Source: Pirellulaceae bacterium (lineage in GTDB: Bacteria > Planctomycetota > Planctomycetia > Pirellulales > Pirellulaceae). From it: DNA of 64,000 nt. The translations under genes and the position numbers were made by a program. The stretch is taken from contig JAWKTM010000007.1 of NCBI GenBank assembly GCA_041399085.1, positions 87,822 to 151,821 of the forward strand, written 5' to 3'. The notes under the pieces are model-generated. The model searched no databases. It had not been told where the DNA came from and worked only from the letters and a program-made list of their open reading frames with translations. Shown here one piece after another: positions 1-64,000 of this stretch (within the stretch, counting starts at the first letter, position 1; every line of letters begins with the position of its first letter).

Positions 1-125
1 TCTATCGCTTGAGGTCTGGGTTACTTCAAATGAGACAACTTAGGCACTAGATCACGACACAAAGTCGCCAAAGCGGCACTCTCACGCCGTAGATTACCGC
101 CGCTAAGCCATAACGCCGCGGCTGG

Positions 126-1090
126 TCACTCTGACTGGTCGTCGTCACGCGGTCGATTTGCCCAGTCAGGCAGTGGAACGGTAAACGTCACGCGTTGACC
201 TGTGGCCAGATGCATTGAAACCGATTCGCGCCAAGCATTAGCCAGACATAGAGGCGGATCGCCCACGCTTGGTCTGACGGTCACCGACTCCGCCATTGTC
301 CTGAATACATCCAGGTCGCCCACGACCGGCCAGCCGAATGCCAGAGGTGCAACCCGAATCTGATTCGTGCGGCCGGTGATCGGAGCGGGCTTCGACGAGA
401 CGCGACGCGTGCCGTCCGGCAGGCGGCTCGAGCGTGCGAAACTCGGTCAGCGATTCAAGCCGTCGTCGGCGATCGCTCATAGCCCCGACGGCTCCCCGTC
501 TGCTCGCTGATCGGGGCGTTGCAGCGGAACTCGTCCTCGCTCGGATGGCCGTGGACTCGCACCATATACGCCTTTTCCCGCTTCGCGCCGCTCGAACTGC
601 GGTTGCAGCCGACTGACCACCTGCCGCGTGCGGCTGAGCACCAGCCCGTGGTATTGGCGTCAACGATGCGGCACGCGCGCGGGCGTTCCGGGTGATACGC
701 CTCCGCGAGAATCTGAGTCAGCGTGTTGCGATTGAACTGGCCGCTCGGGTGAATCGGCAGCGGAGCGAACTATTCACCACCCAGGATCGCGCTCGTCGTA
801 CACGACGCGGATGTCGGCGTTCACATCCGGCTCGACCGTGCCGGGCATCACATGAAAGTACGTTTGCCCCGGCTGCTGCGATCTGGTCCGCCGAGACCGG
901 CCCGCGAACATCGACGATCGCGCCGGCCGCGAACAACGCCAGCCACTCGTCGCGGCGCATGCGGCAAGCAGCGCTGAGGGGAACTCGACCGCGCCGACGC
1001 CGGCAAACCGTTCGGGCACCTTGATCGGCCGGCGGTTCTCGTAAGGCGGCTGCCGGGCAGCGGCGTGGTGACTCGCCGATCGCCTCGTGC
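126..1090 (-). pseudogene. RluA-family pseudouridine synthase, spread over at least three reading frames (frameshifted)
   Basis: Minus-strand fragments carry RluA hallmarks: ADIRVVYDERD then a KP-type region; C-terminal TGRTNQIRVA (GRTHQIRVH motif), GDLDV...LATGQRVTFTVPLPD (3' ORF 126..323). No single frame is open. Confidence 0.5.
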
Positions 1091-1299
1091 CGCTCGTCGA
1101 TCGTCATCCGCAGCCGCTCGTCCGGCTCGCGATAGCAATACGGACACGACTGGCCGGGGACGTAGCGCGACGACTGTTGATCGGCCACGGTCAGCGGTTG
1201 TTGGCAGGCGACACTGCGTAGTGGTCTCTTGCAATCGCGGGTCAGAGCGCGAACGCAGCACGATCGAACCTTCAAGCAGTCGCCGTCGTAGTGCTCGCC

Positions 1300-2300
1300 G
1301 CCATGAGCTCGAAGTATTTGAGGATGCCGCCTTCCAGTTGCAGCACGTTGCGAGCCCACCGGTCGATCTGCCCCGTATCAGCGGCCCGGCCTTCTCACCG
1401 AATCCCGCCCGACGAAGGTCATTGGCCGCTCCTTGAGCGGCTCGAACAGCGCCGATCGACGGCGGCGGAAAATCGCGAAGTGATCGACGCCGATCGGCAC
1501 CGCGTTGCGGAACGTGCCGAGCTTGTTTCCGTAGTCGTTTCGCGTGTCGAGCAGCAGCCTCGCGGCCCCTTCACGTCCAGCCACTGTTTCCAGCTCGGCG
1601 GCCGACAGTTCGGCGACGTTGTTGGCCGGATCGATTCCGACGCCGAACAATGTTCCTGCTTGATCCGCGCACCAGCATCCGATTGAACGGCTGGCAAGAT
1701 CTGGCTGAAGCTCTCTTTCACATCAAATCTTCCAGCCCAGGGACCGCCCGCAGTTCGGCCCAGCGGCCGATCGATCGACAGGCGCGAGCCGGCCAGAAAC
1801 AGGTTGATGCCTTCCGTGCTGAGCAGGATCGTGCTAGCCGCCAGCGTTGCACACGCGACGCAATCGTTCGCGCGGCGGCACCAAGCTCGGGCGGCCGGAC
1901 GGGTGGCAGGCAGCGAAGTATTGACGACGGGCAACGTCGGTGCGGCAGCGAAAAGCGTTGGTCATGCGATCGGACGTCGGGCGGCAGATGGGAGAACAGC
2001 GGATGGAAGAAGCAGCGAAATCGCGTTCCGAGCGTCGAGATGGAATCGCGATCAGACGATCCGAGCGTACCGATTTCGATGCGAATGTGAAATCGGTGTA
2101 GTATCTTCCGCCGCTCGCCTTAAGAGCCGTCGGCCTCGGCGTCGGCTTCCTTCGCCGGGCCGTTGTCGTAGGACGCCTTTGTTTGGCTCGGAACTGCTTC
2201 CAATCGTCCAGTGCAACTTTGGCGAGACTCGTCGTTGGCGAATCCGACCGAGCTGACATCGAACACCGTTTGCGGCGTCGGCCAGAATGTGGTCGAACCA
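1300..2300 (-). pseudogene. Frameshifted fragments of unidentified gene(s)
   Basis: Protein-like minus-strand segments (e.g. GVGIDPANNVAELSAAELETVAGREGAARLLLDTRNDYGNKLGTFRNAVPIGVDHFAIF) are split over frames; no long ORF. Confidence 0.3.
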
Positions 2301-2329
2301 GCGTCATGGATCTTCGTCCACGAGATACC

Positions 2330-3355
2330 CTAAGGCAGCCAGAGCGACAATGTCTGACTTTGGTACTCGACGTTGTTGATCTTTTGATTGCCGCCGTAAG
2401 CCAGCTTGTCGTCCAATTGCTGTTCGAGCAGCTCGATCTGCCGCCGGTTACCCAATTTGGCAACGACCAAAATCGCGTACAGCCGCGCGTGCTGTTGAGC
2501 CAGATTCGGTTGCGAAAGCGTGCGAATCGCCGGCTGAAGTCCCTCGGGCAATTCGTAATGCACGGCCAAAATCATGCCTTGATAAGCCGTGTCGCCGTCG
2601 GCTCGTCGAATCCAGCCGCCCAGCAGCCGCCGCAATGTTTCTCGCTGCGGGCCGGCCGTGATCGCTTCGCGAAAGCCCTTTTGATACACGAACTGATACA
2701 CGTAGCTGGACGTGTTGTGGTCGATATTGATGTTCTCTTGGCCGGCGGCGAACAACAACGCGGCCACCGCGCCGACCGTCGGTTCGCGGCGATCCGTGGG
2801 GTTTTGGAGACCTTGCTGCAGGACCGCGACGCGAGCCGCCACGATTTCGGGCGTGGCGGCCGGGTTGTGCTCCAGCGTCTCCAACAACTCGGGCGTCGCC
2901 TTTTGCATCTCGACAAAAATCTGCCGCGCCTCGGGCTCTTCGCCGATCCGATCGCGATACGACTCCCAGCTCGGCAGCCCCATCCCGTCGGACTTATCCG
3001 GATTGTTCAGAAACTCGTTCAGCCGACGGCGGAAATCGACCTCCCGCACGATCGCCAAAATCCGCTCGCAGCGATAGCGAATTTCCCGGTCCGACTGATC
3101 CAGACCGCCTTCCAACGCCGGCAAGGCGGGCATGCCGATGCGGATCAGTTGCTCCGTCGCCCGCTCGCGAGCCGCAAATTCGGGATTTCCCAGTTGGGCC
3201 AGCAACGTGCCGATTCGCACGTCGTCGGCGCTGGCCGGGCCACCGCCCTTCAGTGGTTCGTCGGCCCGCAGCGATATCGGCGACAAGCACCCCCACGCCA
3301 ACCCGCAGGCCAAGCTCAATGCCGCGCCACAAACAAATGGTCGTTTGGTGTGCAT
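2330..3355 (-). CDS. Hypothetical secreted protein (N-terminal signal peptide)
   Basis: 341-aa ORF with hydrophobic N-terminus MHTKRPFVCGAALSLACGLAWG and balanced composition. The antisense 392-aa ORF is Arg-rich and looks spurious. Confidence 0.6.
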   Translation of the reverse strand: MHTKRPFVCGAALSLACGLAWGCLSPISLRADEPLKGGGPASADDVRIGTLLAQLGNPEFAARERATEQLIRIGMPALPALEGGLDQSDREIRYRCERILAIVREVDFRRRLNEFLNNPDKSDGMGLPSWESYRDRIGEEPEARQIFVEMQKATPELLETLEHNPAATPEIVAARVAVLQQGLQNPTDRREPTVGAVAALLFAAGQENINIDHNTSSYVYQFVYQKGFREAITAGPQRETLRRLLGGWIRRADGDTAYQGMILAVHYELPEGLQPAIRTLSQPNLAQQHARLYAILVVAKLGNRRQIELLEQQLDDKLAYGGNQKINNVEYQSQTLSLWLP

Positions 3356-3482
3356 CGTTGATTCTCCGGCCTCAAATGGCCGAACATCCGTGGTTGCTGG
3401 AAATTGGTTCGATTTCTATACTAGCCCGTTTCCCGTTGCCGCACATCGCCAAAACGGGAAACCCAGCCGATCAAATGGACAA

Positions 3483-3621
3483 TCAAAGCGGCAGGGCAAG
3501 CCCTCCGGCCACGCGTAACCGGACGGCTCGCGCCGTTCCGCTTCCATGAAAGCGGCAGGGCGCAAGCCCTCCGGTTCCGCATCGAAGCGGTAGGGCGCAA
3601 GCCCTCCGGTTCCGCCCAAAC
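3483..3621. repeat. Three tandem ~36-bp repeats (AAGCGGYAGGGCGCAAGCCCTCCGGTTCCGC), each with a GGGC-GCAA-GCCC hairpin-forming palindrome
   Basis: Direct reading: copies at ~3483, 3548 and 3584, in the divergent intergenic region between CDS 2330..3355(-) and 3747..3971(+). Confidence 0.6.
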
Positions 3622-3746
3622 GATCGGCCCGAACTAACCTTTGTCAAACATGTCGGGAACACGGCGAGCGGTTCACGCAGAGTGCAAGAACCACGCCGGA
3701 TACCCGAGTAAGATACCGGACGGACAGTCCTTCAGGGAGTTGAACC

Positions 3747-3971
3747 ATGACGATTGATAAAAGCTTGCGAGTGCGGGCCGGCATGATCCGCAATCGCAAC
3801 GTGCTGACTCGTGCCGAACGGATCGAGAAACTCGAACAAAACGATCGCTTCGGCGAAGGCGACGACGTACTGGGCTTGCCCAAGGTCCGCGTGCAAAAGC
3901 TGTCGCTGAAGAAGAAGAAGAAAGTGAAGAAGGAAGAGGACGGAGACGACAAGGGCAAGAAGAAGAAGTAG
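3747..3971 (+). CDS. Small lysine-rich basic protein, hypothetical
   Basis: 74-aa ORF preceded by a GGAG-like RBS; C-terminal KKKKKVKKEEDGDDKGKKKK tail. Confidence 0.5.
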   Translation: MTIDKSLRVRAGMIRNRNVLTRAERIEKLEQNDRFGEGDDVLGLPKVRVQKLSLKKKKKVKKEEDGDDKGKKKK

Positions 3972-4225
3972 TCGGCCGCTTAACCTCGCGGCGGACATGC
4001 CCAGCATCGCGTCATGAACACGAAGCCCGACTTGTCGGCAAGCTGCTACCCGCAGCGCCGACGCGTCGGGCTTTTTTCGTGTTCGCCTTTGGAGTGCTCC
4101 GCCTTGTCGGAGCTTTCTTTCCGTCAAGCGAGATCGGCCCTGCCTTGCCAACGCGGCCAGCGAGCCATCCAACTCCCTCCCGCCAATAATCCACGCCTGC
4201 AAATAACCGCGCGAGCAACCAGCCC

Positions 4226-5500
4226 ATGAAAGTGAAACTCGAATACGGACGCACGGGGCTCGAAGTCCAACTGCCCGCCCATCCGCACATGAGGCAACTC
4301 GCTTACAAAGATGCCGTGCCGCTGACTGATCCCGATGCCGAATTGCGGCAAATCTTGCAAACGCCCATCGGCTCGCCGTCACTAGCCGAACTGGCTCGCG
4401 GACGCCGCAGCGCCTGCATCCTGATCTGCGACATCACGCGGCCGGTGCCGAACGAGATGATCTTGCGGCCGATGCTCGAAACGCTCGAACAAGCCGGCAT
4501 GGCCCGCGACCAGATTCTCATCCTCGTCGCCACCGGACTGCATCGGCCCAACGTCGGCGACGAGCTGGTAGAAATGGTCGGCCAGCACATCGTCGACAAC
4601 TACCGGATCGACAACCACGACGGCCAGCAGCTCGACCAACACACGTACCTGGGCGACAGCCCGCGCGGCGTGCCGGTCTGGATCGACTCGCGTTACGTCC
4701 AAGCGGATCTGAAGATCGCCACGGGATTGATCGAACCGCATTTGATGGCCGGCTTTTCCGGCGGCCGCAAATTGATCTGTCCCGGCATCGCGGCGCTCGA
4801 AACCGTTCGAGTTTGGCACGGCCCCGATTTTCTGGAACATCCGAACGCCGACTGCGGCATCTTGATCGGCAATCCGGTGCATGAAGAGAACACCTGGATC
4901 GGTCGCCGAGCCGGCTGTGATTTTATTGTGAATGTAGTGATCGACGCCGAACGCCGGCCGCTGAAATGGGTCGCCGGCGATATGGAAGCCGCGTTCGAGG
5001 AAGGCGTGCGATTCGTGCGGTCGGTCGTCCTGGATACAGTGCCCGAACCGGTCGACATCGTGGTGACCAGCAGCGCCGGCTATCCGTTAGACACGACGTT
5101 CTATCAGTCGGTCAAAGCGATGACCGGCGCGCTGCCGATCGTCAAACAAGGCGGCACGATCATCGTCGCCGCCAGCCTGACCGAAGGCATCGGCAGTCCC
5201 CAGTTCCAGCAACTCTTTCACGAACATGCCGACCTGGACTCGTTCGTGCAATGCATCCTGGGCAAGGACTATTTCGTGATGGACCAATGGCAACTGGAAG
5301 AGTTGGCCAAGGTGCGTCGCAAGGCCCGCGTCAAGTTCTTCAGCGACGGCATGGCGAGCGAGACGCAGAACCAGTTGTTCGTCGAAGCCGCCCCCAGCGT
5401 CGAGCAAGCGTTGGCCGAATCGCTGGCGGAATACGGCCCCGAAGCTCGCGTAGCCGTGATTCCGAAAGGGCCGTATGTGCTGGCCCAAGTCGCCGGCTAA
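4226..5500 (+). CDS. LarA-family protein (nickel-pincer-dependent lactate racemase-like, DUF2088)
   Basis: N-terminus [14 protein letters not shown]; conserved VATGLHRP and [16 protein letters not shown] motifs typical of LarA. Confidence 0.8.
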
Positions 5501-5632
5501 CGAGCGTCGCCGTTCGGCCGCAAAGCTTCAAAATCTCACGGCCGCCGATTCAAGATTGGCCCAAGGATCGGCGCGGATTAAACTGGCGGCTTCCTCGATT
5601 GAACCACCCAACCTTCCGCCAGGATTCATGCC

Positions 5633-6553
5633 ATGTCCGAAACACTCGGCCGACGCGGCTTTCTTTCCGCTGGAATCGCTGCCGCTATCTCCGCACAATT
5701 AGCCGCGACGCACAACGAAGCTCGGGCGATCGAACCGATCGAGCGCAACGGCCAAGCGAAGTTCAAATACAGCTTGGCGGCCTACAGTTACCGCGGCCTG
5801 CTGCAAGGCAAGGCGGCCGAACTGACGATGCACGATTTCGTCAGCGACTGTGCGCGAATGGGGCTGGAAGGCACCGAGCTAACCTCGTACTACTTTCCGG
5901 CCGATGTCACGCCCGAGTACCTGCGCGACTTGAAGCGGCACTGTTTTCGGCTCGGACTGGACGTTTCCGGCACGGCGGTCGGCAACGACTTTGGACACGC
6001 CGATCCACAGAAGCTGCGCGAGCAAATCGAGCATGTGAAACACTGGGTCGACAACGCCGCGATCCTGGGCGCGCCGGTGATTCGGATCTTCGCCGGCCAT
6101 GTGCCGAAAGGCGGCTCGGCCGACGACACGCATCGCCAAATGGTGGCCGCGATCGACGAGTGTTGCGAATACGCGGGCCAGCACGGCGTGCATCTGGCGC
6201 TCGAGAATCACGGCGGTCCCACGGCGACGGCCGAAGGTTTGCTCCGCTTCGTCCACGATGTAAAAAGCCCTTGGTTCGGCGTCAATCTGGACGGCGGCAA
6301 TTTCCATACGGAGGACGTGTATGGCGACCTCGCCAAGGTCGCTCCCTACGCGTTGAACGTGCAGGTGAAAGTGGTCATCTCCGGCCCCGACAAGCAAAAG
6401 CAGCCCACCGATTACGCCCGCCTAGCCAAAATCCTGCGAGACGCCAACTACCGCGGCTACATCGTGCTGGAATACGAAGAATCCGGCGACCCACGCCAAG
6501 AATGCCCCAAATTCCTAGACGAAATCCGCACCGCATTCGAAGCATCGGCGTAA
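5633..6553 (+). CDS. Sugar phosphate isomerase/epimerase (xylose isomerase-like TIM barrel), Tat signal
   Basis: RRGFLSAG twin-arginine motif. TIM-barrel family signatures: HVKHWVDNAAILGAPVIRIFAG and HLALENHGG. Confidence 0.8.
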   Translation: MSETLGRRGFLSAGIAAAISAQLAATHNEARAIEPIERNGQAKFKYSLAAYSYRGLLQGKAAELTMHDFVSDCARMGLEGTELTSYYFPADVTPEYLRDLKRHCFRLGLDVSGTAVGNDFGHADPQKLREQIEHVKHWVDNAAILGAPVIRIFAGHVPKGGSADDTHRQMVAAIDECCEYAGQHGVHLALENHGGPTATAEGLLRFVHDVKSPWFGVNLDGGNFHTEDVYGDLAKVAPYALNVQVKVVISGPDKQKQPTDYARLAKILRDANYRGYIVLEYEESGDPRQECPKFLDEIRTAFEASA

Positions 6554-6801
6554 GGCCGAGATTAGCGAACGACTCCGTCCAATGATGGAAACAGGACTCG
6601 TAGGGCATGCTTCGCATGCCGCCCCTCGCGTTGGAATAAAACCCGCACGGGAGCACCAATTCACGGATTGGGTGGCACGCCCGGAATCTTCGACGGGCGT
6701 GACCCAGCCGCGATCGCCATCGCGCCAACCCCGCCGAAACGCCTGGCCCTTCGTTTCTCTCTCTGCGCTCTCCGCGGCTCCGCGTTTCCAAATCCTCGTT
6801 T

Positions 6802-6886
6802 TTTTTTGAAACGCGGAGACGCAGAGAGCGCAGAGGAAATGCTCGGATAAGAACTCTGCGTCCTCTGCGCCTCTGCGTTTCTATCT
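6802..6886. repeat. ~85-bp repeat, copy 1 (GAAACGCGGAGACGCAGAGAGCGCAGAGGAAATGCTCGGATAAGAACTCTGCGTCCTCTGCGCCTCTGCGTTTCTAT); internally an inverted repeat
   Basis: Near-identical copy at 7312..7420. Part of the unit is also found inverted at 6757..6800. Confidence 0.7.
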
Positions 6887-6902
6887 CTTACGAACCAGAT
6901 CA

Positions 6903-7295
6903 TCATCCCTCCTTGAAATTGTTGACGATCCGATGCAATCCATCGACCAATTTGACTTCGTGGAAATTAATCAGCAGACCGACCCGCAGGTTCATCAAAC
7001 GAAGGTGTGACAGAGTCTGCGCCTTATCGACGGGATGGATTGCCGACTTGGCTTTTAGTTCGACGACGACACTTCCGTTGACGAGTAAGTCAGCTCGGAA
7101 ACCGCATTCCAAATGAACTTCGTCGTAAACGACTGGGATTGGTTGTTCTTCGACGACTTCAAATCCCCGTTTGCGTAGCTCATACGCCAGACACTCTCGA
7201 TAAGCCGTTTCCAGTAGCCCCGGTCCGAGCCGCTGATGGACTTCGATCGCGGCGCCGATGATTGCCAGTGGTGCGCGTTCAGAACAGCAATTCAC
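6903..7295 (-). CDS. GxxExxY protein (PD-(D/E)XK-like small protein, TIGR04256 family)
   Basis: 130-aa ORF containing GPGLLETAY, which matches the GxxExxY motif. Flanked on both sides by the ~85-bp direct repeat. Confidence 0.8.
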   Translation of the reverse strand: MNCCSERAPLAIIGAAIEVHQRLGPGLLETAYRECLAYELRKRGFEVVEEQPIPVVYDEVHLECGFRADLLVNGSVVVELKAKSAIHPVDKAQTLSHLRLMNLRVGLLINFHEVKLVDGLHRIVNNFKEG

Positions 7296-7311
7296 CTCTG
7301 GTCGGAAGAAT

Positions 7312-7420
7312 TTGAAACGCGGAGACGCAGAGAGCCGCAGAGGAAATGCTCGTATAAGAACTCTGCGTCCTCCGCGCCTCTGCGTTTCTATGTCTTCCAG
7401 ACCCGATCATGATGCCTCCC
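7312..7420. repeat. ~85-bp repeat, copy 2 (direct repeat of 6802..6886)
   Basis: Sequence identity with copy 1 apart from a few substitutions and indels. Confidence 0.7.
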
Positions 7421-7589
7421 AACCGGAATTCTCTCGGGGAAGCCAAATGTGTGAATCGTCGGCCCTTTGCGAGCCGCGTTGTGTGCGCGGGAGATATGTT
7501 TCTTGAGGGGGCTGAGTTGTAGCCGGCGATCCACGTGCGGCGGTTAAGCTGCTTCGCTTGAAACTCGCCGTGGTTTAAGGGTTGGCCTG

Positions 7590-8225
7590 CTATTCGGCGT
7601 TTGCGGCATTTGGCTTGGTGACGTTTTCCGGAACGTCCTTGTCGCCAGAATCTTTGTTCGTTTTCCGTTCAACCAACTTGAGCGACGCCGAGTTGATGCA
7701 GTAGCGAAGGCCGGATGGTTCGGGGCCGTCGTCGAATACGTGGCCTAAGTGGGCGTCGCAGCGGTTACAGACCACCTCGGTTCGGACCATGAAATAGCCG
7801 CGGTCTTCGCGCTCGCCGACATGATCTCCGACCGGCTTCCAGAAACTCGGCCAACCGGTTCCGGAATCGAATTTGGTTTCGGAATCGAACAGAGGCGCTC
7901 CACAACATACACACTGATAGACGCCATCCTTCTTTGAATCGGCGTACTCGTTCGTAAACGGTCGCTCGGTCCCTTTCTGACGGGTCACATAGTATTGCTC
8001 GGGCGTCAGAAGCTCCTTCCACTCCGCGTCGGTCTTGGGCGTAAATTTGCTTTCCGACTTCGTGTTTCCCATCGGCTCGCCTCCCGCGTCGTCACGACTG
8101 GTCGACTCGACATCGGCCGAATTGCTGGAACGGCTCGTGGTCGCGGCCGAGTCGGTTCCGCTGTTTCGTCCACAACCAAGCGCAGTCGCGAAAACAACCG
8201 CCGACAGAATCAACCAATGCCGCAT
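7590..8225 (-). CDS. msrB: Peptide-methionine (R)-S-oxide reductase MsrB, lipoprotein-type signal
   Basis: CVCCGAPLF and [21 protein letters not shown] SelR/MsrB motifs. Likely start is [19 protein letters not shown], internal to the track ORF. Confidence 0.85.
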
Positions 8226-8349
8226 TACTAATCTCCTCGACTCGGGAAAACTCGCTGCGCGATGTGTGCCAAAGCTGCGGGAACCGGGAAAGCTTATCGA
8301 AATCCGCCCCGCTCGTCCCGCTCGAAACGGATCGAGCGGCAAGCGTGAC

Positions 8350-8784
8350 TCAGTATGTCTTCACGCGTTGCAGAAACCACCAGCGATGTCCTTCAAGATC
8401 GCGGGCTTCGTAGGTCCGATCGATCCAATAGCCGGGCCCGTAGTCTTGCGTCGCCGGCTCCATCAGAATCTCCGCTCCGGCAGCCCGCGCGGATTCGCAA
8501 TGCGCGTCGGCATCATCGACAACCACGCATAACGACTGTGTGTTCGCTCCGTCGAGCGAACGCGGCGACTGAACATGCGGTCGCTCGCTCTTGCCCGTCT
8601 GTCCCACCATAATCATGCCTTCGCCGAACGACAGTTGGCTATGCACGACTCGCCCTTGGTCGTCCTTCACCACCAATTCGGCGTGAAACCCAAACGTCTT
8701 ACACAACCACTCGATCGCCTCGGCCGCGTCATCGTAGAAGACAGCCGAAGCGATTCGTGGCCAACCGGCAGGTGGCGGATTCAT
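8350..8784 (-). CDS. VOC family protein (glyoxalase/bleomycin-resistance fold)
   Basis: 144 aa with a typical PhnB/glyoxalase-like pattern ([28 protein letters not shown]...). Confidence 0.7.
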
Positions 8785-8908
8785 TGCGTGTGACCTCGAA
8801 CTAGGTGCATTTTCGATCGTGGAAAATTTCGCGACGCCGACGCCAACGTCGTACCGAAATGTTAGCGATCGGTCTCACGCCTTGCAGGCGAGAAGCGTTC
8901 CGCGGTGA

Positions 8909-9346
8909 TTAGTTGCCAGTTGCCCGATTCTTGGCGTGATCCGATCTTTCGTGTTTCGCGGCGGCGATGGCCAGGAGCAGCCAGCCGATAATGAGGGCCG
9001 TGCCACCGATGGGGACAATGGCGCCCAGCAGTTTGACGCCGGTCAGGACCAACGCGTACAACAGGCCCGAGAAGATGGCGACGCCAAACAGAAAGCAGCA
9101 ACCGGCGGCGGGCAAGAGACGGGTTCGCGAGTTTCGCATGAGCAGTCCAGCGACGATGATTGCCAACGCGTGATACATCTGGTATCGCACGGCGGTCTCC
9201 CACACGTCCAGCAACCGCTGCTGCTCTTCGACCGTCGGGGCGAGGTCTGGCAGGGCGGAACGGAGGGCGTGAGCTCCAAACGCGCCGAGTGCGACGCCCG
9301 TCCCTCCCAAGACCGCTCCCGTGATCAGCCAAACTCGTCCGGTCAT
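8909..9346 (-). CDS. DUF423 (YgdD/TMEM256-like) membrane protein
   Basis: Four predicted TM helices; GAHALR motif; about 145 aa counted from MTGRVWLITG. Confidence 0.7.
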   Translation of the reverse strand: MTGRVWLITGAVLGGTGVALGAFGAHALRSALPDLAPTVEEQQRLLDVWETAVRYQMYHALAIIVAGLLMRNSRTRLLPAAGCCFLFGVAIFSGLLYALVLTGVKLLGAIVPIGGTALIIGWLLLAIAAAKHERSDHAKNRATGN

Positions 9347-9802
9347 TCGTTTCTCCCGGTCATTGTCTTCTAGGTTGCTTGCCGCGGACAAAGTCCTTCC
9401 GTCGCTGGCCGATTGCCCCGCTGCGTGTGTGGGAATTCTTGCGGCGGAACCGCCTCACGTCGAGCGGCAACGGCGGAAAATCCAGCGGAAGATTCAGCGG
9501 CAAGCTTGATGAACAGTTGACATTGCTAGCTTTGCCGAAGCTGCCTTGATTGCCAAGTCCCTGAGCGTCAGCACGTCGGAAACGGTGGCGAGAGCCGGGA
9601 CAGGATCTCGCGGATCGGGCAAATCTTACGGATTGGTCGGATTCGTCGAATTTTGACGACAACTTTGCCGATTAAGTGGATTGTCCTCGGAATGCAGATC
9701 GTATGGATTCTGCGCGTTGTTCCGGCCGATACAGATTGACGACTTACGGCACAGCGCCGAAAGGCTGACTTGCTAAACCTCAAGTGCCGCGGAGATTAAC
9801 CG

Positions 9803-11470
9803 ATGAAACTCGCGAAGGCGTGGATGCTCTCCTTGCTCGCTGTCGTGGCGATGGCCTACGGCGCTCCACGAACAATGGCACAATCCGACCCAGCCGCCAT
9901 GGCGAATCCGACGGTGGGCGCCGGAGCCTCGTATGATCCATTCCAAGCTGCCGCCGCGACGCCATCGCAAGGCATCGTGAAGCAGGCGGCCGCTCCTCAA
10001 ACGCCGGTCGCCTACTCGCGGTCGACGCTCGGCGGCGGCAATCCCTCGGACGCCTCGGCGAATCCTTACGCTCAGTCCGGTCCAGCCGCGATGCCAGGCA
10101 TGATGGGCTCGCCAGGTATGATGGCCGGCGCCGGCATGATGGGTCCGCCCGGAATGATGGGCTCACCGGGAATGATGGGCTCGCCGATGGGAATGCCCCC
10201 GCAAATGATGGGCGGCAGTCCCTATGGTGTGATGCCCGCCTCCTACCAAGATCCAATGGACACGAGCGCCTATTACAACGGCCCGATGATGGGGCCGGAC
10301 ATGGGAACGGCGATGGCGATGGACGGCGGCATGGGAATGTCGGGACCGCCCTGCATGAGTTGCGGCGGTCAAGGCTGTCGGCGTTGCGGGATGCTGGGTG
10401 GCATCGGCAACCGTCATCGCGGCGACTGTTACAACGACGGTTTGCTGGCTCGTCTACTTGGTTGGTTGGTGCCGTACAGCGAAGGCGGCTGCTGTGCTCA
10501 GCGGTATTTCGACGTGCATGCCGAGGCGCTTCAGCTCCGCCGCGAAGAGGTTTCCCGATTCGTGCCATTCACGGCTCAAGGCTTGGCCAATCCGCCGAAC
10601 ATCGTGCTCTCGACCAACGACCTGGATTTTGATGACGAGATCGCCCTTCGTTTTACCGGTGCTTTGCAGATCGGACCGGGCACGACATTCGAGCTCGGCT
10701 ACTTGGGCTTGGCCGAATACCAAGCCAGTGCACAAGTCACCGATCCGAACGGCTTTCTGTTCTCGGTCATCAGCGACTTTGGCACGAACCCGTTCAATGG
10801 CTTCGACGACACGGACCGTTCGCTCCTGCAAAGCCTGGATTACAGCTCGGAATTCGATAGCGTGGAAATGAACGTGCGGCATCGCTGGGTCGGCCCCAAT
10901 TGTCGCGTACAAGGTTCGTGGTTGATGGGCGTGCGATACTTCTGGTTCCGCGAGAACTTGTTGTACTCGACTCGCGGCGACGACGATAACCTGCCTCCCA
11001 TTGATCGCTTCGCCGATTTCACCGTCGGCACGCAAAACAGCTTGACCGGCTTCCAATTGGGCGGCGATGTATGGTCCTGCATCGTTCCGGGCCTGAGCGT
11101 CGGGGCTGAAATGAAGGCCGGCATCTACGGCAACTATGTGAAGCAGAATACGACGATCACCGCCAACTCGATCCCGAATGCGGTTCAAGAAACCGTGCAA
11201 AGCGGCGACGCGGCCTTGATTGCCGAAGCGGGCCTGATGGGCATCTATCGAATGTCCTACTCCTGGACGTTCCGGTTCGGTTATCAGTTCCTGTATGTCG
11301 ATGGAGTAGCTCTGGCTCCCGAGAACTTCAACACGACTCCGCCGGCCGAGTTCTTCCCGATCCCGCCGGATCCATTGTTGAACCCCGAGCTGATTCGCAC
11401 GCCGACGCTCAATCACAATGGCAACGTCTTCTATCACGGTGCCACGGCAGGCTTCGAATATATGTGGTAG
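9803..11470 (+). CDS. Putative outer-membrane beta-barrel protein with a Gly/Met/Pro-rich low-complexity segment
   Basis: Signal peptide MKLAKAWMLSLLAVVAMAYG; MMG/PGMMG repeats; C-terminal alternating beta-strand pattern ending in ...FEYMW (aromatic terminus). Confidence 0.6.
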   Translation: MKLAKAWMLSLLAVVAMAYGAPRTMAQSDPAAMANPTVGAGASYDPFQAAAATPSQGIVKQAAAPQTPVAYSRSTLGGGNPSDASANPYAQSGPAAMPGMMGSPGMMAGAGMMGPPGMMGSPGMMGSPMGMPPQMMGGSPYGVMPASYQDPMDTSAYYNGPMMGPDMGTAMAMDGGMGMSGPPCMSCGGQGCRRCGMLGGIGNRHRGDCYNDGLLARLLGWLVPYSEGGCCAQRYFDVHAEALQLRREEVSRFVPFTAQGLANPPNIVLSTNDLDFDDEIALRFTGALQIGPGTTFELGYLGLAEYQASAQVTDPNGFLFSVISDFGTNPFNGFDDTDRSLLQSLDYSSEFDSVEMNVRHRWVGPNCRVQGSWLMGVRYFWFRENLLYSTRGDDDNLPPIDRFADFTVGTQNSLTGFQLGGDVWSCIVPGLSVGAEMKAGIYGNYVKQNTTITANSIPNAVQETVQSGDAALIAEAGLMGIYRMSYSWTFRFGYQFLYVDGVALAPENFNTTPPAEFFPIPPDPLLNPELIRTPTLNHNGNVFYHGATAGFEYMW

Positions 11471-11502
11471 ACGACTCGGCTCAGGTCAACGATCACGCAC
11501 GA

Positions 11503-11536
11503 AACCCGGCTCTTTCGAGCCGGGTTTTTTCGTTTG
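11503..11536 (+). terminator. Rho-independent terminator
   Basis: GAAACCCGGCTC-TTTC-GAGCCGGGTTTTTTCGTTT directly after the stop at 11470. Confidence 0.75.
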
Positions 11537-11864
11537 CCGACGGGCGTTCGTGGACCGCTGTTACCCACATGCACTGCAAAGGTGTGAGATAAAGGCCACT
11601 CGATAGTGACACGGAACGTCGATCCCGTCCTGTGCGAACGGGAACAATTCGGATTCGGAAAGCGCGCGACTTTGCTCAGTTGGATCGAGTCGTCCATGTC
11701 AACTCCTCGCCGTGTTCAGCAATCTCCGATGTATTCGATCCCACCGTGTCGCGGTCCGAGGTTTGCAACCCATTGTTGATGCCGAATCGAGCCGCCGCGA
11801 ATCTCACGGCACGGGACGCGACGCGCAAGCGGCTCGACGGCACCGAAATCGGGAGGGCACTCCG

Positions 11865-12281
11865 ATGACCGTCAAACAGATTTTAGTGCCGACGGACTTC
11901 TCTCCATCGGCCGAAGCGGCATTGAGGTATGCCACGCTCTTGGCACACGAGACCGACGCGACGTTGGCCGTGCTTCATGTACATGCGACGCCCGCGCTAA
12001 AAGGGGCGGAAGATGACCTTCACGATTCCGAAGCGGCAAAGGCCCGCGAGCGGTTGCGAGCTGTCGAGCCGTTGGGGCATGCCGTGGCCATCGAACATCA
12101 TTTCGTGGTCGGTCAACCGTCCGAGGTGATCCATCGATTGGCCGAGCGGCTTGAGGTGGACGCGGTCGTGATGGGAGCACACGGCGAGACGGATTCGCCG
12201 CACGTGTTGTTAGGCGCAGTCGCCTCGGCGGTACTTGCCAAGGCCACAACGCCAGTGCTTACCGTGAAGTTGCCAAAGTAG
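11865..12281 (+). CDS. Universal stress protein (UspA family)
   Basis: MTVKQILVPTDFSPSAEAAL... and VVMGAHGETDSPHVLLGAVASAVLAKATTPVL. Confidence 0.85.
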   Translation: MTVKQILVPTDFSPSAEAALRYATLLAHETDATLAVLHVHATPALKGAEDDLHDSEAAKARERLRAVEPLGHAVAIEHHFVVGQPSEVIHRLAERLEVDAVVMGAHGETDSPHVLLGAVASAVLAKATTPVLTVKLPK

Positions 12282-12295
12282 ACGTCGCCAAACAA

Positions 12296-13231
12296 CTACG
12301 CATCGGCAATGACGGCGATTTCCACACGCGTGGTCAACGACTCGTTGGGCTGCCGTCTTTAGGCCCGAAGAGACGCCTCGCGATTCCAAATACAAAATGG
12401 ATCAGGTAACAAGTATAAGGCTCGACACAGATCGCTTCGCGGTGGGCGGGTGTAGACGACGCAGGCGGTGTTGAGTTCATCGAATCAGGTTTCAGTGTGC
12501 GTTTGGCCGCGGGATCCACGATCGACGATTCATATTTGGTGTCGCTCTTTCCAAACCGCTGAAGACATCGTCGAACGTGGCGTCATGAACAGAATGCTGG
12601 CAGCGAAGCGGCTAAGAATCCGACGGCACACACTGGCCCGTGGGAACCATGTTTTGCAAAGGCCAATGATCGCGGACGGGGACTTGGACCCGACATTCGC
12701 CCGCGTCGTTTCCACCCAGTGGCAAGCGGAAATAAGGATGCGCGCCGAAACCGAACGGCGGGGGATCAGCCCGGGTTTTCGAATGTGAGTGCTAGTGTGA
12801 GTCGATCGTCGCTCAGCTCATAGGTGGCCGTGATCCGAAAGTCGCTGGGCCAGCGTTCTAATGACGGGTCGTCGACGGAAGCTTGGAACTGGCCCACGAC
12901 GGCGTCTCGCTTTGCTCCGCAGTCACTAGCCGGTGACGTGATCAGTGAAACCAGATGCCATTGCCGCGACCATCGGCGGCTTCAACGGATACGTCTTATC
13001 TTGCCAAGTGAAAGACGTCCCGGGCCAACGACCAGGGAACGGGAACAACAATGGAATCCCGCTGCCCGACGGACGTTGCTCGGGATCGACGCCGAATCCC
13101 AGCGCTGACCCCAAAATGCGTCGGTCGTTTGTCCGGCGACGACGGCTTTGAATTCGTAGCAGTTGAATCCTAAATGAGCCGCGATGCGAGCCGACGCGCC
13201 CGGCGGCGGTGCGAAGTGTGATGGGGTTCAT
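12296..13231 (-). pseudogene. Aldose 1-epimerase-family gene, frameshifted
   Basis: Minus-strand frames give FGAHPYFRLPLGGN (a GxHPYF hallmark) and GIPLLFPFPGRW, but these lie in different frames with stops between. Confidence 0.5.
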
Positions 13232-14320
13232 GGTTGTGAGGTTTTCTGGAGTGATAAGTTGGGACCGCTGATGGTCGCTGAGGAATGGTGTTTGTGAAGC
13301 GTGGTTGTGAGAGTGCGGGTAACTTCGACCGCCGGTTTCTCTGGTTGTGGGTACAGCACGCGAGATGGGAGGGCATGGCTCGAGCGTTCCCGGTCATCAA
13401 TACGACGACCACGACCATCAGCGAGACGGCTCGATGAATTGAGTTGCGATCGGTGTCTCCCATTGCCACGCCAGCCAGCCGGTGCATTAGATGGAATGCC
13501 AACAACAGCGAAGCGGCGGAGCAGCACGGTCCCCACAAGATCGCCGCCCATTAATCGCCTTAATGCCGGCGAGGGCAGTTGCGTCATGAACCAGAATCCG
13601 ACGATCACTTGTAACAGCGTCGGCGCGAGCGCCCAGCGCGGCTCCCACACGGCATCGCGGTTGTCTGCCGAAGGCGACGGCCGTTCGCTCGTCGAATTGC
13701 CGGCCGTGTTATCGGGCCCTGTTTCCTGCGGCTGCGATTGGTTGGCTCGCCGCAGCGAAATCGCCATCGCCGCACCGGCCACGGCAAACGCGGCCAGAAC
13801 GAGAAGTGCAACGCTCGCGTGTAAACCGCTGGGTCGCTCATCAGACCGCGAAACGCCGCAGCGTCGATCACTTCCGGCGCGTCTCGGCCCAAGGAATCCA
13901 GATCGGAAAGCACGATGAACAGAAACGTAAAGTGATACAGCAAATTCGTGCTGGCCAGGAACGCCAGGAACATGCGAACCAACCGCAGCGCCGCGCCGGT
14001 CGCTGGCTTCCAACGCCACAACAACCAATGAGCCACCATCAGGACCAGCAGGAAAACAGCAGTTCCCAACCGCCGAAATAGACTTTCGAGTTCAGGCGGC
14101 TGGTGCTGGGCGTACTCAGGCGACCAATGCAACCAACCCAGCACCAAGCCGAGCACCATGCCCAGCAGATACAGCCCCAACGACCAGGCAGCCAGGCTTC
14201 TTCCCGAATGTCCGGCCAGCGCGTCGCGCCGCTCGCGCTTGAAAATCCAGCCACACGCAGATCATTGGCCCGGCGGAAGCGACGTTCATGCACAGCAGTG
14301 AACGGACAGCGTCGCGACAA
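13228..14320 (-). pseudogene. Polytopic membrane protein, frameshifted (possible CPBP/CAAX-protease-like)
   Basis: Overlapping minus ORFs (13228..14028, 13605..14180, 14039..14320) each encode hydrophobic helices. The family assignment is tentative. Confidence 0.3.
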
Positions 14321-14545
14321 TCAATAACACAGCAAAGTTGCACCGTCGAGTTCGAGTAAGCCTTCGCTCCATCGCCCAAATGTTATATCCATTCGACCGC
14401 CGACAAGGCGAACAGTCTACCCGCCGCGCGGCCGGATTGGCTATTAGGTGGCCGAACGACTGGTTATACTCGACCGTTTACGCCGCCGCGGCGAACGCGC
14501 CGCGGTCGTCTTTCCACCAGAAGGTACATTCCTGCCTTGGATTCG

Positions 14546-15789
14546 GAGTTCGTCGATGAAAAGCTCGTTGCTGTCGCTCGTCGCGTTGTTGCTGTTGCCG
14601 ATCTGCTCAGGCCGAAAACTGGCCTAACTGGCGCCCCGGATTGAACGGAGTCGCTCCTGGCGAAGGATATGCGACCGAGTGGAGCACGACCAAAGACGTC
14701 GATTGGCACATCGCATTGCCCGGACGCGGCTTGCCCTCGACGCCGATTGTGTGAGGCGATCGCATCTTTCTGACTTGCGGCATTGATGCCAGAACGCCGT
14801 CCTTTGTTACGACCGCTCGGGCAGCAGCTTTGGGAGCGACGGTTGGGCGACGAACGCGGCAAGCACCGAAGGCCAGCGGCAGCAATCCGTCGGCAGTGAC
14901 CGACGGCCAGCAAGTGTTCGTCTACTTCAAGAGCGGCGATTTGGCCGCGTTGAGTTTCGATGGCCAGTCGCTTGGCAAACGAATCTGCAAGATCGTTTCG
15001 GCGAAGACACGTTGTGGTGGGACCTCGGCACCTCGCCGGTGCTGACCAAAGACGCGGTGGTCGTGGCGGTGATGCAGACCGGGCAAATCACTTGGTCGCA
15101 TTTGACAAGAGCAATGGCGAACTGTTGTGGAAGAAGATCGCAACTTGGACGCGCCCGAAGAGGCAGCTCAAAGCTATTCGACGCCCGTTGTCTTGACCGG
15201 GGAAACTGGATCAAAAAGCTAATCGTGCTCGGCGCTGACCACGTGACGGCTCATGATGCGGCCACGGGCAAAGACTGTGGCGCGTGGGCGGGTTGAATCC
15301 GACCGGCCATAAGTTTTTCCGATCGATTGCCTCGCCGGTCGTGTCCGACGGCATCGTGGTCGCGCCGTATGCTCGCGCTGCTTCGCTGACGGCCATCAAG
15401 CTGGGCGAAAAGAGCGACATCACCAGTCGCAATCATTTGGGAACGCGAAAACATTTCGGCCGACGTGCCGACGCCGGCCGCCGTGAACTGGACGCGTGTA
15501 TGTCTGCACCGATAAGGCGGTCGCTTGCCTGAATATCGAATCCGGCGAAACGATTTGGACCGGCGAGTTGGAGAAGAACCGCAACGCGTACAGTTCGTCG
15601 CCGATCTTGGCCGACGGCAAAATCTACATCACCCGCGAGGACGGCGTGACGTTCGTGCTGGCACAGGGGGATGAATTCAAGGTGCTGGCTCGCAACGAAC
15701 TCGAAGGCATGATCGTGGCTACGCCCGTTTTCGTGGACGGCAAGATCTTGATCCGCACGTTCGAGAACCTCTTCTGCATCGGCAACTAG
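14546..15789 (+). pseudogene. PQQ-like beta-propeller repeat protein (BamB-like), multiply frameshifted
   Basis: Signal peptide MKSSLLSLVALLLL. Successive plus ORFs in three frames carry propeller segments (QQVFVYFKSGDLAALSFDG; VAFDKSNGELLWKK; intact C-terminus 15496..15789 ...GKIYITREDGVTFVLA...VDGKILIRT). In-frame stops are present. Confidence 0.6.
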
Positions 15790-15799
15790 GTTTGCCAAC

Positions 15800-16450
15800 A
15801 ATCTCTGCTGGGATCTGTGAGACTTGCCCTATCACAGTTCAACCAATGGCCGGAATGCATTTTGACCACGAAGGAGACAGAGGGCACGAAGGAAAGGCAG
15901 GGAAAAGAGTAGATACCCTGTCGCACTCGATGGGCGATATCGCCTGTCCAAATAAATACAACAGGCTAACCGCCATTTCCTTCGTGCTCTTCGTGTCCTT
16001 CGTGGTTTAGTATTCGAGTATCGATAAAATTCTTCGAGTGAAAACTTGATTTCTTGAACCTAACGTCACCAGCGGACATAAGGATAACGATGACTTAGCT
16101 GACTCAACTCTCTACACCGCGATTCATTATGTCTCCTAGTTCTCTGTTTAACTTAAGTATAAGATATTACTGTCGATGCCCCGCGGCCGAATTGATCCAT
16201 TGTACACGCGAGCGATGGAAAATCCGAAACGGGTGATTTTTCCGAGCCATATTGCTGACAAGCCAGTCAATTCAGGAAACAGCAAGCGACGTTATCATTT
16301 GCAAGCCAAGGACGCAAATACCGAATTAATAATGTTTCGCTATACCAATTGGAGACATCGCGGCCGAACCGCACAGAATTCTGAATCAGACAGAAGCCGA
16401 TGAAACTTGGCGTCTGATATTAATTTTTGATGGCCTTGGAATTGACTATT
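15800..16450. other. AT-rich (~45% GC) non-coding island with an imperfect inverted repeat (GCACGAAGGAAAGGCAG ... CCGCCATTTCCTTCGTGC, ~15877-15990)
   Basis: Sharp compositional contrast with the flanks; no convincing ORF. Confidence 0.5.
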
Positions 16451-17011
16451 AATTCCGCACGGTGGTCCAAGTCAGCGAATTCAGGTTGAGATTCCGAGCC
16501 ATATCCGTTCGGACGGGTTAGCGATTGACAAGACCGGCCGGGACGCGATTCGATCAAGGTGCTGGCGGACCGCGACGGCGACGGTCGAGCCGAGCAAATC
16601 ACAACGTTTCGCCGACCAGCTAAACATTCCCATCGGCCTCTATCCCTATCGTGATGGCGTGGTCGCCTACAGCATTCAACATTTGGCATTTCGCCGACAC
16701 CGATGGCGACGGCCAATGCGCGGATCGGCGCGAAATCCTGTACGGGCCGCTCGGCGAACCACGCGATGCGGCATGCAGAATGGATTTCGACGCGGCTTCG
16801 ACGGCTGGCTGTATATGAATCGGTTTTAATAATGAGACCACCATCACAGGCGGCGATGGCAGTTCCATCAAGCTGCGCAGCGGGAACTCATACCGCATTC
16901 GTCTGGATGGCTCGCGAGTGGAACAGTTCACTTGGGGGCAAGTGAATCCGTTCGGCAGTACTTTTCTTCCTGACGGAGATTTGGTGAACGCGGATTGCCA
17001 TAGCAAAACCT
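16440..17011 (+). pseudogene. Frameshifted N-terminal beta-propeller segment of the downstream dehydrogenase-HEAT-cytochrome c gene
   Basis: Translations in shifting frames read IDKTGRDAIRIKVLADRDGDGRAEQITTFADQLNIPIGLYPYRDGVVAYSIPNIWHFADTDGDGQCADRREILYGPLGEP...GSRVEQFTWGQVNPFGSTFLPDGDLVNADCHSKTFVVV. This continues into ORF 17012..19813. Confidence 0.55.
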
Positions 17012-19813
17012 TTGTCGTTGTTATTGCGAGGCGGATACTATCCCAGCTTTGGCAAGCCTGATGATGGATTGGGTTTCGTCCAACCGATCATGGACCACAG
17101 CCACGGTTCGACCGCCATCGCTGGCGCCGCGGTTTGCACGTCACCCGCTTGGCCCGCTGAGTATCACGGCCGATTGTTTGTAGGGAACGTGATGACTTGC
17201 CGAGTCCACATGGATCGTCTGGACTACACCGGCTCGACAATGCACGCGGTCGAGCAGCCTGATTTTCTGGTCTGCGATGATCCTTGGTTTCGCCCGGTCG
17301 ATCTGCGGTTCGGACCGGACGGGGCTTTGTATATTGCTGATTTTTACAATCGCATCATTGGCCACTATGAAGTGCCGCTGGATCATCCGCAGCGGGATCG
17401 GCATCGAGGCCGCATTTGGCGGGTCGTGTATGTGGGCGAAGCGGGTGATGCGAACGGCGGCGAAGCGGTCCCGGATTTGAATTTGGCGACGGCTGGCGTT
17501 GACGCGTTGATCGAAATGCTGGGTGATCCGAATTTGACGCGCCGCGAGTTGGCCGCCGACCAGTTGAGCGATCGCATTGGTTCGTCAGCTGTGGAAGCTT
17601 TGCGAAAGGCGGCCGCGGATGCGTCGAACGCGTGGCGACGAATTCATGCCGGCTGGTTGTTGCAGCGACTGGGGCAGTTAGACGAGACGCTCCTGTTGGC
17701 GGCGACTCGCGATCGAGATTGGCTAGTTCGCACGCATGCGATGCGCGTGGCCGCGGAGCGGAGCGATTGGAGCCAGCCGTTGCGCGAGGCAGCTTTCGAC
17801 TTGCTGCGCGACGAACATCCCCGCGTGCGCCGAGCGGCCGCGGACGCCTTGGGGCAACATCCGCACGCGTCGGCTGTCGCGGCTCTGTTGGCCGCGTTGG
17901 CCAAAGCGCCGACAGACGACGCCCACTTGCGGCAAATGATCCGTATTGCCTTGCGAAATCAGCTTCGTGATTCTCCAGCGTTTCCCGCGCTGGAGGCCAA
18001 CGCGGCTTCGGCCGATCTCGATGCGCTGGCCGACATCGCCGTGGCCGTACCCAACGAGCAAGCCGCCGGCTTTCTGGTCAGTTATTTGAAGAAGAAACGC
18101 GAGTCGGCCGAAACGCGGCCCGCGAATTCCGATCGCACGTTGCGGCTGCTCAGCCACGCGGCGCGCTACCTGCCGGCCGATCAGGTTTCGTCGTTGGTCC
18201 AACTAGCCCGCGAGACCACGGTAGATGATCTCGATCTGCAGAGTTCGATCATCTCGACGGTTCGCGAATCGCTGGCTCGCCGTGGGCTTGAGCCCAACGA
18301 GGATTTCCGACGCTGGGCCGCCGACGTTGCCGGCCAGCTACTCGATACCGACGCGGCTCGGCAAACTGCTTGGACCAGCGTTTCGGGCGACAATCCTTGG
18401 GATCTGGAACGTCGAAACTCGGCGGACGGCCAGACCGGCGATTGGTTTCTCAGCAGTTTGCCGGGCGGCGAGCAGAAGACGGGAGTGCTTCGATCGCCCG
18501 CGTTCGTCATTCCACCGACGCTGGAGTTCTTTCTGTGCGGACATCGCGGTTTTCCCGATCAGCCGGCCAGTGACGCAAATCGAGTCCGTTTGCGATTGGT
18601 CGACGATGGCCGCGTAATCGCCGAAGCGATGCCGCCTCGCAACGATACGGCACAACGCGTGCATTGGGATTTGGCGGAGTTCGCGGGCCAACAAGGTCAG
18701 ATCGAACTGATCGACGGCATGAACATCAACGCCTACGCGTGGCTGGCCGTCGCTCGATTCCAACCGTCGGTGGTTCGCATCCCCACCAGCTCGCCGCGTT
18801 TGGTCGACGAACGTCGGACAACGGCGCTGGATCTGGTCGACGCGTTGAAGCTGAACGAGCTGAAACCGCAAGTCCGCGAATTGATGCTCACAGCCGATCT
18901 GCCCTCGACGATCGCCGCGCGAGCCGCCAATTCGTTACTCGCCACGCGATCGTCGGCGGAGCTTAACGCGTTGACGCCGCTGTTGACGGAAAGCGGAGTC
19001 CGGCCAGAGCTGCAGGCTCGCGTCGTTCGATCGATCGAACAATGGACGGTTGCCGACCACAACTCCGTCGGTTCGCCAGATGCCGATGGGGCAGCCGCGG
19101 AAGAGCATCTGGCCTTGTTGCGCGAGGCACTGCGATCGGCTCCGACCGGACTGCAACAGACGCTGGCCGAACGACTAGCCGCATCGACTGCCGGCGCCGA
19201 CCGGTTGCTAATGATGATCGAGCAAGGCCACGCATCGGCCCGATTGCTGCAACAGCCGAACATTCAGCAGAAATTGTCGGCTTCGAGCGTGGAGCAACTG
19301 GAACAGCGAATCGCCAAACTGACCACCGGGTTGCCCGCCGTCGACGAACAACTTGCGAAGCTGCTGGTCGATCGCATCGCGGCATTCCACTCCGCTTCGC
19401 CTTCGCTCGAAAATGGCCAGCGGCTGTTTACCAAACATTGTGCCGCTTGTCATCAGATCGGCGGACAAGGAGCGATGGTCGGTCCGCAACTAGATGGGAT
19501 CGGCCTGCGAGGCGTGCCGCGGTTGGTTGAAGATGTTTTGGATCCGAATCGCAACGTCGACGCCGCCTTCCGCACCGTCGTGTTGGCGATGGAGGACGGA
19601 CGAGTGCTGACGGGCCTGCCCCGGCGCGAGGAAGGCGAATCGCTAATATTTGCCAACCAAGAAGGCAAAGAGTTCTCGGTGACTCGATCCGCGATCGACG
19701 TTCAGCGGCTTTCGCCGCTGTCGCTAATGCCCGCCAACCTCTCGACCACTTTAAGTCCCGCCGAGTTTAACGACCTGCTGGGCTATCTCTTGAGCCAGCA
19801 GAAGGCTCGTTAA
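17012..19813 (+). CDS. PVC-type membrane-bound dehydrogenase domain / HEAT-repeat / c-type cytochrome protein (C-terminal 933 aa intact)
   Basis: Propeller end (FRPVDLRFGPDGALYIADFYNRIIGHYEVPL), HEAT repeats (HPRVRRAAADALG), CxxCH haem motif TKHCAACHQIGGQG. Paralogous to 46639..50220 and 55297..59230. Confidence 0.75.
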   Translation: MSLLLRGGYYPSFGKPDDGLGFVQPIMDHSHGSTAIAGAAVCTSPAWPAEYHGRLFVGNVMTCRVHMDRLDYTGSTMHAVEQPDFLVCDDPWFRPVDLRFGPDGALYIADFYNRIIGHYEVPLDHPQRDRHRGRIWRVVYVGEAGDANGGEAVPDLNLATAGVDALIEMLGDPNLTRRELAADQLSDRIGSSAVEALRKAAADASNAWRRIHAGWLLQRLGQLDETLLLAATRDRDWLVRTHAMRVAAERSDWSQPLREAAFDLLRDEHPRVRRAAADALGQHPHASAVAALLAALAKAPTDDAHLRQMIRIALRNQLRDSPAFPALEANAASADLDALADIAVAVPNEQAAGFLVSYLKKKRESAETRPANSDRTLRLLSHAARYLPADQVSSLVQLARETTVDDLDLQSSIISTVRESLARRGLEPNEDFRRWAADVAGQLLDTDAARQTAWTSVSGDNPWDLERRNSADGQTGDWFLSSLPGGEQKTGVLRSPAFVIPPTLEFFLCGHRGFPDQPASDANRVRLRLVDDGRVIAEAMPPRNDTAQRVHWDLAEFAGQQGQIELIDGMNINAYAWLAVARFQPSVVRIPTSSPRLVDERRTTALDLVDALKLNELKPQVRELMLTADLPSTIAARAANSLLATRSSAELNALTPLLTESGVRPELQARVVRSIEQWTVADHNSVGSPDADGAAAEEHLALLREALRSAPTGLQQTLAERLAASTAGADRLLMMIEQGHASARLLQQPNIQQKLSASSVEQLEQRIAKLTTGLPAVDEQLAKLLVDRIAAFHSASPSLENGQRLFTKHCAACHQIGGQGAMVGPQLDGIGLRGVPRLVEDVLDPNRNVDAAFRTVVLAMEDGRVLTGLPRREEGESLIFANQEGKEFSVTRSAIDVQRLSPLSLMPANLSTTLSPAEFNDLLGYLLSQQKAR

Positions 19814-19873
19814 AACTCGACAACGCCGAAAGTCGACGCCGCTCAAAAACGTGGTTCATTTCAATACGGACTC

Positions 19874-21438
19874 TTAAAAGAATCCGCCGCCACCGACGGG
19901 CGCCATTGTAGCGTCCGGACCCGGAATCCCTAATGCCCCAAGGATTTCCACTACGCGGCGATGCACGATGGGGTTGCCTTTGACCACAATCGTGCCCGGA
20001 GCGAGCGGCTCGACATAGGTGGTGGTGGGCCATTGACGAAAGTAGGTTCTCAATTCGCGCTCGAGCACCGCGATCACCTGCTTTCCTTCGTGAGCTACGA
20101 GTCCTTGTTCGTCGATCAAGCGGTAGGTTTTCAATTGGTTTGACAGCCCAATTGCATTCGCGTTGTCCGCGACCGCCTCATCGCCAACCGTGTGTGCCGA
20201 TCGCAGTTCATTGATAACGGACTCCAACTCTTGATGAATCTGGCTTGTTTGGGAAACGACGAGAGCCGGCGGATACGCCCACAATGCAATCGCTCCGGGG
20301 CCGCCGACTTCATCCCAGGACTCGGGATGAACCACCATTAGCGCCGCTCTCAATTCAACAACGCCGGAACTATCTTCCAAGTCGTTAAGCAAGTCGTAAA
20401 TCGGATAAATCCGAGTCCGTAAGTTCTGCTCACATACTTCGACGGTCGTAATTTGAATGACTTCATTGTGAATGGTGTAAACCAAATCCACGGTTCGCAA
20501 CATGCGCTGCAAAATACTGCTCGCCTTCGCCTTGGCGGAAAGTGTCACGGCCACATCCGGCTCGATTCCAATGGCTTCCAGTGACACCGTGTCGATCACA
20601 ATCGGCGCGCCCACTTGTTCGGCGAGGAAGGTCGCCGCGTCGGTAAGTGGAGTTTGTACGAAATCTACCTCGATCTTGCGGTCGAGCTGACGGGCGATTT
20701 GCTGTTCGACTTCGTGATTGGTTTCCACGACTCGGGTCAAATCCACGGGCTTCTGAGGTTGTTTCGCAAAACGGTCTTTTAGTGTCCTCAACGACTTGAG
20801 TAGTGTCTCAATTTCCCGGTGTGCGGCCTGTGTTTGGCTGACCACCAGTTTACCTTGCGATCCTCTTGCTTCACCTGGTCCACCAACGCTGGCCCAAGAA
20901 TCCATGGCGATTGTTTGCTCGATTAGGTCGATCAATTGTTGAGTGTCGTAATACGCGGCATCTCCGTCGGCCGCGCGCACACCGACCAGATCCTGGACGG
21001 GATAGACGTGGACTGGCAAATTCGTTTCGGCGGTCGTGGGAGTTGTGATGACTAAGAACTCGTCCTCAATAACAAACGTCAATGCCAATGGCTTGAACAT
21101 CAGCCGCAGAGCCGACCGTAGACTTACATCCCTGATGCCGAGCGTGTGACGGGATGATCCGTGGCGATCCCTTCGTCGCTCAAGGCCAATTCGTCAATTA
21201 AGACGTTGATGTCTTGTGCGTCGAAGGGATGTACGCCGCGACATCGTTTAGCGGCGTGTCGATGAATTCAAACTTACCTTTGGCGTCTGTGCGCCTTCTC
21301 AACGACGCCCACTTTCGGCGACTTCGCGGAACTGGTTGGCGAATTGTCCGCCTCTTGGGCCAGACCGGAACTCGCGAAAAACGTGGCTGAAACACACAAC
21401 CATCCGAAGCACAAACCCCAACTAACGATCTGTCGCAT
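19874..21438 (-). CDS. Secreted protein with three tandem ~150-190-aa repeats (FxF/DTPL...WxxVGGPG...LVVSQT module); one apparent frameshift near 21100-21280
   Basis: Intact 408-aa ORF 19874..21100 has two repeats. The upstream ORFs (signal peptide MRQIVSWGLCFGWLCVSATFFASSGLAQ and KFEFIDTPLNDVAAY) form a third module in other frames. Confidence 0.6.
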
Positions 21439-21905
21439 ATCAAAAACTCCTCTCTCCGGGCGCGGCTCGCTTCCGCCAAGTTGCACGATCACCCACGCTG
21501 AAGCCAACGACTCGAAGGCTGGCGGATTGGCAAACGCCGGGCGACGTGTTTCGATCCCCAGTCATCGGTGCTGACGCGAGGCACGCGCCGTGCCGATGGA
21601 CAATCGTCACTGCCAATCCAGAACGTTAGGCGAACGCCTAGGAGCGGATATCGTGAAACCACTGAAAAGCACGCGCGCCGCCGCGCGAAAAAGAGCCTCT
21701 AGCCAGCATTAGACTCAATCAGCCGCGGAATTGCAACACGAACCCGGTTGCCGCCGAAATCGTTCTCGCACCGCTTTTTGACGACGCCGAAGTTCATCGG
21801 TTCATAGGTATACCGCGGGCTTCGGCCAGATTGGCGCGTTGCGAGCGGGCGGCGGCGTTTCTACACTTCGCCGCCCGTTGTTTCCTGCCGTCGAGGAAGG
21901 ATTCC

Positions 21906-23714
21906 ATGGCCGTTCGCGTTCGTTTTTTTCTTGCTGTTGATCTTGCTGGCGTCAGCCGTGATGCTGCCTTGGCTCGGCAGCACGCGATTTTGGGATCAGG
22001 ACGAAGGTTTCTGCCAGTACGGCGGCCGAGATGTATGGCGGGCGACTGGATCGTGCCGACGTTCAATGGGCGGATGTTCGGCCATAAGCCTCCAGGATGT
22101 ACTGGATGATGATGCTGGGTCGAAACCTTCGGAGTCAATGAGTTCGCGGCATCGCCTGCCCGGCGATTTTTGGAATCGCGACGGTGCTGCTGACCTACGA
22201 CTTCGACGGCGTTCGTTCAGCAACCGGAGCCGGTTGGTGGGCCGGCCTCGCTCTTGGCCTCATGTTGGATGTTCAACATCGTGGCCCGAGCGGCGACGCC
22301 CGATGTTTACTTGGTATCTTTGTCACGCTGTCGCTGTATCTGTTCGCCAGATGGGGCTTTCCCATTTGCCCGACCAACAGGCGGAGGGCATTGAGCCCGC
22401 AGATCCGCGGACAGAATTCCGCATTGCCCAGTCGCTGGAGCCGTCGCGCTGATCTACGCGGTGATGGGATTGGCGGTGTTGGTCAAAGGCCGCTGGGCGT
22501 GTTGTTTCCTGATGGGCTGTGATTGGCATGTTTCTGTTGTGCATGACCCGGCGGCGAGATTTGCCGAGCGACGCGATCGCCAGTGCCGCTGGCGAGAAGC
22601 ATGGCGGCCGTTTGGCATTGTCAACTTTTGCGGAACCGTTTGGCGGATGCGACTGCTGACCGCCGTTGCCTTGGTGCTGTTCGTGGCCGGTCCGTGTATG
22701 CGGCGGTCGGATGGAAGACGAATGGCGAGTTCTTAAACGAGTTCTTTGGCATCCATCATTTTCGCTGCTTTCACAACGCCGATGGACAACCATCGCGGTC
22801 CGATTTTCTATTACGTACCGGCAGTGCTCGCCGGAATGTTTCCATGGTCGATCTTCGCCGTGCCGGGGATGCTATACGTCATTCGCGGCTTCGCGATCCA
22901 GCAAGCAACGCCTGCAGTTGACCTTCCTGCTCTGCTGGGCCGGCGTTTTCATTGGTCTGTTTAGCTTAGGCCAGCGACGAAGTTGCCGAACTATGTGCTA
23001 CCAGCCTATCCGGGCGCTGGCTTTGTTGTGTGGAGCAATGGTGGATGGTTGGCTCGCGGATCGCCGGCAAGTGTCGCTGCCGTGGATCTGAGTCGGCCTG
23101 ACAGTGATGATTGGTGGTCGGCTTGGCGATCATGATCGGCTTGCCACTAGCTGCAAAACTGGCGATTCGATGGACAAACGTTGCTCGACCGAGCCGCGAG
23201 TGGTGCGTGCGGTACAAGACGACGCCGGATGGCTGGGCGTGCTGGGTGTGCCCCGCTTGGTGGCTTGCGGCGTTCGCTTGTGCCTGGCGAAACGCGGCTC
23301 GCCCCGCGGTCGTTGCGATGGGAACATCCGCGGTAGCCACTTTCTGGCTGTTATGGGGACATAGGGCGCCGCGTGTCGATCGGTTCCAATCGCCACAGGA
23401 CATGGCCCAGGTGGTTGGTGAGCAGGCCGGTGAATCCAGCTTGCGAGTCGGCCACTTCGGTTGCTTCAAACCATCACTTGGTGTTTTACTCGGGTTCCAA
23501 TCGAAGTGTGGCGACGCCGAGGAAGTCGGCCAACTCTTCCGCGCGAGGCGGAAACCTGTTTTTGTTTACGACGGACGAGCGATACGAAGAATTGCGTCGA
23601 GCGTTGCCGCCTGACGTGGTCGTTGTCGAGCGACGGCCGAACTTCCAAGACCGGCGAGCTGCTGCTTCTGGCCGTTCGCCGAGACTTGCCGGCCGCCAGG
23701 AATTGCACCGCTAG
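21906..23714 (+). pseudogene. Glycosyltransferase family 39 (ArnT/PMT-like), heavily frameshifted
   Basis: Successive short plus ORFs contain FWDQDEGF, AGDWIVPTFNGRMFGHKPP and TVLLTYDF segments typical of GT39 N-termini, with a frame change roughly every ~100-200 bp. Confidence 0.55.
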
Positions 23715-23900
23715 GCCGCACGGCACCGCCGCGCCGCGCGCGGACATCGTATTGAACTCTGGCCATCGCTCCATGTCCGGATCGACTTGCCAGTAGCGAA
23801 CCCGCACGGTACACTTCGCCACCGGAACAACGCAGTCTGCGATTCAAAGGCGAACCAGCCACTACGAGTCACCGTCTTCGTGTCCGATATCGGTCCGTTC

Positions 23901-23979
23901 GGAGGGTGTTAGCTAGCGGCCTCATTGGAAATGAGGTGCCCCGTAAGGGGGCTGGTGGGTTCGAGTCCCGTGCCCTCCG
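23901..23979 (+). tRNA. tRNA-Ser(GGA)-like, class II, degenerate D-arm
   Basis: Acceptor GGAGGGT/GCCCTCC, anticodon arm CCTCA-TTGGAAA-TGAGG, long variable hairpin GCCCC-GTAA-GGGGC, T-loop GTTCGAG, followed by a T-run. Confidence 0.45.
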
Positions 23980-24825
23980 CTTTTTCTGATCTTGGTCTCG
24001 TCTTTCGATATCGCTCTAAATCCTGTTGAATCTTCGACTTGAGGCGATATCATTCTGTTGCTGAACGAGGAGACTGCGGTTTCTCCGCCAAACGTTCGAT
24101 TATGAGGCCGATAAGGGTTCGATAAGCCCTTTCTTTTGGTTCGATAAGGGCCGGATGGCACCCTTCGCGTCGAGGTGTTTTGATGCCGACTCGATCTCGC
24201 ACCGTCTGGAAATTGCGCAGTGACGGCCAGTTTGATTGCCGCGTGGGCTGGAAAATCAATGGCCAAGGCAAGCGGGATCAGCACGGTTTCGGCTGCACCG
24301 AGCCGGCGGAAGCTAATGACGGGATCAAGTGCTGCGGCTGCGCGGAAGTGGATGGATCGGAGCATGGAGACGAACGTCAGTTGTTGTTCTTCTATTCATC
24401 GTGCGCTCAAGAACTCGCAACGCTGGAACCCAACCTAACCTTTTCACTGCATCGGCTCGGAGTCGTTGCGGGCGAATCGCGAGTCTCCTCTCGACTTTGA
24501 ATCACCGATGCGATTTTAGACTGCCCACTTGCTCGGTCAGTACCAGGGATTCGCACCCTTGCTCGGTTCATGGGAATAAGTCCGAAAGGTGGCGTCCTAC
24601 TCTCAGTCAACCACAAGCTAATTGAGTGAACCTTTCGCGAGCCTTTTCTGTCTACTATTACAGACACGCGACCGAAGTGGTCGTCAGCAGAACAAGGACA
24701 CCGACAATGATGACTTTACGATCGAGTCTCATATCCGAACAAGAATATCAAGGTAGTTTCGCCAATCAACCGGCGAATACGCCCGCGCTGTGTTTACGCT
24801 TGTGACACTCGACTGAGTATCCACG

Positions 24826-24876
24826 GGATTACCAAAACCCGGTGTCACAAGTGCAAGTGACACCGGGTTTTTTCGT
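24826..24876 (+). terminator. Rho-independent terminator-like hairpin immediately upstream of the tRNA array
   Basis: CCCGGTGTCAC-AAGTGCAA-GTGACACCGGG followed by TTTTTT. Confidence 0.6.
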
Positions 24877-24892
24877 GCCCGGACGACAACTT

Positions 24893-24964
24893 GGGCTGGT
24901 AGCTGAGACGGTATAGCGGCGGTCTGAAGAACCGCAGACGAGGGTTCGAGCACCTCCCGGCCCA
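24893..24964 (+). tRNA. tRNA-Phe(GAA)
   Basis: Acceptor GGGCTGG/CCGGCCC; anticodon loop CTGAAGA; T-arm GAGGG-TTCGAGC. Confidence 0.8.
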
Positions 24965-24992
24965 CTTTGCGCTCAAAGAGCGCGCACAACAT

Positions 24993-25065
24993 GGCCCGTT
25001 CGACTTCGGGTGAGGTCATCGGTCTTTCAAGCCGAGTAGGTTGGGTTCGACTCCCACACGGGCTG
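24993..25065 (+). tRNA. tRNA-Glu(TTC)
   Basis: Acceptor GGCCCGT/ACGGGCT; anticodon loop CTTTCAA; T-loop TTCGACT. Confidence 0.8.
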
Positions 25066-25084
25066 CTTGAAAAAACAACACGAT

Positions 25085-25159
25085 CAGAACGTGGCGAAGC
25101 CTGGTTATCGCGCGTGGTCGGGGGCCACGAGATCGCAGGTTCAAATCCTGCCGTTCTGA
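25085..25159 (+). tRNA. tRNA-Pro(GGG), non-canonical C33
   Basis: Acceptor CAGAACG/CGTTCTG; anticodon arm CGTGG-TCGGGGG-CCACG; T-arm GCAGG-TTCAAAT-CCTGC. Confidence 0.65.
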
Positions 25160-25181
25160 CTGAACGAACAAAACAATTGAT

Positions 25182-25254
25182 CGGGCAGAGGTGCAGATGG
25201 AAGCACGCCTGCTTTGGGAGCAGGAGGGTCTCGGTTCGACTCCGAGGTGCCCGA
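25182..25254 (+). tRNA. tRNA-Pro(TGG)
   Basis: D-stem GTGC/GCAC; anticodon arm CCTGC-TTTGGGA-GCAGG; T-arm CTCGG-TTCGACT-CCGAG. Confidence 0.75.
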
Positions 25255-25264
25255 CTTGAAAAAC

Positions 25265-25336
25265 GGTAGTCGAGGGCTGGTTGCCCATACTCGGCTGATA
25301 ACCGAGTCGCGCTGAGTTCGATTCCCAGGACCACCA
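25265..25336 (+). tRNA. tRNA-Ile(GAT)-like, with A.C mismatches in the acceptor and T stems
   Basis: Anticodon arm CTCGG-CTGATAA-CCGAG; T-loop TTCGATT; atypical D-arm. Confidence 0.5.
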
Positions 25337-25407
25337 CTGAACGCGTAATGAACAGGAGAACAATGATGCACGCTGTCCGCTTGAAACGCATACACCAGAC
25401 CGATCAC

Positions 25408-25480
25408 AGGGTCGTGGTGTAACAGGCAGCACAGCAGACTTTTAATCTGCACGGTGTGGGTTCGATTCCCTCCGGCCCTA
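25408..25480 (+). tRNA. tRNA-Lys(TTT)
   Basis: Acceptor AGGGTCG/CGGCCCT; anticodon arm GCAGA-CTTTTAA-TCTGC; T-loop TTCGATT. Confidence 0.8.
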
Positions 25481-25485
25481 CTCGC

Positions 25486-25558
25486 TGGCGCGTAGCTCAG
25501 CGGTGAGAGCGGCGTCCTTATAAGACGCAGGTCGTGGGTTCAACTCCCATCGCGCCGA
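25486..25558 (+). tRNA. tRNA-Ile(TAT) (UAU anticodon, unusual for bacteria)
   Basis: TAGCTCAGCGGTGAGAGC D-arm; anticodon arm GCGTC-CTTATAA-GACGC; T-arm GTGGG-TTCAACT-CCCAT. Confidence 0.7.
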
Positions 25559-25574
25559 CTGAAGACAACAACAT

Positions 25575-25665
25575 GGGACTAAGGTGTTAGCGGCAGCCGA
25601 CCCGGAAGCCGGGTACCCCGCGGCTCTTAACCGGTGAGGTCAGGGTTCGAGCCCCTGTGGTCCTA
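25575..25665 (+). tRNA. 91-nt tRNA-like gene with canonical acceptor and T-arm but no resolvable anticodon arm
   Basis: Acceptor GGGACTA/TGGTCCT; T-arm CAGGG-TTCGAGC-CCCTG; internal hairpin CCCGG-AAG-CCGGG. Confidence 0.4.
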
Positions 25666-25679
25666 CTGACAATTTGCAA

Positions 25680-25751
25680 GCACTGGTCGTCTAGCGGCGA
25701 AGACTCCGCACCCGTAATGCGGCGACGTCGGTTCGAGTCCGGCCCGGTGCT
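25680..25751 (+). tRNA. tRNA-Thr(CGT), C33
   Basis: Acceptor GCACTGG/CCGGTGC; anticodon arm CCGCA-CCCGTAA-TGCGG; T-loop TTCGAGT. Confidence 0.75.
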
Positions 25752-25783
25752 CTGATGATCTTTGACAATTTGAAACGCAACAA

Positions 25784-25855
25784 GCGCCCATGATGTAAAG
25801 GCCAGCCTACTGCCTTGCCATGGCGGAAGTGCGGGTTCGATTCCCGCTGGGCGCT
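25784..25855 (+). tRNA. tRNA-Gly(GCC), weak D-arm
   Basis: Acceptor GCGCCCA/TGGGCGC; anticodon loop TTGCCAT; T-arm GCGGG-TTCGATT-CCCGC. Confidence 0.65.
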
Positions 25856-25863
25856 CTCAATAT

Positions 25864-25937
25864 CAGGGTGTGGGAAAGCCTGGCATTCCGCGTGCTTCGG
25901 GAGCACGAGATCGTTGGTTCAAATCCAACCATCCTGA
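25864..25937 (+). tRNA. tRNA-Pro(CGG)
   Basis: D-stem GGAA/TTCC; anticodon arm CGTGC-TTCGGGA-GCACG; T-arm GTTGG-TTCAAAT-CCAAC. Confidence 0.85.
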
Positions 25938-25946
25938 CTTAATGAT

Positions 25947-26021
25947 TGCGGTGGGTTCCGTGTTGGTACGGGTAGGCGGCTGTTAACCGCCCTGACGCAG
26001 GTTCGATTCCTGCCGCCGCAG
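25947..26021 (+). tRNA. tRNA-Asn(GTT)
   Basis: Anticodon arm GGCGG-CTGTTAA-CCGCC; T-arm GCAGG-TTCGATT-CCTGC; acceptor TGCGGTG/CGCCGCA. Confidence 0.75.
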
Positions 26022-26038
26022 CTTGTGAACATGAAAAC

Positions 26039-26122
26039 GGAAGGGCAAGCCAATTGGCGATGGCAGCCGCTTCGAAAGCGGTCGAGCGATGAGCCTTGAG
26101 GGTTCGACTCCCTCTCCTTCCG
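26039..26122 (+). tRNA. tRNA-Ser(CGA), class II
   Basis: Acceptor GGAAGGG/TCCTTCC; anticodon loop TTCGAAA; long variable arm; T-arm GAGGG-TTCGACT-CCCTC. Confidence 0.8.
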
Positions 26123-26138
26123 CTGAACGACAAACAAC

Positions 26139-26210
26139 GTGCTCTTGGCCGAGCGGCAAAGGCTCCAGGCTTCCAACCTGGCGAGGCGGGTTCGATTCCC
26201 GCAGAGCACT
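26139..26210 (+). tRNA. tRNA-Gly(TCC)
   Basis: Acceptor GTGCTCT/AGAGCAC; anticodon arm CCAGG-CTTCCAA-CCTGG; T-arm GCGGG-TTCGATT-CCCGC. Confidence 0.85.
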
Positions 26211-26222
26211 CTTCAGATTGAT

Positions 26223-26294
26223 GGGTCGGTAGCTCAGCGGCAGAGCAGGTGCCTGTTAAGTACCAGCGCGCGGGTTCGAGTCCCGCCCGTCCCT
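26223..26294 (+). tRNA. tRNA-Asn(GTT), second copy with a different sequence
   Basis: Anticodon arm GGTGC-CTGTTAA-GTACC; T-arm GCGGG-TTCGAGT-CCCGC; one acceptor mismatch. Confidence 0.7.
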
Positions 26295-26305
26295 CTGTGA
26301 AACGA

Positions 26306-26379
26306 TGCGGGGTAGTCGCTGCTGGTAGTGATGCCTGACTTTGAACCAGGAGGCGTAGGTTCGATTCCTACCCCCGCAG
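26306..26379 (+). tRNA. tRNA-Gln(TTG)
   Basis: Acceptor TGCGGGG/CCCCGCA; anticodon loop CTTTGAA; T-arm GTAGG-TTCGATT-CCTAC. Confidence 0.7.
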
Positions 26380-26433
26380 CTCGAGGCGAACCATGCACGA
26401 ACATGCGTGTCGTTTGAAACACACAACAACCAT

Positions 26434-26536
26434 TGCGGGACAGTCGCTGTTGGTAGTGACGCCTGGCTCCGGGCACCGATCGGCCATAAGGCCGGATTGG
26501 TCGTGGAGGCCGTTGGTTCGATTCCAACTCCCGCAG
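26434..26536 (+). tRNA. 103-nt tRNA-like gene: a paralogue of the Gln tRNA whose anticodon stem-loop is replaced by a ~50-nt insert containing a CGGCC-ATAA-GGCCG hairpin
   Basis: Acceptor TGCGGGA/TCCCGCA; D-arm nearly identical to 26306..26379; T-arm GTTGG-TTCGATT-CCAAC. No 5-bp/7-nt anticodon arm can be drawn. Confidence 0.4.
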
Positions 26537-26546
26537 CTCAAAGGAC

Positions 26547-26631
26547 GGAAGTCATCCGGCTGGATGAGGAGCCTGTTTTGAAAACAGGTGGCGACGCGAG
26601 TCGCTTGTGAGTTCGAGTCTCACGACTTCCG
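26547..26631 (+). tRNA. tRNA-Ser(TGA), class II
   Basis: Acceptor GGAAGTC/GACTTCC; anticodon arm CCTGT-TTTGAAA-ACAGG; variable hairpin GGCGAC-GCGA-GTCGCT; T-arm GTGAG-TTCGAGT-CTCAC. Confidence 0.85.
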
Positions 26632-26642
26632 CTCCGAAAGAT

Positions 26643-26713
26643 GGGCTCATCGTCCAACAGGAAGATGCTGGCGTCGCATGCCAGAGATTCGGGTGCAATT
26701 CCCGATGGGTCCA
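26643..26713 (+). tRNA. tRNA-Ala(CGC)-like (G3.U70 present), reduced D-arm, T-loop TGCAATT
   Basis: Acceptor GGGCTCA/TGGGTCC; anticodon arm CTGGC-GTCGCAT-GCCAG. Confidence 0.55.
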
Positions 26714-26722
26714 CTCAACAAC

Positions 26723-26795
26723 AGTCCTGTGGCCTAGCGGCGAAGGCAGCTCTCTTACAAGGAGCGGATCGGGGGTTCGAGTCCCTCCAGGACTA
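26723..26795 (+). tRNA. tRNA-Val(TAC)
   Basis: Acceptor AGTCCTG/CAGGACT; anticodon arm GCTCT-CTTACAA-GGAGC; T-loop TTCGAGT. Confidence 0.8.
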
Positions 26796-26810
26796 CTTCA
26801 GCAACACGAT

Positions 26811-26903
26811 GCCCAGATACGCCAATCGGCAGAGCGGTCCGGCTCGGGCACCGACCGAAGGTTGGTCGCCGGACGTTTGCAGGTTCGAGTCCTGCTCTGG
26901 GTA
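26811..26903 (+). tRNA. 93-nt tRNA-like gene whose central domain is a 7-bp stem (GTCCGGC/GCCGGAC) enclosing a 24-nt loop
   Basis: Acceptor GCCCAGA/TCTGGGT; T-arm GCAGG-TTCGAGT-CCTGC; no canonical anticodon arm. Confidence 0.4.
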
Positions 26904-26917
26904 CTGACAACACGCAT

Positions 26918-26991
26918 GGCTCGGTAGGCAATTGGCAGACCACTTTGGCTTAGAACCAGAGATGCTGCGGGTTCGAATCCCGCCTGAGCTA
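26918..26991 (+). tRNA. tRNA with Leu anticodon TAG on a short-variable-arm (class I) scaffold
   Basis: Anticodon arm TTTGG-CTTAGAA-CCAGA; T-arm GCGGG-TTCGAAT-CCCGC; discriminator A. Confidence 0.55.
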
Positions 26992-27000
26992 CTTTCATAC

Positions 27001-27073
27001 GTCCTCGTGGAGCAGCGGAGTGCTCGCCTGCCTGTCACGCAGGAGATCGTGGGTTCAAATCCCATCGGGGACG
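27001..27073 (+). tRNA. tRNA-Asp(GTC)
   Basis: D-stem GAGC/GCTC; anticodon arm CCTGC-CTGTCAC-GCAGG; T-arm GTGGG-TTCAAAT-CCCAT; discriminator G. Confidence 0.85.
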
Positions 27074-27079
27074 CTGAGA

Positions 27080-27131
27080 GTCGCCTTTCGCTCCGCGAAA
27101 GCAGCGCTACTTTCGCGGAGCGAAAGGCGAC
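27080..27131. repeat. Perfect 22-bp inverted repeat (GTCGCCTTTCGCTCCGCGAAAG / CTTTCGCGGAGCGAAAGGCGAC) with an 8-nt loop, lying between tRNAs
   Basis: Direct reading of the sequence. Confidence 0.8.
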
Positions 27132-27135
27132 AAAC

Positions 27136-27213
27136 GGCGCGGTACGCAAACCGGTAAAGCGGCGAAGCTCAAAACTTCGTGATCGTCTGTGAGTTCGACT
27201 CCCACCCGTGCTA
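27136..27213 (+). tRNA. tRNA with Leu anticodon CAA, class II-type D-arm but only a 9-nt variable region
   Basis: D-arm CGC-AAACCGGTAAA-GCG; anticodon arm CGAAG-CTCAAAA-CTTCG; T-loop TTCGACT; discriminator A. Confidence 0.6.
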
Positions 27214-27221
27214 CTGAGAGT

Positions 27222-27311
27222 CGTGAGGCGTGAGACTTGGGCATTGGCAGGCCCAAGTGGCTGTAACCCACCCGCTTTCGAGCTTTGCAGGTTCAACTCC
27301 TGCTCGGGCGC
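27222..27311 (+). tRNA. tRNA-Tyr(GTA)-like, class II, with unpaired acceptor stem (probable pseudo-tRNA)
   Basis: D-arm GGGC-ATTGGCAG-GCCC; anticodon GTGG-CTGTAAC-CCAC; 15-nt variable region; T-arm GCAGG-TTCAACT-CCTGC. Confidence 0.4.
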
Positions 27312-27403
27312 ACTGAAAGCATGGCCCTGTTCTTCCTACGGCAGGTGATGCGAGCCTCAAGCCTCCGCGATACGGGTTCAACTCTGTACGGGCTGGCCGA
27401 TAT

Positions 27404-27487
27404 GGCGAGGTGGCGGAACAGGTATACGCGCGCGACGTCAGAACGTCGTCCGCCGGGACATGCGAGTTCGAATCTCGCCTTCGCTAC
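27404..27487 (+). tRNA. tRNA-Leu(CAG), class II with long variable arm; anticodon loop only 6 nt (TCAGAA)
   Basis: Acceptor GGCGAGG/CTTCGCT; D-arm GCG-GAACAGGTATA-CGC (close to E. coli Leu); T-arm GCGAG-TTCGAAT-CTCGC; discriminator A. Confidence 0.7.
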
Positions 27488-27639
27488 TCGAAACACTGCA
27501 GGTGCGACAGGTGTCCAACTGACTTTCATACGGTCGGCGCTCGGCTCGATACCGAGACTCCGCAACTGCGGGTGGGCCAGTGCTCATCGGAGCCTCATGA
27601 GCCTGACTGCCGGGTGCGACCCCCGGACCCGCCACTTAC

Positions 27640-27716
27640 GGCCGAGTACGCAAACAGGCAAAGCGGTCACGTCGAGAGCGTGGCGATTTTGTGGGTTCGA
27701 TGCCCACCTTCGGCCT
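27640..27716 (+). tRNA. tRNA with Leu anticodon GAG, C33, short (8-nt) variable region
   Basis: Acceptor GGCCGAG/TTCGGCC; D-arm CGC-AAACAGGCAAA-GCG; anticodon arm CACG-TCGAGAG-CGTG; T-arm GTGGG-TTCGATG-CCCAC. Confidence 0.55.
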
Positions 27717-27725
27717 TCCACTGAC

Positions 27726-27794
27726 GATCTTGTCCAGCGCAGAAGACGCTCTGGGTGAACCAGGAGATCGATGGTTCGATTCCATCCGCGATCA
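27726..27794 (+). tRNA. Degenerate tRNA-like element (intact T-arm and acceptor, 5-nt anticodon loop)
   Basis: T-arm GATGG-TTCGATT-CCATC; acceptor GATCTTG/CGCGATC with one mismatch. Confidence 0.3.
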
Positions 27795-27892
27795 CTTATG
27801 AATTAATATTCGTAGGTGTTCCGGTAGCACGCGTCCGTGGTAAGGGACGGGAGATTGGGTTCGACTCCCGAACGGACCTCCTCTCAATGAAT

Positions 27893-27964
27893 GGGCTCAT
27901 GCTGATGGAGGCGACTGACCCTTGCAAGGTCGGTGCAGACTGGTTCGACCTGGATCAGGTCCAC
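27893..27964 (+). tRNA. tRNA-Ala(TGC)-like paralogue of 26643..26713, with degenerate T-arm
   Basis: Acceptor GGGCTCA; G3.U70; anticodon arm GACC-CTTGCAA-GGTC. Confidence 0.4.
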
Positions 27965-27979
27965 TTGATTCTGGGCTGA

Positions 27980-28046
27980 TGGTCCAACGGGGAAGACACC
28001 GCCCTGGCGTGGCGGAAATCCGGGCCCGAATTCCCGGTCGGTCCAC
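27980..28046 (+). tRNA. Degenerate tRNA-like element with Ala(GGC)-type anticodon arm
   Basis: CCGCC-CTGGCGT-GGCGG stem-loop plus a CCGGG...CCCGG T-arm-like hairpin; the acceptor cannot be paired. Confidence 0.3.
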
Positions 28047-28063
28047 TGACATTGAAAACATAC

Positions 28064-28147
28064 GGAAGGCAGTTGATATACCCGCCGGGCCGGTTTGCTA
28101 AACCGTGTGACTCCACAAGGTCATGTGGGTCAACCTGATGCCTTCCG
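28064..28147 (+). tRNA. tRNA-Ser(GCT)-like, class II, degenerate T-arm
   Basis: Acceptor GGAAGGC/GCCTTCC; anticodon arm CGGT-TTGCTAA-ACCG; variable hairpin TGAC...GTCA. Confidence 0.45.
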
Positions 28148-28159
28148 GGCTGATGGCCT

Positions 28160-28226
28160 GATGGTGAAATGGAAATCATATCTCGCTTCTAACGAGATGG
28201 TCCAGGTTCAACTCCTGGTCGAGCTT
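28160..28226 (+). tRNA. tRNA-Arg(TCT)-like with an unpaired acceptor
   Basis: Anticodon arm TCTCG-CTTCTAA-CGAGA; T-arm CCAGG-TTCAACT-CCTGG. Confidence 0.4.
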
Positions 28227-28248
28227 CTGATTGAAAACGGAAGGGCAA

Positions 28249-28326
28249 CCCGATTGGCGACGGGACCCGGTTGGAAGCCGGTCGAGCATTTTCTAAACGC
28301 CTTGCGAGTTCGACTCGCTCCGCTGA
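28249..28326 (+). tRNA. Pseudo-tRNA-Ser(GGA), a paralogue of 26039..26122 with a degenerate 3' acceptor and shortened T-loop
   Basis: Shares 5' GAAAACGGAAGGGCAA... with the Ser(CGA) gene; anticodon loop TTGGAAG. Confidence 0.35.
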
Positions 28327-28370
28327 GCAAATGCGTGACGTAACGCGTGAACGGAAAGGACAAGACAATG

Positions 28371-29170
28371 AGCACACTAATTCAAGACGCATTCAAGGCG
28401 ATCGCTATGAAGCTCGTCGAGATTTGCAGGTAACGCTTTCGAGATTGACGTTCGACAAAACGGCGATCGCGAAGTGTACCAGCTCAAGTACCCAACCGGG
28501 GATAACGTCTTGGCTGAGGCGTTCGATGCTTCAAGTCGAAGCAGCGTCACCTGGTGTTGATGTCTCAGGCTGGCGTTTGCCAATTGGTGGACGCTTACTT
28601 GTGCGGCCACGACGAACAACATTTGAAGTCTGTTGCTTCGCTGCCTTCGATCGACAGACAACAACCGTTCGCGCGCGATGGAGGCGTTGAAGCCTGGAGA
28701 CGCAGCGAGAGCAGAAGCGAAAGGGTGTGAAGCACCGACGTCATCGCCGAAAGACAGCGGCGGCGTGCGACAAGGCGAGTGGTTCTTCCTGCCACGACCC
28801 AAGATGCACGCAGGTGAAGCATGACCCGCAACGGCCGATTGGTCCGTGGTGCCGGCAAGCCGCATCGCGTTGAGTGGTTGTATCGTCCTGCGGATCGGGA
28901 CGAGACGTTTGTTCGGGGAGCGGTTTCTGCACCCCGATCACAAGACGATTTACCTGCAAGTATGGCATCGCGTAGTGCAGAACAACGAAGCTGCCAACTC
29001 CTGAGGCACGCCAGTTCACTGCATGTTGTACCTCGATTAAACCTGGGCCGTCGCGCTTCGGTGACGGCGGCCCACATTTATGGTGTCCGTGGTGTACGCG
29101 GTGTAGCACGTCTGCTCGTGAAGCAGAATGTACGGTCCCCTGTCGGTCACCCTTCGGAACAGAGAAAGGA
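28371..29170 (+). pseudogene. Hypothetical gene(s) split across frames (MSTLIQDAFKAIAMKLVEIC... / FEIDVRQNGDREVYQLKYPTGDNVLAEAFD...)
   Basis: Protein-like segments in shifting plus frames; no recognisable family. Confidence 0.25.
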
Positions 29171-29720
29171 ATGGATCATGGTAGCGAAGATGCTCCAGTG
29201 CCCGGGCGCTGGTGCTGGAACCGCAACTGGCAGCCAGTGAACGTGGCCACGGTGTTGCGGGGCTGGTGCTGTTGTGGAACGAGTCCGCGCGGGTCGTCGA
29301 TCCAACGGACTACCAGCTTTACACCTGGGAGGATTGGTCGAAGTTGCGTCCGCGCGACGACGAGCGGTTCATCCAGGCGGTGAAGTTTCGCTGCGTGTGC
29401 CGGAAGTGATTACGCTCGCCGACTACGACCGGGTTGCCATCGGCGGCCGTCTCGTTCAGCCGTCGGAACATTTTCAAGCGTGACCATTACACGTGCCAGT
29501 ACTGCGGTCGGCAGCCCGGCAGCGAGGAACTGACGATCGACCACGTTGTGCCTGTGCTCAGGGCGAGTCGCGGTGGGATCAACTGCGTGCTGGATGGTTT
29601 GACGTGCAACCACCGCAAGGCCGACCGCACGCCACAGCAAGCCAAGCTGCGACTCCGCAACGAGCCAGCACAGCCGAAGTGGAACCTGCTTACACCGCGG
29701 CACGAAGTGCGAATGGAAAG
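29171..29720 (+). pseudogene. HNH endonuclease (classic ~170-aa HNH family) with at least three frameshifts
   Basis: MDHGSEDAPVPGRW.WNRNWQPVNVATV (frame A); LLWNESARVVDPTDYQLYTWEDWSKLRPR...AVKF (frame B); RVPEVITLADYDRVAIGGRLVQPS (frame C); then RRNIFKRDHYTCQYCGR...TIDHVVP...GLTCNHRKADRTP (CxxC...H-N-H motifs). Confidence 0.65.
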
Positions 29721-29823
29721 CTTCATCGAAGTTCGTCAGCGAGGCGTACTGGAACGTCGAGCTGGCGAAGTAATTGACAACGATCGCTCCCTGGTTCCAG
29801 TCGCCGGGAGTTTCTCACTCCAC

Positions 29824-29889
29824 GAGCGTGCTCCTGGGAGAAGCAGCCAGCCTCCAAAACTGGCGGACAGGGTTCGACTCTCGCGCTCT
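29824..29889 (+). other. tRNA-like remnant (acceptor GAGCGTG/CGCGCTC, TTCGACT loop, no proper T-stem)
   Basis: Direct reading; low confidence. Confidence 0.25.
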
Positions 29890-29899
29890 CATGCTTTGC

Positions 29900-30265
29900 G
29901 AGGCTTGAGGTGTGAGGCTTGAGGCTTGAGGGGCGTGTTTTCCTCGGTTTCCTCAGGTCTCAGGACTCAAGCCTCACTTACGCCCTGCGAGTGTGTGATT
30001 TTTTGGACGGCATGGCAGACTCTGGAATCTGCCGGACGAGGTTCGATTCCTCGATAAAGCGTGCTAGGCTTGAGGCGCGAGGCTTGAGACTTGAGGGAAG
30101 AACAGAGAACGATCCTTCCTCGAGCCTCAGGTCTTAAGTCTCAGGACTCATGAGTCGCCGGAGTGTGCCGGATTCGCACGCGAGCCCGCGAAGCTCGAAG
30201 ATCAGGTTCGATTCCTGGCGGCGACACTGAAGAGGCTTGAGGTGTGAGGCTTGAGACTTGAGGGA
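29900..30265. repeat. GAGGCTTGAG repeat family: three ~34-bp forward units (29900-29933, 30065-30097, 30232-30265) alternating with inverted units (29951-29976, 30115-30150), flanking a tRNA half-like module (30014-30052) and a tRNA-like gene
   Basis: Direct reading. The related motif GAGCCTCAAGCCTC also occurs inside the array at ~27345-27365. Confidence 0.7.
30154..30226 (+). tRNA. tRNA-Arg(GCG)-like, C33, embedded in GAGGCTTGAG repeats
   Basis: Perfect acceptor GTCGCCG/CGGCGAC; D-stem GTGT/GCAC; anticodon arm CGAGC-CCGCGAA-GCTCG; T-arm TCAGG-TTCGATT-CCTGG. Confidence 0.55.
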
Positions 30266-30267
30266 GG

Positions 30268-30828
30268 TTAGTTGTCGGGGCGTAACGACCGGATTAGGCC
30301 AACGAGGACGCGAGCGGTCTCGTCGGCCTGGCGGCTGAGATCGGTGGCGACATCGTCCGGCAGATAGCCGAGACGATGGGCGACGGATAGCTGGTACTCG
30401 ACTTCGCGGGCCGAGCCCAATGCTAGGTCGAGAAACCGAACGTAGTCTGCCTGCGTGCTACGAGCGCAGCCTTCGACGATGTTCGAGGCGATGGAAAGAG
30501 CGGCACGGTGCATCTGGGATGTAAGCCCGAACAGCTCTTCTTTCGGGAAGGACTTCGTCGCGGCGTAAACGGCCAGGACCAGCGCGTCAGCAAGCTCGAA
30601 CGCCCGGAGTTTTCGATGATCTCTCATGACGACATTTTCTTCCCGTCTCGTGGTCCTGGGCTTCACGACTCGGAACAATGACGCCAGAGCCAGACGGTGC
30701 AAGGCTGCCTCGGGCGAAGCCAGCGGTTCGACCTCGCCGGCGTCTCTTCCAAGCAAGGTTTCGATGTCGTCTGGACCAGCGGCGCCTCGATCCATCCATT
30801 CGGATTCGGGTCGGTGTGTTCCGGACAT
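30268..30828 (-). CDS. Four-helix-bundle protein (TIGR02436; 23S rRNA IVS-associated family)
   Basis: ELFGLTSQMHRAALSIASNIVEGCAR...DYVRFLDLALGSAREVEYQLSVAHRLGYL. Confidence 0.8.
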   Translation of the reverse strand: MSGTHRPESEWMDRGAAGPDDIETLLGRDAGEVEPLASPEAALHRLALASLFRVVKPRTTRREENVVMRDHRKLRAFELADALVLAVYAATKSFPKEELFGLTSQMHRAALSIASNIVEGCARSTQADYVRFLDLALGSAREVEYQLSVAHRLGYLPDDVATDLSRQADETARVLVGLIRSLRPDN

Positions 30829-30857
30829 GGATTATGACAATGACGATGTCACTACCG

Positions 30858-30930
30858 ACAAGGTTAGCTCAGAGGGTAGAGCACCAGACTATGAATCTGG
30901 AAGTCACGGGTTCGACTCCCGTACCAACAC
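30858..30930 (+). tRNA. tRNA-like gene with intact D-, anticodon- and T-arms but unpaired acceptor stem (possible integration-site remnant or pseudo-tRNA)
   Basis: TAGCTCAGAGGGTAGAGC D-arm; anticodon arm CCAGA-CTATGAA-TCTGG; T-arm ACGGG-TTCGACT-CCCGT; 5' ACAAGGT does not pair with 3' ACCAACA. Confidence 0.4.
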
Positions 30931-31439
30931 CACCAACAGGCTGTATCATGGCAATCGATGCCCGAACCGCCAGGACATCGGCGTTACCCAAGAGCCTGAG
31001 GGAGGCGGGCGTACGTAGGATCGGCTGCCAGTTGGTCGCCATGTAGGCGAGTCTCGAAGAGACTGGCTTACAGAAGTGATCGGCCGGTGGCAGCATGAAC
31101 GAACACCATGTAGTGCGCGGATACCGCCTTTGCCCGCTGTCGGTGGAAGGTTGCCGGTGCTGGTGAGCGACGCCACGGGCTGCGGCCCGACGCGAACTCA
31201 TCAGCCGACGCAGTCGAAAACCGTCAGCGGTGACCGCTCAAGCAGCACTCCGTGCCAGTTCATGTGATCCGCGAACGTTCCGCCTTCCAACGGCGTCTCT
31301 TTCGTTTAACCGCAACGCCAACGGCGTGCGTGTGGAGCGCGGTTGGACGATCGATTGCAGCACACGCGCAGCCCGTTGGGCTTGCGGTTAAACGATGATG
31401 ACACACCACGCCCTTGATAACAGAAAGGAGGGCAATCCA

Positions 31440-32561
31440 ATGATGCTGTTCAAGCGAATTAAGATCCGTAGTTATGAGATGGGATTGTACTTCCGTGACG
31501 GCGAGTTCAAGGGACTCTTGAGCGAAGGTCGGCACTGGCTGTTCGATCCGCTGATGAAGGTCCGCGTCGACGTGGCCAACATGCGCGACGCGTGGCTGGC
31601 TCACGACAAGCTCGACATGATCGTCAAGTCGGGTGTGCTGAAGGACCGCGCGGTTGTGATGGACCTGAAGGACCACCAGCGTGGTCTGGTCTGGATCGAC
31701 GGCCGGTTCACGCACTTGCTCGCCGCCGGCCTGTACGCCTACTGGCACGGTGTCCGCGACGTGCGTGTCGAGGTGATCGACGTTCGCCAGGTGCGGTTCG
31801 AGCACGAGGACCTGAAGGTCATCGCGAAGACGCACATGGCGAAGCAGTTGCTCGACATCTGCACGGTCGACCGCGACCGCGTGGGTGTACTGTTCATCGA
31901 CGGACGGTACGTCGACACGCTGCGGCCGGGTCTGTACGCGTTCTGGAAGGGCGCGGCGGACGCCCGGGTTGTCGAGATCGACATGCGCGAGACCACGATC
32001 GACGTCAGCGGTCAGGAGATCATGACGTCGGACAAGGTCAGCCTGCGCATGAACGCACTGGTCACGTACCGCATCGCCGACGCGCGGAAGGCGGTCAGCT
32101 CGACGGACGATGTCCGCCAGGCTCTGTACCGCGAGACGCAGTTGGCATTGCGGGCCATCGTCGGCGCACGCGAGCTCGACGCATTCCTGACGGACAAGGA
32201 CGCCGTGGCTCAGGAGATCGAGCAGGCGGTACGCCGCCGCGCGGGCGAGCTGGGTCTGGAGATCGTATCGGTCGGTATCCGGGACGTGATCCTGCCGGGC
32301 GACATGAAGGACCTGATGAACAAGGTCACGGAGGCCAAGAAGGCCGCCGAGGCCAACCTCATCTCGCGCCGCGAGGAGACGGCCGCCATGCGCAGCCAAG
32401 CCAACACCGCCAAGCTGCTGGCCGACAACCCAACGCTGATGCGACTGCGTGAACTGGAAGTCCTGGAAAAGATCGCATCGGCCGGGCAACCTGAACGTCG
32501 TCCTTGGCGAAAAGGACTTGCCGAGCGCGGTCAACCTGTTGTAACCCTCTGCCCCGTTTGA
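31440..32561 (+). CDS. SPFH/band-7 domain protein (stomatin/HflKC-like)
   Basis: AGGAGGG RBS before ATGATG; SPFH core (SLRMNALVTYRIADARKAV...AIVGARELDAFLTDKDAVAQEI); C-terminal coiled-coil. Confidence 0.8.
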   Translation: MMLFKRIKIRSYEMGLYFRDGEFKGLLSEGRHWLFDPLMKVRVDVANMRDAWLAHDKLDMIVKSGVLKDRAVVMDLKDHQRGLVWIDGRFTHLLAAGLYAYWHGVRDVRVEVIDVRQVRFEHEDLKVIAKTHMAKQLLDICTVDRDRVGVLFIDGRYVDTLRPGLYAFWKGAADARVVEIDMRETTIDVSGQEIMTSDKVSLRMNALVTYRIADARKAVSSTDDVRQALYRETQLALRAIVGARELDAFLTDKDAVAQEIEQAVRRRAGELGLEIVSVGIRDVILPGDMKDLMNKVTEAKKAAEANLISRREETAAMRSQANTAKLLADNPTLMRLRELEVLEKIASAGQPERRPWRKGLAERGQPVVTLCPV

Positions 32562-33149
32562 GTCATTGAGCCCGGGGCCTTTCCACTTTGAAGAGCCGCA
32601 ACCAACTGGCCTCGGTCGGTGTGACTATGGCGGGTTCCTTCAACCAGTGTGGCGTCGGTGGCTCATTGCCACATGAAGAGCTGAACGAGCCCAAATCACA
32701 CTGCCGAGGACCATACCGCCGGCCCGCTTCTCAACTCCTAGACGAATTGCCTGAACCCCTCAGCAGTCAGCGGACTCGGACGGCTTACTCCTTGGAACTG
32801 AATCCAAAAACGATGAACGTCGTCATCCCCAACAGTACAATCGTAAGACCGATCAAATCGAGGACCGTAAATCGGCAGCAGCGGCATTACTATGAGCATC
32901 TCGACAGCCTAGCCGCTAATCGTTGGACGTTTCACGAATGAGTTTCGACGCTGTGGGGAACGGAGTTTCGATTCGGAACAACGACGGATTTTTGCGATAG
33001 CCCAACATTGGCATATACCGTGGTTAAGCCACGATCCAACTTGGGGAATCCGTGCAACTGGCCTAAGCGTGGTTTGCGATATATGCAATCCATGTAGGAA
33101 GCGAAATGCGTTCGTCGAGCCGCGTTGGAATCCAACGCGTTCTTTTTCG

Positions 33150-34562
33150 TTACTGGCCCGAGATGCCGTATTGGTCCAGTTTCTTTTTTAGCGTGGTGCG
33201 GTGCAGGCCCAGCGTGCGGGCGGCGGCGGCGTATTGGTCTCGGTTGTTTTGCATCGCCACCTCGAACAGCGGCGGCTCGATCACTCGCAGCAGTTGTTCA
33301 TACAGATCCGTGACGTCCTCCGACTCGCGATAGTGCGACTCGGCCCAACGACGGACCAACTCGACCAACAACGATTCGGGATCCGCGTTTTCAGCGGCCG
33401 AATTCACGACGCTCGGTTCCACCGGGGCCGGCAAATGCTCGGGCAGGATCGCGCCGCCGCGAGCCAGGATCAACGCATGCTCGACGGCGTTTCGCAATTC
33501 GCGAACGTTGCCATACCACGGCCGGCGCTCGAGCGCCTGGGCCGTCGCATCGCTGATCGTCGGCCGCCCCTGGGTCGAACGTTGTTTGGATCGCTCCAAA
33601 AAATGTTGAGCCAATTCGCGAACGTCGTCGCGGCGTTCGCGCAGCGGCGGCATCTCGATCTGAAACGCACACAGGCGAAAATACAGATCATGTCGGAACT
33701 CGCCCTGTTGCACACGATGCAGCAGGTTTTGGTGCGTGGCCGAGATCACGCGAAAATTCGTGCGTTGCGGCTGGGTCGCGCCGACCGGCGTTACTTCACC
33801 CTGTTCGAGTGCTCGCAACAATTTCACTTGTACTGGCATCGGAATGTCGGCAACTTCGTCCAAGAACAACGTGCCGCCATCGGCGTGAACCAGCAGACCC
33901 ACGCGAGCTTGATCCGCGCCGGTGAAGGCGCCGCGCACATGTCCGAACAGCTCGCTCTCGGCCAACGTCGGGCTGAGCGACGCCACGTTCACCGCCACGA
34001 ACGGCCGTTCGGCTCGCGGGCTAAAGCGATGAATGGCTCGCGCGGCCAACTCCTTTCCCGTGCCGCTCTCGCCGGAGATTAGCACGCAGGCGTCTGACGC
34101 CGCGGCCAACGCGATGCGTTTGAATGCCTCTTGCATCGCGGGCGTGTTGCCGACCAGTCCGCCGATATAGCTGCGCTGCTGATCCTCGGGTGGCGACTCG
34201 CCGCCTCGTTCAAAGGCCCGCGTCAGCACGCGTTCGACATGGTCCAGCGGGAATGGCTTAATAAGGTATTCAAAAGCTCCGCCGCGAATCGCTTCGACCG
34301 CCGTCCCCAGATCGCCGTAGGCCGTAATCACGATGATCGGGATCGGACCCAATCGGCGGCGAAAATGTTCGATGGCTTCCAAGCCGCTCATGCCGGGCAG
34401 TCGCACGTCCATCACCATCACGTCGGGCTGGAATTGGTCGAGCGCCTCCAGTCCGGATTCGGCCGTCGACGCCGTTGTGACTTCGTGCCCGAGGCTTTCG
34501 GCCAGCCGCCGCAACGCCCAACAGATTGCCTGCTCGTCATCAACCACCAACAATTTCGGCAC
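33150..34562 (-). CDS. Sigma-54-dependent response regulator (NtrC family)
   Basis: Receiver domain LLVVDDE...D; AAA+ GESGTGKE; GAFTGA motif; C-terminal HTH. Confidence 0.9.
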   Translation of the reverse strand: MPKLLVVDDEQAICWALRRLAESLGHEVTTASTAESGLEALDQFQPDVMVMDVRLPGMSGLEAIEHFRRRLGPIPIIVITAYGDLGTAVEAIRGGAFEYLIKPFPLDHVERVLTRAFERGGESPPEDQQRSYIGGLVGNTPAMQEAFKRIALAAASDACVLISGESGTGKELAARAIHRFSPRAERPFVAVNVASLSPTLAESELFGHVRGAFTGADQARVGLLVHADGGTLFLDEVADIPMPVQVKLLRALEQGEVTPVGATQPQRTNFRVISATHQNLLHRVQQGEFRHDLYFRLCAFQIEMPPLRERRDDVRELAQHFLERSKQRSTQGRPTISDATAQALERRPWYGNVRELRNAVEHALILARGGAILPEHLPAPVEPSVVNSAAENADPESLLVELVRRWAESHYRESEDVTDLYEQLLRVIEPPLFEVAMQNNRDQYAAAARTLGLHRTTLKKKLDQYGISGQ

Positions 34563-36000
34563 GCTCGGGCTCCGCTGCTAACAAAGGGAATTCAACGTAG
34601 AAACAAGTCGTCGCTCCGTCGCGCCGCCAGCCGATCTGGCCTCGATGCTGCTCGACGATGCGTTTGGCCACCGATAACCCCAGCCCGGTCCCGTCCGGCT
34701 TTCCGGTAACCAGCGGTTCGAACAACCGATCGCCCACTTCCGCCGCCGGACCGGGACCTGAGTCGATCACTTCGAGCCGCACGGACTTGTCGCCCGAGGC
34801 GGCCGCACGCAGAATCACGCTGCCCTGATCGGTCGCTTGCACGGCTTCGTCGGCCGCCGCTTCGATGGCGTTCATCAACAGGTTGATTAGAAGCTGTTCG
34901 AGCGAATCGGCATCGCCGCTGATCCAGAGCGGCCGGGCGGGAGGTTGCCACCCGAGCGACACGTGAACATGACGAGCCATCGGTTCGATCAGTGGCAACG
35001 CTCCGTCGACCACCGCACGCAGCTCCAACGGCTGGTGCGTGGCCGCGGGTTGGTTGTGAGGCGTGAGAAAGCGACGCAGGAATCGCTCCATCAATCGAAG
35101 TTGCCGCACGGCGACGTCCAGGCTTTCGCCCTCGCCCTGCCGCGGACATTCGCGGCGATGCAGCTCGAGAGCCAAGCAACAGCCGGTCACCGCATTTCGC
35201 ATCTGATGGGCGATGCCGCCGCCGAGCTGGCCGAGCGTGCGGAGTTGTTCGTTTCGCCGGACTTCGTCTTCGTAGTGGCTGAGCATGTCGGACATGCGAT
35301 TGATCGCTTGGCCCAGTTCGAGCACTTCGTCGTGACGACGATTCAGCGTGACGGGCTGGAACTCGCCCTCGGCGATGCGATCCACTTGTACTCGAAGACG
35401 ATCCAACGGCCGAGTCACATGGGCGGCGATCCCCGCGCTCAACAAGGCCGACAGCGCCAAGCCGACGCCACCGACGCACAATGGCGGATAGATGGCGTTC
35501 CACCACGCGACGCGGTAAGTTTCGACCGGATAGAGAATATGCAGCTCGACAGCGCGGGCCGCGCCGGCTCGCGACAACCGAACCTGATTGTGAAAGTAAC
35601 GGACGCCACCCACGGCGATGGAACTGTCGAGCGTCAGTCGCTGCGGCGTGCGAGGCACAACGGTGTCGGGCAACGAGCTCATGTCGATCGACTCCAAGCT
35701 GGACGCCGTGATCTGCCCGGTTGCATCCACCGCGACGAACTCGGCCCCCGAAAGCCCACGCGTTTGGCGCAGCACGGCGTCGGTCAGCGGGAAGTTCGAG
35801 TCGCTGAGCGTGCCGGCCAAGTCACGCAACTGGCTCTCGATTCGCGTCGCGGCCGCTCGAACCGAAACATAGGCATTCAGCACGCTGACGCCGGCCAGCG
35901 TTACGGCCATCAGACCGACCGTGGGCAACAGAATCTGATTACGAACGGGCCACCGCATCAAACGCCTCGGAGCTCGAATTGTGAATGACGAAACATTCAT
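34540..36000 (-). CDS. Sensor histidine kinase (partner of the NtrC-type regulator)
   Basis: TM N-terminus; H-box AHQMRNAV; HATPase_c G-boxes (DSGPGP, GTGLGLS). Overlaps the regulator gene by 23 nt. Confidence 0.85.
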   Translation of the reverse strand: MNVSSFTIRAPRRLMRWPVRNQILLPTVGLMAVTLAGVSVLNAYVSVRAAATRIESQLRDLAGTLSDSNFPLTDAVLRQTRGLSGAEFVAVDATGQITASSLESIDMSSLPDTVVPRTPQRLTLDSSIAVGGVRYFHNQVRLSRAGAARAVELHILYPVETYRVAWWNAIYPPLCVGGVGLALSALLSAGIAAHVTRPLDRLRVQVDRIAEGEFQPVTLNRRHDEVLELGQAINRMSDMLSHYEDEVRRNEQLRTLGQLGGGIAHQMRNAVTGCCLALELHRRECPRQGEGESLDVAVRQLRLMERFLRRFLTPHNQPAATHQPLELRAVVDGALPLIEPMARHVHVSLGWQPPARPLWISGDADSLEQLLINLLMNAIEAAADEAVQATDQGSVILRAAASGDKSVRLEVIDSGPGPAAEVGDRLFEPLVTGKPDGTGLGLSVAKRIVEQHRGQIGWRRDGATTCFYVEFPLLAAEPERAEIVGG

Positions 36001-36284
36001 CCTATTGTGGCTCCGCGGGACAACTGGCGGAACGGACCGAAAATTCGTGTCGTGGTCGAGTGGAAGTTATGCTCGAACATGTCGAACCAATCGACATGTT
36101 TGTCGTTTCAATCGACATGGACGAGTGGCGTCGTAGTCGGTGAACCCCGTGTTTTGCTGGCATTTTACGACGCCGACGGCGTAACGCCTGGTTTAATACA
36201 TACGGCGCGCCGTTTGCCTAGAATGTCGCGACTTCTGTTGGCCCAATGTGGATTCGCCTGACCCAGTAGCGAGGAAATTTCGAG

Positions 36285-37403
36285 ATGTTACATCGCATTG
36301 TCGTAGGTCTGCTGTTGACCTTGTTTCTGATTCCCGTCACCACGATCCGGGCGGCCGACGAAGCCGACTCGCGAGCGATCGAGCAAGCGGTCGCCAAGGG
36401 CATCAACTTTCTGAAGGTGAAGGGCCAAGCCGACGATGGCTCGTACAGCAGCTTTGCCGGAATTGGCCCGACGGCGTTGGTCGCAACGGCGTTGCTGCGC
36501 AGCGGCGTATCGCCCGACGATCCGGCCGTCGCGAAGAGCTTGAAGTATTTGGAGAAGACCGTGCGCGAGGACGGCGGCTTCTACGGCGAAGGTTCGACGC
36601 ACCGCAATTACGAGACGTGCCTAACGATGTTGGCCCTTGCGGAAGCGAACCGCGATGGCCGATACGATTCGCTGTTGAAGAAGGCCGAGTCGTTCGTCAA
36701 GGAATTGCAGTGGGATAAGGGCGAAGACCAGGACCCGTCGGATGTGGCTTACGGCGGGGCGGGCTATGGCCGCAGCAAGCGTCCGGACTTGTCGAACACC
36801 AGCTTTATGATCGACGCACTGAAGGCGACCGGCAACGACTATAACGATGAAGCGATTCAGCGGGCGATCATCTTCATTTCGCGCTGCCAGAACCTGGAAA
36901 CCGAGCACAACACGACGGAGTTCGCGGCAAAGAACCCGGACGGCGGTTTCTACTATACGCCGGCGGCGGGCGGTTCCAGCCAAGCGGGCGAGACCGACGC
37001 CGGCGGCTTGCGTAGCTACGGTTCGATGACTTACGCCGGTTTGAAGAGCATGATCTACGCGGGCGTCAAGCCGGACGATCCTCGTGTGAAGGCGGCCGTG
37101 GAATGGGTGCAAAAGCATTACAGCTTGGAAGAGAATCCCGGCATGGGCGATTCCGGCTTGTACTACTATTACCACTTGTTCGGCAAAGCGCTGGATGCCA
37201 TCGGCCAAGAGCAGTTCACGGACGCTTCAGGCAAGACGCATCATTGGCGAGCCGAGTTGGCCAAGGAGCTCATCTCGCGTCAACAAGCCGACGGTTCGTG
37301 GGTGAACGAGAACTCTCGCTGGCTCGAGGGCGATGCGAATCTGGTGACCGGATACGCGTTGTTGGCCTTGACATATTGCCAACCGAAGGCAGAAGAGAAG
37401 TAA
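36285..37403 (+). CDS. Prenyltransferase/squalene-oxidase repeat protein (alpha/alpha-toroid), secreted
   Basis: Signal peptide; repeated DGGF/DGSW...Y.T..A..AL terpenoid-cyclase-like repeats. Confidence 0.7.
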   Translation: MLHRIVVGLLLTLFLIPVTTIRAADEADSRAIEQAVAKGINFLKVKGQADDGSYSSFAGIGPTALVATALLRSGVSPDDPAVAKSLKYLEKTVREDGGFYGEGSTHRNYETCLTMLALAEANRDGRYDSLLKKAESFVKELQWDKGEDQDPSDVAYGGAGYGRSKRPDLSNTSFMIDALKATGNDYNDEAIQRAIIFISRCQNLETEHNTTEFAAKNPDGGFYYTPAAGGSSQAGETDAGGLRSYGSMTYAGLKSMIYAGVKPDDPRVKAAVEWVQKHYSLEENPGMGDSGLYYYYHLFGKALDAIGQEQFTDASGKTHHWRAELAKELISRQQADGSWVNENSRWLEGDANLVTGYALLALTYCQPKAEEK

Positions 37404-37595
37404 ACATCACCGCAACACGACACGAATCCCGCCAAGAGCCGCGCATCGTCGCGGCTCTTGGTGTTTGTGGCGATCAACCGCTCTTGTCGATTGTCCGAGA
37501 GGTTCGTTAAATATCGGTAGAGTTTCGCGGGCCACGCCGTCGGTTGGCAAGCGATTTACCCGCATCGCATTGAATTTCTCTCGGAGCCGAATCGA

Positions 37596-37832
37596 ATGCC
37601 CCTGTACGAGTACACGTGTGAAGGTTGCCACGGCGATTTTGAGCTATTGGTTCGGGATCGCGAACAGCCGGCTTGCCCAGAATGCGGCGGCGTGCGGTTG
37701 CAGAAACGGTTAAGCGTACCAGCCGCTCCGGCGATTTCGGGCGCCAGTCTGCCGATGTGCGAACCACGGCCCAGCAGCGGCGGCTGTGGCCTGCCCCAAT
37801 GCGGCAGCGGCGGCTGCATGGGAATGATGTAG
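37596..37832 (+). CDS. FmdB-family zinc-ribbon protein
   Basis: MPLYEYTCEGCHGDFELL...CPECGG CxxC...CxxC signature. Confidence 0.8.
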   Translation: MPLYEYTCEGCHGDFELLVRDREQPACPECGGVRLQKRLSVPAAPAISGASLPMCEPRPSSGGCGLPQCGSGGCMGMM

Positions 37833-37842
37833 CCAACGGGAG

Positions 37843-37925
37843 CTCGAGGCTCGGGAGAGCGAGGCTCGGGAGATCGAGGCTCCTGCCGAGTAATTCCCGC
37901 CGGTGATCGAGGCTCCTGCCGCGCC
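37843..37925. repeat. Short tandem repeats (CGAGGCTCGGGAGA x3; GATCGAGGCTCCTGCCG x2)
   Basis: Direct reading; intergenic. Confidence 0.5.
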
Positions 37926-38007
37926 ATCTTCACTTGAGCTTGCGGCTCTTCCCAGATGATTCGCTGTTCGAGTATCGAGGCTACCGTCGAGATATCCGCT
38001 GCCAAAT

Positions 38008-41000
38008 CTATTCCCCTGCGGGCTTCCCTGTCGGCAACGGTTCGTTCTGGAAACGCTCGAGCTGCTGTTTGAGTTCCGTCGAACCGGGCGACAAGTCCAC
38101 CGCCCGCATGGCATGCGTCACTGCTTGCTCACGATCGCCGCGTTGGAAATGAACCTCGGCCAGCGTGTCGACATAACCGCCGCTCTTCGGCTCCAGTTCG
38201 ACCGCTTGCTCGGCGTGCCGCAGCGCTTCGTCCAGATGCCGATGGCTGCGAGCGTTGGCCCAAGCCAGATTGTTATGAGCATAAGCACACCGAGGATGTT
38301 GCTCGCAAATCGTCGTGTAATGCCTTCGGACACTTTCCAGAATTCGGTCCGTCCGATCGCGTTCTCCGGCCGCATCGAACAACGGAGCCAACTCCTCCAG
38401 CACCTTCGCATCGCCGGGAACCAGTTCGAGCGCCGCCATCGCCTCTCGCTCGGCCGTTGCCGCGTCGCCGGAATCGAGCGCCGCGCGAGCCGCCAAACGA
38501 TGCGTTTGAGCTGGCAAGCGAATGTAATAGCGATCATCCAACAAACGGAAGCTCGTGTGGAGATCAACCAACAAGTAATGTTCCCACAAATCGACACGCT
38601 CGGCCGCCGAGAGGGCTTTGTCATTTTCGGCCAGCCAACGATTGGCGTCGTGCCATTGAAAGCTGCCCATCGGAGCCGTGCGAAGCTGCGAGCGGAACAT
38701 GTCGAGCGCCGTGTCGTGCAAACCGGCCTGGTATAAGGCCACCGCCAAGTTGTGCATTGCCACCGCGTCGGCCGCCAGTGCCGTCGCGCGTCGCTTCAGC
38801 TCCGCGGCTCGCTCCGTTTCGCCGGCTCGCTCGCGCGCTTCGCCCGCCAAATACAGCCAGCCGAGTTGATCCCAGTTGGCTTGCCAGCCGGCCTCGTATC
38901 GCTCGGCGGCCTCGATCCAATCGCCTTCGTCGAATGCTCGTTTCGCCAGATCGATGGTCAGTTCTTCGAGCGATTGATTCGCGTGGTTGAATTCGTAGTG
39001 AGTGAACAACTCCGCGACCAAATCATGGCGCGATCGCTTCGCACACGTCTCCGACAATCCGAGCACGGTGGCGTTGCGTGTATACGGATGCATCGTCGCC
39101 AGTTCGTTCATCGACGCTCGGATCAGAGATTCAAATTGTTCGGGCGAATCCGAATCGTGCGGACTAAACAGACGCTCGATCAATTGAGCGATCACGGCCT
39201 CGGGCGCGGGAGTCACTCCGTCGCGAACCGCTTCGATTTGCCGCATCTCTTCCGGGAAGAATTGCCACCGGGCGTCGCCGAGCTGACGGAGAACGTGATA
39301 CCAGCCGCCCGCCTCTCGACTGCGTTGGGAAAACAGTTGCATGATGCCGAACGGTGGAACACTGTTGCCGAGATTCGATTTTCCAATCGCCCGCCAGCCA
39401 CGATCGCGTTCGCCCAGTCGAAACGCTTCTTGCGCGAGCTTCAACCAATACTGATGTTGGCCGTATTGGTAATGATTGTTCGCGGTGGTGTCGGACGGAG
39501 CGGCTTCGGCAATCGTCTCCAGCCAGTCCAACATCTTGAGCGCCTCGTCGCGATAACCGAGCAGATTTCGGAGCCGCACCACGCGCAAGGCGAACTCGAA
39601 ACGCCACAACGCCGCTTGCGCCTCGTCGTCCGCGCCGACCGGCAACGCGTCCAACCAAGCCTTGTCGATCTCGTTGCTTTCCGGCCAGTCGACCATTGCC
39701 AGCGCTTCGGCAAACTCCTTACGCTCGACCAACACATCGAACGCCCGCGCGGGCAGGGCTTTCTTCATCACGCGGAGCGCGGCTTGCGGACGGTCTTCCA
39801 GGAACAAAGCTTCGATGGCGTTGAACGCGCGGTCGCGGCCTTGCGGTTCAAGCATCGCCAGCCGCTCGATCTCGTCCAACGTCTTGCCCAATGCTTCCCG
39901 TTGACCAGCCAAACGCTCGTAGGCGGATCGAATTCCTAACGCCGGAATTTTGGCTTGATCCGGATGGCCCGCGGTACCGCGCGTCGGCAAAGCGATCGGA
40001 GCCGAAACGAAATCCGGCTCACTCATCAAATGCAAAGTTCCGGCCCAATCACGTTGTTCGATCAGCAGTCCGCTCCACAAGGTGAATTGCTTGTGTTGCT
40101 TGGCCAACGCCAGAGCTCCCGCCAAATCCCCCTTCGCGCGGCGAGCGATAATGAGCAGATTCACGTCGAGAGCCGGCAATTCTGGCTTCACTTCGTCGTC
40201 GCTAGAAGTCTTTCCATCGGGCTCACTGCCATCCGAATCCCCGTCTTCGGGAGCCTCGGCCGCTTGCTTCTCAAGCTGCTCGACACGTTCGTCGAACACT
40301 CCCGTGGCCAACCAGAACCTGACCAACGCATATCGTCCGTTGTCGTCGGTCGCTGCCGATTTCAGAATCGCTTCGGCCCGATCCCACTGGCTGTCGATCA
40401 CTTCCCGTCCGAACTGGCCACTAATCGCTCGTTGGATCAACGATTTATAGTTCTGCCGATTCTGTTCGTTCGGACTCAGCTCGGCCAACGCCAAGAGCGC
40501 ATCGGCATGACCCTGACTCAGCCACGCTTGGCGGAATCGCGCGTCACTCACGCGCGACGCGGCCTGCGTCGTCGTGTTGTCGTCGCCGATCGACTTGACG
40601 AACGATACTAGCCAATCGCAATGGTCGTGCTTCGCCAGCAATTCGGGTCCGGCACGGTACAACATCGGCTGAGTGATTGTCTGAAGCACCATCTGACGTT
40701 CGTTGTCGGGCGTGTCCTTGACGAGCTGTTCCAGCTCGTCCCACAGCTTGCCGGACTCCGCCAGGGACGTGAAAACCGGCACTGAACCGAGAAATCGAGA
40801 GCGCGGATACGTCCCAATTTTGCGCGACATTTCGAGCAGCATATCCTGGTGGCCCTGCTGCAAGAGATACATCAGCGCGGTTTCGTTTTGCGAGAGATTT
40901 TGGAAGAACTGATCTCGATTCGCGCCCGACACATCTCGCAGCGAAGCGACCAGTCGATCCAGGCCGCCATTGGCCTTCATCTGTTCGTGCAACTTGGGCA

Positions 41001-44000
41001 ACGACACCAGTTTGATGACCACCTGGGACTGCGCCGGCTCCTGACCACGCACGGCGTTCAGCAGGTCGTCGACGCGGTCGTGTTTTACCAGCCAATCCAA
41101 AACCTCCGCGTTGTTGGCGATGGCCTGAACGCGCTGCGCCCGCTGGCCTGCGTCCGGCTCGCTCAGCGCCGCGTCGAAGCACGCTCCGACGTGATTCTTC
41201 TCCACTAGGAAATTCAAAGCGGTCGACTTGTATAGCAACGCGGACAAGAGCTGCCGTCGGAAGTTGGCGTCTCCCTGCACTTGGCACAAGGCGTAGTAGT
41301 CATCCATGAGCTGGTGTTCGATCATCCGCTCAAGCGACCGCGGTTCCTGCAACGCCTGCAGATAATTCATTCGCGATTGATCGTGATCGATTTCCTTGGC
41401 CCAATCCAAAAGCTTGGGCAACTCCTTATCTCGCTCGAGCCGCTTCAGCACCATCTCCGATCGCACGAACTGCGACAACATCTGAGACCGCTGCCGTGCG
41501 TCCGATTCGTGGCTGATCCAATCGAGCAGCGGCTTGTACATGTCGTGCTTCATCAACGCGTCGATGCCATCCGAGCCGTTGAACAGATGCGTGCGGTAGC
41601 TCTGCCGTAGATTCGGGTCGTCGAACGATTCGCTCAGCTCAAACAGCAACGTCAACCTTTTCTTCTTCGCCAAGTATTCAATCACGGATGGCGTGGCGAC
41701 GAAGCGGCCCAAATACTGCGCCCGATTCGACGGTTGTTCGTTGTCTTGGATCAGCTTGAGCAAGCCATCAAAATGACCGGCGTCCAACAGGATCTGAACC
41801 ACGTTCGGTCGACCGCTGCCAAACGATTGAAACAGAACTTGCATGCCATAGCCGGCTTGGTCGGCGGCCAGCAACGCCATGAGTTGGTCCAATTGCTGTT
41901 TGTCGCGTAACCGTTCGATCGCCTTGCCGTTGTAGACCAAGCGTTGCACGGCCATGCCCGCCGAGTAGCGATCCTTCGTTTCGAGCAACGGTTGGCAGAT
42001 CTCCTTGAACTTGTCCTTGTCGATGATCGCTTCCATCAGCGGTTCGATGCCGAACGCCTGCTGATAGAAGTTGCGTTGATTCCCGGCGTCCAGCTTCCCC
42101 GGCAAGCTCACGATCAGCTCCAATTTGCCGTCCTTGAGCAAACGCTCGATGGCCTTCGGATTCACGGCGAAGCTGGCGAACAAGCGGGGGCGTTGGCTCT
42201 CATCCGGAAACTGCTCGGCCACACGGAAAAGCTGCTCGTACCGTCCATCCTCGATCAAGGCGTCGACGGCGGCCGACGATGAAAACAGCGATTGCAGATA
42301 CTGGCCGCGCGTGGCAACGTCCTGTTCCTGTTCGGCGAAAGCAAACAGATCCTCCAGACGCTTCTTCTGCTTGAGCACATTCACGAAGTCGGCGACGCGG
42401 ACCAGCATGCCCCAGCGGCGACCGCGATCCGCTTCGTCGCTGGCCTGGACGGCTTCGATCAACGCGTCGGCCTTGTCCTGCTTAATCAACAGGCTTACCG
42501 CCGCGAATTGAGACAGCAGCATGTCCATCAGCGGTTGTCGCTGGCCCGTGAACGGATCAGGCTTTTCCTCCGTGTCGTCCGCCTCGCGCTGTCGAGCGAC
42601 CTCGAACGCGTCGAGTATCGCTTGGTCGAAGTCCTTCAATTCCGTTCGATTGCCGTAGGCCGCTAACCGCAAGGCGGCGTACGCTCGCCAGCGCCGATCG
42701 GGATCGCTGACGATATGCTCCCACAATGCCACATAGGATTTGTCGTTGACGAAATACCGGTAGAACCCGCCGCCGGCCAACATCGAACCGATGTATTCGC
42801 GGCGCGTCGGCGCATCGAGATCGGCGAGCAGACTTCTCGCGAGCCCCTTGATCTTTTCGTCATTGCGATTCGACAGCAAATGCGACATGAACAGCCGGGC
42901 CACCAACCGGCCGCGCTGCGTCGGATTCTCTTCTTCCCGAAGAAATTCAACCAGCTTTTCCAACCCCGGATCGCGCATCACCGCGTCGATAAAGCCACTG
43001 TTTTGGAACAGCATCATGGCCAAGCGCAACTGGCCGTCGTCGTCCAATTTGTCCTGGCCGTATTTCCACAATTCGCGCCATTGCTTGTTCGACACGACGA
43101 TCGTCAACACTTGCTGGTTGCCGATCAGCCGCAACAGATTCTGCTCGCGTATGTTGGCCTGCGAGTGCTGTTCGGCCACGGCCAACAAGAACGGCAACTG
43201 CTTCTGCTGGACCAAAGCCGTGACCGTTTCGTTGGACGACAACAGAGCCATGGTTAATTGGTATCGCTGGTTGTCGTCCTTTTCGTTCTCCAGCACCTTG
43301 AGAATCTGATCCAGCTCCTTTCGCTCGGCTAACCGCAATATCATTTTCGGCGCGAACAACAGTTGCGTGGTCATCTGGCGACGCCAGTTTGCATCCTGAT
43401 CCGCGCCGACCGCATCGACCAACGCGGCAATGTTTTCCGACTCGATAAACTTGTCGACGACCATCGGATTGTTGATGACCGACGTCAGCAGCGCTCGGCG
43501 CGTGTTCGCGTCCGGTTCCTTCCGCAACAATCGCGCGGCCGCCGCCAATCGCTCGCGCTGCAGCAGTTGTTGCACGACGTCGACCCGAGTCTGAGCGTCG
43601 CCCGACCGATATTGAGCGATCAGTCCGATCACGTCGCGTGGCGTACCGGGTAGGATGCCGTAGCTGAAGTCTTCAAGAATTTGCCGAGCCCGCGAACGGA
43701 CTTCAGCGTCGCGCCGCGTGGCGGCTTCCTGCAAAGCGGGCTCGGCCGCCAAGCCGAATTTCCACAGCGCTCGCGAAGCGATTTCGCGCGTGGTGAATCG
43801 AGGATCGCCGAGCTGCTCGATCGCTTTGGCAATCGCCGCCGCCTTTGCTTCGTCGACCTCCGAAGCGGCCGGCGTTTGCGTCGCGTTCACTCTCGCATTG
43901 CCGTCGCCCGCTCCCGCTTCGCCCGCCGTTTGGCCGACGGAACCCCCGGCCAACAGCACCGCGACTACCCAAGTTGTAAGCATGTGATCGTCCTCGATTA

Positions 44001-44034
44001 GCACCCCACCGACTCTCTGGATCAATATACCCAA
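38008..44034 (-). CDS. Giant (2008-aa) secreted repeat protein: N-terminal HEAT-like region, ~13 tandem ~75-80-aa alpha-helical modules (QR..YL..LF.....DAL), C-terminal TPR-like repeats
   Basis: Signal peptide MLTTWVVAVLLAGGSVG; visibly periodic motif (RxxYLQSLFSS.AAVDALI..GRYE.LF); uninterrupted 6-kb ORF. Confidence 0.8.
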   Translation of the reverse strand: MGILIQRVGGVLIEDDHMLTTWVVAVLLAGGSVGQTAGEAGAGDGNARVNATQTPAASEVDEAKAAAIAKAIEQLGDPRFTTREIASRALWKFGLAAEPALQEAATRRDAEVRSRARQILEDFSYGILPGTPRDVIGLIAQYRSGDAQTRVDVVQQLLQRERLAAAARLLRKEPDANTRRALLTSVINNPMVVDKFIESENIAALVDAVGADQDANWRRQMTTQLLFAPKMILRLAERKELDQILKVLENEKDDNQRYQLTMALLSSNETVTALVQQKQLPFLLAVAEQHSQANIREQNLLRLIGNQQVLTIVVSNKQWRELWKYGQDKLDDDGQLRLAMMLFQNSGFIDAVMRDPGLEKLVEFLREEENPTQRGRLVARLFMSHLLSNRNDEKIKGLARSLLADLDAPTRREYIGSMLAGGGFYRYFVNDKSYVALWEHIVSDPDRRWRAYAALRLAAYGNRTELKDFDQAILDAFEVARQREADDTEEKPDPFTGQRQPLMDMLLSQFAAVSLLIKQDKADALIEAVQASDEADRGRRWGMLVRVADFVNVLKQKKRLEDLFAFAEQEQDVATRGQYLQSLFSSSAAVDALIEDGRYEQLFRVAEQFPDESQRPRLFASFAVNPKAIERLLKDGKLELIVSLPGKLDAGNQRNFYQQAFGIEPLMEAIIDKDKFKEICQPLLETKDRYSAGMAVQRLVYNGKAIERLRDKQQLDQLMALLAADQAGYGMQVLFQSFGSGRPNVVQILLDAGHFDGLLKLIQDNEQPSNRAQYLGRFVATPSVIEYLAKKKRLTLLFELSESFDDPNLRQSYRTHLFNGSDGIDALMKHDMYKPLLDWISHESDARQRSQMLSQFVRSEMVLKRLERDKELPKLLDWAKEIDHDQSRMNYLQALQEPRSLERMIEHQLMDDYYALCQVQGDANFRRQLLSALLYKSTALNFLVEKNHVGACFDAALSEPDAGQRAQRVQAIANNAEVLDWLVKHDRVDDLLNAVRGQEPAQSQVVIKLVSLPKLHEQMKANGGLDRLVASLRDVSGANRDQFFQNLSQNETALMYLLQQGHQDMLLEMSRKIGTYPRSRFLGSVPVFTSLAESGKLWDELEQLVKDTPDNERQMVLQTITQPMLYRAGPELLAKHDHCDWLVSFVKSIGDDNTTTQAASRVSDARFRQAWLSQGHADALLALAELSPNEQNRQNYKSLIQRAISGQFGREVIDSQWDRAEAILKSAATDDNGRYALVRFWLATGVFDERVEQLEKQAAEAPEDGDSDGSEPDGKTSSDDEVKPELPALDVNLLIIARRAKGDLAGALALAKQHKQFTLWSGLLIEQRDWAGTLHLMSEPDFVSAPIALPTRGTAGHPDQAKIPALGIRSAYERLAGQREALGKTLDEIERLAMLEPQGRDRAFNAIEALFLEDRPQAALRVMKKALPARAFDVLVERKEFAEALAMVDWPESNEIDKAWLDALPVGADDEAQAALWRFEFALRVVRLRNLLGYRDEALKMLDWLETIAEAAPSDTTANNHYQYGQHQYWLKLAQEAFRLGERDRGWRAIGKSNLGNSVPPFGIMQLFSQRSREAGGWYHVLRQLGDARWQFFPEEMRQIEAVRDGVTPAPEAVIAQLIERLFSPHDSDSPEQFESLIRASMNELATMHPYTRNATVLGLSETCAKRSRHDLVAELFTHYEFNHANQSLEELTIDLAKRAFDEGDWIEAAERYEAGWQANWDQLGWLYLAGEARERAGETERAAELKRRATALAADAVAMHNLAVALYQAGLHDTALDMFRSQLRTAPMGSFQWHDANRWLAENDKALSAAERVDLWEHYLLVDLHTSFRLLDDRYYIRLPAQTHRLAARAALDSGDAATAEREAMAALELVPGDAKVLEELAPLFDAAGERDRTDRILESVRRHYTTICEQHPRCAYAHNNLAWANARSHRHLDEALRHAEQAVELEPKSGGYVDTLAEVHFQRGDREQAVTHAMRAVDLSPGSTELKQQLERFQNEPLPTGKPAGE

Positions 44035-44064
44035 ACTTGAGGTGGATGGGGCAAGTCTCTTCCG

Positions 44065-46584
44065 CTAGTGATTCACCAAAAACTCTTTGGTGTTCAACAG
44101 CGCCCACATCAAGTCACGGAGTCCGGCCTTCGACGTGGCGGCTTCGCTCAGATACTTTCGAGCCGCCGCGATTTCTCGGTCGTTTGCCGGACGGCTGACC
44201 GTGCGTAGATAAGCGTCTTGAATGAGTGAATCGACGTCGGCGAGCGGGGCGTCGGTTTTCTTGTTCGCGAAGTTTTCAGCCAGCCAGCCGTCGCGGCGTT
44301 CAATCAATTTCGCCACCGCGTCGTCATTGCGAAAGTACAACGTCTGTTGCAGATTCGGGCTGTTTGACCGCTCGCAATCGCAATTCAGCTCGCGCTCGGG
44401 CTGCCCAAACAGGTTCGTGGCATAAGCCATTTCCTCGCGAGTGCCAGCGAACCCGCTGCTAGGGCCAATCGCTCGCTTCAACAGTTCGCTCCGCTCGTTG
44501 TTCAAAGCCAGTTGCGAAGCGTTGCTGGCCGTAGCCAGTGTCGCTGCGTCGTAGAGAACTTCGGCCGGCAAGCGACGCACGACGAAGCGGCTGTGGTTGC
44601 GTTCGTCGCGTTGGTTCGTGTCGTTCGGCCGCCAACTGCGTTGATAGGCGTCGCTGTTGACGATCTCGCGATGCAGCCAGCGAAGGTCGAACCCGCGCGA
44701 TACGAACTCGGAAGACAGATAGTCCAACAGCGGCGCGTTGCTCGGCGGATTGGCCAAGTTCATGTCGTCCGGCGGCTCGACCAATCCGGTTCCGAAATAG
44801 CTGGCCCAGACGCGATTAACAAGCGCACGAGCGAAGTACGGATTATCCGCTTCCCGCAGCCAATCCATCAGCGGCTGGCGCGGGTCGCCGTAGTCGTCGG
44901 TCAGCACTTCTTCATCACCCAACAAGCGCGGCGTGATTACGCGGCCCAAGCGCTTATTCGGTCGCCGCTTGGCCGACGACCGATTCGGCGAAGGACTCGG
45001 CACGCTGACTTCCTTGAACGGCGCGACTTCGCCGCGCTCGACCATCGCCACGAATCGGCGTTTGTAATTGCCAGAGTCTTCGTCCAGGCCCTTCAGCTCG
45101 GTCGACTCTTTCATCTCCAAGTAAGCCGACCGATCACGTGGGCCGTAACGCACGCCGACAAAGAACTCGGCGAACTGGTCGAAATCGTCTTTCGTCCATT
45201 GGTCGAACGGATGCTTATGACACTGAGCACATTCCAGCCTCACGCCCAGAAACGAGTAGGCAAAGGCCCGAGCCTTCTCGACCTCCGGGCCGAGCGAGCG
45301 GCGACTCCAGAAATGAGGCATCGTGGCTCGCGCGGCGAAATCGCTCGGCTGTTCCGCTCGAAAATACGAACTCATCTCGGCACAGAACTGGTCGAACGAC
45401 TGGTCGGGCTCGCGGCTCGTGGCGAGCACGATGCCGGCGACGATCTGGTCGTAGGGAACGTTATCGGCCAAGCGGCGTTCCAGCCACGCATGCCATTGTT
45501 CTGAGTAGCGTCGTCGCAAACCTTGTTCGCTCCCAACCGGCCCGTTCGACTCGGCGTTGCCAGTCCAGTCGCTCAGACGCGTGGCCCACCAAGCCGCATA
45601 CGTCGGTCGCTCCAGCAACTCGTCGATCTTCCGGCTCCGCTTGTTCGGCGAAGTGTCGGCCAGAAACTCGCGCACCTCCGCCGGCGTCGGCAGCGTGCCC
45701 GTGATGTCCAAACTCGCTCGACGCAAGAATTCGTGATCTTCGCAAATCGGCGACGGAACCACGCCGAGCTTACGAAGCTTCTCCACTACGAGTTCGTCCA
45801 CTCGCGTGTGCGCAGGCACGTCGGGATAAGCGTCACCCGTTTGATTGCTAAACGGTTGCAGCACCGGAACGGCCGCGACGCCGTTGTCGTAGAACGCGAC
45901 CACATGCGTATCGCCCGGGCCGACCGCGACCACGCGTCCATCGGCGTCGACCGTGGCGATGGAATCATCGTTGGTCTGAAATCGGCACAGCGGCGTCACG
46001 TCCTCGCGCGTGCCGTCCGACCAGACGGCGACGGCTCGCAACGATTCCGATTCGCCAGCGCGGCGAAACAACAACTCGGCGGGTTCGATTTCCAGCCGCA
46101 CGAGCTCCGCCGCTTGCTCGGCGATCGGCTGCGCGCCGTCTTCGATCCAGCGCGTGACGAGCCGCTGTTGCCAACCGGTGGAGGGCAATCGAAGTCCGCC
46201 TTCGTGGTCGGTCTCCAACGTCGGTTTTTGCAGCAGCAAACTCTTCCGAGGCCGGTGCCGGTCTATCCGCGAATAGTCGGCGTCGCCCACGATCGCTTGA
46301 TGATCGGAGGCGAAGTCGTATCCAAATAACGAGAGCGCGAAACCACCTTGTCCTTGAAACGAACCGTGACACGCTCGGCCGTTACAGCCGAGCCGCCCCA
46401 GCAGCGGAACGACGTGCCGCTGGAAATCCGGCGTTTCCGTCACATCGTCGGCCGCGAATCGCTCGGAAACCGGCGGCAACGTTTCGGCCGCCGAGGCGAA
46501 GGTTTTTGCACTGCCGATGGCGCCGCCACCGACAAAGACAAACAGCATCCACCCAATCGTTCGCAACCGAGGCAAGCGCGTCAT
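44065..46584 (-). CDS. PSCyt1/DUF1549/DUF1553 domain protein (planctomycete cytochrome-C-domain family)
   Basis: Signal peptide; CNGRACHG (PSCyt1); DUF1553 signature ECAQCHKHPFDQWTKDDF. Confidence 0.85.
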   Translation of the reverse strand: MTRLPRLRTIGWMLFVFVGGGAIGSAKTFASAAETLPPVSERFAADDVTETPDFQRHVVPLLGRLGCNGRACHGSFQGQGGFALSLFGYDFASDHQAIVGDADYSRIDRHRPRKSLLLQKPTLETDHEGGLRLPSTGWQQRLVTRWIEDGAQPIAEQAAELVRLEIEPAELLFRRAGESESLRAVAVWSDGTREDVTPLCRFQTNDDSIATVDADGRVVAVGPGDTHVVAFYDNGVAAVPVLQPFSNQTGDAYPDVPAHTRVDELVVEKLRKLGVVPSPICEDHEFLRRASLDITGTLPTPAEVREFLADTSPNKRSRKIDELLERPTYAAWWATRLSDWTGNAESNGPVGSEQGLRRRYSEQWHAWLERRLADNVPYDQIVAGIVLATSREPDQSFDQFCAEMSSYFRAEQPSDFAARATMPHFWSRRSLGPEVEKARAFAYSFLGVRLECAQCHKHPFDQWTKDDFDQFAEFFVGVRYGPRDRSAYLEMKESTELKGLDEDSGNYKRRFVAMVERGEVAPFKEVSVPSPSPNRSSAKRRPNKRLGRVITPRLLGDEEVLTDDYGDPRQPLMDWLREADNPYFARALVNRVWASYFGTGLVEPPDDMNLANPPSNAPLLDYLSSEFVSRGFDLRWLHREIVNSDAYQRSWRPNDTNQRDERNHSRFVVRRLPAEVLYDAATLATASNASQLALNNERSELLKRAIGPSSGFAGTREEMAYATNLFGQPERELNCDCERSNSPNLQQTLYFRNDDAVAKLIERRDGWLAENFANKKTDAPLADVDSLIQDAYLRTVSRPANDREIAAARKYLSEAATSKAGLRDLMWALLNTKEFLVNH

Positions 46585-46638
46585 TCGTTGGCTCCTTTGC
46601 GAACAGAATAGCGAATTCGCTGACTCGAAGTCGACTCG

Positions 46639-49600
46639 CTACTTGCCGGTCACAAACTGCGAGGAGCCGGCGCCGCCCGGCAACAACTCGACGCGCAGCG
46701 GCTGGCGGCGTTCGTTCTGATCCACGGCCAGCGTGAATGAATGCACGGCCTGGTCCAACGTCAGTCGCAACTCGGGCGTGATCGGTTGTGGCTTGCCGTC
46801 CACCCACAGCGAAAGTCCCGACGCCTCACCAAACTGCAACGCCACTTCGCCCGCGGTAGTCACGTCCAATTCGAATCGCACGAACGTCGTCGGCGCCAGT
46901 TGACGATGCGGTTGGAACGTAGGGAGATTATCGAGCGGCAAATCGCCGAAGACGCGACTGTACACCGGCTCCCAAACCAGCGCCGGGTCGTTCGTGGCGG
47001 CCGTGTCGAAGCTGGTTCGATTCAGCCGTCGATGCGCCTCTTCGGTCCAAGTCAACACTTGCCAGCGACGCACGACGGGCGTGTTGCTAATCGAATACGC
47101 GCCGACCTTACCTAACTCGGAAAGGAATCGCGTCAGATCAACCAACTCGTCGCGCGTGAGCGGATCGACTAGACCGTCGGGCATCAGCGAGCGTCCGTCG
47201 CGAATCTCGTCGATCTGGTTTTCCGGAATCGAAACCTCGCGATCTTCGGCGTCGCGCAGCACCAGTACGCCGCCGGCCTGCCGCACGGGAATTCCGTTGA
47301 AGATGCGGCCGTTGTCGTCCAGCACCATCTTGGAATGGAAGTTCTCTTTGACTTTGGCCGCGGGCGCGATCAGCGATTCGATCAGATAGTCGACCTGAGC
47401 GCTGCCGCCGATACTGGTCAAGTCCGGGCCGACTCGACCGCCCGCGCCGCCGATCGCGTGGCACTTCAAACACTGCTGCGACTTGCTTCGAAAGACGGCT
47501 TCGCCCCGAGCCGCGTCGCCGCGCTCGGCCACTTCCGCAACCAATTGAGCCGACAGTTCCGGCGTCAGCTTCCAACCGGCATCGGCCAAACCGCCGGCAG
47601 CTCGAACGGCTTCAACCAATTCGGGCGAAGGCCGCAGCGAACCTTGCACGGCCCGAACCGTTAGCTTCGCCACATCGGCTGGCAGCTTGTCTTGCGATTC
47701 GCCGAACGCCTTAACGAGAGCCGCCGGCCCGTCTTTACGCGCCATCAAGTTGGCCAGCAGCGGACTTGGGTCCGCGCCCTCGGGCAACTCGCGCAGCATC
47801 GCCACGGCTCGTTTTGCCGCCGCCTGCGGAGCGATGTTTGCCAAATTGTTGACCGCATGTTGCCGCTCGGAAAAGTCCGCTTGGGAATTGGCGACTGCCA
47901 ACAACGACTTGACGCTCTCCGGGCCGCCGAACGCCGCGATGCCATCCAAAGCCGCTCGACGCACATTGGCGGTGGCGTCGCTGGCCTGCGCGAGTTCGCT
48001 GACCGCCGCTCGCAACGATTCCACTTTCCAAGCTCCGGCCGCTCGCGCCGCGGCAGCCTGCACGCGCTCGTCATCGTGTTTCAAAAGTTGGCCAATGCGA
48101 GCCAAATCGCCGGCCGGTGTGACTTGCCGCAACCGCGTGGTTTCGACCAGCGCGTCTAGCAGCGACGCTTTCACCTCGGGCGAAAGCTGATTACCCGTGT
48201 CGACAACCATGTTCAAGACTTCGCCCAATTCGTTCGCGCCGCCTAGCGCCGCGATAACGGACAGAATTCCTGGAACACGATCGGCCGTGACTTTGCTTTC
48301 GCGAATCAACGCCAACAGTGGCGGCACAACGCCCGGCGCATCGACGGCCTTTAGCGCGAACGTGAGCCGGTCGACATCGCCATCAAAGTTCAGCCGCCCT
48401 TCGCGAACCGCCGGAAGCCAGTTCGCTTGCAAGTCGCGCATCGTTTGCCATAAGGCGAAATCGAGAAAGCGGTCCATCGGTTGATCGAGCGCGACCAGAG
48501 CCTGCGCGGCTGATTCGGCCGACGGCACTTCGGCCAACGCCCGCACGCCTTCCAAGCGAACACGCGGATGTTCGTCGCGCACGGCCGCGGCAAAGTACTC
48601 GTTGACGACGGGCGACTTCATCCTTGTTCGCCAATGCGAAGCCGTGCGGATCGCTGCCGCGCGAACTCGATGATCGGCCGACTTGACTAACTCGGCCAAC
48701 AACTCGGCGTTCGGCGAATCCAAGCATTCGTATAGCCACAACGCTTCCAGCCGCTGATGTTCGTAGTTCGGATCGGCCGCGTCGAGCGAACCCAACCAGG
48801 CAGCCAATCGCGGCAGCACCGCCTCCGCGCCGTGCTGTTTCAGCAACAGCTTGGCGTTCAACCGCGTCCAATCCTCCGACGCTTTCAACAGATTCAGCAG
48901 TTCGTCGATCGTGGCGTTCTCAGCGATCGCCGTTCGCAATGTCGGGCGGCCCTTTGCCGTCACTCGCCACACTCGGCCGTGTACGTGGTCGCGTCGTTCA
49001 TCACGAAAGTCAACTTCGCCGTGTTGAATGATCGGGTTGTACCAATCGGCAATGTAGATCGCGCCGTCGGTTCCCATCTTCACGTCGATCGGACGAAAGG
49101 CGACGTGCGACGACTTGATGACTTCTACCTCTTGCCGCGAAGCGTATCCCGAGCTGTCTTCGGTCACCACAAATCGGCAGACGCGATGCGCTCGGAAGTC
49201 GTTCGTAATCATGCTGCCTTGCCAATCGTCGGGCAGATGTCCGCCGCCGACAATTTCCAGCCCACAATGTTTCGGGCTGCCCGGATTCAAACCCGACATG
49301 ATCCGCGTCGCGCCGGGTGAAGTGACGAACACCGAACCGGGAAACACATAGTTGATGCCTTCGCCGTACGCTCCGTCGGTGGCGAACGATTGGCCCCAGC
49401 GATCGAAGTGATGGCCCCACGGATTCACGAACCCCTTGCAAACGATCTCCAACTCCAGCGTTTCGGGACGGAACCGCCAAATGCCGCCGCCGTTCAAACG
49501 CTTGACGCCCTGCGGCGTCTCGACATGGCTGTGAATGTAGATCGACTGATTCATGTAGATACAGCCGTCCGGTCCCCATCGCAGCGTGTGCAGCAAGTGA

Positions 49601-50220
49601 TGCGTGTCTTCGGTGCCGAAGCCGGAGAGCACGATGCGGCGCGAGTCGGCCTTGCCATCGCCATCGTCGTCGTGCAGGTAAATCAGCTCGGTGCTGTTCG
49701 CCACATAACAGCCCCGCCCATCCGCGTCGGGCAGCACGCCAGTCGGAATCAGCAATCCGCCCGCAAACACGGTGCTCTTGTCGACGCTGCCATCATGGTC
49801 GGTGTCTTCCAGCACCAGAATCTTGTCGGTCGCCGGCTGGCCCGGTTTAATGTGCGGATACACTTCGCTGCTGGCGATCCACAACCGACCGCGGGCGTCG
49901 AAGTTCATCTGGATCGGCTTGGCCATTTGCGGATCGCCGGCGAACAGATTCACCTCCATCCCATCGGCCACGATGAACGAAGCCCGCTCGATCTCGGGAT
50001 CGGGATCCGGGATGTTTTTCAGATCGCGTTGAGCCAGAGAACTGGAAACGGGCATCGCCAGCAGGGCGACCAGCGACCAAAGCGACAAACGACTAGCGGT
50101 GCGAAATCGGCGGGACATGAACAAACTCGTAGCGGAGAGAGTGATTTCCGCGTCCGCCGCATGGCGGAGCGGGTGGCGTATTGAAGAACTTGCGGCCGTT
50201 GGAACGAGAAGAGCAATCAA
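46639..50220 (-). CDS. PVC-type membrane-bound dehydrogenase domain / HEAT-repeat / c-type cytochrome protein (1193 aa)
   Basis: Beta-propeller (GRLWIASSEVYPH...DGAIYIADWYNP); HEAT repeats; CxxCH (QQCLKCHAIGGAGG); paralogue of 17012..19813. Confidence 0.85.
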   Translation of the reverse strand: MIALLVPTAASSSIRHPLRHAADAEITLSATSLFMSRRFRTASRLSLWSLVALLAMPVSSSLAQRDLKNIPDPDPEIERASFIVADGMEVNLFAGDPQMAKPIQMNFDARGRLWIASSEVYPHIKPGQPATDKILVLEDTDHDGSVDKSTVFAGGLLIPTGVLPDADGRGCYVANSTELIYLHDDDGDGKADSRRIVLSGFGTEDTHHLLHTLRWGPDGCIYMNQSIYIHSHVETPQGVKRLNGGGIWRFRPETLELEIVCKGFVNPWGHHFDRWGQSFATDGAYGEGINYVFPGSVFVTSPGATRIMSGLNPGSPKHCGLEIVGGGHLPDDWQGSMITNDFRAHRVCRFVVTEDSSGYASRQEVEVIKSSHVAFRPIDVKMGTDGAIYIADWYNPIIQHGEVDFRDERRDHVHGRVWRVTAKGRPTLRTAIAENATIDELLNLLKASEDWTRLNAKLLLKQHGAEAVLPRLAAWLGSLDAADPNYEHQRLEALWLYECLDSPNAELLAELVKSADHRVRAAAIRTASHWRTRMKSPVVNEYFAAAVRDEHPRVRLEGVRALAEVPSAESAAQALVALDQPMDRFLDFALWQTMRDLQANWLPAVREGRLNFDGDVDRLTFALKAVDAPGVVPPLLALIRESKVTADRVPGILSVIAALGGANELGEVLNMVVDTGNQLSPEVKASLLDALVETTRLRQVTPAGDLARIGQLLKHDDERVQAAAARAAGAWKVESLRAAVSELAQASDATANVRRAALDGIAAFGGPESVKSLLAVANSQADFSERQHAVNNLANIAPQAAAKRAVAMLRELPEGADPSPLLANLMARKDGPAALVKAFGESQDKLPADVAKLTVRAVQGSLRPSPELVEAVRAAGGLADAGWKLTPELSAQLVAEVAERGDAARGEAVFRSKSQQCLKCHAIGGAGGRVGPDLTSIGGSAQVDYLIESLIAPAAKVKENFHSKMVLDDNGRIFNGIPVRQAGGVLVLRDAEDREVSIPENQIDEIRDGRSLMPDGLVDPLTRDELVDLTRFLSELGKVGAYSISNTPVVRRWQVLTWTEEAHRRLNRTSFDTAATNDPALVWEPVYSRVFGDLPLDNLPTFQPHRQLAPTTFVRFELDVTTAGEVALQFGEASGLSLWVDGKPQPITPELRLTLDQAVHSFTLAVDQNERRQPLRVELLPGGAGSSQFVTGK

Positions 50221-51134
50221 GAACCGGTGGTCAACGATTCGCGGAACTCGGCGATCCGATCTTCTTGTTCTTGCACGAGTGGATCGAACTGAGGAATCTC
50301 GACGGCGTTGTTACCCTGTTCGTGTTTGCGGAACAGGAACAAGTAAGTTTCGTTTTGCGGTCGGTAGCGGTGAAAGTACAGCTCGTTCTTCTTCTGAATC
50401 GCTTGCCGCATCGGCTCCAGTCGAGCGAAGTCGCTGATCGGAGTTGCACCTAACGCCGCCGCCAATCGCGGCGCCAACGTCTTATAACCGTCCGGCGTAA
50501 GATGTACGCCGTTGTTCGTCAGCCGCTCGTCGACGGGCGAAAGCTGTTGTAAGTCGACCGTCGGCAATTCGCGTTGCTTGGCGACTTCCGCCAAACGAGC
50601 CCGATAAAGTTGCAGCTTGGCATTGTATTCCGTGGGCGAAGGCAGCGGCTCGTCCGCCTGCTCGTAGCCGCGCGGCAGCAACAGAATCATGCGGGCGTCG
50701 GTCTTGGCCAATTCGTTCAGCAGTCGATTCAACCCCTGCGTAAAGTGCTCCAAACCGGCCTCGCCAGCGTGCGCTTCATTCGCGCCGTAAGCGATCAACA
50801 GCACGGTCGGCTTGGCTTCCGTCGTGTCTTTCAGCAATCGTCGAAAGCCATCTTCGGCCGAACCGAATACAGCCCGCGCTTCGCCAAACACCGTGTCGCC
50901 GCTCCAGCCGAGATTGCGAAACGTTATCCGCCGGTTGGGATAACCAGCCGTAATCGCCGTCTCGACAAACTCGCTGGCTTGCATCCGCTCGACAAATGCG
51001 CCGCCCAGCCACACGACTCGGTCGCCGTCCTTTAGCTCGATCGATTCGCCCCAAGCCGACCCAGCTCCTGCGAACCACAACGCACTACATGTCAAAATCA
51101 AACCCAGATGTCGCATATCGCGTTCGATCTCCAA
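50217..51134 (-). CDS. SGNH/GDSL-family hydrolase, secreted
   Basis: Signal peptide; blocks VVWLGGAF, LIAYGANE, DGVHLT. Its start overlaps the stop of the upstream dehydrogenase gene by 4 nt. Confidence 0.75.
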   Translation of the reverse strand: MEIERDMRHLGLILTCSALWFAGAGSAWGESIELKDGDRVVWLGGAFVERMQASEFVETAITAGYPNRRITFRNLGWSGDTVFGEARAVFGSAEDGFRRLLKDTTEAKPTVLLIAYGANEAHAGEAGLEHFTQGLNRLLNELAKTDARMILLLPRGYEQADEPLPSPTEYNAKLQLYRARLAEVAKQRELPTVDLQQLSPVDERLTNNGVHLTPDGYKTLAPRLAAALGATPISDFARLEPMRQAIQKKNELYFHRYRPQNETYLFLFRKHEQGNNAVEIPQFDPLVQEQEDRIAEFRESLTTGS

Positions 51135-51325
51135 AAACTTAGGCCATTCATTCTCGCCGCCATCGTGCTACCAGTAACCGCTGGCGACGACTGGCTCGCG
51201 AGCCTCGATGATCGGCGTTGCCAACGGGCTTCAAGTTTAATTCAATCACGGCGAAATGCTCGCCCGATTTCCGCCTGCTCGCCAACCGGCTGAACGAACC
51301 AGCCGCCGCCTAATCCTTCGCCGGC

Positions 51326-52258
51326 TTAATCTTTCGCCGGCTTCTGGCCCGGCTCGATCGGCGTCGCCTCTTCGTTTCCCCATTCGCTCCAACCGCGATA
51401 GTAATTCTGAATCTGGCTGGCTCCCATCAATTCGAAGCCGAACACCATCACCGACGCTCGGCCGCCCGATTGGCAATGCGTCGCCGTCGGTCGATTCAAG
51501 TCGATCCCGGCGTTGTTGAAAATCTGACGCAATTCGACAGCGGATTTGAAGCGGTGCGTCTCGGCGTCGACCAAATCGCTCCACTCCAGATGCTTCGCAC
51601 TCGGAATCGCGCCGGCTCGCTTGTTACTCAAGCCAGCCGTGCCGCAAAACTCACCTTCGGATCGCGAATCGACAATCTGCAATTTTCGACTTCCGTTCAG
51701 AGCGCCCAAGATATCCGACTTCGTGGCCAGCCAATCGCGCCGCTTTTCGGGCTCGAACTTCACGGCCGTCACTTCCGTTGGCTGACCATCGGCCGTGGGA
51801 AGTTCGGCAGTCTGCCAAGCTTTCCAGCCGCCGTTCAACAACCGCGCGTCGCTGACGCCCCAATACCGCAGGATCCACCAAATCCGAGCGGCATTCTTCA
51901 TCTGGCTATCGTCGTACAACACGACTCTCGAGCCGTTGCCGATCCCCAGTTCCCCGATCCGTTGGCCCCATTGCTCGGCATCGTCGCCATCGCCAAACGC
52001 TTTGGCCCACAGTCCGTGATCGACCCACCGAGCTCCCGGAATTCGCTGTTCGGCAAACGCCTCCTCGGACCGGACATCCAAAATCGTGTACCGCCCGGCG
52101 ACGTCTGGCTTGGCCAGTTCCGCTGGCTCCAACAGCAATTGCGGCCGCGAATAACTTGCATCCGCCCCGCTCGCCACCGACGCCGCGGCGTCCGCGATCG
52201 ATAGTCCAACCAATAGCAACGTCCAAACTTTGATACTCGCAACATTCAACCGCAACAT
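51326..52258 (-). CDS. Thiosulfate/3-mercaptopyruvate sulfurtransferase (tandem rhodanese domains), secreted
   Basis: Two rhodanese modules; active-site CQSGGRAS. Confidence 0.85.
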   Translation of the reverse strand: MLRLNVASIKVWTLLLVGLSIADAAASVASGADASYSRPQLLLEPAELAKPDVAGRYTILDVRSEEAFAEQRIPGARWVDHGLWAKAFGDGDDAEQWGQRIGELGIGNGSRVVLYDDSQMKNAARIWWILRYWGVSDARLLNGGWKAWQTAELPTADGQPTEVTAVKFEPEKRRDWLATKSDILGALNGSRKLQIVDSRSEGEFCGTAGLSNKRAGAIPSAKHLEWSDLVDAETHRFKSAVELRQIFNNAGIDLNRPTATHCQSGGRASVMVFGFELMGASQIQNYYRGWSEWGNEEATPIEPGQKPAKD

Positions 52259-52522
52259 GGGCGTTCTCCGAGCGACCTAGCCGAGCGAATGGCATCGCTG
52301 CCATGAGTTTTTCGATGGCTGGAATTGTATCGAGTGTAGTTGGCCCTGGAAGCTCGCACAGCCATTTTGGTCTTGCGCCACGTGAAGAACGACGAATGCT
52401 CCCAGCACATGGCGAAGCCAAACAGAAAAAAACGGCTCCGTTCTCGTGGAACGGAGCCGTCTTCCGGTTGTTCTCGACAGAGCCTCTCAAGTGGCTCTGC
52501 ATCGTTCGTGTCGATTTATCGA

Positions 52523-53467
52523 CTAGCGACCGCCAATCGCGCCACCGATGCCAGCGCCAATAGCCGCGCCCGAGCGACCGCCGATCGCGCCGCCGATGTT
52601 GGCGCCGATGTTCGATCCCGCTTGGTAACCACGGTTCCCATAACCGTATCCGCCATAGCCACCGTAGCCACCATAGCCGTAGCCCGGATTGTAATAGTTG
52701 TTGCCCCAACCATTATTGTAGTAGCCATTGTTGTAATAGCCGCTACGGAATCCGGGGCGATAGTAAGAGTTGTTATAACCGCGGTTATTGTTGTAATACT
52801 GGCCGCCGTCGTTGTAGTACATGCCCGAGTTGTTATTAGTGCCGCGATAGCCTACCGACTGACGAGGACTATATGCCTGCCAGTTGCCGCCATCGTGCCA
52901 CATCCAAGTGTTATTGGGAGTCCAATACCACCACTGGCCATTATGGCGGACGAAACGCCAGCGAGCGTTGCGGCCATTGTCACGCATATTTTGAGCATTC
53001 ATGTCGGCATTCGCGCCGGCGTTGCCTTGATTGTCGAACTGACCTTGAGCATTCAATTGCCCTTGTGAGTTCGCGCGAGTTTGTCCGCCTAGATTGGCGT
53101 CGGAACCGAGATTCGCATTACCGCCGATATTGGCGTTAGGGTCGAGCTGCGGCGAAGTATCCGCGGCGTTCAAACCACCTTGAGCGTTCGCTCCAACATT
53201 AGCGCCCGCACCCGTATTCGGCCCGAGGTTCGCCCCCACATCCGTATTCGCGCCAACGCCCGTGTTCGCACCGACTCCGGTGTTAGCTCCGACGCCCGTA
53301 TTCGCTCCGACGCCCGCGTTACCGCCGACGTTTGGCTCGGTCAACTGCTTGGCGGCATTCACCGCGCCGAGGTCGCCGGTGGCGCCGACATCGACTTGGG
53401 CGATGGCTTGGGACGCGGTCCAACCGAGGACGGCGGTCAAGGCAACGGATAACATTGTGATTCGCAT
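52523..53467 (-). CDS. Secreted low-complexity protein: GANTGV hexapeptide repeats, a Trp-rich core (WRFVRHNGQWWYWTPNNTWMWHDGGNWQAY) and a Gly/Asn/Tyr-rich tail
   Basis: Signal peptide MRITMLSVALTAVLGWTASQAIAQ; compositional reading. Confidence 0.6.
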   Translation of the reverse strand: MRITMLSVALTAVLGWTASQAIAQVDVGATGDLGAVNAAKQLTEPNVGGNAGVGANTGVGANTGVGANTGVGANTDVGANLGPNTGAGANVGANAQGGLNAADTSPQLDPNANIGGNANLGSDANLGGQTRANSQGQLNAQGQFDNQGNAGANADMNAQNMRDNGRNARWRFVRHNGQWWYWTPNNTWMWHDGGNWQAYSPRQSVGYRGTNNNSGMYYNDGGQYYNNNRGYNNSYYRPGFRSGYYNNGYYNNGWGNNYYNPGYGYGGYGGYGGYGYGNRGYQAGSNIGANIGGAIGGRSGAAIGAGIGGAIGGR

Positions 53468-53962
53468 AGCCTAATCTCCTTGAAGTAGTGTGGTGAGCAC
53501 GACTGGTGGGTTACTCACGCGGTTGGCGGCTCACCCAATGCCTCTTGCGATCCGCATGATTTCTAAGCGGCGCCAACGCGCGAAGGCAATGATTCGCCCC
53601 CCGCACGCGACGCCTTGTATTCAACTAGCAGGCGCCGACGCGTCCATTCGATCGGCCGCTCGAACATTCAGCGACGGCGACTGCATGGGACAAGCTTTTT
53701 TGCAACCAGTGTGCCGCTCCGCTCCGGATTGCGGTAATCCTGGGCGAATTGAGACGCATGGCGTCGGTTCGACCTGCGCGTCAGCGACCGAATGGCCGAA
53801 CCTTGTCTTACAAACGCCGATGGGCGGCGGGAAAACGACCGGGCTGCTCGCTGGGACGCTTGTTGACGCAGCCGCTCGGCATGGGAAATAATCATCGCTG
53901 CTGGCGGGTCGCCGCGATCCGTTCGTTCCACGCTTCCGTCACATCAGCAGGAGTTATCTCAC

Positions 53963-55277
53963 ATGTACCGACGAACGTTTCTCACCGGCGGCGCGATGGC
54001 GGCGGCTGCGGTTCCGGCGTCGCGGATGGCTCGCGCGGCGAAGGCCAACGACCGAATTCGCGTCGGCCTAATCGGTTGTGGCGGGCGCGGGCGAGGCGTA
54101 GCGGCTGGCTTCGCGGGCTTGAAGGAAGTGGAGGTCGCGGCCGTTTGCGATCCCGATTCCGGACATGCCGCCAGCACGTCTCAGTTGTTGCCGAACAAGC
54201 CGCCGGTTCAAGCCGACATGCGGCGGTTGCTGGACGACAAGTCGATCGACGCGGTGATCGTGGCGACGCCGGATCATTGGCACGCTCCGGCCGCGATTCT
54301 GGCCGCCGAGGCGGGCAAGCATGTCTATGTCGAAAAGCCTTGTTCGCACAACGTGCGCGAAGGTCGATTGTTGGTCGACGCGGCTCGGCGGAACAAACGG
54401 TTGATCCAACACGGTACTCAGAGCCGCTCGATGTCGCTGATCGCGCACGCCGTGCAACTGCTTCGCGACGGCATCATTGGCGACGTGTTGACCGCGAAGG
54501 CTTGGAACGTGCAGAAACGCGGGCCGATCGGCAAAGCCCAACCGAGCAAGCCGCCGTCGGGAGTCGACTACGATTTATGGGTTGGGCCGGCGAGTTGGCT
54601 GCCGTACCAGTCGAATCGTTTCCACTACACCTGGCATTGGTGGCATAATTTCGGCACCGGCGACATGGGGAACGATGGCGTCCATGAGCTGGATATTGCT
54701 CGCTGGGGGTTGGGTGTGACCGAACATCCGTCGACCGTGGCGGCGATCGGCGGCAAGCTGGCTTATGACGACGATCAGCAGTTTCCCGACACTCAGTATG
54801 TCCAGTTCGACTATCCGGGCGATGGTCGGCCGGGGTCGCGACGGCAATTGATCTTCGAGATGCGATTGTGGTCGCGCTACGGCCTGCAGGGCTTCGACAA
54901 TGGCAATGCGTTCTACGGAACGAGCGGCTGGATGTTGCTGAGCAAGCGGGCGCTTGAAGGTTTACGACGAGCGCAACCGCGAGCTGGAGCTGAAGCCTTC
55001 GGATCTGAACTTGCCGGCTCACGATCAGAATTTCATCAACGCGATCCGTGGCGAGCAGCCGTTGACGGCCGAGATCGAAATAGGCCATTTGTCGGCGACA
55101 CTATGCCACCTGGGCAACATCGCGACTCGCTTGGGACGATCGCTCGCGTTCGATCCCCGAACAGAAACCGTGGCGGACGATGCCGAAGCCAATCGGATGC
55201 TCGGCCGCGAGTATCGCGACGGCGGCCATTGGGCGATCCGGCGGCTGCGGATAAACGAAACAGCGGCTGCGGGTTAA
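53963..55277 (+). CDS. Gfo/Idh/MocA-family oxidoreductase with Tat signal; one apparent frameshift near 54950
   Basis: RRTFLTGG; Rossmann motif VGLIGCGGRG; C-terminal part continues in ORF 54954..55277 (KVYDERNRELELKPSDL...). Confidence 0.7.
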
Positions 55278-55296
55278 ACGATCGTGCGACCTGCTT

Positions 55297-56934
55297 TTAC
55301 GGGCGGCGAGCGACGCTTTGCTTGGGGATGACGCCCAGATAGGCGAAGAGGTCGGAGATCTCTTCCAGCGTGAGCGTGTCGAGCAATGCGGAGGGCATGG
55401 CGGACGTCTTGCTGGGCGTGATCTCATCCACGTCGTCGCTGGGGATCGTTACCTTCGTGCCGTCTGACTTGAGCACCAACACTTCGCCCGTCGGCGTTTG
55501 GCTGATGATGCCGCTGTGTACTATCCCATCGGCGGTGACCACCGTCTTGGCCGCGTATTGATCGCTAATCACATGGCTGGGGAACACGATCGATTCCAGA
55601 ATCTCACGCTTCGTAAACCGGCGGCTGACGGTCGTCAGGTCCGGGCCCATTGACTCGCCGCGATCGCCGAACCGATGGCACTTGGCGCATTGGGCTTTGG
55701 CAAACACTTGCTCGCCGCCATCGGTCGAACCGGTCGAGCCGTCGTCGCTGGCCAAGTGTTCCAGCAGCTCGTCGAACTGCCATTTCGTTCCTTCGGCCGC
55801 TACCGGCAATTCGGCGGCCGGATGATCGGGATACCGATCGGCGAACCAAACTTGCCACCGCTCGATCGCCACGTCCCAAGTTTCGCTGTCATCGTGCGGC
55901 TCGCCGGTCCAATGTTCCAGCAACGTAATGGCCTGCGCCGCGCCGCCTTCCTTGAGCTCCAATCCGCGTAGGATCACTTGGCGATAAAGCTCGGGATCTT
56001 CCGGCGCTTCGTCGACCGTTGCCAAACGCGAGAGCACTTCGCGAGCCGCCGCGCCTTCCAGAACGGGCAGGCTGCGGACCAAGAAGCTCCAGTTCTCGCC
56101 TTCTGGCTGCTGGGCCAAACCCATCGCCACCGTGTGACGGCGTTCCGGCGCTCGGTCCCAAATCTCGCGCAAGTAGCTCATCGAATGCTCGTCGCCGCTG
56201 CGAGCCAGCACGGCGACCAAGCCCACCTTGAGCGGCTCGTAATCTTCGTTCCACTCGTCGCCCAAACGGGCATCCAGCACACGCAGATCCGCCAGGGTCG
56301 CGATGTCCAGTTCCTTGGGCAATCGGTACAGTGCGCCCACGGCCGCATCGGGCCAGAGGTCGCCGCGAGCCAGAACATTGCGGCTCTCTTCGGGCGACAG
56401 CGAACGTCCGACATCTCGCAACACGTTGATGATGTAGTGTTCGTAGCTGCCGCCGCCTTCATTGGCTTTGGCTGTCTGCAAATAGTCGATCAATTCCAGC
56501 TTTTGGCCAGCCTGCCAGCCGTCGTTCACGAAACGCAGGTGCAGGGCCAAGTGCAATTTTTCCTCGGGCGGCGCATCGGATTTCAAATACTGCATCGCTC
56601 GCGGCAACACCGACGAAGCTTGCAGATACGTCATCAGCCGCACGATTTCGCGATTCATCGTGACGTCGCCGGCCGGGAACTCTTCGGCGATTTGCGTTTG
56701 CAGTCCCGGCACATCGGCCGCTTGAATCCGGCCGCGATGCAGGGCGACTTCGGACACGCGCAGCATGTCGATAAAATCGCGGTCGCTGGTGAATCCGGTA
56801 ATGAGCGTGCTGAACTGGGCGATCACTGCCAGCGCGTGATCGCGAGTCGGCGCGGCGGTCAACAGCGCCAGCGAACCCTGAATGAAAACCCGCTTGTTGT
56901 CGCTGGCCAGCACGGCGTCGCGCCACGTTTCCAC
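55297..56934 (-). CDS. C-terminal part (HEAT repeats plus CxxCH cytochrome c) of a dehydrogenase-HEAT-cytochrome c gene split from 56972..59230
   Basis: CAKCHRFGDRGESMGPDL haem motif. Upstream ORF ends ...KLLGSDDR*, and the next frame continues ...PLVALLERQPVETWRDAVLASD. Confidence 0.7.
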   Translation of the reverse strand: METWRDAVLASDNKRVFIQGSLALLTAAPTRDHALAVIAQFSTLITGFTSDRDFIDMLRVSEVALHRGRIQAADVPGLQTQIAEEFPAGDVTMNREIVRLMTYLQASSVLPRAMQYLKSDAPPEEKLHLALHLRFVNDGWQAGQKLELIDYLQTAKANEGGGSYEHYIINVLRDVGRSLSPEESRNVLARGDLWPDAAVGALYRLPKELDIATLADLRVLDARLGDEWNEDYEPLKVGLVAVLARSGDEHSMSYLREIWDRAPERRHTVAMGLAQQPEGENWSFLVRSLPVLEGAAAREVLSRLATVDEAPEDPELYRQVILRGLELKEGGAAQAITLLEHWTGEPHDDSETWDVAIERWQVWFADRYPDHPAAELPVAAEGTKWQFDELLEHLASDDGSTGSTDGGEQVFAKAQCAKCHRFGDRGESMGPDLTTVSRRFTKREILESIVFPSHVISDQYAAKTVVTADGIVHSGIISQTPTGEVLVLKSDGTKVTIPSDDVDEITPSKTSAMPSALLDTLTLEEISDLFAYLGVIPKQSVARRP

Positions 56935-56971
56935 CGGCTGACGTTCCAGCAGTGCGACGAGCGGCGAAGGC

Positions 56972-59230
56972 TCAGCGATCGTCGGACCCCAGCAACTTTG
57001 ATACGGCTTTGAACGGCACGGGTTGTTCGCCGCGAGTCAACGCTTCGCACGCTTTTCGCGCGACGAACCGATCCGAGTCGTCCAGCATTTCGATTAGTCG
57101 CTGGCTGGCCTGTTCGTCCGTTTGCTGCCCCAGCAGTTCCGCCGCGGTGGCTCGCAACAGCTCGTTCGGTTCCTGCGACATGTCCAGCAGCAAATCGAGC
57201 GACGGCGAAGGTCCGAACCATTGCATCACTTGCAATGCACGCGTGCGATAGTGCGGCGGATTCTCGGAACTGCGAGCGACACCTTCCAGCAGCTTGCCCC
57301 AATCCGAGCCCAGCTCGCGCTGCAGCTTGGCCAACTCCTGGCGGCTCCAGGCGGCGTGCAATTGCGGTTGGCGAATGACGGCCGAGATGCCGGTGCCCAG
57401 GTTAGTCACCGCCTCGGGAACTTGGCCGTTCCAACTCACTCGGTACAGACCGCCAGCCGTGCCTCGACCGCCGGTCACGAAATACAGACTGCCGTCCGGG
57501 CCGACGTCCAAATCCGTCACGTTCAACGGTCGCCCAGCAAGAAACACTTCGCTGTTGGCGGTCACGCCGCTGCCGTTGCGTTTCGTGTGGACGGCCAAGA
57601 TGCGGCCTTCGGACCAGTCCGCCAAGAACACGGCGTCGTGATACTTGGCCGGAAACATGTGATGGTTGTAGACCACACTGCCGGTCGGCGATCCGCGGCC
57701 CGTGTCGAGCACTTGCGGCACGCCGTCCACGTAATAGTCGGGCCACTTGGACCAACCGCTGCGCCAACCAAATTCGGCGCCCGGCGTGACAAAGCAAACG
57801 CGTGTCGGGCGATACCAAGTCGTGCCCAGGTCCGATTCCATATCGGAATCGTGCGTGTAGAGATCGCCGTCGCGGCTGAAGCAAAGGTCGTAGGCGTTTC
57901 GCAATCCGCCGGCGACCACCTCGACCTTCGAGCCTTCGAGATCGGTGCGAATGATCGTGCCGCCGGGCGCCTTGATGCCAGCCGCATGGCCGGTCGGATC
58001 TTCGTAACGCGGGAACAGATCGCCTTCGTATCCATTGCGATAGGGACTGGAATCGGCGTATCCATCCGCGGCAGCCGTGTGATTGCCGATTATCACGTAG
58101 ATCATTCCGTCGGGACCGAACGCGATTCCGTGCGCTCCGTGCTCGCCTCCTTCGCGGTTGAATTTGACCAGCGGCGTGACTTGTTCCAGGCGACCATCGC
58201 GGTCCGTATCGGTCAGGCGGTACAGCGCGTTGCCATCCGGTCCGTCGGCCGTGACGTAGACCTCGCCGTTCAATGCCAAGATGCCTTGGCAATTCTTTAC
58301 CGCTTCGCAGTAGGGCCGGACCTTGTCGACCAATCCATCGTCGTCGCTGTCGTACATCAGCAACAACGGGCCGCCTTCTTGGCCGGCCAACACATGCCCA
58401 AATTCGTTGAAGGTCATGGTGATTAGCGAGCCGACCGTTTCGCTGTCGATCAGGCGTTCCACTTGGAATTGATCGACGATGTCAAAGCGATCGTTTTGCG
58501 GTTCGGTTTTCGGCGCTTCCGTCGGGACTTCCTCGACCGCCACTTGTTCGCGCACATCCCAAGGCGCCGTTTCGCCGAGCGGCCCGAAGGCTTGCGCGAC
58601 GGACCAGCGGGCGTCGTTGTAAATCGGCGCGGACCACAGCGGCAACGGATTGAGGTTCGTCTTCCAACTCTTGTCGGTCGAGAACGAACGCCAGCGTCCG
58701 TCGCCTTCTTGCACCATGACACGCGCCGCGACGGCCGCTGTCGAGCCGCGCGTGTTCGTGACCTTGATCGCAATCAGATTCGTGCCGCGACGAATGTGGG
58801 GCGAGATGTTGTGTTCGTCCAGTTTCTGCGAGCCGCCGTTGCCGCGAGCGATCATGCGACCGTTGACATACAATTCGTATTCGTCATCGGCGGTGATCGA
58901 AACCTGCGCTTGCCGAGGCTGGGAGGTCGGGAACGTGTGGCGGAAGTAGCACGAGGTTCGTGGAACTTGGCCGCGCTGGTGCGACGGCGACCAAATCCAT
59001 TGAGCTTCATTGGCTGCTTGGCCGACGGCGGACGTCATCATCGCCACGGCGAAGGCCGCGACGACAATGAACTTTTGCCAGCGTGGGCTGCCGACGTGAT
59101 TCAGCAATGAGGCCGTACGATTACAGCGGATCGCGGATTCCGTCATCCTGACTTCTCCGGAGATAAGATCGGGCGTGTTCCGTGGGCGCGGCGGAGCGGT
59201 CTTCGCTCGTTTCTCGTGTCGCGTAGGCAA
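56972..59230 (-). CDS. N-terminal part (DUF1080-like lectin domain plus beta-propeller dehydrogenase domain plus first HEAT repeats) of the same split gene
   Basis: Signal/TM; propeller segments (GMIYVIIGNHT..., GSLYFVTGGRG); separated from 55297..56934 by one frame change. Confidence 0.7.
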   Translation of the reverse strand: MPTRHEKRAKTAPPRPRNTPDLISGEVRMTESAIRCNRTASLLNHVGSPRWQKFIVVAAFAVAMMTSAVGQAANEAQWIWSPSHQRGQVPRTSCYFRHTFPTSQPRQAQVSITADDEYELYVNGRMIARGNGGSQKLDEHNISPHIRRGTNLIAIKVTNTRGSTAAVAARVMVQEGDGRWRSFSTDKSWKTNLNPLPLWSAPIYNDARWSVAQAFGPLGETAPWDVREQVAVEEVPTEAPKTEPQNDRFDIVDQFQVERLIDSETVGSLITMTFNEFGHVLAGQEGGPLLLMYDSDDDGLVDKVRPYCEAVKNCQGILALNGEVYVTADGPDGNALYRLTDTDRDGRLEQVTPLVKFNREGGEHGAHGIAFGPDGMIYVIIGNHTAAADGYADSSPYRNGYEGDLFPRYEDPTGHAAGIKAPGGTIIRTDLEGSKVEVVAGGLRNAYDLCFSRDGDLYTHDSDMESDLGTTWYRPTRVCFVTPGAEFGWRSGWSKWPDYYVDGVPQVLDTGRGSPTGSVVYNHHMFPAKYHDAVFLADWSEGRILAVHTKRNGSGVTANSEVFLAGRPLNVTDLDVGPDGSLYFVTGGRGTAGGLYRVSWNGQVPEAVTNLGTGISAVIRQPQLHAAWSRQELAKLQRELGSDWGKLLEGVARSSENPPHYRTRALQVMQWFGPSPSLDLLLDMSQEPNELLRATAAELLGQQTDEQASQRLIEMLDDSDRFVARKACEALTRGEQPVPFKAVSKLLGSDDR

Positions 59231-59450
59231 ACGCTACCGATCGAGACGCGCTAATGGGGCGGGAAAATACACAGAATGCAGGTTTCAAAGCAACAGGGAT
59301 TTTTGACAAATCGCAGGCAATTGCCAATCATTTTTGTTTCCGTCGCGAGTCCATGTTTTCGTCTTGGCGATCCCGAAAAGCTGTGATACTCTTCCGCCCG
59401 CACTTGGATGCTCAAGGAAGACATCTCACGTCCACGGGAGGGATTTAGGC

Positions 59451-59969
59451 ATGCAAGCCTCGAATAAGCAGGATGTTTGCGTTCATATTCGTTGGATGAT
59501 TCGGCGCGACATGCCCGAAGTATTGGAGATCGAAGAACGCAGCTTCGAGTTCCCTTGGACCGAAGAAGACTTCATCCGCTGCCTGCGTCAACGCAACTGC
59601 ATCGGCATGGTCGCCGAGCACGACGAGCACGTTGTCGGCTTCATGATTTACGAACTGCACAAGACGCGATTGCACATTCTCAACTTCGCGGTGAACCCGG
59701 CCTTTCGCCGCCGGGGCGTGGGCGAAGCGATGGTGGGCAAGCTGATTAGCAAGCTGTCGCCGCAACGCCGCAATCACATTCGCTTGGAAGTTCGCGAGAC
59801 GAACTTGCCCGCGCAGTTGTTCTTCAAGAACAGCGGCTTCGTGGCGACTTCGGTTCTGAAGGATTTTTACGACGACACGACCGAAGACGCCTATGTGATG
59901 ATCTTGCGTCATCAGAACTCGGAAAGCGAGTTCATGCCGATCAATCGCATCTCGCGGTTGGCGGGCTGA
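59451..59969 (+). CDS. GNAT N-acetyltransferase (RimI-like)
   Basis: HILNFAVNPAFRRRGVGEAMV acetyl-CoA binding motif; GGGAGGG RBS. Confidence 0.8.
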   Translation: MQASNKQDVCVHIRWMIRRDMPEVLEIEERSFEFPWTEEDFIRCLRQRNCIGMVAEHDEHVVGFMIYELHKTRLHILNFAVNPAFRRRGVGEAMVGKLISKLSPQRRNHIRLEVRETNLPAQLFFKNSGFVATSVLKDFYDDTTEDAYVMILRHQNSESEFMPINRISRLAG

Positions 59970-59990
59970 AGCGAACGCGAGGCCGCTGCC

Positions 59991-60785
59991 TCAATCGCAG
60001 ACAATGATCCAGCCGTTGGCTCGCAACGATTGCAGCAGCCACGGCCGCGGCAACAGACGATCGCGCCGCGTATCCAGCGGGATCAATTCTCTCAATCGAA
60101 AGCCGGACGCGCGCAGCAGGCGTTTGATCTCGCCGCGCGTGAATACGTGCAGAAACATGTTCGGCACGCCGCGATACTCGAAATAGCGATCGCCCGCCTC
60201 CACTTCGCGGCTGAACCAAGATTGCAGCCAGTTGCTGATGACCCACCACGGGCCGCCGGGGTCGTACAAGTTGTACCAATAGTTGTGTAGGTGCAGCACG
60301 AATACGCCGCCTGGCTTCAAAATGCGGCGCGTCTCGCGCATCGCTTGCACGCGATTTCGCCATCCGCGAATCATGCCGAGCGTGCTAAACAGCGACATCG
60401 CATAGTCGAGCGAGGCGTCCGGCAAACAATCCAGCTCGACCAAGTTGGCTCGAACACACACGATCGGCAAGTCGCCTTGATGCGCTTTTTCCTCGACGAT
60501 TTCCAACATTCGCTGCGAGAGATCGACGGCCAGGCCGTGAAAACCGCGCTCGACCAACGGCACCAGCGCTCGGCCCGTGCCGCAACCAAGATCGGCCACC
60601 CAAGTCGGGCCGTCGTCGCGCAAATGAAAGTGTCGCGCGAGCACTTGGCCATCCAGCTCAAACAGCCGATTGAAGGCGAAGTAATCATCGTAGCCGTCCG
60701 CGATGTGGTCGGCTGTCGCGTATTCCCACAGCCCGCGAGACACGCCGATGGGCAATTGCCAAGCGGCTCGATGCGATCGGTTCAT
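59991..60785 (-). CDS. Class I SAM-dependent methyltransferase
   Basis: VADLGCGTGR motif I; likely start MNRSHRAAW, internal to the track ORF. Confidence 0.75.
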   Translation of the reverse strand: MNRSHRAAWQLPIGVSRGLWEYATADHIADGYDDYFAFNRLFELDGQVLARHFHLRDDGPTWVADLGCGTGRALVPLVERGFHGLAVDLSQRMLEIVEEKAHQGDLPIVCVRANLVELDCLPDASLDYAMSLFSTLGMIRGWRNRVQAMRETRRILKPGGVFVLHLHNYWYNLYDPGGPWWVISNWLQSWFSREVEAGDRYFEYRGVPNMFLHVFTRGEIKRLLRASGFRLRELIPLDTRRDRLLPRPWLLQSLRANGWIIVCD

Positions 60786-60921
60786 GGATGGCGGGCAGCT
60801 CGTGGAAACAAGGAAAAAGGCCGATTCTACGTCTGACCGACAAGCCGCAACATCGGGCATCGGCGGTGAAAACGATCGACGATCGCGGATTCACTTGGAG
60901 CGACTCTCGTGCGGGACTAAG

Positions 60922-63804
60922 ATGGCGAGCTATTTTCTGGGGCAACCGCCGTCGGACGATGGCGCGACTTGCAAAAGCCGTTCGTTTTCCGTTCCGATCG
61001 CGTATCGCATGCAAACCTTGGCCAAATTCGTCAGTCGCCGCTGGTGGGCCGTGATGCTGTTTTGGGCAGTCGCGGTGGCGCTGCTGCGAGGATTCGCGCC
61101 GGCTTGGGATGACGTGACTCACGACGGCAATTTAGCCTTTCTGCCCGCTGACCGTCCCAGTGTCATCGGCGAACAGTGGCTTGAAGAAGCCTTTCCGTAT
61201 GATCGCGCGAAGAGTCAGATCGTGATCGTTGTGGCTCGCGAGGATCGGCCGCTGGAGATGGGCGATTTTGCCGTCGGCTACGATCTCGCTAGGCGATTTC
61301 GCAATCTGCAAGGCGCCGCGGCAATGGGCCGAGCCGCCGAGCTAGACGCGTCGGCGAATGCGGCCCGCGAAAAACACGATCAAGTCGCCGCGAACAAGTG
61401 GGCCGAACGGGCCGATCGAACTCGGCAAACGGCGCTCGCGGCTTTCGATGAAGCCGTGTTGTTCGACGAATTGCTGTACGAGCACGCCGACGAGCTGCGC
61501 GACGCGAACGCGGAAGGCGACGATTCGCTGGCCATCGAAAGGTTGGCCGAAGCCTATTGGAATCGAGCGCTCGTACGCGAAAGCCTGGGCGAAAAAGACG
61601 CCGCGGCCGAAGACCGTCGCATCGCGATGCTGCTTGATCCCGAATCGGTGAATGCGGACGACGAACCTCTGCCCCACAACGCCAAGAATTGGCCGCTATT
61701 GGACGTGTGGACTTGGCGAGATGGATTGTTGGGAAAGAAATTGGGGGACGGCAATCGGCACGCGCGCCTGATCATCCTGCAACTTTCCAACGAGTTCATG
61801 GATACGGGAAATATGCAGTTGATCGAGGACGTGGAACGCGTGGTCGACGACGTGCGGCGAACAGCTCCGCGTCTGACCGATGCCGGACTGCGTATCGGTT
61901 TATCCGGCTCGGCGGCGATTGGCGGGGATATGCGGCGAGCGGCGGCGGCCGGTATTAAGAACACGGAGCTTTTCACGCTACTCTTAGTATTGGTGATTCT
62001 CACAGTCGTTTATCGTTCGCCATTATTGGTGGCCGTACCATTGATTTCGATCGCCGTGGCTTTCCTGGCTTCGACCAGCTTGGTCGCTCTGCTGACACAA
62101 TTGGATCAACTGCCCGGATTTTCATGGTGGTCGCTGAAGATTTTCACCACGTCACGGATCTTTATCGTGGCGATCCTGTTCGGTGCGGGAACGGACTACT
62201 GTTTATTCTTGATCGCCCGCTATCGAGAAGAACTTGCTCATTGCGGTTCGGCGGAATTGGCCGTGCAACGCGCGCTTTCGGGTGTGGGCGACGCACTTGC
62301 CGCCAGCGCGCTCACAACCATTTTGGGTTTGGCCATGATGTGGTTCGCCGATTTTGGCAAGTTCCATTACACCGGTCCGATGATCGGATTGTGTTTGGTC
62401 ATCACGCTCTTGACATGTGTGACACTGACGCCCGCGCTGTTGCGAGTGGCCGGAAAACGGGTCTTCTGGCCGACGCGATTGGAATCTTATGGGCATCCAA
62501 AATCCACCAGCACGGCCCAGCGAGTTTGGCAGTGGATGGCTCGGGCCATCGTAACGCGTCCGGGATTGGTGTTGTGTGTCAGCTTGGTTTTGCTCGCGCC
62601 ACTTGCTGGTTTCGGATATTCGCAATCCGATCATGTAACTTATGATTTCGCCGCGGATCTATCATCGGATTGGCCCAGCCGACAAGGGACGGAACTGTTA
62701 GAACAGTATTTCCCCGTGGGTGAAAGTGGTCCGTTAACGGTCCTCGTGCGACGGCCGGAAGGTCGTTTCGATGACGAGGCTGGACGCCAGCAGTTGACGA
62801 CATTGACCGAGGCGATGTATGTGGACGGAGTGAAGGCGGTTCGCAGTCTAACGGACCCATTGGGCGAGTTTCGCCCTGGTCAGCGAACCGGCGCTTCGGC
62901 GTCGCGAGCTTGGCGACGGTGGATGTTGGCTCATCGAGACCGCACGAACGAGCTGTTCGTGGCCCAAAACGGCGAGAATGCGGGCAAGATTGCTCGATTC
63001 GACATTATCCTGCGCGACGATCCGTTTTCGGTCGCGGCGGCCGAAACGTTGGCTCGCGTTGACGATCGTTTGCATCAACTGGCGACCGAAACTCCGATGT
63101 GGCGAGGCGTTCGCTTCGCCTACGCCGGAACGACGGCCGGTATTCGCGATCTGCGCGCGGTCACTCGCACCGACAACGCTCGCATACAGATTCTGGTCGT
63201 CGCGGCGGTATTCCTCGTGCTGTTAGTGATTCTGCGTCGCCCGGTTATTTGTGTATATATGATGGCGACCGTGTTGCTCAGCTATTACGTCACCATGGGT
63301 TTGACTCATCTATATTTCGGTTGGGTCTATGGCGACTCGTATCAAGGGCTAGACTGGAAGGCCCCGCTATTCTTGTTTGTGATTTTGGTCGCCGTGGGGC
63401 AAGACTACAACGTCTATCTCGCCACGCGGGTGTTTGAGGAACAGGGCTCGTTCGGCTTGTTCGCCGGACTGCGACGGGCGATTGTGAGCACCGGCGGCAT
63501 TATTACCAGTTGCGGTGTGATTATGGCGGGAACGTTTGTCTCGATGACCAGCGGCAGTTGGGCCGCGTATCTACCGGATTGGCTGCCTGGCAAGGGTTGG
63601 TTGTTTGTCCAAGCCGGCACGTTGCGAGGCATCGCGGAGCTGGGGTTCGCCCTTGCGTTGGGCGTGCTCTTGGACACGTTCGTGGTGCGTCCGGTGCTAG
63701 TGCCCGCGTTCATGGCTTTACAGGCTCGGTGGATGGCTGGGCGCGAGCAACGTCTGTCGGCCGCCGCCTACGCCTATGAAAACTCCACACGAATAAGTTC
63801 GTGA
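60922..63804 (+). CDS. MMPL/RND-superfamily transporter
   Basis: Two 6-TM bundles separated by periplasmic domains; MMPL-type motifs (GTDYCLFLIARYREE; GQDYNVYLATRVFEE). The start is uncertain (60922 or ~61010). Confidence 0.8.
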   Translation: MASYFLGQPPSDDGATCKSRSFSVPIAYRMQTLAKFVSRRWWAVMLFWAVAVALLRGFAPAWDDVTHDGNLAFLPADRPSVIGEQWLEEAFPYDRAKSQIVIVVAREDRPLEMGDFAVGYDLARRFRNLQGAAAMGRAAELDASANAAREKHDQVAANKWAERADRTRQTALAAFDEAVLFDELLYEHADELRDANAEGDDSLAIERLAEAYWNRALVRESLGEKDAAAEDRRIAMLLDPESVNADDEPLPHNAKNWPLLDVWTWRDGLLGKKLGDGNRHARLIILQLSNEFMDTGNMQLIEDVERVVDDVRRTAPRLTDAGLRIGLSGSAAIGGDMRRAAAAGIKNTELFTLLLVLVILTVVYRSPLLVAVPLISIAVAFLASTSLVALLTQLDQLPGFSWWSLKIFTTSRIFIVAILFGAGTDYCLFLIARYREELAHCGSAELAVQRALSGVGDALAASALTTILGLAMMWFADFGKFHYTGPMIGLCLVITLLTCVTLTPALLRVAGKRVFWPTRLESYGHPKSTSTAQRVWQWMARAIVTRPGLVLCVSLVLLAPLAGFGYSQSDHVTYDFAADLSSDWPSRQGTELLEQYFPVGESGPLTVLVRRPEGRFDDEAGRQQLTTLTEAMYVDGVKAVRSLTDPLGEFRPGQRTGASASRAWRRWMLAHRDRTNELFVAQNGENAGKIARFDIILRDDPFSVAAAETLARVDDRLHQLATETPMWRGVRFAYAGTTAGIRDLRAVTRTDNARIQILVVAAVFLVLLVILRRPVICVYMMATVLLSYYVTMGLTHLYFGWVYGDSYQGLDWKAPLFLFVILVAVGQDYNVYLATRVFEEQGSFGLFAGLRRAIVSTGGIITSCGVIMAGTFVSMTSGSWAAYLPDWLPGKGWLFVQAGTLRGIAELGFALALGVLLDTFVVRPVLVPAFMALQARWMAGREQRLSAAAYAYENSTRISS

Positions 63805-63849
63805 CGCGCGACTCGCTTCCTTCTCACAACTTCGTGGTGATCGCTCCGC

Positions 63850-64000
63850 ATGGCTCGCATTCTCATAACTTCTGGACCGACACGTCAATACATCGATCCA
63901 GTGCGATATCTCACGAACGCTTCCAGCGGACGCATGGGGAGCGCGCTTGCCGCCGCGGCGTTGGCCGACGGTCATGAAGTGATCGTGGTATCCGGGCCGG
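63850..64000 (+). CDS. coaB: Phosphopantothenate--cysteine ligase (CoaB domain), 5' partial, runs off the window
   Basis: [50 protein letters not shown] matches the CoaB signature (ITSGPTRE..D.VRF.SN.SSGKMG). Confidence 0.7.

Follow-up and report, generated by a model that had tools for sequence, protein, structure and literature searches.

What are the three genes in this tRNA array that keep the shape of a tRNA gene, with intact acceptor and T arms, and are enlarged at the centre? In the window, by which we mean the whole 64,000-nucleotide stretch of DNA that was analysed, these genes (E1, E2 and E3; Table 1) had been described in a first-pass annotation as possible intron-containing tRNAs, tRNA-derived structured RNAs or decayed copies, and all three are present where it had placed them. 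Judged from their sequences, they are ordinary members of the array, namely tRNA-Lys(CUU), tRNA-Gln(CUG) and a class-I-length tRNA-'Leu'(UAA), into which a hairpin repeat has been inserted. Since the repeat is scattered through related genomes, the genes represent neither introns nor a novel class of RNA. The explanation that we favor, and consider likely, is that each gene was struck by a short dispersed DNA palindrome that resembles REP elements.

Table 1. Coordinates of the array, the insert-bearing genes and neighboring features, numbered from the first nucleotide of the window.
Feature	Position	Strand	Remarks
L-array core	24893..28227	+	Further tRNA genes or remnants to ~30925
E1, tRNA-Lys(CTT) with insertion	25575..25665	+	Anticodon loop CTCTTAA intact
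E1 insert	25598..25620	-	23 nt in place of ATCCC; assigned as an antisense, diverged copy
tRNA-Gln(TTG)	26306..26380	+	Paralogue without insert, adjoins E2
E2, tRNA-Gln(CTG)	26434..26536	+	Anticodon destroyed by insertion
E2 insert	26470..26503	+	34-nt sense copy with lengthened stem, in place of TGAAC
E3, tRNA with anticodon TAA	26811..26903	+	Nominally Leu, class-I length; destroyed by insertion
E3 insert	26845..26868	+	24-nt consensus copy in place of nucleotides 34-38 (TAAAC)
tRNA-'Leu'(TAG)	26918..26992	+	Empty site in the window; element-filled in other genomes
HNH endonuclease gene	29434..29922	+	Within the array; appears degraded in the window

The host locus is a chromosomal long tRNA array (L-array) of about 30 genes in a member of the Planctomycetota. 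ARAGORN called 27 genes in the array and Rfam gave 21 tRNA hits, every one on the plus strand, and about 26 ARAGORN genes lie with the three insert-bearing genes within 3.4 kb of that strand. The locus thus has the features of an L-array (at least 20 tRNA genes, at least two per kb, on one strand and covering most amino acids), and its gene order recurs in at least 20 Planctomycetota loci, which are designated here by L numbers. The HNH gene of the array resembles that linked to cyanobacterial L-arrays (PMC8421152). It scores 24 bits against the Pfam HNH model in the window versus 49-58 bits for its homologues in L134 and L143, and it is kept in related arrays, where it occupies the His-Trp gap in several. 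A phage origin of the array was considered and rejected, as INPHARED held no near match and planctomycete chromosomal genes lie on both flanks. A related array is found on one IMG/VR contig, a putatively viral one.

The identity of the three genes follows from canonical tRNA genes in the matching slots of related arrays, Lys(ctt), Gln(ctg) and Leu(taa). These uninserted orthologues differ from E1, E2 and E3 essentially by the insert alone, and the resemblance to tRNA is therefore beyond chance. Outside its insert, E1 is identical at every position to the normal Lys(ctt) genes of L143, L163 and L222. The slot of E2 holds a normal Gln(ctg) gene in L001, L126, L129, L134, L154 and L202, and the inserted allele seen in the window is shared by L139, L143, L144, L169, L222, L240 and L269. 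E3 has uninserted orthologues in L134 (1499-1573), L154 (3181-3256) and L230 (2015-2089), and its inserted orthologues number 11 with the window copy included.

By descent, then, E1, E2 and E3 count as tRNA genes, but by current structure they do not, as none presents the RF00005 cloverleaf: E2 and E3 have an insert in place of the anticodon loop, and E1 has a damaged D stem. Much of what the first-pass annotation had said of their structure holds. The T arms are canonical, with GGTTCGA-type loops, and the acceptor stems it had called perfect are 7 bp long in all three genes, although only that of E2 (TGCGGGA/TCCCGCA) is Watson-Crick throughout; E1 (GGGACTA/TGGTCCT) has two G-U pairs and E3 (GCCCAGA/TCTGGGT) has one. 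E2 is, as claimed, a near-copy of the adjacent tRNA-Gln(TTG), yet it is closer to the tRNA-Gln(CTG) of a related array, from which it differs at two positions outside the insert. The CGGCC-ATAA-GGCCG hairpin ascribed to E2 is present there. The 7-bp stem said to close a 24-nt loop exists in E3 (GTCCGGC...GCCGGAC), but the 'loop' itself holds a 7-bp hairpin, ACCGACC-GAA-GGTTGGT. The annotation had also proposed searching Rfam and looking for homologues, and related arrays supply both inserted and uninserted ones. In the Rfam search only E3 exceeded the tRNA gathering score (40.3 bits against 29), E2 matched best to tRNA-Sec at 24.3 bits and E1 had no match.

The consequences for function differ among the genes. 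Because E2 and E3 have lost nucleotides 34-38/39, they have no anticodon and are predicted to be unable to decode; at most they would yield anticodon-less tRNA-like transcripts with a rod-shaped arm. E3 retains a 5-bp anticodon stem (TCCGG/CCGGA) together with C32 and U33. In E1 the insert sits between the D stem and the anticodon stem, in place of two D-stem pairs, position 26 and the first part of the latter. With these pairs lost and an extra hairpin at position 26, E1 is probably crippled or non-functional. Folding z-scores were -4.4 for E2, -2.8 for E3 and -0.4 for E1. With default settings ARAGORN called E3 alone, as a 94-nt Pro(cgg), and E1 and E2 surfaced only in intron mode at lowered stringency. 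Readings as a Pro(CGG) that has an extended variable arm, or as a tRNA with the four-base anticodon CGGG, were discarded, as CGGG belongs to the invariant part of the element and occurs in seven different tRNA bodies.

In each of the window genes, 5-6 nt have been swapped for one short palindrome of 23-34 nt. The E3 insert (CGGGC-ACCGACC-GAA-GGTTGGT-CG) is identical to the most frequent variant in metagenomes and scored 41.9 bits (E=2e-10) with covariance model R1. The E2 insert (CGGGC-ACCGATCGGCC-ATAA-GGCCGGATTGGT-CG) scored 25.6 bits (E=2.4e-5), and the variant nearest to it, ACCGATCGGC-GAA-GCCGGTTGGT, is found in L143. Both are inserted in the sense orientation, with removal of the anticodon, and the E1 insert is antisense, reading GGGGT-ACCCGG-CTT-CCGGGT-CG on the minus strand. 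R1 scored the E1 insert at just 10.1 bits (E=1.6 for the window as a whole), and its membership in the family is the weaker assignment, suggested by the shared GGG-ACC...GGT-CG frame and by its context. The Lys-CTT gene of L129 carries a different palindrome with the same junctions as the E1 insert. Beyond E3 and E2, R1 found no other significant match in the 64 kb, and all three window copies fall inside the 3.4-kb array. That the three inserts belong to a common repeat family had been missed in the first-pass annotation. Rfam gathering and E-value scans assigned no family to the insert, and weak matches to tRNA-Sec, mascRNA and YrlA reflect tRNA-likeness only.

The element has the consensus 5'-C-GGGC-ACC-(4-8 bp variable stem)-GNA loop-(stem)-GGT-CG-3' and is usually 24-26 nt long. 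The frame GGGC-ACC...GGT is invariant in all copies, and across 211 copies the flanking base is C at -1 in 88%, C at +1 in 98% and G at +2 in 77%. Compensatory changes affect the four innermost pairs of the stem, a covariation that is partly circular since the copies were gathered by requiring a hairpin, and a G-U (G-T) wobble is preserved solely on the GGGC strand. Early loose search patterns gave mainly chance matches, and filtering by script was applied. Planctomycete array loci, 21 in all, contain 65 copies, of which 63 are inside arrays (42 sense and 21 antisense), corresponding to 63 copies per 64 kb of array versus 2 per 83 kb of flank. Anticodon, D, variable, T and position-26 sites are all occupied, and sites with unrelated flanks include the D loops of Phe and Ser genes, T loops, and Pro, Gly-TCC and Ser-CGA genes. 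The neighboring Leu(TAG) gene is filled, with junctions GGCT/CGGGC..GGTCG/CAGG, in L129, L140, L143, L154, L163, L176 and L230. At the Leu-TAA, Leu-TAG and Gln-CTG sites the pattern of presence and absence across genomes is not nested. Each insertion stands in for 4-7 nt of target, and copies within copies occur in L280, L281 and L323.

The family also extends well beyond tRNA genes. In metagenomes, at least 135 exact copies are spread over at least 120 contigs, and 123 of 135 lie outside arrays among the matches listed, which contradicts the notion of an array-specific element. Copies are both intergenic and genic (tRNA, reverse transcriptase and IS91 genes). Reverse transcriptase genes of group II introns carry an in-frame insertion of eight codons in place of two, and copies in coding sequence occur in both orientations. 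The element apparently also lies inside an IS91 transposase gene. Some copies sit at the apex of long palindromes. The stronger proposal that the element always enters hairpin loops found only partial support, with flank complementarity of at least 7 bp in 9% of copies versus 2% of shuffled flank pairs. The pairs of copies seen are 54 nt apart in tandem or at least 270 nt apart and inverted, with no typical doublet among them.

Found in different species and at different tRNA sites, in either orientation, and in coding genes as well as in DNA unrelated to tRNA, the element behaves as a DNA feature and not as an RNA feature. We read it as a REP-like dispersed mini-palindrome for which tRNA arrays are hot spots. 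C-GNA-G is a classic motif of very stable DNA mini-hairpins. The C-GNA-G apex of the element, together with G-T wobble on one strand only, suggests that it is or was mobile as DNA, probably in the form of a single-stranded DNA hairpin. Movement would be in trans by some enzyme, for which a REP/RAYT-like HUH nuclease is the obvious candidate. Arrays may gather copies because the housekeeping set makes their genes redundant and because these genes offer many exposed hairpin loops.

Several observations sit uneasily with a REP-like palindrome. Among 146 ORFs located no more than 1.5 kb from copies, a Pfam census revealed no linked transposase or RAYT gene, Y1_Tnp not being among the families with at least two members. 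Neither of the tags that mark the REP superfamilies described to date, GTAG or CGTC, is present in the element, and the swapping of 4-7 target nt is unlike the product of known transposition chemistries. The E1 copy taken by itself is statistically weak. Paired acceptor and T stems in insert-bearing genes, with some compensatory changes between genomes, could mean selection on the inserted RNAs, a weak objection as that sample was chosen for paired stems. The anticodon-loop copies examined are all sense. It is possible, though we think it unlikely, that the element is an active 'nano-transposon' that trades itself, by an undescribed mechanism, for 4-7 nt at exposed loop tips or short stretches of single-stranded DNA, with a preference for tRNA genes, group II introns, IS elements and other palindromes, and that the anticodon-less RNAs it creates in arrays are perhaps retained for a function, for example as decoys for anticodon nucleases or as ligands of an array-encoded protein.

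Could the inserts instead be small tRNA introns or intervening sequences that are spliced out to yield functional tRNAs, as the first-pass annotation had suggested? Each is a compact hairpin placed within the anticodon arm or close to it, the tRNA bodies are otherwise intact, and the intron mode of ARAGORN can force models for E1 and E2. These models, Lys(ctt) and Arg(ccg) each with 18 nt, were rejected because orthologues show other boundaries and the ancestor of E2 was Gln(CTG). In E2, E3 and all other anticodon-loop copies the anticodon nucleotides themselves are replaced, and as nucleotides 34-38 are missing, excision cannot restore the anticodon loop; once the hairpin is taken out, the loops that remain are of the UCGGGCC type and vary in length. 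Single hairpins of 23-34 nt are much too short for group I introns, which have a P1-P9 core and measure some 200 nt or more, and an Rfam scan of the array matched no intron. Bulge-helix-bulge introns are marked by a 4-bp helix flanked by two 3-nt bulges, most often at position 37/38, whereas the element places an unpaired 5' C-GGGC and 3' CG around a stem of 7-11 bp. Given also that antisense copies exist, and that copies lie in D, variable and T regions, within ORFs and between genes, we give splicing scarcely any credence. The annotation's mention of decayed copies came nearest to the truth, being right about tRNA ancestry, but the genes are disrupted by insertion and the remainder of each is intact.

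Its remaining suggestion, tRNA-derived structured RNAs, is a possible reading of the sense anticodon-loop copies, and nothing requires it. Such copies could have been co-opted as anticodon-less tRNA-like RNAs that display a conserved hairpin with a GGGC/CG junction, serving as a decoy or ligand for a protein that binds or cleaves tRNA, or as a module through which the array transcript is processed or regulated. The Leu-TAA slot is filled in 11 of 14 arrays of only ~70-88% identity, and in the filled slots the acceptor and T stems are paired, with some compensatory changes, although that conservation comes from genes preselected for paired stems. The consistent sense orientation of anticodon-loop copies, their retention of C32 and U33, and the wobble preserved on the GGGC strand point the same way. 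Against this, one-third of array copies are antisense and most copies lie outside tRNAs among the matches listed, and the same slot has differing stem sequences between genomes and nested double insertions (L323), as selfish turnover predicts. Co-option, which draws on sequence data, therefore seems to us quite improbable. Less probable again, and in our view very doubtful, is a non-mobile origin in which a single ancient insertion was spread by gene conversion and recombination between tRNA genes and arrays that resemble each other, and the hairpins outside tRNAs arose by convergence and are unrelated. In its favor, GGCT(C)...C(C)AGG-like anticodon stems are common to the Gln-CTG, Leu-TAG and Leu-TAA targets, and copies in one genome tend to share a stem variant. 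However, copies occupy the sites with unrelated flanks described above, self-nesting and in-frame ORF insertions are observed, and the non-tRNA copies are identical across 24 nt, unpaired flanks included, and so are not convergent.

For annotation, tRNA calls from planctomycete arrays that are oversized or show a 'four-base anticodon', such as ???(cggg), Pro(cgg) and Gly(acc) from ARAGORN, are insertion alleles and are not to be taken for suppressor, frameshift or intron-containing tRNAs. As a repeat family the element is very small, and it has replaced tRNA loops time and again with identical junctions; either orientation is tolerated, copies occur within copies, and some are carried in frame in proteins. 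Redundant tRNA arrays would be a sink that records its activity, and they are convenient for deriving target rules and testing candidate HUH nucleases.

How does the element compare with known systems? The host locus is of the L-array type with linked HNH gene (Santamaria-Gomez et al. 2021, PMC8421152; Tran et al. 2016, PMC4758250). Such arrays line up ~30-45 tRNA genes on a single strand, with pseudogenes and an HNH gene among them, and have been reported in Planctomycetes; neither paper describes hairpin insertions in tRNA genes. REP/REPIN elements, which are moved by RAYT HUH-Y1 nucleases (PMC6006769), are like the present one in being imperfect palindromes of 20-40 nt with a short conserved unpaired 'foot', dispersal in both orientations and compensatory stem variation, and REPs within ORFs (in frame) and centred in other palindromes have been documented (PMC3733652). 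At 24-34 nt and with its many scattered copies, the element is likewise a short dispersed palindrome. It differs in having an invariant GGGC foot and 3' C-G in place of a GTAG/CGTC end tetranucleotide, in the lack of a nearby RAYT gene in the ORF census and of close inverted doublets among the pairs seen, in its sparseness outside arrays, in replacing target nucleotides and in having tRNA genes as major targets. Its sequence is absent from the table of class 3 REPs in PMC6006769, a source that does record class 3 Y1 proteins in Planctomycetes.

The Rickettsia palindromic elements (RPEs; cited in PMC3733652) are likewise selfish palindromes tolerated in frame in protein-coding genes. They are 100-150 bp long and found in Rickettsia only, whereas the present element is ~24 nt and belongs to Planctomycetota. 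RPEs also occur in stable RNA genes. The small dispersed repeats (SDR) of cyanobacteria, said to have been described by Elhai et al. in 2008, are reportedly mobile-looking, 21-27 nt long and in some cases hairpin-forming, and reportedly nest in other repeats and vary between orthologous sites. Their sequence and phylum are different, and we know of no report that they target tRNA gene loops. tRNA introns, whether bacterial group I introns in anticodon loops or the bulge-helix-bulge introns of archaea and eukaryotes, also interrupt the anticodon arm of a normal tRNA, but they differ in size and structure, and the element deletes the anticodon and occurs outside tRNAs and antisense. The Dada DNA transposons of eukaryotes (PMC3706591, PMC8869645) are reportedly full-length autonomous animal transposons with a defined transposase, unlike the element. 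They are reported to target multicopy tRNA and snRNA genes, and like the element they appear to be selfish DNA for which redundant small-RNA genes are safe sites.

The element that enlarges the three tRNA-like genes E1, E2 and E3 behaves as dispersed DNA, unlike an RNA feature that belongs to tRNAs, and is best read as a mini-palindrome, similar to repetitive extragenic palindromes (REPs), with present or past mobility at the DNA level. All three inserts fit the pattern 5'-C GGGC ACC-stem-loop-stem-GGT CG-3', with that of E3 being the consensus 24-mer, that of E2 a copy with a longer, bulged stem, and that of E1 a diverged copy on the opposite strand (GGGGT-ACCCGG-CTT-CCGGGT-CG). When a covariance model based on 25 variants was scanned over the whole window with filters off, E3 (41.9 bits, E=2e-10) and E2 (25.6 bits, E=2.4e-5) were the only significant matches. 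Since the E1 insert scored only 10.1 bits with the model, its membership in the family rests on the shared frame and context. A weak relative outside the array (GGGGC-GGCATGC-GAA-GCATGCC-CT) scored 13.4 bits (E=0.14), which is not significant.

The first-pass annotation had given these genes 7-bp acceptor stems, canonical T arms and large structured inserts, and these features were borne out at the positions tabulated, with one or two G-U pairs in the acceptor stems of E1 and E3. CGGCC-ATAA-GGCCG is present in E2, and in E3 a 7-bp stem closes 24 nt that contain another 7-bp hairpin with a GAA loop. ARAGORN at default settings called E3 alone, as a 94-nt 'Pro(cgg)', and E3 scored 40.3 bits as an Rfam tRNA, with E1 and E2 under every threshold. 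Folding was better than that of shuffled controls for E2 (z = -4.4) and E3 (z = -2.8) and no better for E1 (z = -0.4).

A pattern from the motif common to E2 and E3, CTC(C)GGGC-ACCGAYC...GRTTGGT-CG, identified a related array with the same gene order in an IMG/VR contig (locus L001), and a looser pattern added 20 or so more, on contigs as long as 2.8 Mb from Pirellulales, Planctomycetaceae and Fuerstiella genomes. The normal genes in the E1, E2 and E3 slots of related arrays are tRNA-Lys(CTT), tRNA-Gln(CTG) and a 74-nt tRNA with anticodon TAA, respectively. Locus L143 is the closest array (83% identity overall). The bases replaced in E1 are the 3' end of the D stem, position 26 and the first bases of the anticodon stem, such that CTCTTAA is kept, the D stem is damaged and an extra hairpin is gained. 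E3 retains C32, U33 and 5/5 anticodon-stem pairs. Given the nucleotides that the inserts replace, E2 and E3 have no anticodon.

Features of the window, of related tRNA array loci (L129, L134, L143, L230) and of other contigs (L276 to L318)
Feature	Location	Strand	Remarks
E1	25575-25665	+	aligned with Lys(ctt) of L143: identical except 23 nt in place of ATCCC
E2	26434-26536	+	aligned with Gln(ctg) of L129: 2 substitutions outside insert; 34 nt replace TGAAC and following stem start
E3	26811-26903	+	aligned with Leu(taa) of L230: match except 24 nt in place of nucleotides 34-38
Dense tRNA array	24893-28227	+	27 ARAGORN genes (two downstream of 28227), 21 Rfam tRNA hits
Terminator-like hairpin	24835-24876		just 5' of first array gene
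Perfect palindrome	27075-27135		between tRNA-Asp and tRNA-Leu(caa)
Degenerate tRNA-like units	27314-27403, 27488-27639		missed by ARAGORN
'tRNA-???(caga)'	27404-27487	+	ARAGORN call
Short 'Leu'-anticodon tRNAs	26918-26992, 27136-27214, 27640-27716; L134 1499-1573	+ (window genes)
HNH endonuclease gene, degraded	29434-29922	+ (tRNA strand)	inside array; shorter here, weak score
HNH homologues	L134 2774-3607; L143 6968-7639	tRNA strand	embedded in related arrays
PF05635 gene	30268-30828	-	between distal array tRNA genes
SPFH gene			downstream of array
Weak relative of element	6602-6625	-	outside array
Reverse transcriptase genes with in-frame element	L276 87-1127; L284 144-1796; L277 430-1044		two sites, both orientations
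IS91 cases	L286, L299, L308, L318		sequence read by eye

The PSCyt2, PSD1, DUF7133 and BBP7 proteins encoded in the window, together with its G+C of about 60%, indicate a typical Planctomycetota chromosome; the large ORFs of the window matched no phage gene families, and a search of a phage collection gave no close match to it. Further tRNA genes and remnants extend to about 30925, and the PF05635 gene belongs to the family of 23S rRNA intervening-sequence proteins (bAvd-like four-helix bundles). An HNH gene occupies the His-Trp gap in several arrays, and in the window the adjoining His and Trp tRNA genes are missing or degenerate. The locus is a 'long tRNA array'; such arrays have been reported from several phyla, Planctomycetes among them, and those of cyanobacteria are linked to an HNH gene (PMC4758250, PMC8421152).

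Several other features of these arrays merit mention. The terminator-like hairpin (AAACCCGGTGTCAC...GTGACACCGGGTTTTTT), with a T run after it, is kept almost exactly in L001 and is the 5' edge of array homology. The related array that includes L001 is split over two places (L001, L362) on the 94-kb contig IMGVR_UViG_3300007072_000340, which is listed as viral in IMG/VR. The L001 orthologue of 'tRNA-???(caga)' is a normal Leu(cag), and by eye the anticodon loop of the window copy has apparently lost one base (TCAGAA vs GTCAGAA). The four-base anticodon called by ARAGORN is therefore a probable artefact of damage to this gene. Array tRNAs with the Leu anticodons TAG, CAA, GAG and TAA are only 74-79 nt; bacterial tRNA-Leu is expected to have a long variable arm, which they lack, so it is uncertain which amino acid they correspond to.

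Within 21 array loci the covariance model found 65 copies, of which 63 (42 sense, 21 antisense) fall within the 64 kb that the arrays span and two in flanking DNA. The density is about 1 per kb in arrays vs 2 copies in 83 kb of flanks, and there is none in the other 60 kb of the window. Copies replace the anticodon loops of Leu-TAG, Leu-TAA, Gln-CTG, Ser-CGA, Gly-TCC, Pro-CGG and other bodies, always in the sense orientation among those examined. D-loop copies occur in Phe (sense) and Ser-TGA (antisense), antisense copies just 5' of the T arm create pseudo-'long variable arms', and other sites are after the T loop and at position 26 of Lys. At the three best-sampled sites (Leu-TAA, Gln-CTG and Leu-TAG), presence and absence among genomes are not nested: the first two are filled and the third empty in the window, Leu-TAG is the only one filled in L154, and none is filled in L134. 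Independent hits are seen at the Lys site, where different palindromes with identical junctions occur in the window and in L129. Between identical flanks, the E3 slot of L143 has a stem quite unlike that in the window, and copies in the same genome tend toward one common stem variant. The orthologues, in L001 and L134, of the two degenerate tRNA-like units have the element in the anticodon region; one window unit shares GGTCGG with the 3' junction of the element, which hints at microhomology there. A perfect palindrome with arms of about 22 bp (GTCGCCTTTCGCTCCGCGAAAG...CTTTCGCGGAGCGAAAGGCGAC) is missing from the corresponding L001 spacer and may likewise be an insertion, of another palindromic element.

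Across 211 distinct copies, essentially no variation is seen at the GGGC and ACC/GGT positions, and the flanks are C at -1 (88%), C at +1 (98%) and G at +2 (77%). The inner four stem pairs vary in a compensatory manner (one pair has AU, CG, UA and GC), G-T is usual at pair 4 with the wobble on one strand only, and the loop is G-N-A closed by C-G. This covariation is partly built in because a hairpin was required when copies were collected. The C-GNA-G motif is a very stable DNA mini-hairpin of the d(GCGAAGC) type. No Rfam family corresponds to the element, and its sequence string had no match in the searchable literature.

A metagenome scan with the bare element, requiring no tRNA context, identified at least 120 contigs, and 123/135 copies among the matches listed were outside tRNA arrays. 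Copies occur at the apex of long palindromes, in tandem (L260), and within other copies (L280 at ~1400-1450, L281, L303, L331 and L346), with double and triple nesting; a nested copy in L323 lies within an E3-type tRNA gene. Two group II intron reverse transcriptases have eight codons (GPTFGRCP) in frame in place of two, and in a third GHRPKVGR is the other orientation of the element. An IS91-family transposase gene on four contigs, read by eye, apparently has a copy in its coding sequence near the YGWYSN motif. The coding copies add about 18 nt (roughly 24 in and 6 out), which matches the net gain of about 18-19 nt in consensus-size tRNA insertions. A palindrome whose arms are about 26 bp long (AAAAGGGGACAGGTCCAATTTGTGCGAAGCC[element]CGCGGGCCGTTCCGGCAAATTGGACCTGTCCCCTTTT; L251 at ~5860-6000, L259 and at least nine other metagenome contigs) always has the element at its apex and may be a composite repeat. 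The recurrent context ..AGCGAC[element]CGGGGAGCGGGTCGCCGCAACCGAGCGATAGCTCG.. (L244 at ~2230-2400, L353, L247 and L342), which had no Rfam match at the gathering threshold, looks like a conserved structured region.

What, then, are the insert-bearing genes? The suggestion that they are tRNA-derived and disrupted holds; the suggestion that they bear introns does not. Loss of the anticodon effectively excludes splicing of the inserts out of E2 and E3 transcripts, and splicing is implausible overall. It is possible that sense anticodon-loop copies have been co-opted as functional tRNA-like RNAs, as the Leu-TAA slot is filled in 11/14 arrays of only about 70-88% identity and the acceptor and T stems of insert-bearing genes remain paired with some compensatory changes. 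However, slot filling and stem pairing could also be explained by recurrent hot-spot insertion, inter-array recombination and selection for paired stems in sampling.

On the reading of the element as a palindrome mobile as DNA, redundant tRNA arrays are its hot spots or sinks. About 9% of unbiased metagenome copies, among the matches listed, are in arrays; arrays are estimated to be well under 0.1% of a genome. Flank complementarity of at least 7 bp was seen for 9% of copies vs 2% of shuffled flank pairs, and support for a general preference of the element for hairpin tips is weak. Correct tRNA annotation in these genomes depends on recognising insertion-disrupted genes, and the element and arrays offer a tractable system for an insertion mechanism that lacks explanation.

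The closest known kind of element is the REP, together with its HUH-Y1 nuclease (RAYT). A Pfam census of 146 ORFs neighbouring copies found no linkage to RAYTs; the families that recurred were those of group II intron reverse transcriptase, IS91 and IS66, and Y1_Tnp was not one of them. An unusual HUH-Y1 family found in Planctomycetes, 'class 3', is associated with atypical hairpins, and the element is not among the sequences listed for these (PMC6006769). Like REPs, which have been documented inside ORFs and other palindromes (PMC3733652), with insertions that keep the reading frame (PMC6006769), the element is found in ORFs, in frame, and in other palindromes. Unlike known REPs, which have a GTAG or CGTC foot, the element has a GGGC foot, lacks close inverted doublets, and substitutes for 4-7 target nucleotides on insertion. 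The element is a small dispersed palindrome of a known kind, and a new variant of it, seen through its effect on three tRNA genes.

Follow-up and report, generated by a model that had tools for sequence, protein, structure and literature searches.

The window analysed here, a DNA stretch of 64,000 nucleotides, contains a long array of tRNA genes (24893..30925), all on the plus strand. ARAGORN identified 27 tRNA genes in this region, and two more (26643-26713 and 30862-30925) were found with the Rfam tRNA model only. The approximately 30 genes occupy 6 kb and are accompanied by at least seven decayed tRNA remnants; none of the genes encodes the CCA end. Twenty-six of the ARAGORN predictions, all on the plus strand, lie within 3.3 kb (24893-28227), that is, at about 8 per kb. 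Under the definition of Tran et al. 2015 (PMC4758250), an L-array has 20 or more tRNA genes and no fewer than 2 of them per kb. The array exceeds both thresholds, is linked to an HNH endonuclease gene, and resembles arrays of unrelated genomes in sequence and gene order. Based on the gene content of the window (Pfam families PSCyt2/PSD1, DUF7133, BBP7) and on the nearest arrays, the host is described as planctomycete-like. A gene of the SPFH/Band 7 family (Pfam) adjoins the array.

The remnant of the HNH endonuclease gene is at 29171..29922 on the plus strand. The open reading frame 29434-29922 matches the Pfam domains HNH (E = 4e-5) and HNH_5, and its product is 42% identical over 77 amino acids (E = 8e-17) to WP_010999558.1, encoded beside the trn array of Anabaena and probably the same as all8564 of PMC8421152. 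Judging from the ORF translations, the gene appears to be frameshifted, with the N-terminal part in another frame (29171-29383). Genes of this family are conserved beside L-arrays (PMC8421152) and are embedded in mycobacterial tRNA arrays (PMC12803027). A 52-nt near-perfect palindrome (27080..27131, no strand assigned) separates tRNA-Asp and tRNA-Leu(CAA). It is missing from the planctomycete array L039, where the spacer is just 11 nt, and its motif recurs in arrays L002 and L084. A scan of the array for promoters and terminators yielded counts no better than those in shuffled sequences, and a BLAST comparison of the array with deposited phage genomes produced just scattered matches to single tRNAs.

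Three genes with leucine anticodons in this array have short variable regions. The first-pass annotation placed them at 26918..26991 (TAG), 27136..27213 (CAA) and 27640..27716 (GAG), with variable regions of 5-9 nt; all three are on the plus strand. The ARAGORN predictions are tRNA-Leu(tag) 26918-26992, tRNA-Leu(caa) 27136-27214 and tRNA-Leu(gag) 27640-27716; since the end given by ARAGORN includes one base beyond the discriminator, the first-pass coordinates are right. The variable regions are indeed 5 nt in TAG, 8-9 nt in CAA and 6-7 nt in GAG (5, 9 and 7 nt in the longest count), and none of them forms a class II arm. The TAG and CAA genes score 44.4 and 44.5 bits with the Rfam tRNA model, with E-values of about 8e-8 for both (the gathering score is 29).

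The type I-like tRNA-Leu(UAG) gene has the variable region ATGCT and the discriminator A73. Its D stem consists of the pairs G10-C25 and G11-C24 followed by the mismatch C12.A23, which is kept in most of the TAG family and agrees with the initial failure to fold this arm. The D arm contains A14, G18G19 and A20a, with U15 rather than A15, and so this copy seems to carry the E. coli-type core identity set only in part. The T loop TTCGAAT is able to form G18:U55, G19:C56 and U54:A58. The gene matches the family consensus and differs by one nucleotide from its orthologues in arrays L053 and L066; relative to L053, the change results in a G.U wobble in the T stem (GCGGG/CCCGC, where most family members have GTGGG/CCCAC). 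The minimum-energy fold has a weak z-score of -1.4. By comparison with its family, this copy looks intact and functional.

The tRNA-Leu(CAA) gene has an 8-9-nt variable region (TGATCGTCT), A73, and a D arm with the 3-bp stem CGC/GCG and the 11-nt loop AAACCGGTAAA. Its T loop TTCGACT is able to form the same three pairs with the D loop as in TAG, and the T stem contains a single uncompensated mismatch, A52.C62. The gene is identical to its L039 orthologue in 77 of 79 nucleotides, and the 9-nt form of the variable region is common to L039, L068, L076, L066 and L031. The z-score of the minimum-energy fold is again weak, 0.0. Apart from the T-stem mismatch, this copy looks nearly intact.

The tRNA-Leu(GAG) gene, with the variable region CGATTTT, has the same type of D arm, the 3-bp stem CGC/GCG and an 11-nt loop, as had been noticed initially for both genes. 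The T loop TTCGATG again allows for G18:U55, G19:C56 and U54:A58. The CAA and GAG genes share the pattern U8 A9 CGC AAAC(C/A)GG(U/C)AAA GCG and a variable region ending in U, so that both are predicted to have the core set U8:A14, A15:U48, G18G19 and A20a. The TAG and CAA copies have A73, whereas the GAG copy has U73 instead of the A73 of its family and also contains one additional base in the 3' strand of the acceptor stem; because of these two changes it is probably defective or dead. It also has C33, which is typical of the GAG family. The Rfam tRNA model matched neither this gene nor the intact GAG orthologue in L039, and thus the lack of a match was rejected as a sign of decay.

The gene in the Leu(CAG) slot (27404..27487, plus strand) was reported by ARAGORN as tRNA-?(Leu|Ser)(caga). 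It had been described initially as a canonical class II neighbour. The long variable arm is present (13 nt, stem TCC/GGA); however, the anticodon loop consists of 8 nt (caga) or, with an alternative pairing, of the 6 nt TCAGAA. Compared to the orthologues in L039 and L053, C32 is missing from the gene and the junction of the D and anticodon arms is 2 nt longer, and its Rfam score is 36.8 bits versus 51.9 bits for the L039 orthologue. Its minimum-energy fold is not a cloverleaf, the CAG triplet being buried in a stem of 7 bp that is closed by a loop of 4 nt. With this abnormal anticodon loop, the gene is probably dead.

The gene in the Leu(UAA) slot (26811..26904, plus strand, 94 nt) was miscalled by ARAGORN as Pro(cgg). 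Its anticodon loop, CTTAAAC in the orthologues, has been replaced by a 23-nt hairpin element GGGCACCGACCGAAGGTTGGTCG (26846..26868, plus strand), and the body with the anticodon masked scores 56.9 bits with the short Leu(TAA) model versus 20.8 bits with the best non-Leu model. A second copy of the element, GGGCACCGATCGGCCATAAGGCCGGATTGGTCG (26471..26503, plus strand), is in the anticodon loop of a remnant in the Gln(CUG) slot (approximately 26424-26537), with the flanks mapping to positions 36 and 44 of the Gln model. Of the 120 sources examined, 46 have the element in tRNA loops, including D loops and T loops, in both orientations. These positions and orientations rule out an intron; moreover, the anticodon and its neighbours are replaced, so excision could not restore a 7-nt loop.

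Global alignment to L039 revealed decayed slots within 27325..28324 (plus strand), all of them occupied by intact tRNA genes in L039: Glu(CUC) 27325-27397, Met 27497-27564, Val(GAC) 27723-27795, Thr(GGU) 27807-27883, Ala(UGC) 27893-27964, Ser(GCU) 28064-28150 and Ser(GGA) 28239-28324. ARAGORN predicted no gene in any of these seven slots; in the same interval it still predicted Leu(CAG), Leu(GAG), Ala(GGC) (27973-28046) and Arg(UCU) (28155-28227). The copy of the array in the window is decaying: the GAG, CAG and TAA slots are damaged, and only remnants are left of the HNH gene and of seven other slots. Both the damage to the CAG and GAG copies and the membership of all these genes in a known kind of mobile array had been overlooked by the first-pass annotation.

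The D-arm motif common to the CAA and GAG genes was used as a query in a scan of genomic loci. It matched at least 119 loci, nearly all of them tRNA arrays of planctomycetes that share one gene order; 95 of the matched loci listed contain at least 10 tRNA genes within 8 kb. Among these matches, the motif is almost confined to tRNAs of 74-81 nt with leucine anticodons. Since it recurs in such tRNAs at so many other loci, chance is excluded for the CAA and GAG genes. The array was found in more than 100 planctomycete assemblies and also in cyanobacteria and phage contigs. Loci from Pirellulales, Planctomycetaceae, Gemmataceae, Isosphaeraceae and Thermoguttaceae have kept the same order, ...V(tac) L(taa) L(tag) D L(caa) Y E L(cag, 85 nt) M L(gag) V(gac)..., and the window follows it together with L039, L053, L068, L076 and other planctomycete arrays (77-88% DNA identity to L039, 80-85% to L053). 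Orthologues of the short Leu genes occupy the same slots in dozens of genomes. The same short Leu genes are also present in the Anabaena trn operon beside its HNH gene and in IMG/VR viral contigs; outside the Planctomycetes, short forms were seen overall in single arrays from cyanobacteria and Lachnospiraceae and in several phage contigs.

In the at least 119 loci, the CAA, GAG, TAA and TAG genes are 73-81 nt long, almost always 73-80 nt, and among the matches listed their variable regions are 4-11 nt. In the same matches, Leu(CAG) is the only leucine isoacceptor of the planctomycete arrays that keeps the long arm, and the Ser and Tyr tRNAs remain long. In these arrays, four of the five families of leucine isoacceptors thus have the short form as their conserved state, and the label "truncated", given to the genes initially, is misleading.

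Covariation was analysed in 115 CAA and GAG sequences. Of the stem cells, 99.2% are paired, although this percentage is inflated and the D stem is invariant by construction, as the sequences were chosen with the D-arm pattern and with ARAGORN, a program biased towards cloverleaves. Fourteen of the 20 pairs show changes on both sides, and the acceptor, anticodon and T stems all contain compensatory changes. The covariation score is 0.516 versus 0.200 in shuffled alignments (none of 500 reached 0.516) and at most 0.10 with slid partners.

Among the matches listed, A73 is present in 73 of 80 unique CAA sequences, 64 of 69 GAG, 40 of 44 TAA and 31 of 32 TAG sequences. Also conserved in the short families are U8, G18G19, the T loop TTCGAxT and the terminal U of the variable region. 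Profile HMMs with masked anticodons served as a stand-in for the isotype models of tRNAscan-SE. The masked bodies are nearest to the class II Leu(CAG) of the arrays in 76 of 87 cases for CAA and 68 of 73 for GAG, with a median margin of 9-10 bits. The outcome is clear for these two families, mixed for TAA and ambiguous for TAG, where the best models other than short Leu are Ser, Tyr or Lys and the margin is 1.3 bits.

The body rather than the anticodon seems to set leucine identity, and only leucine anticodons seem to be tolerated on it: 261 of 266 tRNAs with a short-Leu body carry a leucine anticodon, 24 of them having switched to another leucine anticodon. The five exceptions are three genes disrupted by hairpins and two Gln tRNAs with U1-A72 and G73. 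Serine and bacterial tyrosine synthetases use the long arm of their tRNAs. The LeuRS of E. coli requires neither the anticodon nor the long arm (reviewed in PMC9976931); the arm is a structural hallmark and no identity element for this enzyme, and so its absence does not exclude leucylation. The initial description, leucine-anticodon tRNAs on short-arm scaffolds with class II-type D arms for which LeuRS is the enzyme to consider, holds.

Taken together, these observations make it likely that the three genes belong to conserved type I-like tRNA-Leu families residing on a horizontally spread, HNH-linked L-array (a "tRNA array unit"), whose copy in the window is eroding. The array would be transcribed as one unit, and RNase P and RNase Z would excise the tRNAs, to which CCA would be added enzymatically, since none is encoded. 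The host LeuRS, needing like other bacterial LeuRS neither anticodon nor long arm, could then leucylate them via A73 and the core of the D and T loops (U8:A14, A15:U48, G18G19, A20a). As additional copies, the products would supplement the housekeeping tRNAs and decode UUG (CAA), CUA/CUG (UAG) and CUC/CUU (GAG). The long arm may have been lost where identity does not require it, while the Ser and Tyr tRNAs keep theirs. Several observations count against this explanation. The TAG body is not clearly Leu-like in the comparison with masked anticodons, and it also has U15 and, in the D stem, the C.A mismatch kept by its family; two thirds of the GAG genes have C33; and the general Rfam tRNA model misses the GAG family.

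An alternative is that these are plain pseudogenes, that is, class II Leu genes whose variable arms were deleted while the mobile element decayed and which are neither expressed nor charged. The state of the window copy agrees with that: it has seven remnant slots, a frameshifted HNH gene, a disrupted TAA slot, defects in GAG and CAG, an uncompensated T-stem mismatch in CAA, and no Rfam match for GAG. However, decay would not account for a short form conserved in more than 100 assemblies, with compensatory changes in the stems, a conserved A73 and T loop, and anticodons that stay in the leucine box even after switching; and the TAG copy in the window matches its family consensus, one nucleotide from its closest orthologues. 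We consider this alternative unlikely for the families, while for individual copies, such as GAG and CAG, it is plausible.

Still somewhat less probable is the possibility that these RNAs are functional yet not ordinary leucine adaptors, acting instead as decoys or spare substrates of toxins or defence nucleases, or being charged with another amino acid and causing recoding. Arrays of tRNA genes have been discussed as putative anti-defence devices (PMC12803027), and the Anabaena array is co-induced under translational stress with the RNA ligase RtcB, the genes for the ribonucleases VapC, MazF and RelE being induced in the same response (PMC8421152, PMC10272220). Unusual anticodon loops are common: C33 occurs in 231 of 1986 unique array tRNAs, including 67% of the Leu(GAG) genes, and is frequent in Leu(GAG), Pro(GGG), Glu(CUC) and Thr(CGU). 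It is abnormal for an elongator tRNA. The ambiguous TAG body also agrees with this possibility. On the other hand, the confinement of the anticodons to the leucine box points to decoding with leucine. The first-pass annotation had suggested unusual LeuRS substrates or decoys, and the same confinement disfavours decoys, because LeuRS does not read the anticodon and a pure decoy of this enzyme would need no leucine-box anticodon. Charging with other amino acids would be hindered by the absence of G3:U70 for AlaRS and of the long arm for SerRS, and synthetases reading the anticodon would refuse NAA or NAG (PMC9976931). A role as replacement tRNAs against nucleases would still require ordinary leucylation and is thus a refinement of the main explanation, compatible with it.

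Finally, chance cloverleaves in GC-rich DNA can practically be dismissed: the GAG copy in the window is supported by ARAGORN only and the z-scores of the TAG and CAA folds are weak, but the Rfam E-values for these two genes, the recurring D-arm motif, the orthologues in the same slots of dozens of genomes and the covariation all contradict such an artefact.

These findings correct a textbook generalisation, as short-armed tRNA-Leu occurs beyond mitochondria and a single Streptomyces gene, and in the surveyed arrays, mainly from Planctomycetes, four of the five leucine isoacceptors usually have this form. The arrays also provide a natural experiment on synthetase identity, in which the arm is lost for Leu and kept for Ser and bacterial Tyr. 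Such genes may be flagged in annotation as isotype mismatches or pseudogenes, though they are probably real tRNAs; conversely, individual copies, like GAG and CAG in the window, can be dead though a gene finder still calls them. More speculatively, and with a low chance of being right, these could be, instead of relaxed remnants, "stealth" tRNAs whose short Leu arms and C33 loops are still accepted by the synthetases of many hosts and evade tRNA-cleaving toxins or tRNA-directed regulators. This would mean that toxins (of the host or of phages) and regulators recognise the class II arm or the normal anticodon loop, and that the array is a portable kit for translation rescue or counter-defence.

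Planctomycetes have already been listed among the phyla with L-arrays (Tran et al. 2015, PMC4758250; Santamaria-Gomez et al. 2021, PMC8421152), and the closest known system is the trn operon on pCC7120delta of Anabaena PCC 7120. In both it and the array in the window, dozens of tRNA genes lie on one strand, with more than 2 per kb, and an HNH endonuclease gene is linked to them (42% identity of the products). Like the planctomycete arrays, the operon contains Leu(UAA), Leu(UAG), Leu(CAA) and Leu(GAG), with variable loops of 4-5 nt, and its short Leu genes have the 3-bp D stem and 11-nt D loop of CAA and GAG in the window. The SPFH/Band 7 gene beside the array has a possible parallel in a slipin-family gene of the Anabaena TrcR regulon (PMC10272220). 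However, the gene order of the planctomycete arrays is unlike that of the cyanobacterial ones, a single class II gene, Leu(CAG), is retained in the planctomycete arrays, and the copy in the window is chromosomal and partly decayed. In Anabaena, charging in vivo was demonstrated for 23 of the 26 tRNAs of the operon, and every one that was tested turned up in polysomes (PMC8421152). The three pseudogenes are not named in the text of that paper, and the short Leu tRNAs are not discussed in the papers on the operon (PMC4758250, PMC8421152); nevertheless, as four of the 26 are short Leu tRNAs, at least one of these must be charged.

The statement that bacterial tRNA-Leu is always class II, from which the first reading of this locus started, is contradicted by these four Anabaena genes and by two further cases. 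Streptomyces coelicolor has only one LeuRS, and this enzyme leucylates a type I tRNALeu(CAA) (Fan et al. 2019, PMC6614811). By description this tRNA resembles the genes considered here, having a leucine anticodon and a 5-nt variable loop and existing beside class II tRNALeu. It differs in being a stand-alone chromosomal gene outside any array and in its variable loop ACAGC, which ends in C48, whereas the planctomycete families end in U48. Its identity elements include the U8:A14 pair and do not include A73. In Mycobacterium mucogenicum and M. phocaicum, a tRNALeu(TAG) with a short variable loop was observed in a horizontally acquired tRNA cluster containing an HNH endonuclease gene (Behra et al. 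2019, PMC6582537), as in the window, and the housekeeping Leu(TAG) isoacceptor of these genomes has a normal long arm. That case was described in one sentence, for one isoacceptor in a cluster of 11-14 genes, without an analysis of the family. Animal mitochondrial tRNALeu, also type I, lacks the long arm and is still recognised via A73 and A14 (PMC9976931); it is organellar, with its own dedicated LeuRS and an often reduced core, and has no evolutionary link to the arrays. Short-armed tRNA-Leu is therefore a kind already known.

On the plus strand of the window, ARAGORN finds 27 tRNA genes between 24893 and 30227. None of them encodes CCA, and 26 of the 27 are packed into 3.3 kb. Rfam yields additional tRNA matches at 26643-26713 and 30862-30925. 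The GC content of the window is about 0.59. The flanking genes encode domains typical for Planctomycetes (PSCyt2/PSD1, DUF7133 with HEAT and cytochrome c, BBP7), and with the dense tRNA genes this identifies a planctomycete-like chromosome bearing a dense tRNA array. Among the tRNAs of this array, those for Ser and Tyr (26541-26630, 26039-26123, 27228-27313) retain long variable arms; on them the Rfam tRNA-Sec model outscores the general tRNA model, with 26.8-42.7 bits, which is short of the gathering score of 47. The 8-bp acceptor stem of the tRNA-Tyr, as drawn by ARAGORN, contains two mismatches.

The first tRNA is preceded, at a distance of 22 nt, by a perfect inverted repeat of 15 bp with an 8-nt loop (AAAACCCGGTGTCAC ... 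GTGACACCGGGTTTT, 24834-24871). The repeat could act as terminator for the preceding unit or as operator of the array. Just downstream of the array are a gene for a four-helix-bundle protein of the 23S rRNA intervening-sequence family (PF05635; 30268-30828, minus strand) and an SPFH/Band 7 gene (31395-32561, plus strand). In Anabaena, TrcR co-regulates a slipin-family gene with the trn operon (PMC10272220), and by analogy the linkage of the SPFH/Band 7 gene to the array may not be accidental.

The first-pass annotation placed Leu-anticodon tRNAs with short variable regions at three sites of the array, and ARAGORN bears this out. The variable loop has 5 nt in Leu(TAG) (26918-26991), and the variable region has 9 nt in Leu(CAA) (27136-27213) and 7 nt in Leu(GAG) (27640-27716); all three genes are on the plus strand. 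Leu(CAA) and Leu(GAG) share a 3-bp D stem CGC/GCG enclosing an 11-nt D loop; the D stem of Leu(TAG) has two G-C pairs and a C.A mismatch. The Rfam tRNA model matches Leu(TAG) and Leu(CAA) (44.4 and 44.5 bits, E about 8e-8) and gives no match to Leu(GAG). Leu(TAG) looks intact from comparison with its closest orthologues, from which it differs by 1 nt; relative to the planctomycete array L053 the change creates a T-stem G.U wobble. Leu(CAA) differs from its orthologue in another planctomycete array, L039, at two positions, one of which produces the T-stem mismatch A52.C62, unique to the window gene among family members. The Leu(GAG) copy has U73 and one surplus base in the 3' acceptor strand.

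The D-arm motif GTACGCAAACNGGNAAAGCGG, common to the CAA and GAG genes, was searched in the GTDB set with one genome per species, and matched at least 119 loci. The matches listed, among which the window's own genome is absent, are nearly all from Planctomycetota (Pirellulales, Planctomycetaceae, Gemmataceae, Isosphaeraceae, Thermoguttaceae), with the cultured carriers Stieleria magnilauensis, S. sedimenti, Rubripirellula obstinata, Rhodopirellula maiorica and Aporhodopirellula rubra. A few are from cyanobacteria, one Lachnospiraceae MAG and other groups. At 95 of the 119 matches listed there are at least ten tRNAs within 8 kb, and the motif occurs almost exclusively in tRNAs of 74-81 nt with Leu anticodons. 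In the arrays among these matches, Leu CAA, GAG, TAA and TAG are almost always 73-80 nt long, Leu(CAG) is class II and mostly 83-86 nt, Ser tRNAs are 83-98 nt and most Tyr tRNAs 80-90 nt. The genes follow a conserved order (...V(tac) L(taa) L(tag) D L(caa) Y E(ctc) L(cag) M L(gag) V(gac) T A A S R...). Thus three short Leu genes and one long CAG gene in the window represent the standard layout of the array family. The short Leu genes form conserved families and are not isolated cases of truncation. The closest arrays among the matches listed are L039 (77-88% identity) and L053 (80-85%). Short Leu genes are also present in tRNA clusters of viral contigs from IMG/VR, the longest of 217 kb. In the cyanobacterial arrays L050 (3543-3616) and L060 (4290-4363) the motif is found in tRNAs with Gln anticodons (CTG, TTG) and the Gln-type acceptor features U1-A72 and G73, the bodies of which score best on the short Leu(CAA) model.

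Covariation was analysed after aligning the distinct CAA and GAG sequences, 115 in total. Standard pairs occupy 99.2% of stem cells, although part of this high pairing, as well as the invariance of the D stem, is an effect of choosing the sequences by the D-arm pattern and ARAGORN. Changes on both sides are observed at 14 of 20 pairs. The covariation score is 0.516, compared to 0.200 for shuffled alignments (none of 500 as high) and at most 0.10 with slid partners. The choice of sequences does not explain why compensatory pairs of many types occur in the acceptor, anticodon and T stems. In unique sequences, A73 is present in 73 of 80 CAA, 64 of 69 GAG, 40 of 44 TAA and 31 of 32 TAG genes; U8, G18G19, the T loop TTCGAxT and a variable region ending in U are also conserved in the short Leu families. 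Covariation and conserved positions speak for selection on functional tRNAs.

Leucine identity in E. coli is formed by A73, A14, A15:U48, G18G19, A20a and tertiary pairs of the D and T loops, whereas LeuRS can dispense with anticodon and long arm and still charges minimal tRNAs without both arms (reviewed in PMC9976931). The complete identity set is retained in the CAA, GAG and TAA families. The TAG family retains A73, A14, G18G19 and A20a, but has U15. The bodies were compared using profile HMMs for each array isotype, built after masking the anticodons and trimming the long arms. The class II Leu(CAG) of the array is the nearest isotype for 76 of 87 CAA and 68 of 73 GAG bodies, with a median margin of 9-10 bits. 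The TAA bodies are mixed, and TAG is ambiguous among Ser, Tyr and Lys (margin 1.3 bits); on TAG bodies the other short-Leu models score above every non-Leu model.

When tRNAs were classified by the body first, a Leu anticodon was found on 261 of 266 tRNAs with a short-Leu body, in 24 of the 261 one that differs from the Leu anticodon usual for the family. Of the five exceptions, three are genes disrupted by a hairpin, and two are Gln tRNAs from cyanobacteria with U1-A72 and G73. Only two to four of the nine single-base neighbours of each short-Leu anticodon encode Leu, and thus the restriction to the leucine boxes is expected if leucine identity is set by the body and the tRNA takes part in decoding. 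Since LeuRS does not read the anticodon, the same restriction speaks against pure LeuRS decoys, a role proposed in the first-pass annotation and now disfavoured. By established identity rules, charging by a different synthetase is not plausible: the AlaRS determinant G3:U70 and the long arm used by SerRS are absent from the short Leu tRNAs, and the remaining synthetases depend on other anticodons. Most likely, the short Leu genes encode real, leucine-accepting, type I-like tRNAs of the known mobile tRNA array kind.

In the arrays among the matches listed, the arm is kept in Ser and Tyr tRNAs and lost from most Leu tRNAs. According to established identity rules, the variable arm is used by SerRS and bacterial TyrRS. 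E. coli LeuRS does not use it (PMC9976931). The loss would be consistent with reductive evolution in an element that is mobile and often silent; there may also be selection for substrates usable by the LeuRS of many hosts. Leu(CAG) may be a later recruit to the array, as its body is distinct (G9, D stem GCG/CGC). Class II tRNALeu is a better LeuRS substrate (PMC6614811), which by analogy may be relevant to retention of the arm in Leu(CAG).

The window gene in the Leu(CAG) slot (27404-27487) has the long variable arm, but is not the canonical neighbour it had been taken for. ARAGORN gives no isotype, an 8-nt anticodon loop and a four-base anticodon 'caga'; under alternative pairing the loop has 6 nt. 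In the alignment with the L039 and L053 orthologues, C32 of the loop CTCAGAA is missing and two surplus bases precede the anticodon stem. The Rfam score is 36.8 bits, compared to 51.9 bits for the L039 orthologue, and the minimum-energy fold is not a cloverleaf, with CAG buried in a 7-bp stem with a 4-nt loop. An 8-nt anticodon loop is also the form of +1 frameshift suppressor tRNAs. The gene is most likely a dead copy. In the Leu(TAA) slot (26811-26904, 94 nt, miscalled Pro(cgg)) a 23-nt hairpin element replaces the anticodon loop. Alignment to L039 shows that recognisable tRNAs are gone from the slots Glu(ctc), Met, Val(gac), Thr(ggt), Ala(tgc), Ser(gct) and Ser(gga). The window's copy of the array is undergoing decay.

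The hairpin element (23-35 nt) consists of GGGCACCG, a 6-7-bp stem-loop and TCG. The foot of the stem is formed by conserved CCG/TGG bases, and the upper stem is variable with compensatory changes between copies. About 100 copies in both orientations were found in 46 of 120 sources, among them the window (26846-26868 and 26471-26503) and the arrays L014, L039, L053, L018, L037, L113 and others. Copies within planctomycete array tRNA genes take the place of 5-6 nt in an anticodon, D or T loop. Two viral contigs carry the element outside tRNA genes, and in one case (L152) it is situated in the loop of a larger palindrome. It matched no Rfam family. An ordinary intron was rejected, as excision does not regain the anticodon. 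This may be a mobile element targeting hairpin loops and knocking out array tRNA genes.

The interval between tRNA-Asp and tRNA-Leu(CAA) contains an inserted near-perfect palindrome of 52 nt (27080-27131), whose 26-nt arms are 96% complementary and directly adjoin; the orthologous L039 spacer has only 11 nt. Its motif CCTTTCGCTCCGCGAAAG was found again in arrays L002 and L084. U33 is near-universal in tRNAs. In the arrays among the matches listed, 231 of 1986 unique tRNAs have C33 instead, with the shares of 67% in Leu(GAG), 75% in Pro(GGG), 58% in Glu(CTC), 39% in Thr(CGT), 36% in Ala(GGC) and 36% in Val(GAC), and none in Leu CAA, CAG, TAA or TAG. In the window C33 is found at 27672 (Leu-GAG), 25120 (Pro-GGG), 25712 (Thr-CGU) and 30187 (Arg-GCG).

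Long tRNA arrays have been described, with Planctomycetes among the carriers (PMC4758250, PMC8421152), and an HNH endonuclease gene is recurrently linked to them (PMC8421152, PMC6582537, PMC12803027). In the window, the HNH domain ORF (29434-29922) shares 42% identity (E = 8e-17) with the HNH endonuclease whose gene is annotated next to the trn array of Anabaena and which is probably all8564 of PMC8421152. It lacks about 85 N-terminal residues of this homologue. A similar N-terminal stretch occurs in another frame at 29171-29383; the gene (29171-29922) thus appears frameshifted and is probably a pseudogene.

ARAGORN finds Leu(taa), Leu(tag), Leu(caa) and Leu(gag) with 4-5-nt variable loops, a 3-bp D stem and an 11-nt D loop in the trn operon of Anabaena PCC 7120. 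In this operon 23 of 26 tRNAs are aminoacylated in vivo, and all tested ones are found in polysomes (PMC8421152). As four of the 26 are short Leu tRNAs, at least one of these must be charged; the text of PMC8421152 does not discuss them. A short-loop Leu(TAG) was noted in passing in a mycobacterial cluster (PMC6582537), and in S. coelicolor the single LeuRS leucylates a type I tRNALeu(CAA) (PMC6614811). The premise that bacterial tRNA-Leu is always class II is wrong; of the first-pass interpretation, which is supported in part, the Leu tRNAs on short scaffolds stand, without this premise or the decoy idea. Thus short Leu tRNAs in arrays are of a kind already known. The systematic pattern, with the short form in four of five isoacceptors and in different phyla, may be new, as may the number of members in Planctomycetes.

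Follow-up and report, generated by a model that had tools for sequence, protein, structure and literature searches.

The window analyzed here, a 64-kb stretch of DNA, reads as Planctomycetota chromosome from its PSCyt2/PSD1 and DUF7133 proteins, and contains an array of tRNA genes. ARAGORN called 27 tRNA genes, all on the plus strand, of which 26 lie in the main array (24893-28227) and the 27th, a tRNA-Arg(GCG), lies in the array's tail. An Rfam search of the whole window returned tRNAs only and no rRNA, and the elements described below sit between tRNA genes and not, as rRNA intervening sequences (IVSs) do, within an rRNA gene. ORFs around the array (21.8-24.4 kb and 28.4-29.1 kb) gave no match to Pfam. 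The tail begins with the remains of an HNH endonuclease gene and continues with three tRNA or tRNA-like units (A, B, and C) that alternate with blocks of a tandemly repeated heptad. Beyond the last block lies a minus-strand gene for a four-helix-bundle "23S rRNA-intervening-sequence protein" (IVP), and a further tRNA-like gene closes the tail (Table 1). An SPFH/Band-7 gene follows that last tRNA-like gene.

Table 1. Features of the tRNA-array tail, with the outlying copy of the motif in the main array (window coordinates).
Feature	Position	Strand	Evidence
Exact 10-mer copy in main tRNA array, lone, possibly a relic arm	27356-27365	-	motif count
HNH endonuclease pseudogene, start of array tail	29178-29773	+	tblastn, weak Pfam HNH/HNH_5
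Unit A, decayed tRNA-Trp(CCA)	29822-29890	+	alignment to tRNA-Trp(CCA) of L080, L135
Forward heptad arm, ORF-less hairpin 1	29900-29932	+	32/33 identical to IVP cassette arm 30232-30264; TRF
Inverted heptad arm, hairpin 1	about 29951-29977	+	pairs with arm 29900-29932; TRF
Unit B, decayed tRNA-Arg(TCG) (the "tRNA half" of the original prediction)	29982-30062	+	alignment to tRNA-Arg(TCG) of L080, L123, L135
Forward heptad arm, ORF-less hairpin 2	30065-30097	+	30/33 identical to IVP cassette arm
Inverted heptad arm, hairpin 2	30118-30150	+	pairs with arm 30065-30097
Unit C, tRNA-Arg(GCG)	30154-30227	+	ARAGORN; Rfam 23.7 bits only
Solitary forward heptad arm, putative 3'-flank arm of IVP cassette	30232-30264	+	3 nt short of minus-strand stop codon
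IVP gene, four-helix-bundle "23S rRNA-intervening-sequence protein," 119 aa	30268-30627	-	PF05635 1.2e-32; TIGR02436 5e-34
tRNA-like gene closing the tail, anticodon AUG	30862-30925	+	Rfam tRNA 54.2 bits, model positions 5-66 only

Heptad blocks and hairpins in the array tail

Three forward and two inverted repeat blocks had been described at this locus in the original prediction, and block comparison, TRF, and motif counts all confirmed them. The three forward blocks are 33 nt each, are built on the heptad TGAGGCT, are 88-97% identical to the reference copy, and have one order of variants in common (GAGGCTT GAGGTGT GAGGCTT GAGRCTT GAGGG). TRF reported a period of 7, with 4.6, 3.7, and 4.6 copies at 29900-29931, 29951-29976, and 30232-30263, respectively, and runs of at least three tandem 7-nt units in non-coding DNA place the blocks among the heptanucleotide simple-sequence repeats (LSSR/STRR). 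With up to one mismatch allowed, the motif GAGGCTTGAG occurs 16 times in the 64-kb window vs. 3.7 +/- 1.7 expected, and none of 100 shuffles reached 16. Twelve of the 16 matches fall within 29900-30262, and one exact match lies on the minus strand of the main array, where a recurrence of the motif had already been noted; no forward partner of that copy was seen in the surrounding sequence. Within the 64 kb, the motif is limited to the locus at 29900-30264 and this one apparent relic. The blocks alternate in orientation, are internally repetitive, and have tRNA genes as their "spacers," in agreement with the earlier reading of a composite structure that is not a CRISPR array.

The pairing potential suspected for forward and inverted blocks is also real, since two of the three forward blocks fold with their inverted partners into hairpins of ~30 bp. 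Hairpin 1 (29897-29980) has a predicted energy of -48.6 kcal/mol (z = -6.05), its MFE stem comprising 32 pairs including 7 G-U, and hairpin 2 (30060-30155) has an energy of -41.3 to -43.7 kcal/mol (z = -3.9), with 32 pairs including 8 G-U. When folded as minus-strand RNA, hairpin 1 reaches -38.4 kcal/mol and hairpin 2 about -28.7; both window hairpins favor plus-strand RNA by 10-13 kcal/mol because of their 7-8 G-U pairs. Terminal inverted repeats with a stem of ~20-30 bp, as in IVSs, are thus present in the first two elements, while the third is one-armed. Indeed, the third block with its downstream sequence folded no better than shuffles (z = -0.28), and a complementary partner, which would be the missing 5' arm of the cassette discussed below, was absent from 30628-30900. 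The Rfam search assigned no family to the hairpins and gave just sub-threshold, miRNA-like noise. Intrinsic (Rho-independent) termination was considered as a function of the hairpins and rejected, as no T-tract follows the stems; a scan of both strands of 29700-31500 found zero sites with a stem and a T-tract, and a scan of the same interval for sigma-70-like promoters found none.

Blocks of this kind could be heptanucleotide microsatellites made by slippage in both orientations, the hairpins being incidental or generic RNA-stabilizing structures and the IVP neighbor a coincidence. A passage in PMC4679880, citing Mrazek 2007, presents heptamer runs as a feature known from the intergenic DNA of bacteria and sporadically abundant there. 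A scan of genomes with a 17-mer of the motif gave raw match numbers near chance expectation (about 140 by our own calculation), and its sole informative part was a taxonomic skew, with Planctomycetota making up 32 of 80 among the matches listed. The motif class does recur in related genomes, and the heptad itself is present in many Planctomycetota; one of them, a Planctomycetota MAG (L080), was recovered when genomes were scanned for the heptad run. Elsewhere, an inverted partner was lacking at most (GAGGCTT)n sites, the same heptad being found in inverted orientation within 750 nt at 17 of 118 sites among the matches listed; heptad runs thus often stand alone, and slippage by itself could produce them. 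One relative, the metagenomic locus L123, contains some 190 nt of continuous CCTCAAG/CCCCAAG repeats, which shows slippage to be active. However, the order of variant heptads (CTT, TGT, CTT, R-CTT) is shared over 33 nt by the three forward arms, which points to the copying of a module. A general link of (GAGGCTT)n runs to IVP or tRNA genes was also sought from the motif outward and abandoned, since only 3 of 120 motif loci had an IVP gene and 6 of 120 had any tRNA, among the matches listed. The association between IVP and heptads is visible only when the search starts from IVP genes, as described below.

Decay of the tRNA and HNH genes

The tail was compared with three loci whose tRNA arrays are syntenic with its tRNAs, i.e., L080 and, from a metagenome scan with IVP, L123 and L135. 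L080 and L135 have the same order as the window, Trp-CCA, Arg-TCG, Arg-GCG, and L123 has the two Arg genes as well. An intact HNH gene occurs in L080 and L123; tblastn with the intact L123 orthologue recovers the window's copy in three pieces, in two reading frames and with an internal stop. A fourth tRNA-like unit, absent from the original prediction, lies 5' of the first block (unit A). Besides a conserved anticodon arm, it has an insertion in the D loop and changes in the 3' strand of the T stem; ARAGORN made no call here, and Rfam gave a weak tRNA-Sec-like match (22.9 bits). Unit B is contiguous and can be aligned over its whole length to intact orthologues, including its 5' part (GCCCTGCGAGTGTG, from 29982), which is still alignable to the genes of L080, L123, and L135. 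Its D region contains an extra TGATTTTTT, its anticodon loop is changed as well as enlarged, and the 3' strand of its acceptor stem has lost its pairing; the Rfam tRNA score of 19.4 bits over 29997-30061 is under the gathering score of 29.

In the original prediction, part of unit B had been taken for a self-contained 50-nt module. The anticodon-like hairpin and the perfect T-arm at 30014-30052 are present as described, and they are what speaks for a working tRNA half enclosed by the repeats, i.e., for a split-tRNA or minigene system. The module is, however, the 3' part of a decayed tRNA-Arg(TCG), the decayed 5' part of which is present just upstream and aligns with intact orthologues. Moreover, there is no complementary leader or trailer to join halves, and the neighboring Trp and HNH genes are decaying too. 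We therefore gave up the tRNA-half module, and accord a split-tRNA system next to no probability.

Unit C forms a full cloverleaf in a four-sequence alignment with its orthologues, and four of its pairs are kept through two-sided changes. The tRNA-Arg-like gene previously proposed at 30154-30226 can thus be identified as tRNA-Arg(GCG), and from this pattern of substitution it is probably functional. The unit that closes the tail received no ARAGORN call and aligns to an L080 tRNA called "Cys(ACA)," its orthologues in L123 and L135 being tRNA-Cys(GCA). As judged from these alignments, the array tail is decaying, and units A and B, which derive from pre-existing tRNA genes, are now pseudogenes.

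Empty and filled slots in orthologous arrays

The two Arg genes are separated by 12 nt in L123 and by 8 nt in L135, with no hairpin, and the repeats can therefore not be part of the tRNA units. The same slot holds an ACTGAAA-type hairpin, of unrelated heptad, in L080 and a GAGGCTT hairpin in the window. The site of the IVP cassette varies as well, lying after HNH in L080 and L123, in the His/Trp gap in L135, and after ArgGCG in the window. Since orthologous slots may be empty, hairpin-filled, or IVP-filled, the hairpins were gained slot by slot, and the tRNAs are older. This bears on whether the locus could have been built by local tandem duplication, in which a unit of ~165 nt, tRNA plus hairpin, was made three times and then decayed. 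The forward blocks are indeed 165 and 167 nt apart, the T-arm regions 5' of the blocks align at 67-79%, and the whole units have a mean column identity of 68%. Yet units A, B, and C each have a different tRNA as orthologue, in an order shared with relatives, the tRNAs of L123 and L135 are adjacent without hairpins, the hairpin in the middle slot of L080 is built of an unrelated heptad, and the even spacing is what the lengths of a tRNA and a hairpin add up to. Such a duplication is, in our estimation, very improbable.

The IVP gene and the solitary arm

The third forward block flanks the IVP gene, a fact that the original prediction missed and that is key to the nature of the repeats. The gene, which also has a weak match to Avd, is antisense to the tRNAs. 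To our knowledge, the IVP four-helix bundle has no known catalytic motif, and no transposase domain was found when ~30 ORFs of the window were compared with Pfam. In L080 and L123, an antisense IVP gene lies between a forward and an inverted heptad arm, i.e., in the loop of the hairpin. A PF05635 ORF in the loop is a feature of IVSs; in the window, such an ORF accompanies the third element only, whereas in L080 and L123 the ORF is enclosed by both arms. Because IVP ORFs elsewhere lie between inverted heptad arms, the solitary block can be read as the 3'-flank arm of an IVP cassette, the 5' arm of which would have been lost. The window copy is accordingly a worn example, in which two hairpins are empty, half of one cassette is left, and pseudogenes surround them.

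Heptad arms at IVP loci

The arms were then surveyed at 80 metagenomic loci with IVP relatives (56-75% identical), 77 of which had enough flank for analysis. Complementarity of flanks was scored by local alignment (cut-off >= 12), duplex-fold energies, with implausibly large shuffle values, having been dropped in favor of local alignment scores. At 48 of the 77 loci, the two flanks of the ORF, upstream and downstream, were complementary to each other, compared with 14.7% for arms paired across loci and 2.2% for random positions; the loci are close relatives and partly orthologous, so these counts are not fully independent. Strict period-7 runs were present in 37/77 upstream and 36/77 downstream flanks but in only 10/324 background windows. 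The upstream arm ends at a median distance of 23.5 nt from the ATG, and the other arm begins a median of 9.5 nt after the stop. By eye, arms are seen at most metagenomic IVP loci and likewise at 13 of 14 IVP loci on viral contigs; a PDDEXK_3 query found no relatives in the viral contigs. The heptads follow a family consensus, GRCTNNA (e.g., GGCTGTA, GGCTGGA, GGCTTGA, and GGCTGAA), in which the GRCT core is kept and the last three positions vary. Heptad sequence differs from locus to locus while the two arms of one locus match, and what is conserved is pairing and not the sequence of the arm. A crude test based on ORFs detected no clear bias in how IVP is oriented relative to its protein-coding neighbors. 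For the slippage explanation introduced above, these results are adverse, since complementary heptad arms flank the ORF far above controls when the search starts from IVP, and the arms co-vary within a locus.

tRNA arrays are one habitat of these elements. At 14 of the 80 loci, tRNA genes lay within 250 nt of IVP; all 40 of them were antisense to IVP, and at least eight distinct slots were represented. The 326 kb of IVP loci contained 212 tRNA genes. The median of all 237 inter-tRNA spacers was 40 nt. Among the 91 spacers of 45-260 nt, 63 were strong hairpins, mostly of period 7, and the other spacers are very short. The plus-strand folding advantage of the two window hairpins did not extend to this larger set. 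No strand bias was found over the 63 hairpin spacers (28 sense vs. 30 antisense; G-U, 193 vs. 200; p = 0.62), and none was found over the 77 IVP cassettes (35 vs. 41). Strand asymmetry was therefore dropped as evidence of a tRNA-sense RNA structure, and there is no general signature of selection on tRNA-sense RNA in these spacers and cassettes. The lack of a strand preference is compatible with transcription of both strands or with a role at the level of DNA, and it also suits an origin by slippage.

A role in DNA is central to another explanation, namely that a DNA- or RNA-binding protein, whether a global regulator or an IVP pentamer, occupies the tandem heptads as an array of sites, which would act at the DNA level (e.g., in cruciforms, the nucleoid, or replication) and not through cutting by RNase III. 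Paired tandem sites on opposite strands in Geobacter metallireducens have been proposed as regulator sites (PMC2700814), and in the present loci the constancy of the GRCT core beside three variable positions, the symmetry of the strands, and the relationship of IVP to the nucleic-acid-binding DGR protein Avd would all fit such a role. However, arm sequence differs widely across loci while complementarity is kept, which favors pairing over sequence-specific recognition, and the homologous element of Coxiella is a demonstrated RNase III substrate (PMC4990558). We give an explanation by binding sites little credence.

ORF-less hairpins and probable mobility of the cassettes

The arms of ORF-less hairpins are closer to the cassette arm of their own locus (median score, 15.5) than to those of other loci (10.5; p = 9e-7; 13 arrays), and in L080 an ORF-less arm is identical to the cassette arm at 29 of 31 positions. 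By this similarity, ORF-less hairpins and IVP cassettes appear to be of the same family. In a Pirellula MAG, GAGGCTT-type arms were found around a non-coding palindrome of 340 nt, with no IVP; the arms are therefore able to carry other cargo.

Neither target duplications nor sharp ends were visible at the window copies or in L080. In another sub-lineage, two contigs of one metagenome (L177 and L178) share an IVP element of 473 nt with 98% identity and unrelated flanks. This element has sharp ends and a terminal inverted repeat, GTAACTACTCAG...GAACAGTTAC, with heptads within the repeat. Direct duplications of 8 bp bound the copies, TACAAATC and AAAGAGAA, and the empty-site sequences inferred for L177 and L178 are ...CACCTGTTACAAATCTTGAACC... 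and ...GGTAAAAGAGAAGCCATTTC..., respectively. The ends and duplications, seen in these two copies only, are a transposition signature, and this sub-lineage thus inserts in the manner of a transposable element. A second pair, L159/L162, lies in different contexts and showed no clean target duplication. From these comparisons of sequence, the cassettes are probably mobile. It is also difficult to see how slippage would place heptads within the terminal inverted repeats of a discrete element flanked by target duplications, and as an account of the whole locus we consider slippage unlikely.

Discussion

Our reading of the locus, which we consider rather likely to be correct, is that the decaying tail of a planctomycete tRNA array has been colonized by one family of small, IVS-like hairpin cassettes and their ORF-less derivatives. 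Two copies (29897-29980 and 30062-30153) would be ORF-less, and a third would be one that has an antisense IVP gene and has lost its 5' arm. By analogy to the 23S rRNA IVSs of Coxiella and Leptospira, the arms of a transcript crossing such an element would fold into a double-stranded stem of ~30 bp, and RNase III, its action being putative here and inferred from the Coxiella IVS, would cut the heptad stem and thereby remove the insert. Heptad stems are, on this analogy, probable RNase III substrates. Excision would allow the element to be tolerated at little cost in tRNA arrays, rRNA genes, operons, and other heavily transcribed units, and within an array, cutting would also separate neighboring pre-tRNAs. 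The ORF-less hairpins would be MITE-like derivatives or copies of the IVP element.

The IVS within the 23S rRNA of Coxiella burnetii is 428 nt long, with a terminal stem of 28 bp and an ORF of the IVP family in its loop; two or three tandem GACAGAT heptamers, their number varying among strains, lie just 5' of the ORF, and RNase III cuts within the stem at the first repeat (PMC4990558). The present elements resemble the IVSs of Coxiella and Leptospira in having a homologous PF05635/TIGR02436 ORF in the loop, a total length of ~430-470 nt, ORF-adjacent tandem heptamers of variable copy number, and ORF-less forms, as well as a sporadic distribution that suggests horizontal transfer. Unlike rRNA IVSs, they occur in the spacers of tRNA arrays and, elsewhere, between protein genes and in phage genomes. 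Their ORF is antisense to the host transcript, whereas the Coxiella ORF, from the site description in PMC4990558, is read as rRNA-sense. Furthermore, both arms here are almost wholly made of heptads, the unit is GRCTNNA and not GACAGAT, and RNase III cleavage, as noted above, is extrapolated from Coxiella.

Other short repeats share some of these traits. Heptanucleotide repeats of the STRR type were reportedly described in cyanobacteria by Mazel et al. in 1990, and TAACTGA heptanucleotide repeats are found in Beggiatoaceae (PMC4679880). Like both of these, the present runs consist of tandem 7-nt units, are intergenic, are patchily distributed across phylogeny, and have an unexplained function. 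In contrast to STRR and TAACTGA repeats, which are mainly direct runs and often lie just 5' of start codons, forward and inverted runs are paired here and are tied to a gene family. The hepta- and octanucleotide sites of Geobacter metallireducens (PMC2700814) are closer in arrangement, being multicopy, intergenic tandem repeats that face their complements on the opposite strand; however, they are read as protein-binding, no IVP link is reported for them, and their sequences are unrelated. The elements are also similar to MITEs and REP/BIME in being short, non-coding hairpins in several copies, with ORF-less copies that resemble a larger element, and L177 and L178 have, as MITEs do, terminal inverted repeats and an 8-bp target duplication. 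They differ from MITEs and REP/BIME in that their arms are internally repetitive and no transposase or RAYT partner was identified, and, unlike REP, the window copies have neither a target duplication nor a head of the GTAG/CGTC type. The intercistronic RNase III processing hairpins of the phage T7 type have unique sequences, and are neither tandem repeats nor mobile cassettes. As with those hairpins, long imperfect stems between the units of a polycistronic transcript could be cut here, leaving stabilizing 3' stems.

IVSs have been known since about 1990, and their origin and mobility, as well as the function of S23p/IVP, are unexplained (PMC4990558). IVP genes receive passing mention in the literature as odd insertions in cas operons and in the rRNA genes of CPR bacteria. 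In the searchable literature, we found no paper connecting IVP genes with inverted runs of heptads at their flanks or with tRNA arrays, the nearest being the upstream heptamers of Coxiella. Heptamer microsatellites (PMC4679880), paired sites in Geobacter (PMC2700814), and the IVS with its ORF are already known. Undescribed in that literature are the placement of the IVP ORF between inverted heptad runs as a general rule, the antisense residence in tRNA arrays, the ORF-less derivatives, and the target duplications.

For annotation, these results mean that such tails of tRNA arrays consist of pseudogenes and inserted hairpins and not of unusual tRNA halves. IVP cassettes explain part of the heptamer microsatellite phenomenon of Planctomycetota. 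In addition, the question of the IVS gains handles that can be tested, namely defined ends of the element, sites with and without an insertion, and candidates for an RNA-processing step and for a nucleic-acid ligand of IVP. IVP-family genes are very common, and the heptad-stem setting is seen in many lineages and in phages, which suggests that the intervening sequences of rRNA may belong to a wider, probably mobile, family. A broader proposal, which we put forward tentatively and regard as more doubtful than not, is that heptad-armed IVP cassettes constitute one large, non-autonomous mobile family that inhabits chromosomes, tRNA arrays, rRNA genes, and phages and leaves ORF-less hairpins behind, with the Avd-like protein recognizing the arms or helping to generate them. 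If this were true, the classical IVS of 23S rRNA would be merely the most visible landing site of IVP cassettes, and the S23p protein would act in the element's own propagation or in its excision at the RNA level.

Heptad Arms and IVP Elements in Related Loci

In two contigs of one metagenome (L177 and L178), a 473-nt element carrying a gene for a 23S rRNA-intervening-sequence protein (IVP) was found at approximately 4089-4561 of each, with 98% identity and in unrelated contexts. A terminal inverted repeat (GTAACTACTCAG/CTGAACAGTTAC) is present in the element, together with target-site duplications of 8 bp (TACAAATC and AAAGAGAA). In L123, a metagenomic tRNA array syntenic with that of the window, the IVP cassette's inverted arm (3800-3990) has grown to ~190 nt, i.e., ~27 units of CCTCAAG/CCCCAAG, as compared to only ~5 units in the forward arm, and thus shows strongly asymmetric slippage. 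Heptad arms of the GAGGCTT type also enclose an internally palindromic, non-coding insert of ~340 nt in a Pirellula MAG (L027, ~1120-2080). Parts of this insert were found again on further contigs of this MAG (L035, L043, L056, and L111), and it is therefore a family of dispersed repeats that is nested within heptad hairpins.

A conserved part of the tRNA arrays in the window and its syntenic loci is a gene for a ~200-aa HNH endonuclease, placed after tRNA-His (see table). The L123 reading frame enters a heptad arm and is terminated by a TGA within it.

Features of the window and of syntenic tRNA arrays (L080, Planctomycetota MAG; L123, metagenome)
Feature	Locus	Position	Strand	Description
GxxExxY protein gene, small, PD-(D/E)XK	Window	6903-7295	-	PF13366 (6e-37), TIGR04256
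Intergenic hairpin	Window	15865-16006		Arms 31 nt, 87% complementary; loop 80 nt
Palindrome	Window	27080-27131		26+26 nt, 96% complementary; loop absent
Hairpin	Window	31302-31395		Arms 33 nt, 85% complementary; loop 28 nt
HNH endonuclease gene	Window	29178-29773		Pseudogene
HNH endonuclease gene	L080	2396-2992	-	Intact
HNH endonuclease gene	L123	4380-4997	-	Intact
tRNA, abnormal anticodon loop	Window	27404-27487		4-base anticodon CAGA; ARAGORN; Rfam tRNA 36.8 bits
tRNAs, abnormal anticodon loops	L123	6415-6491, 6581-6675		CGGG and a 2-base anticodon; ARAGORN
tRNA-like gene	Window	30862-30925		Anticodon AUG; Rfam 54 bits (strong); acceptor pairs only ~3
T-arm-like hairpins/tRNA fragments (examples)	Window	27770-27786, 27857-27869, 28304-28318

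Other Repeat Structures and tRNA Relics in the Window

A second small gene of the window set within tandem-repeat arms, GxxExxY, was observed in the region 6761-7390. Two direct copies of a hairpin unit, which is ~80 nt long and consists of CGCAGAG/CTCTGCG repeats, lie one on either side of it (6804-6880 and 7311-7390), and the ORF is bracketed by a long-range inverted pair (6767-6797/7305-7335). Arms of the intergenic hairpin are likewise short repeats (CACGAAGG/CCTTCGTG-type), resembling the heptad hairpins of the tRNA array in style but with a different repeat unit. The palindrome, which is not based on heptads, takes up the whole of the main-array spacer that separates tRNA-Asp from tRNA-Leu(CAA). 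The end of the hairpin at 31302-31395 coincides exactly with the first ATG of the SPFH/Band-7 ORF.

The tRNAs with abnormal anticodon loops in the window and L123 arrays could be frameshift-suppressor-like or decaying. Positional orthologues of the tRNA-like gene with anticodon AUG read GCA (Cys) in L123 and in another syntenic metagenomic array (L135), and ACA in L080, indicating anticodon drift between genomes. One tRNA recognized by Rfam (26643-26713) was missed by ARAGORN. Finally, the stretches separating the called tRNAs at 27370-28330 contain several isolated T-arm-like GGTTCGA hairpins and further tRNA fragments; the window's array is strewn with tRNA relics.
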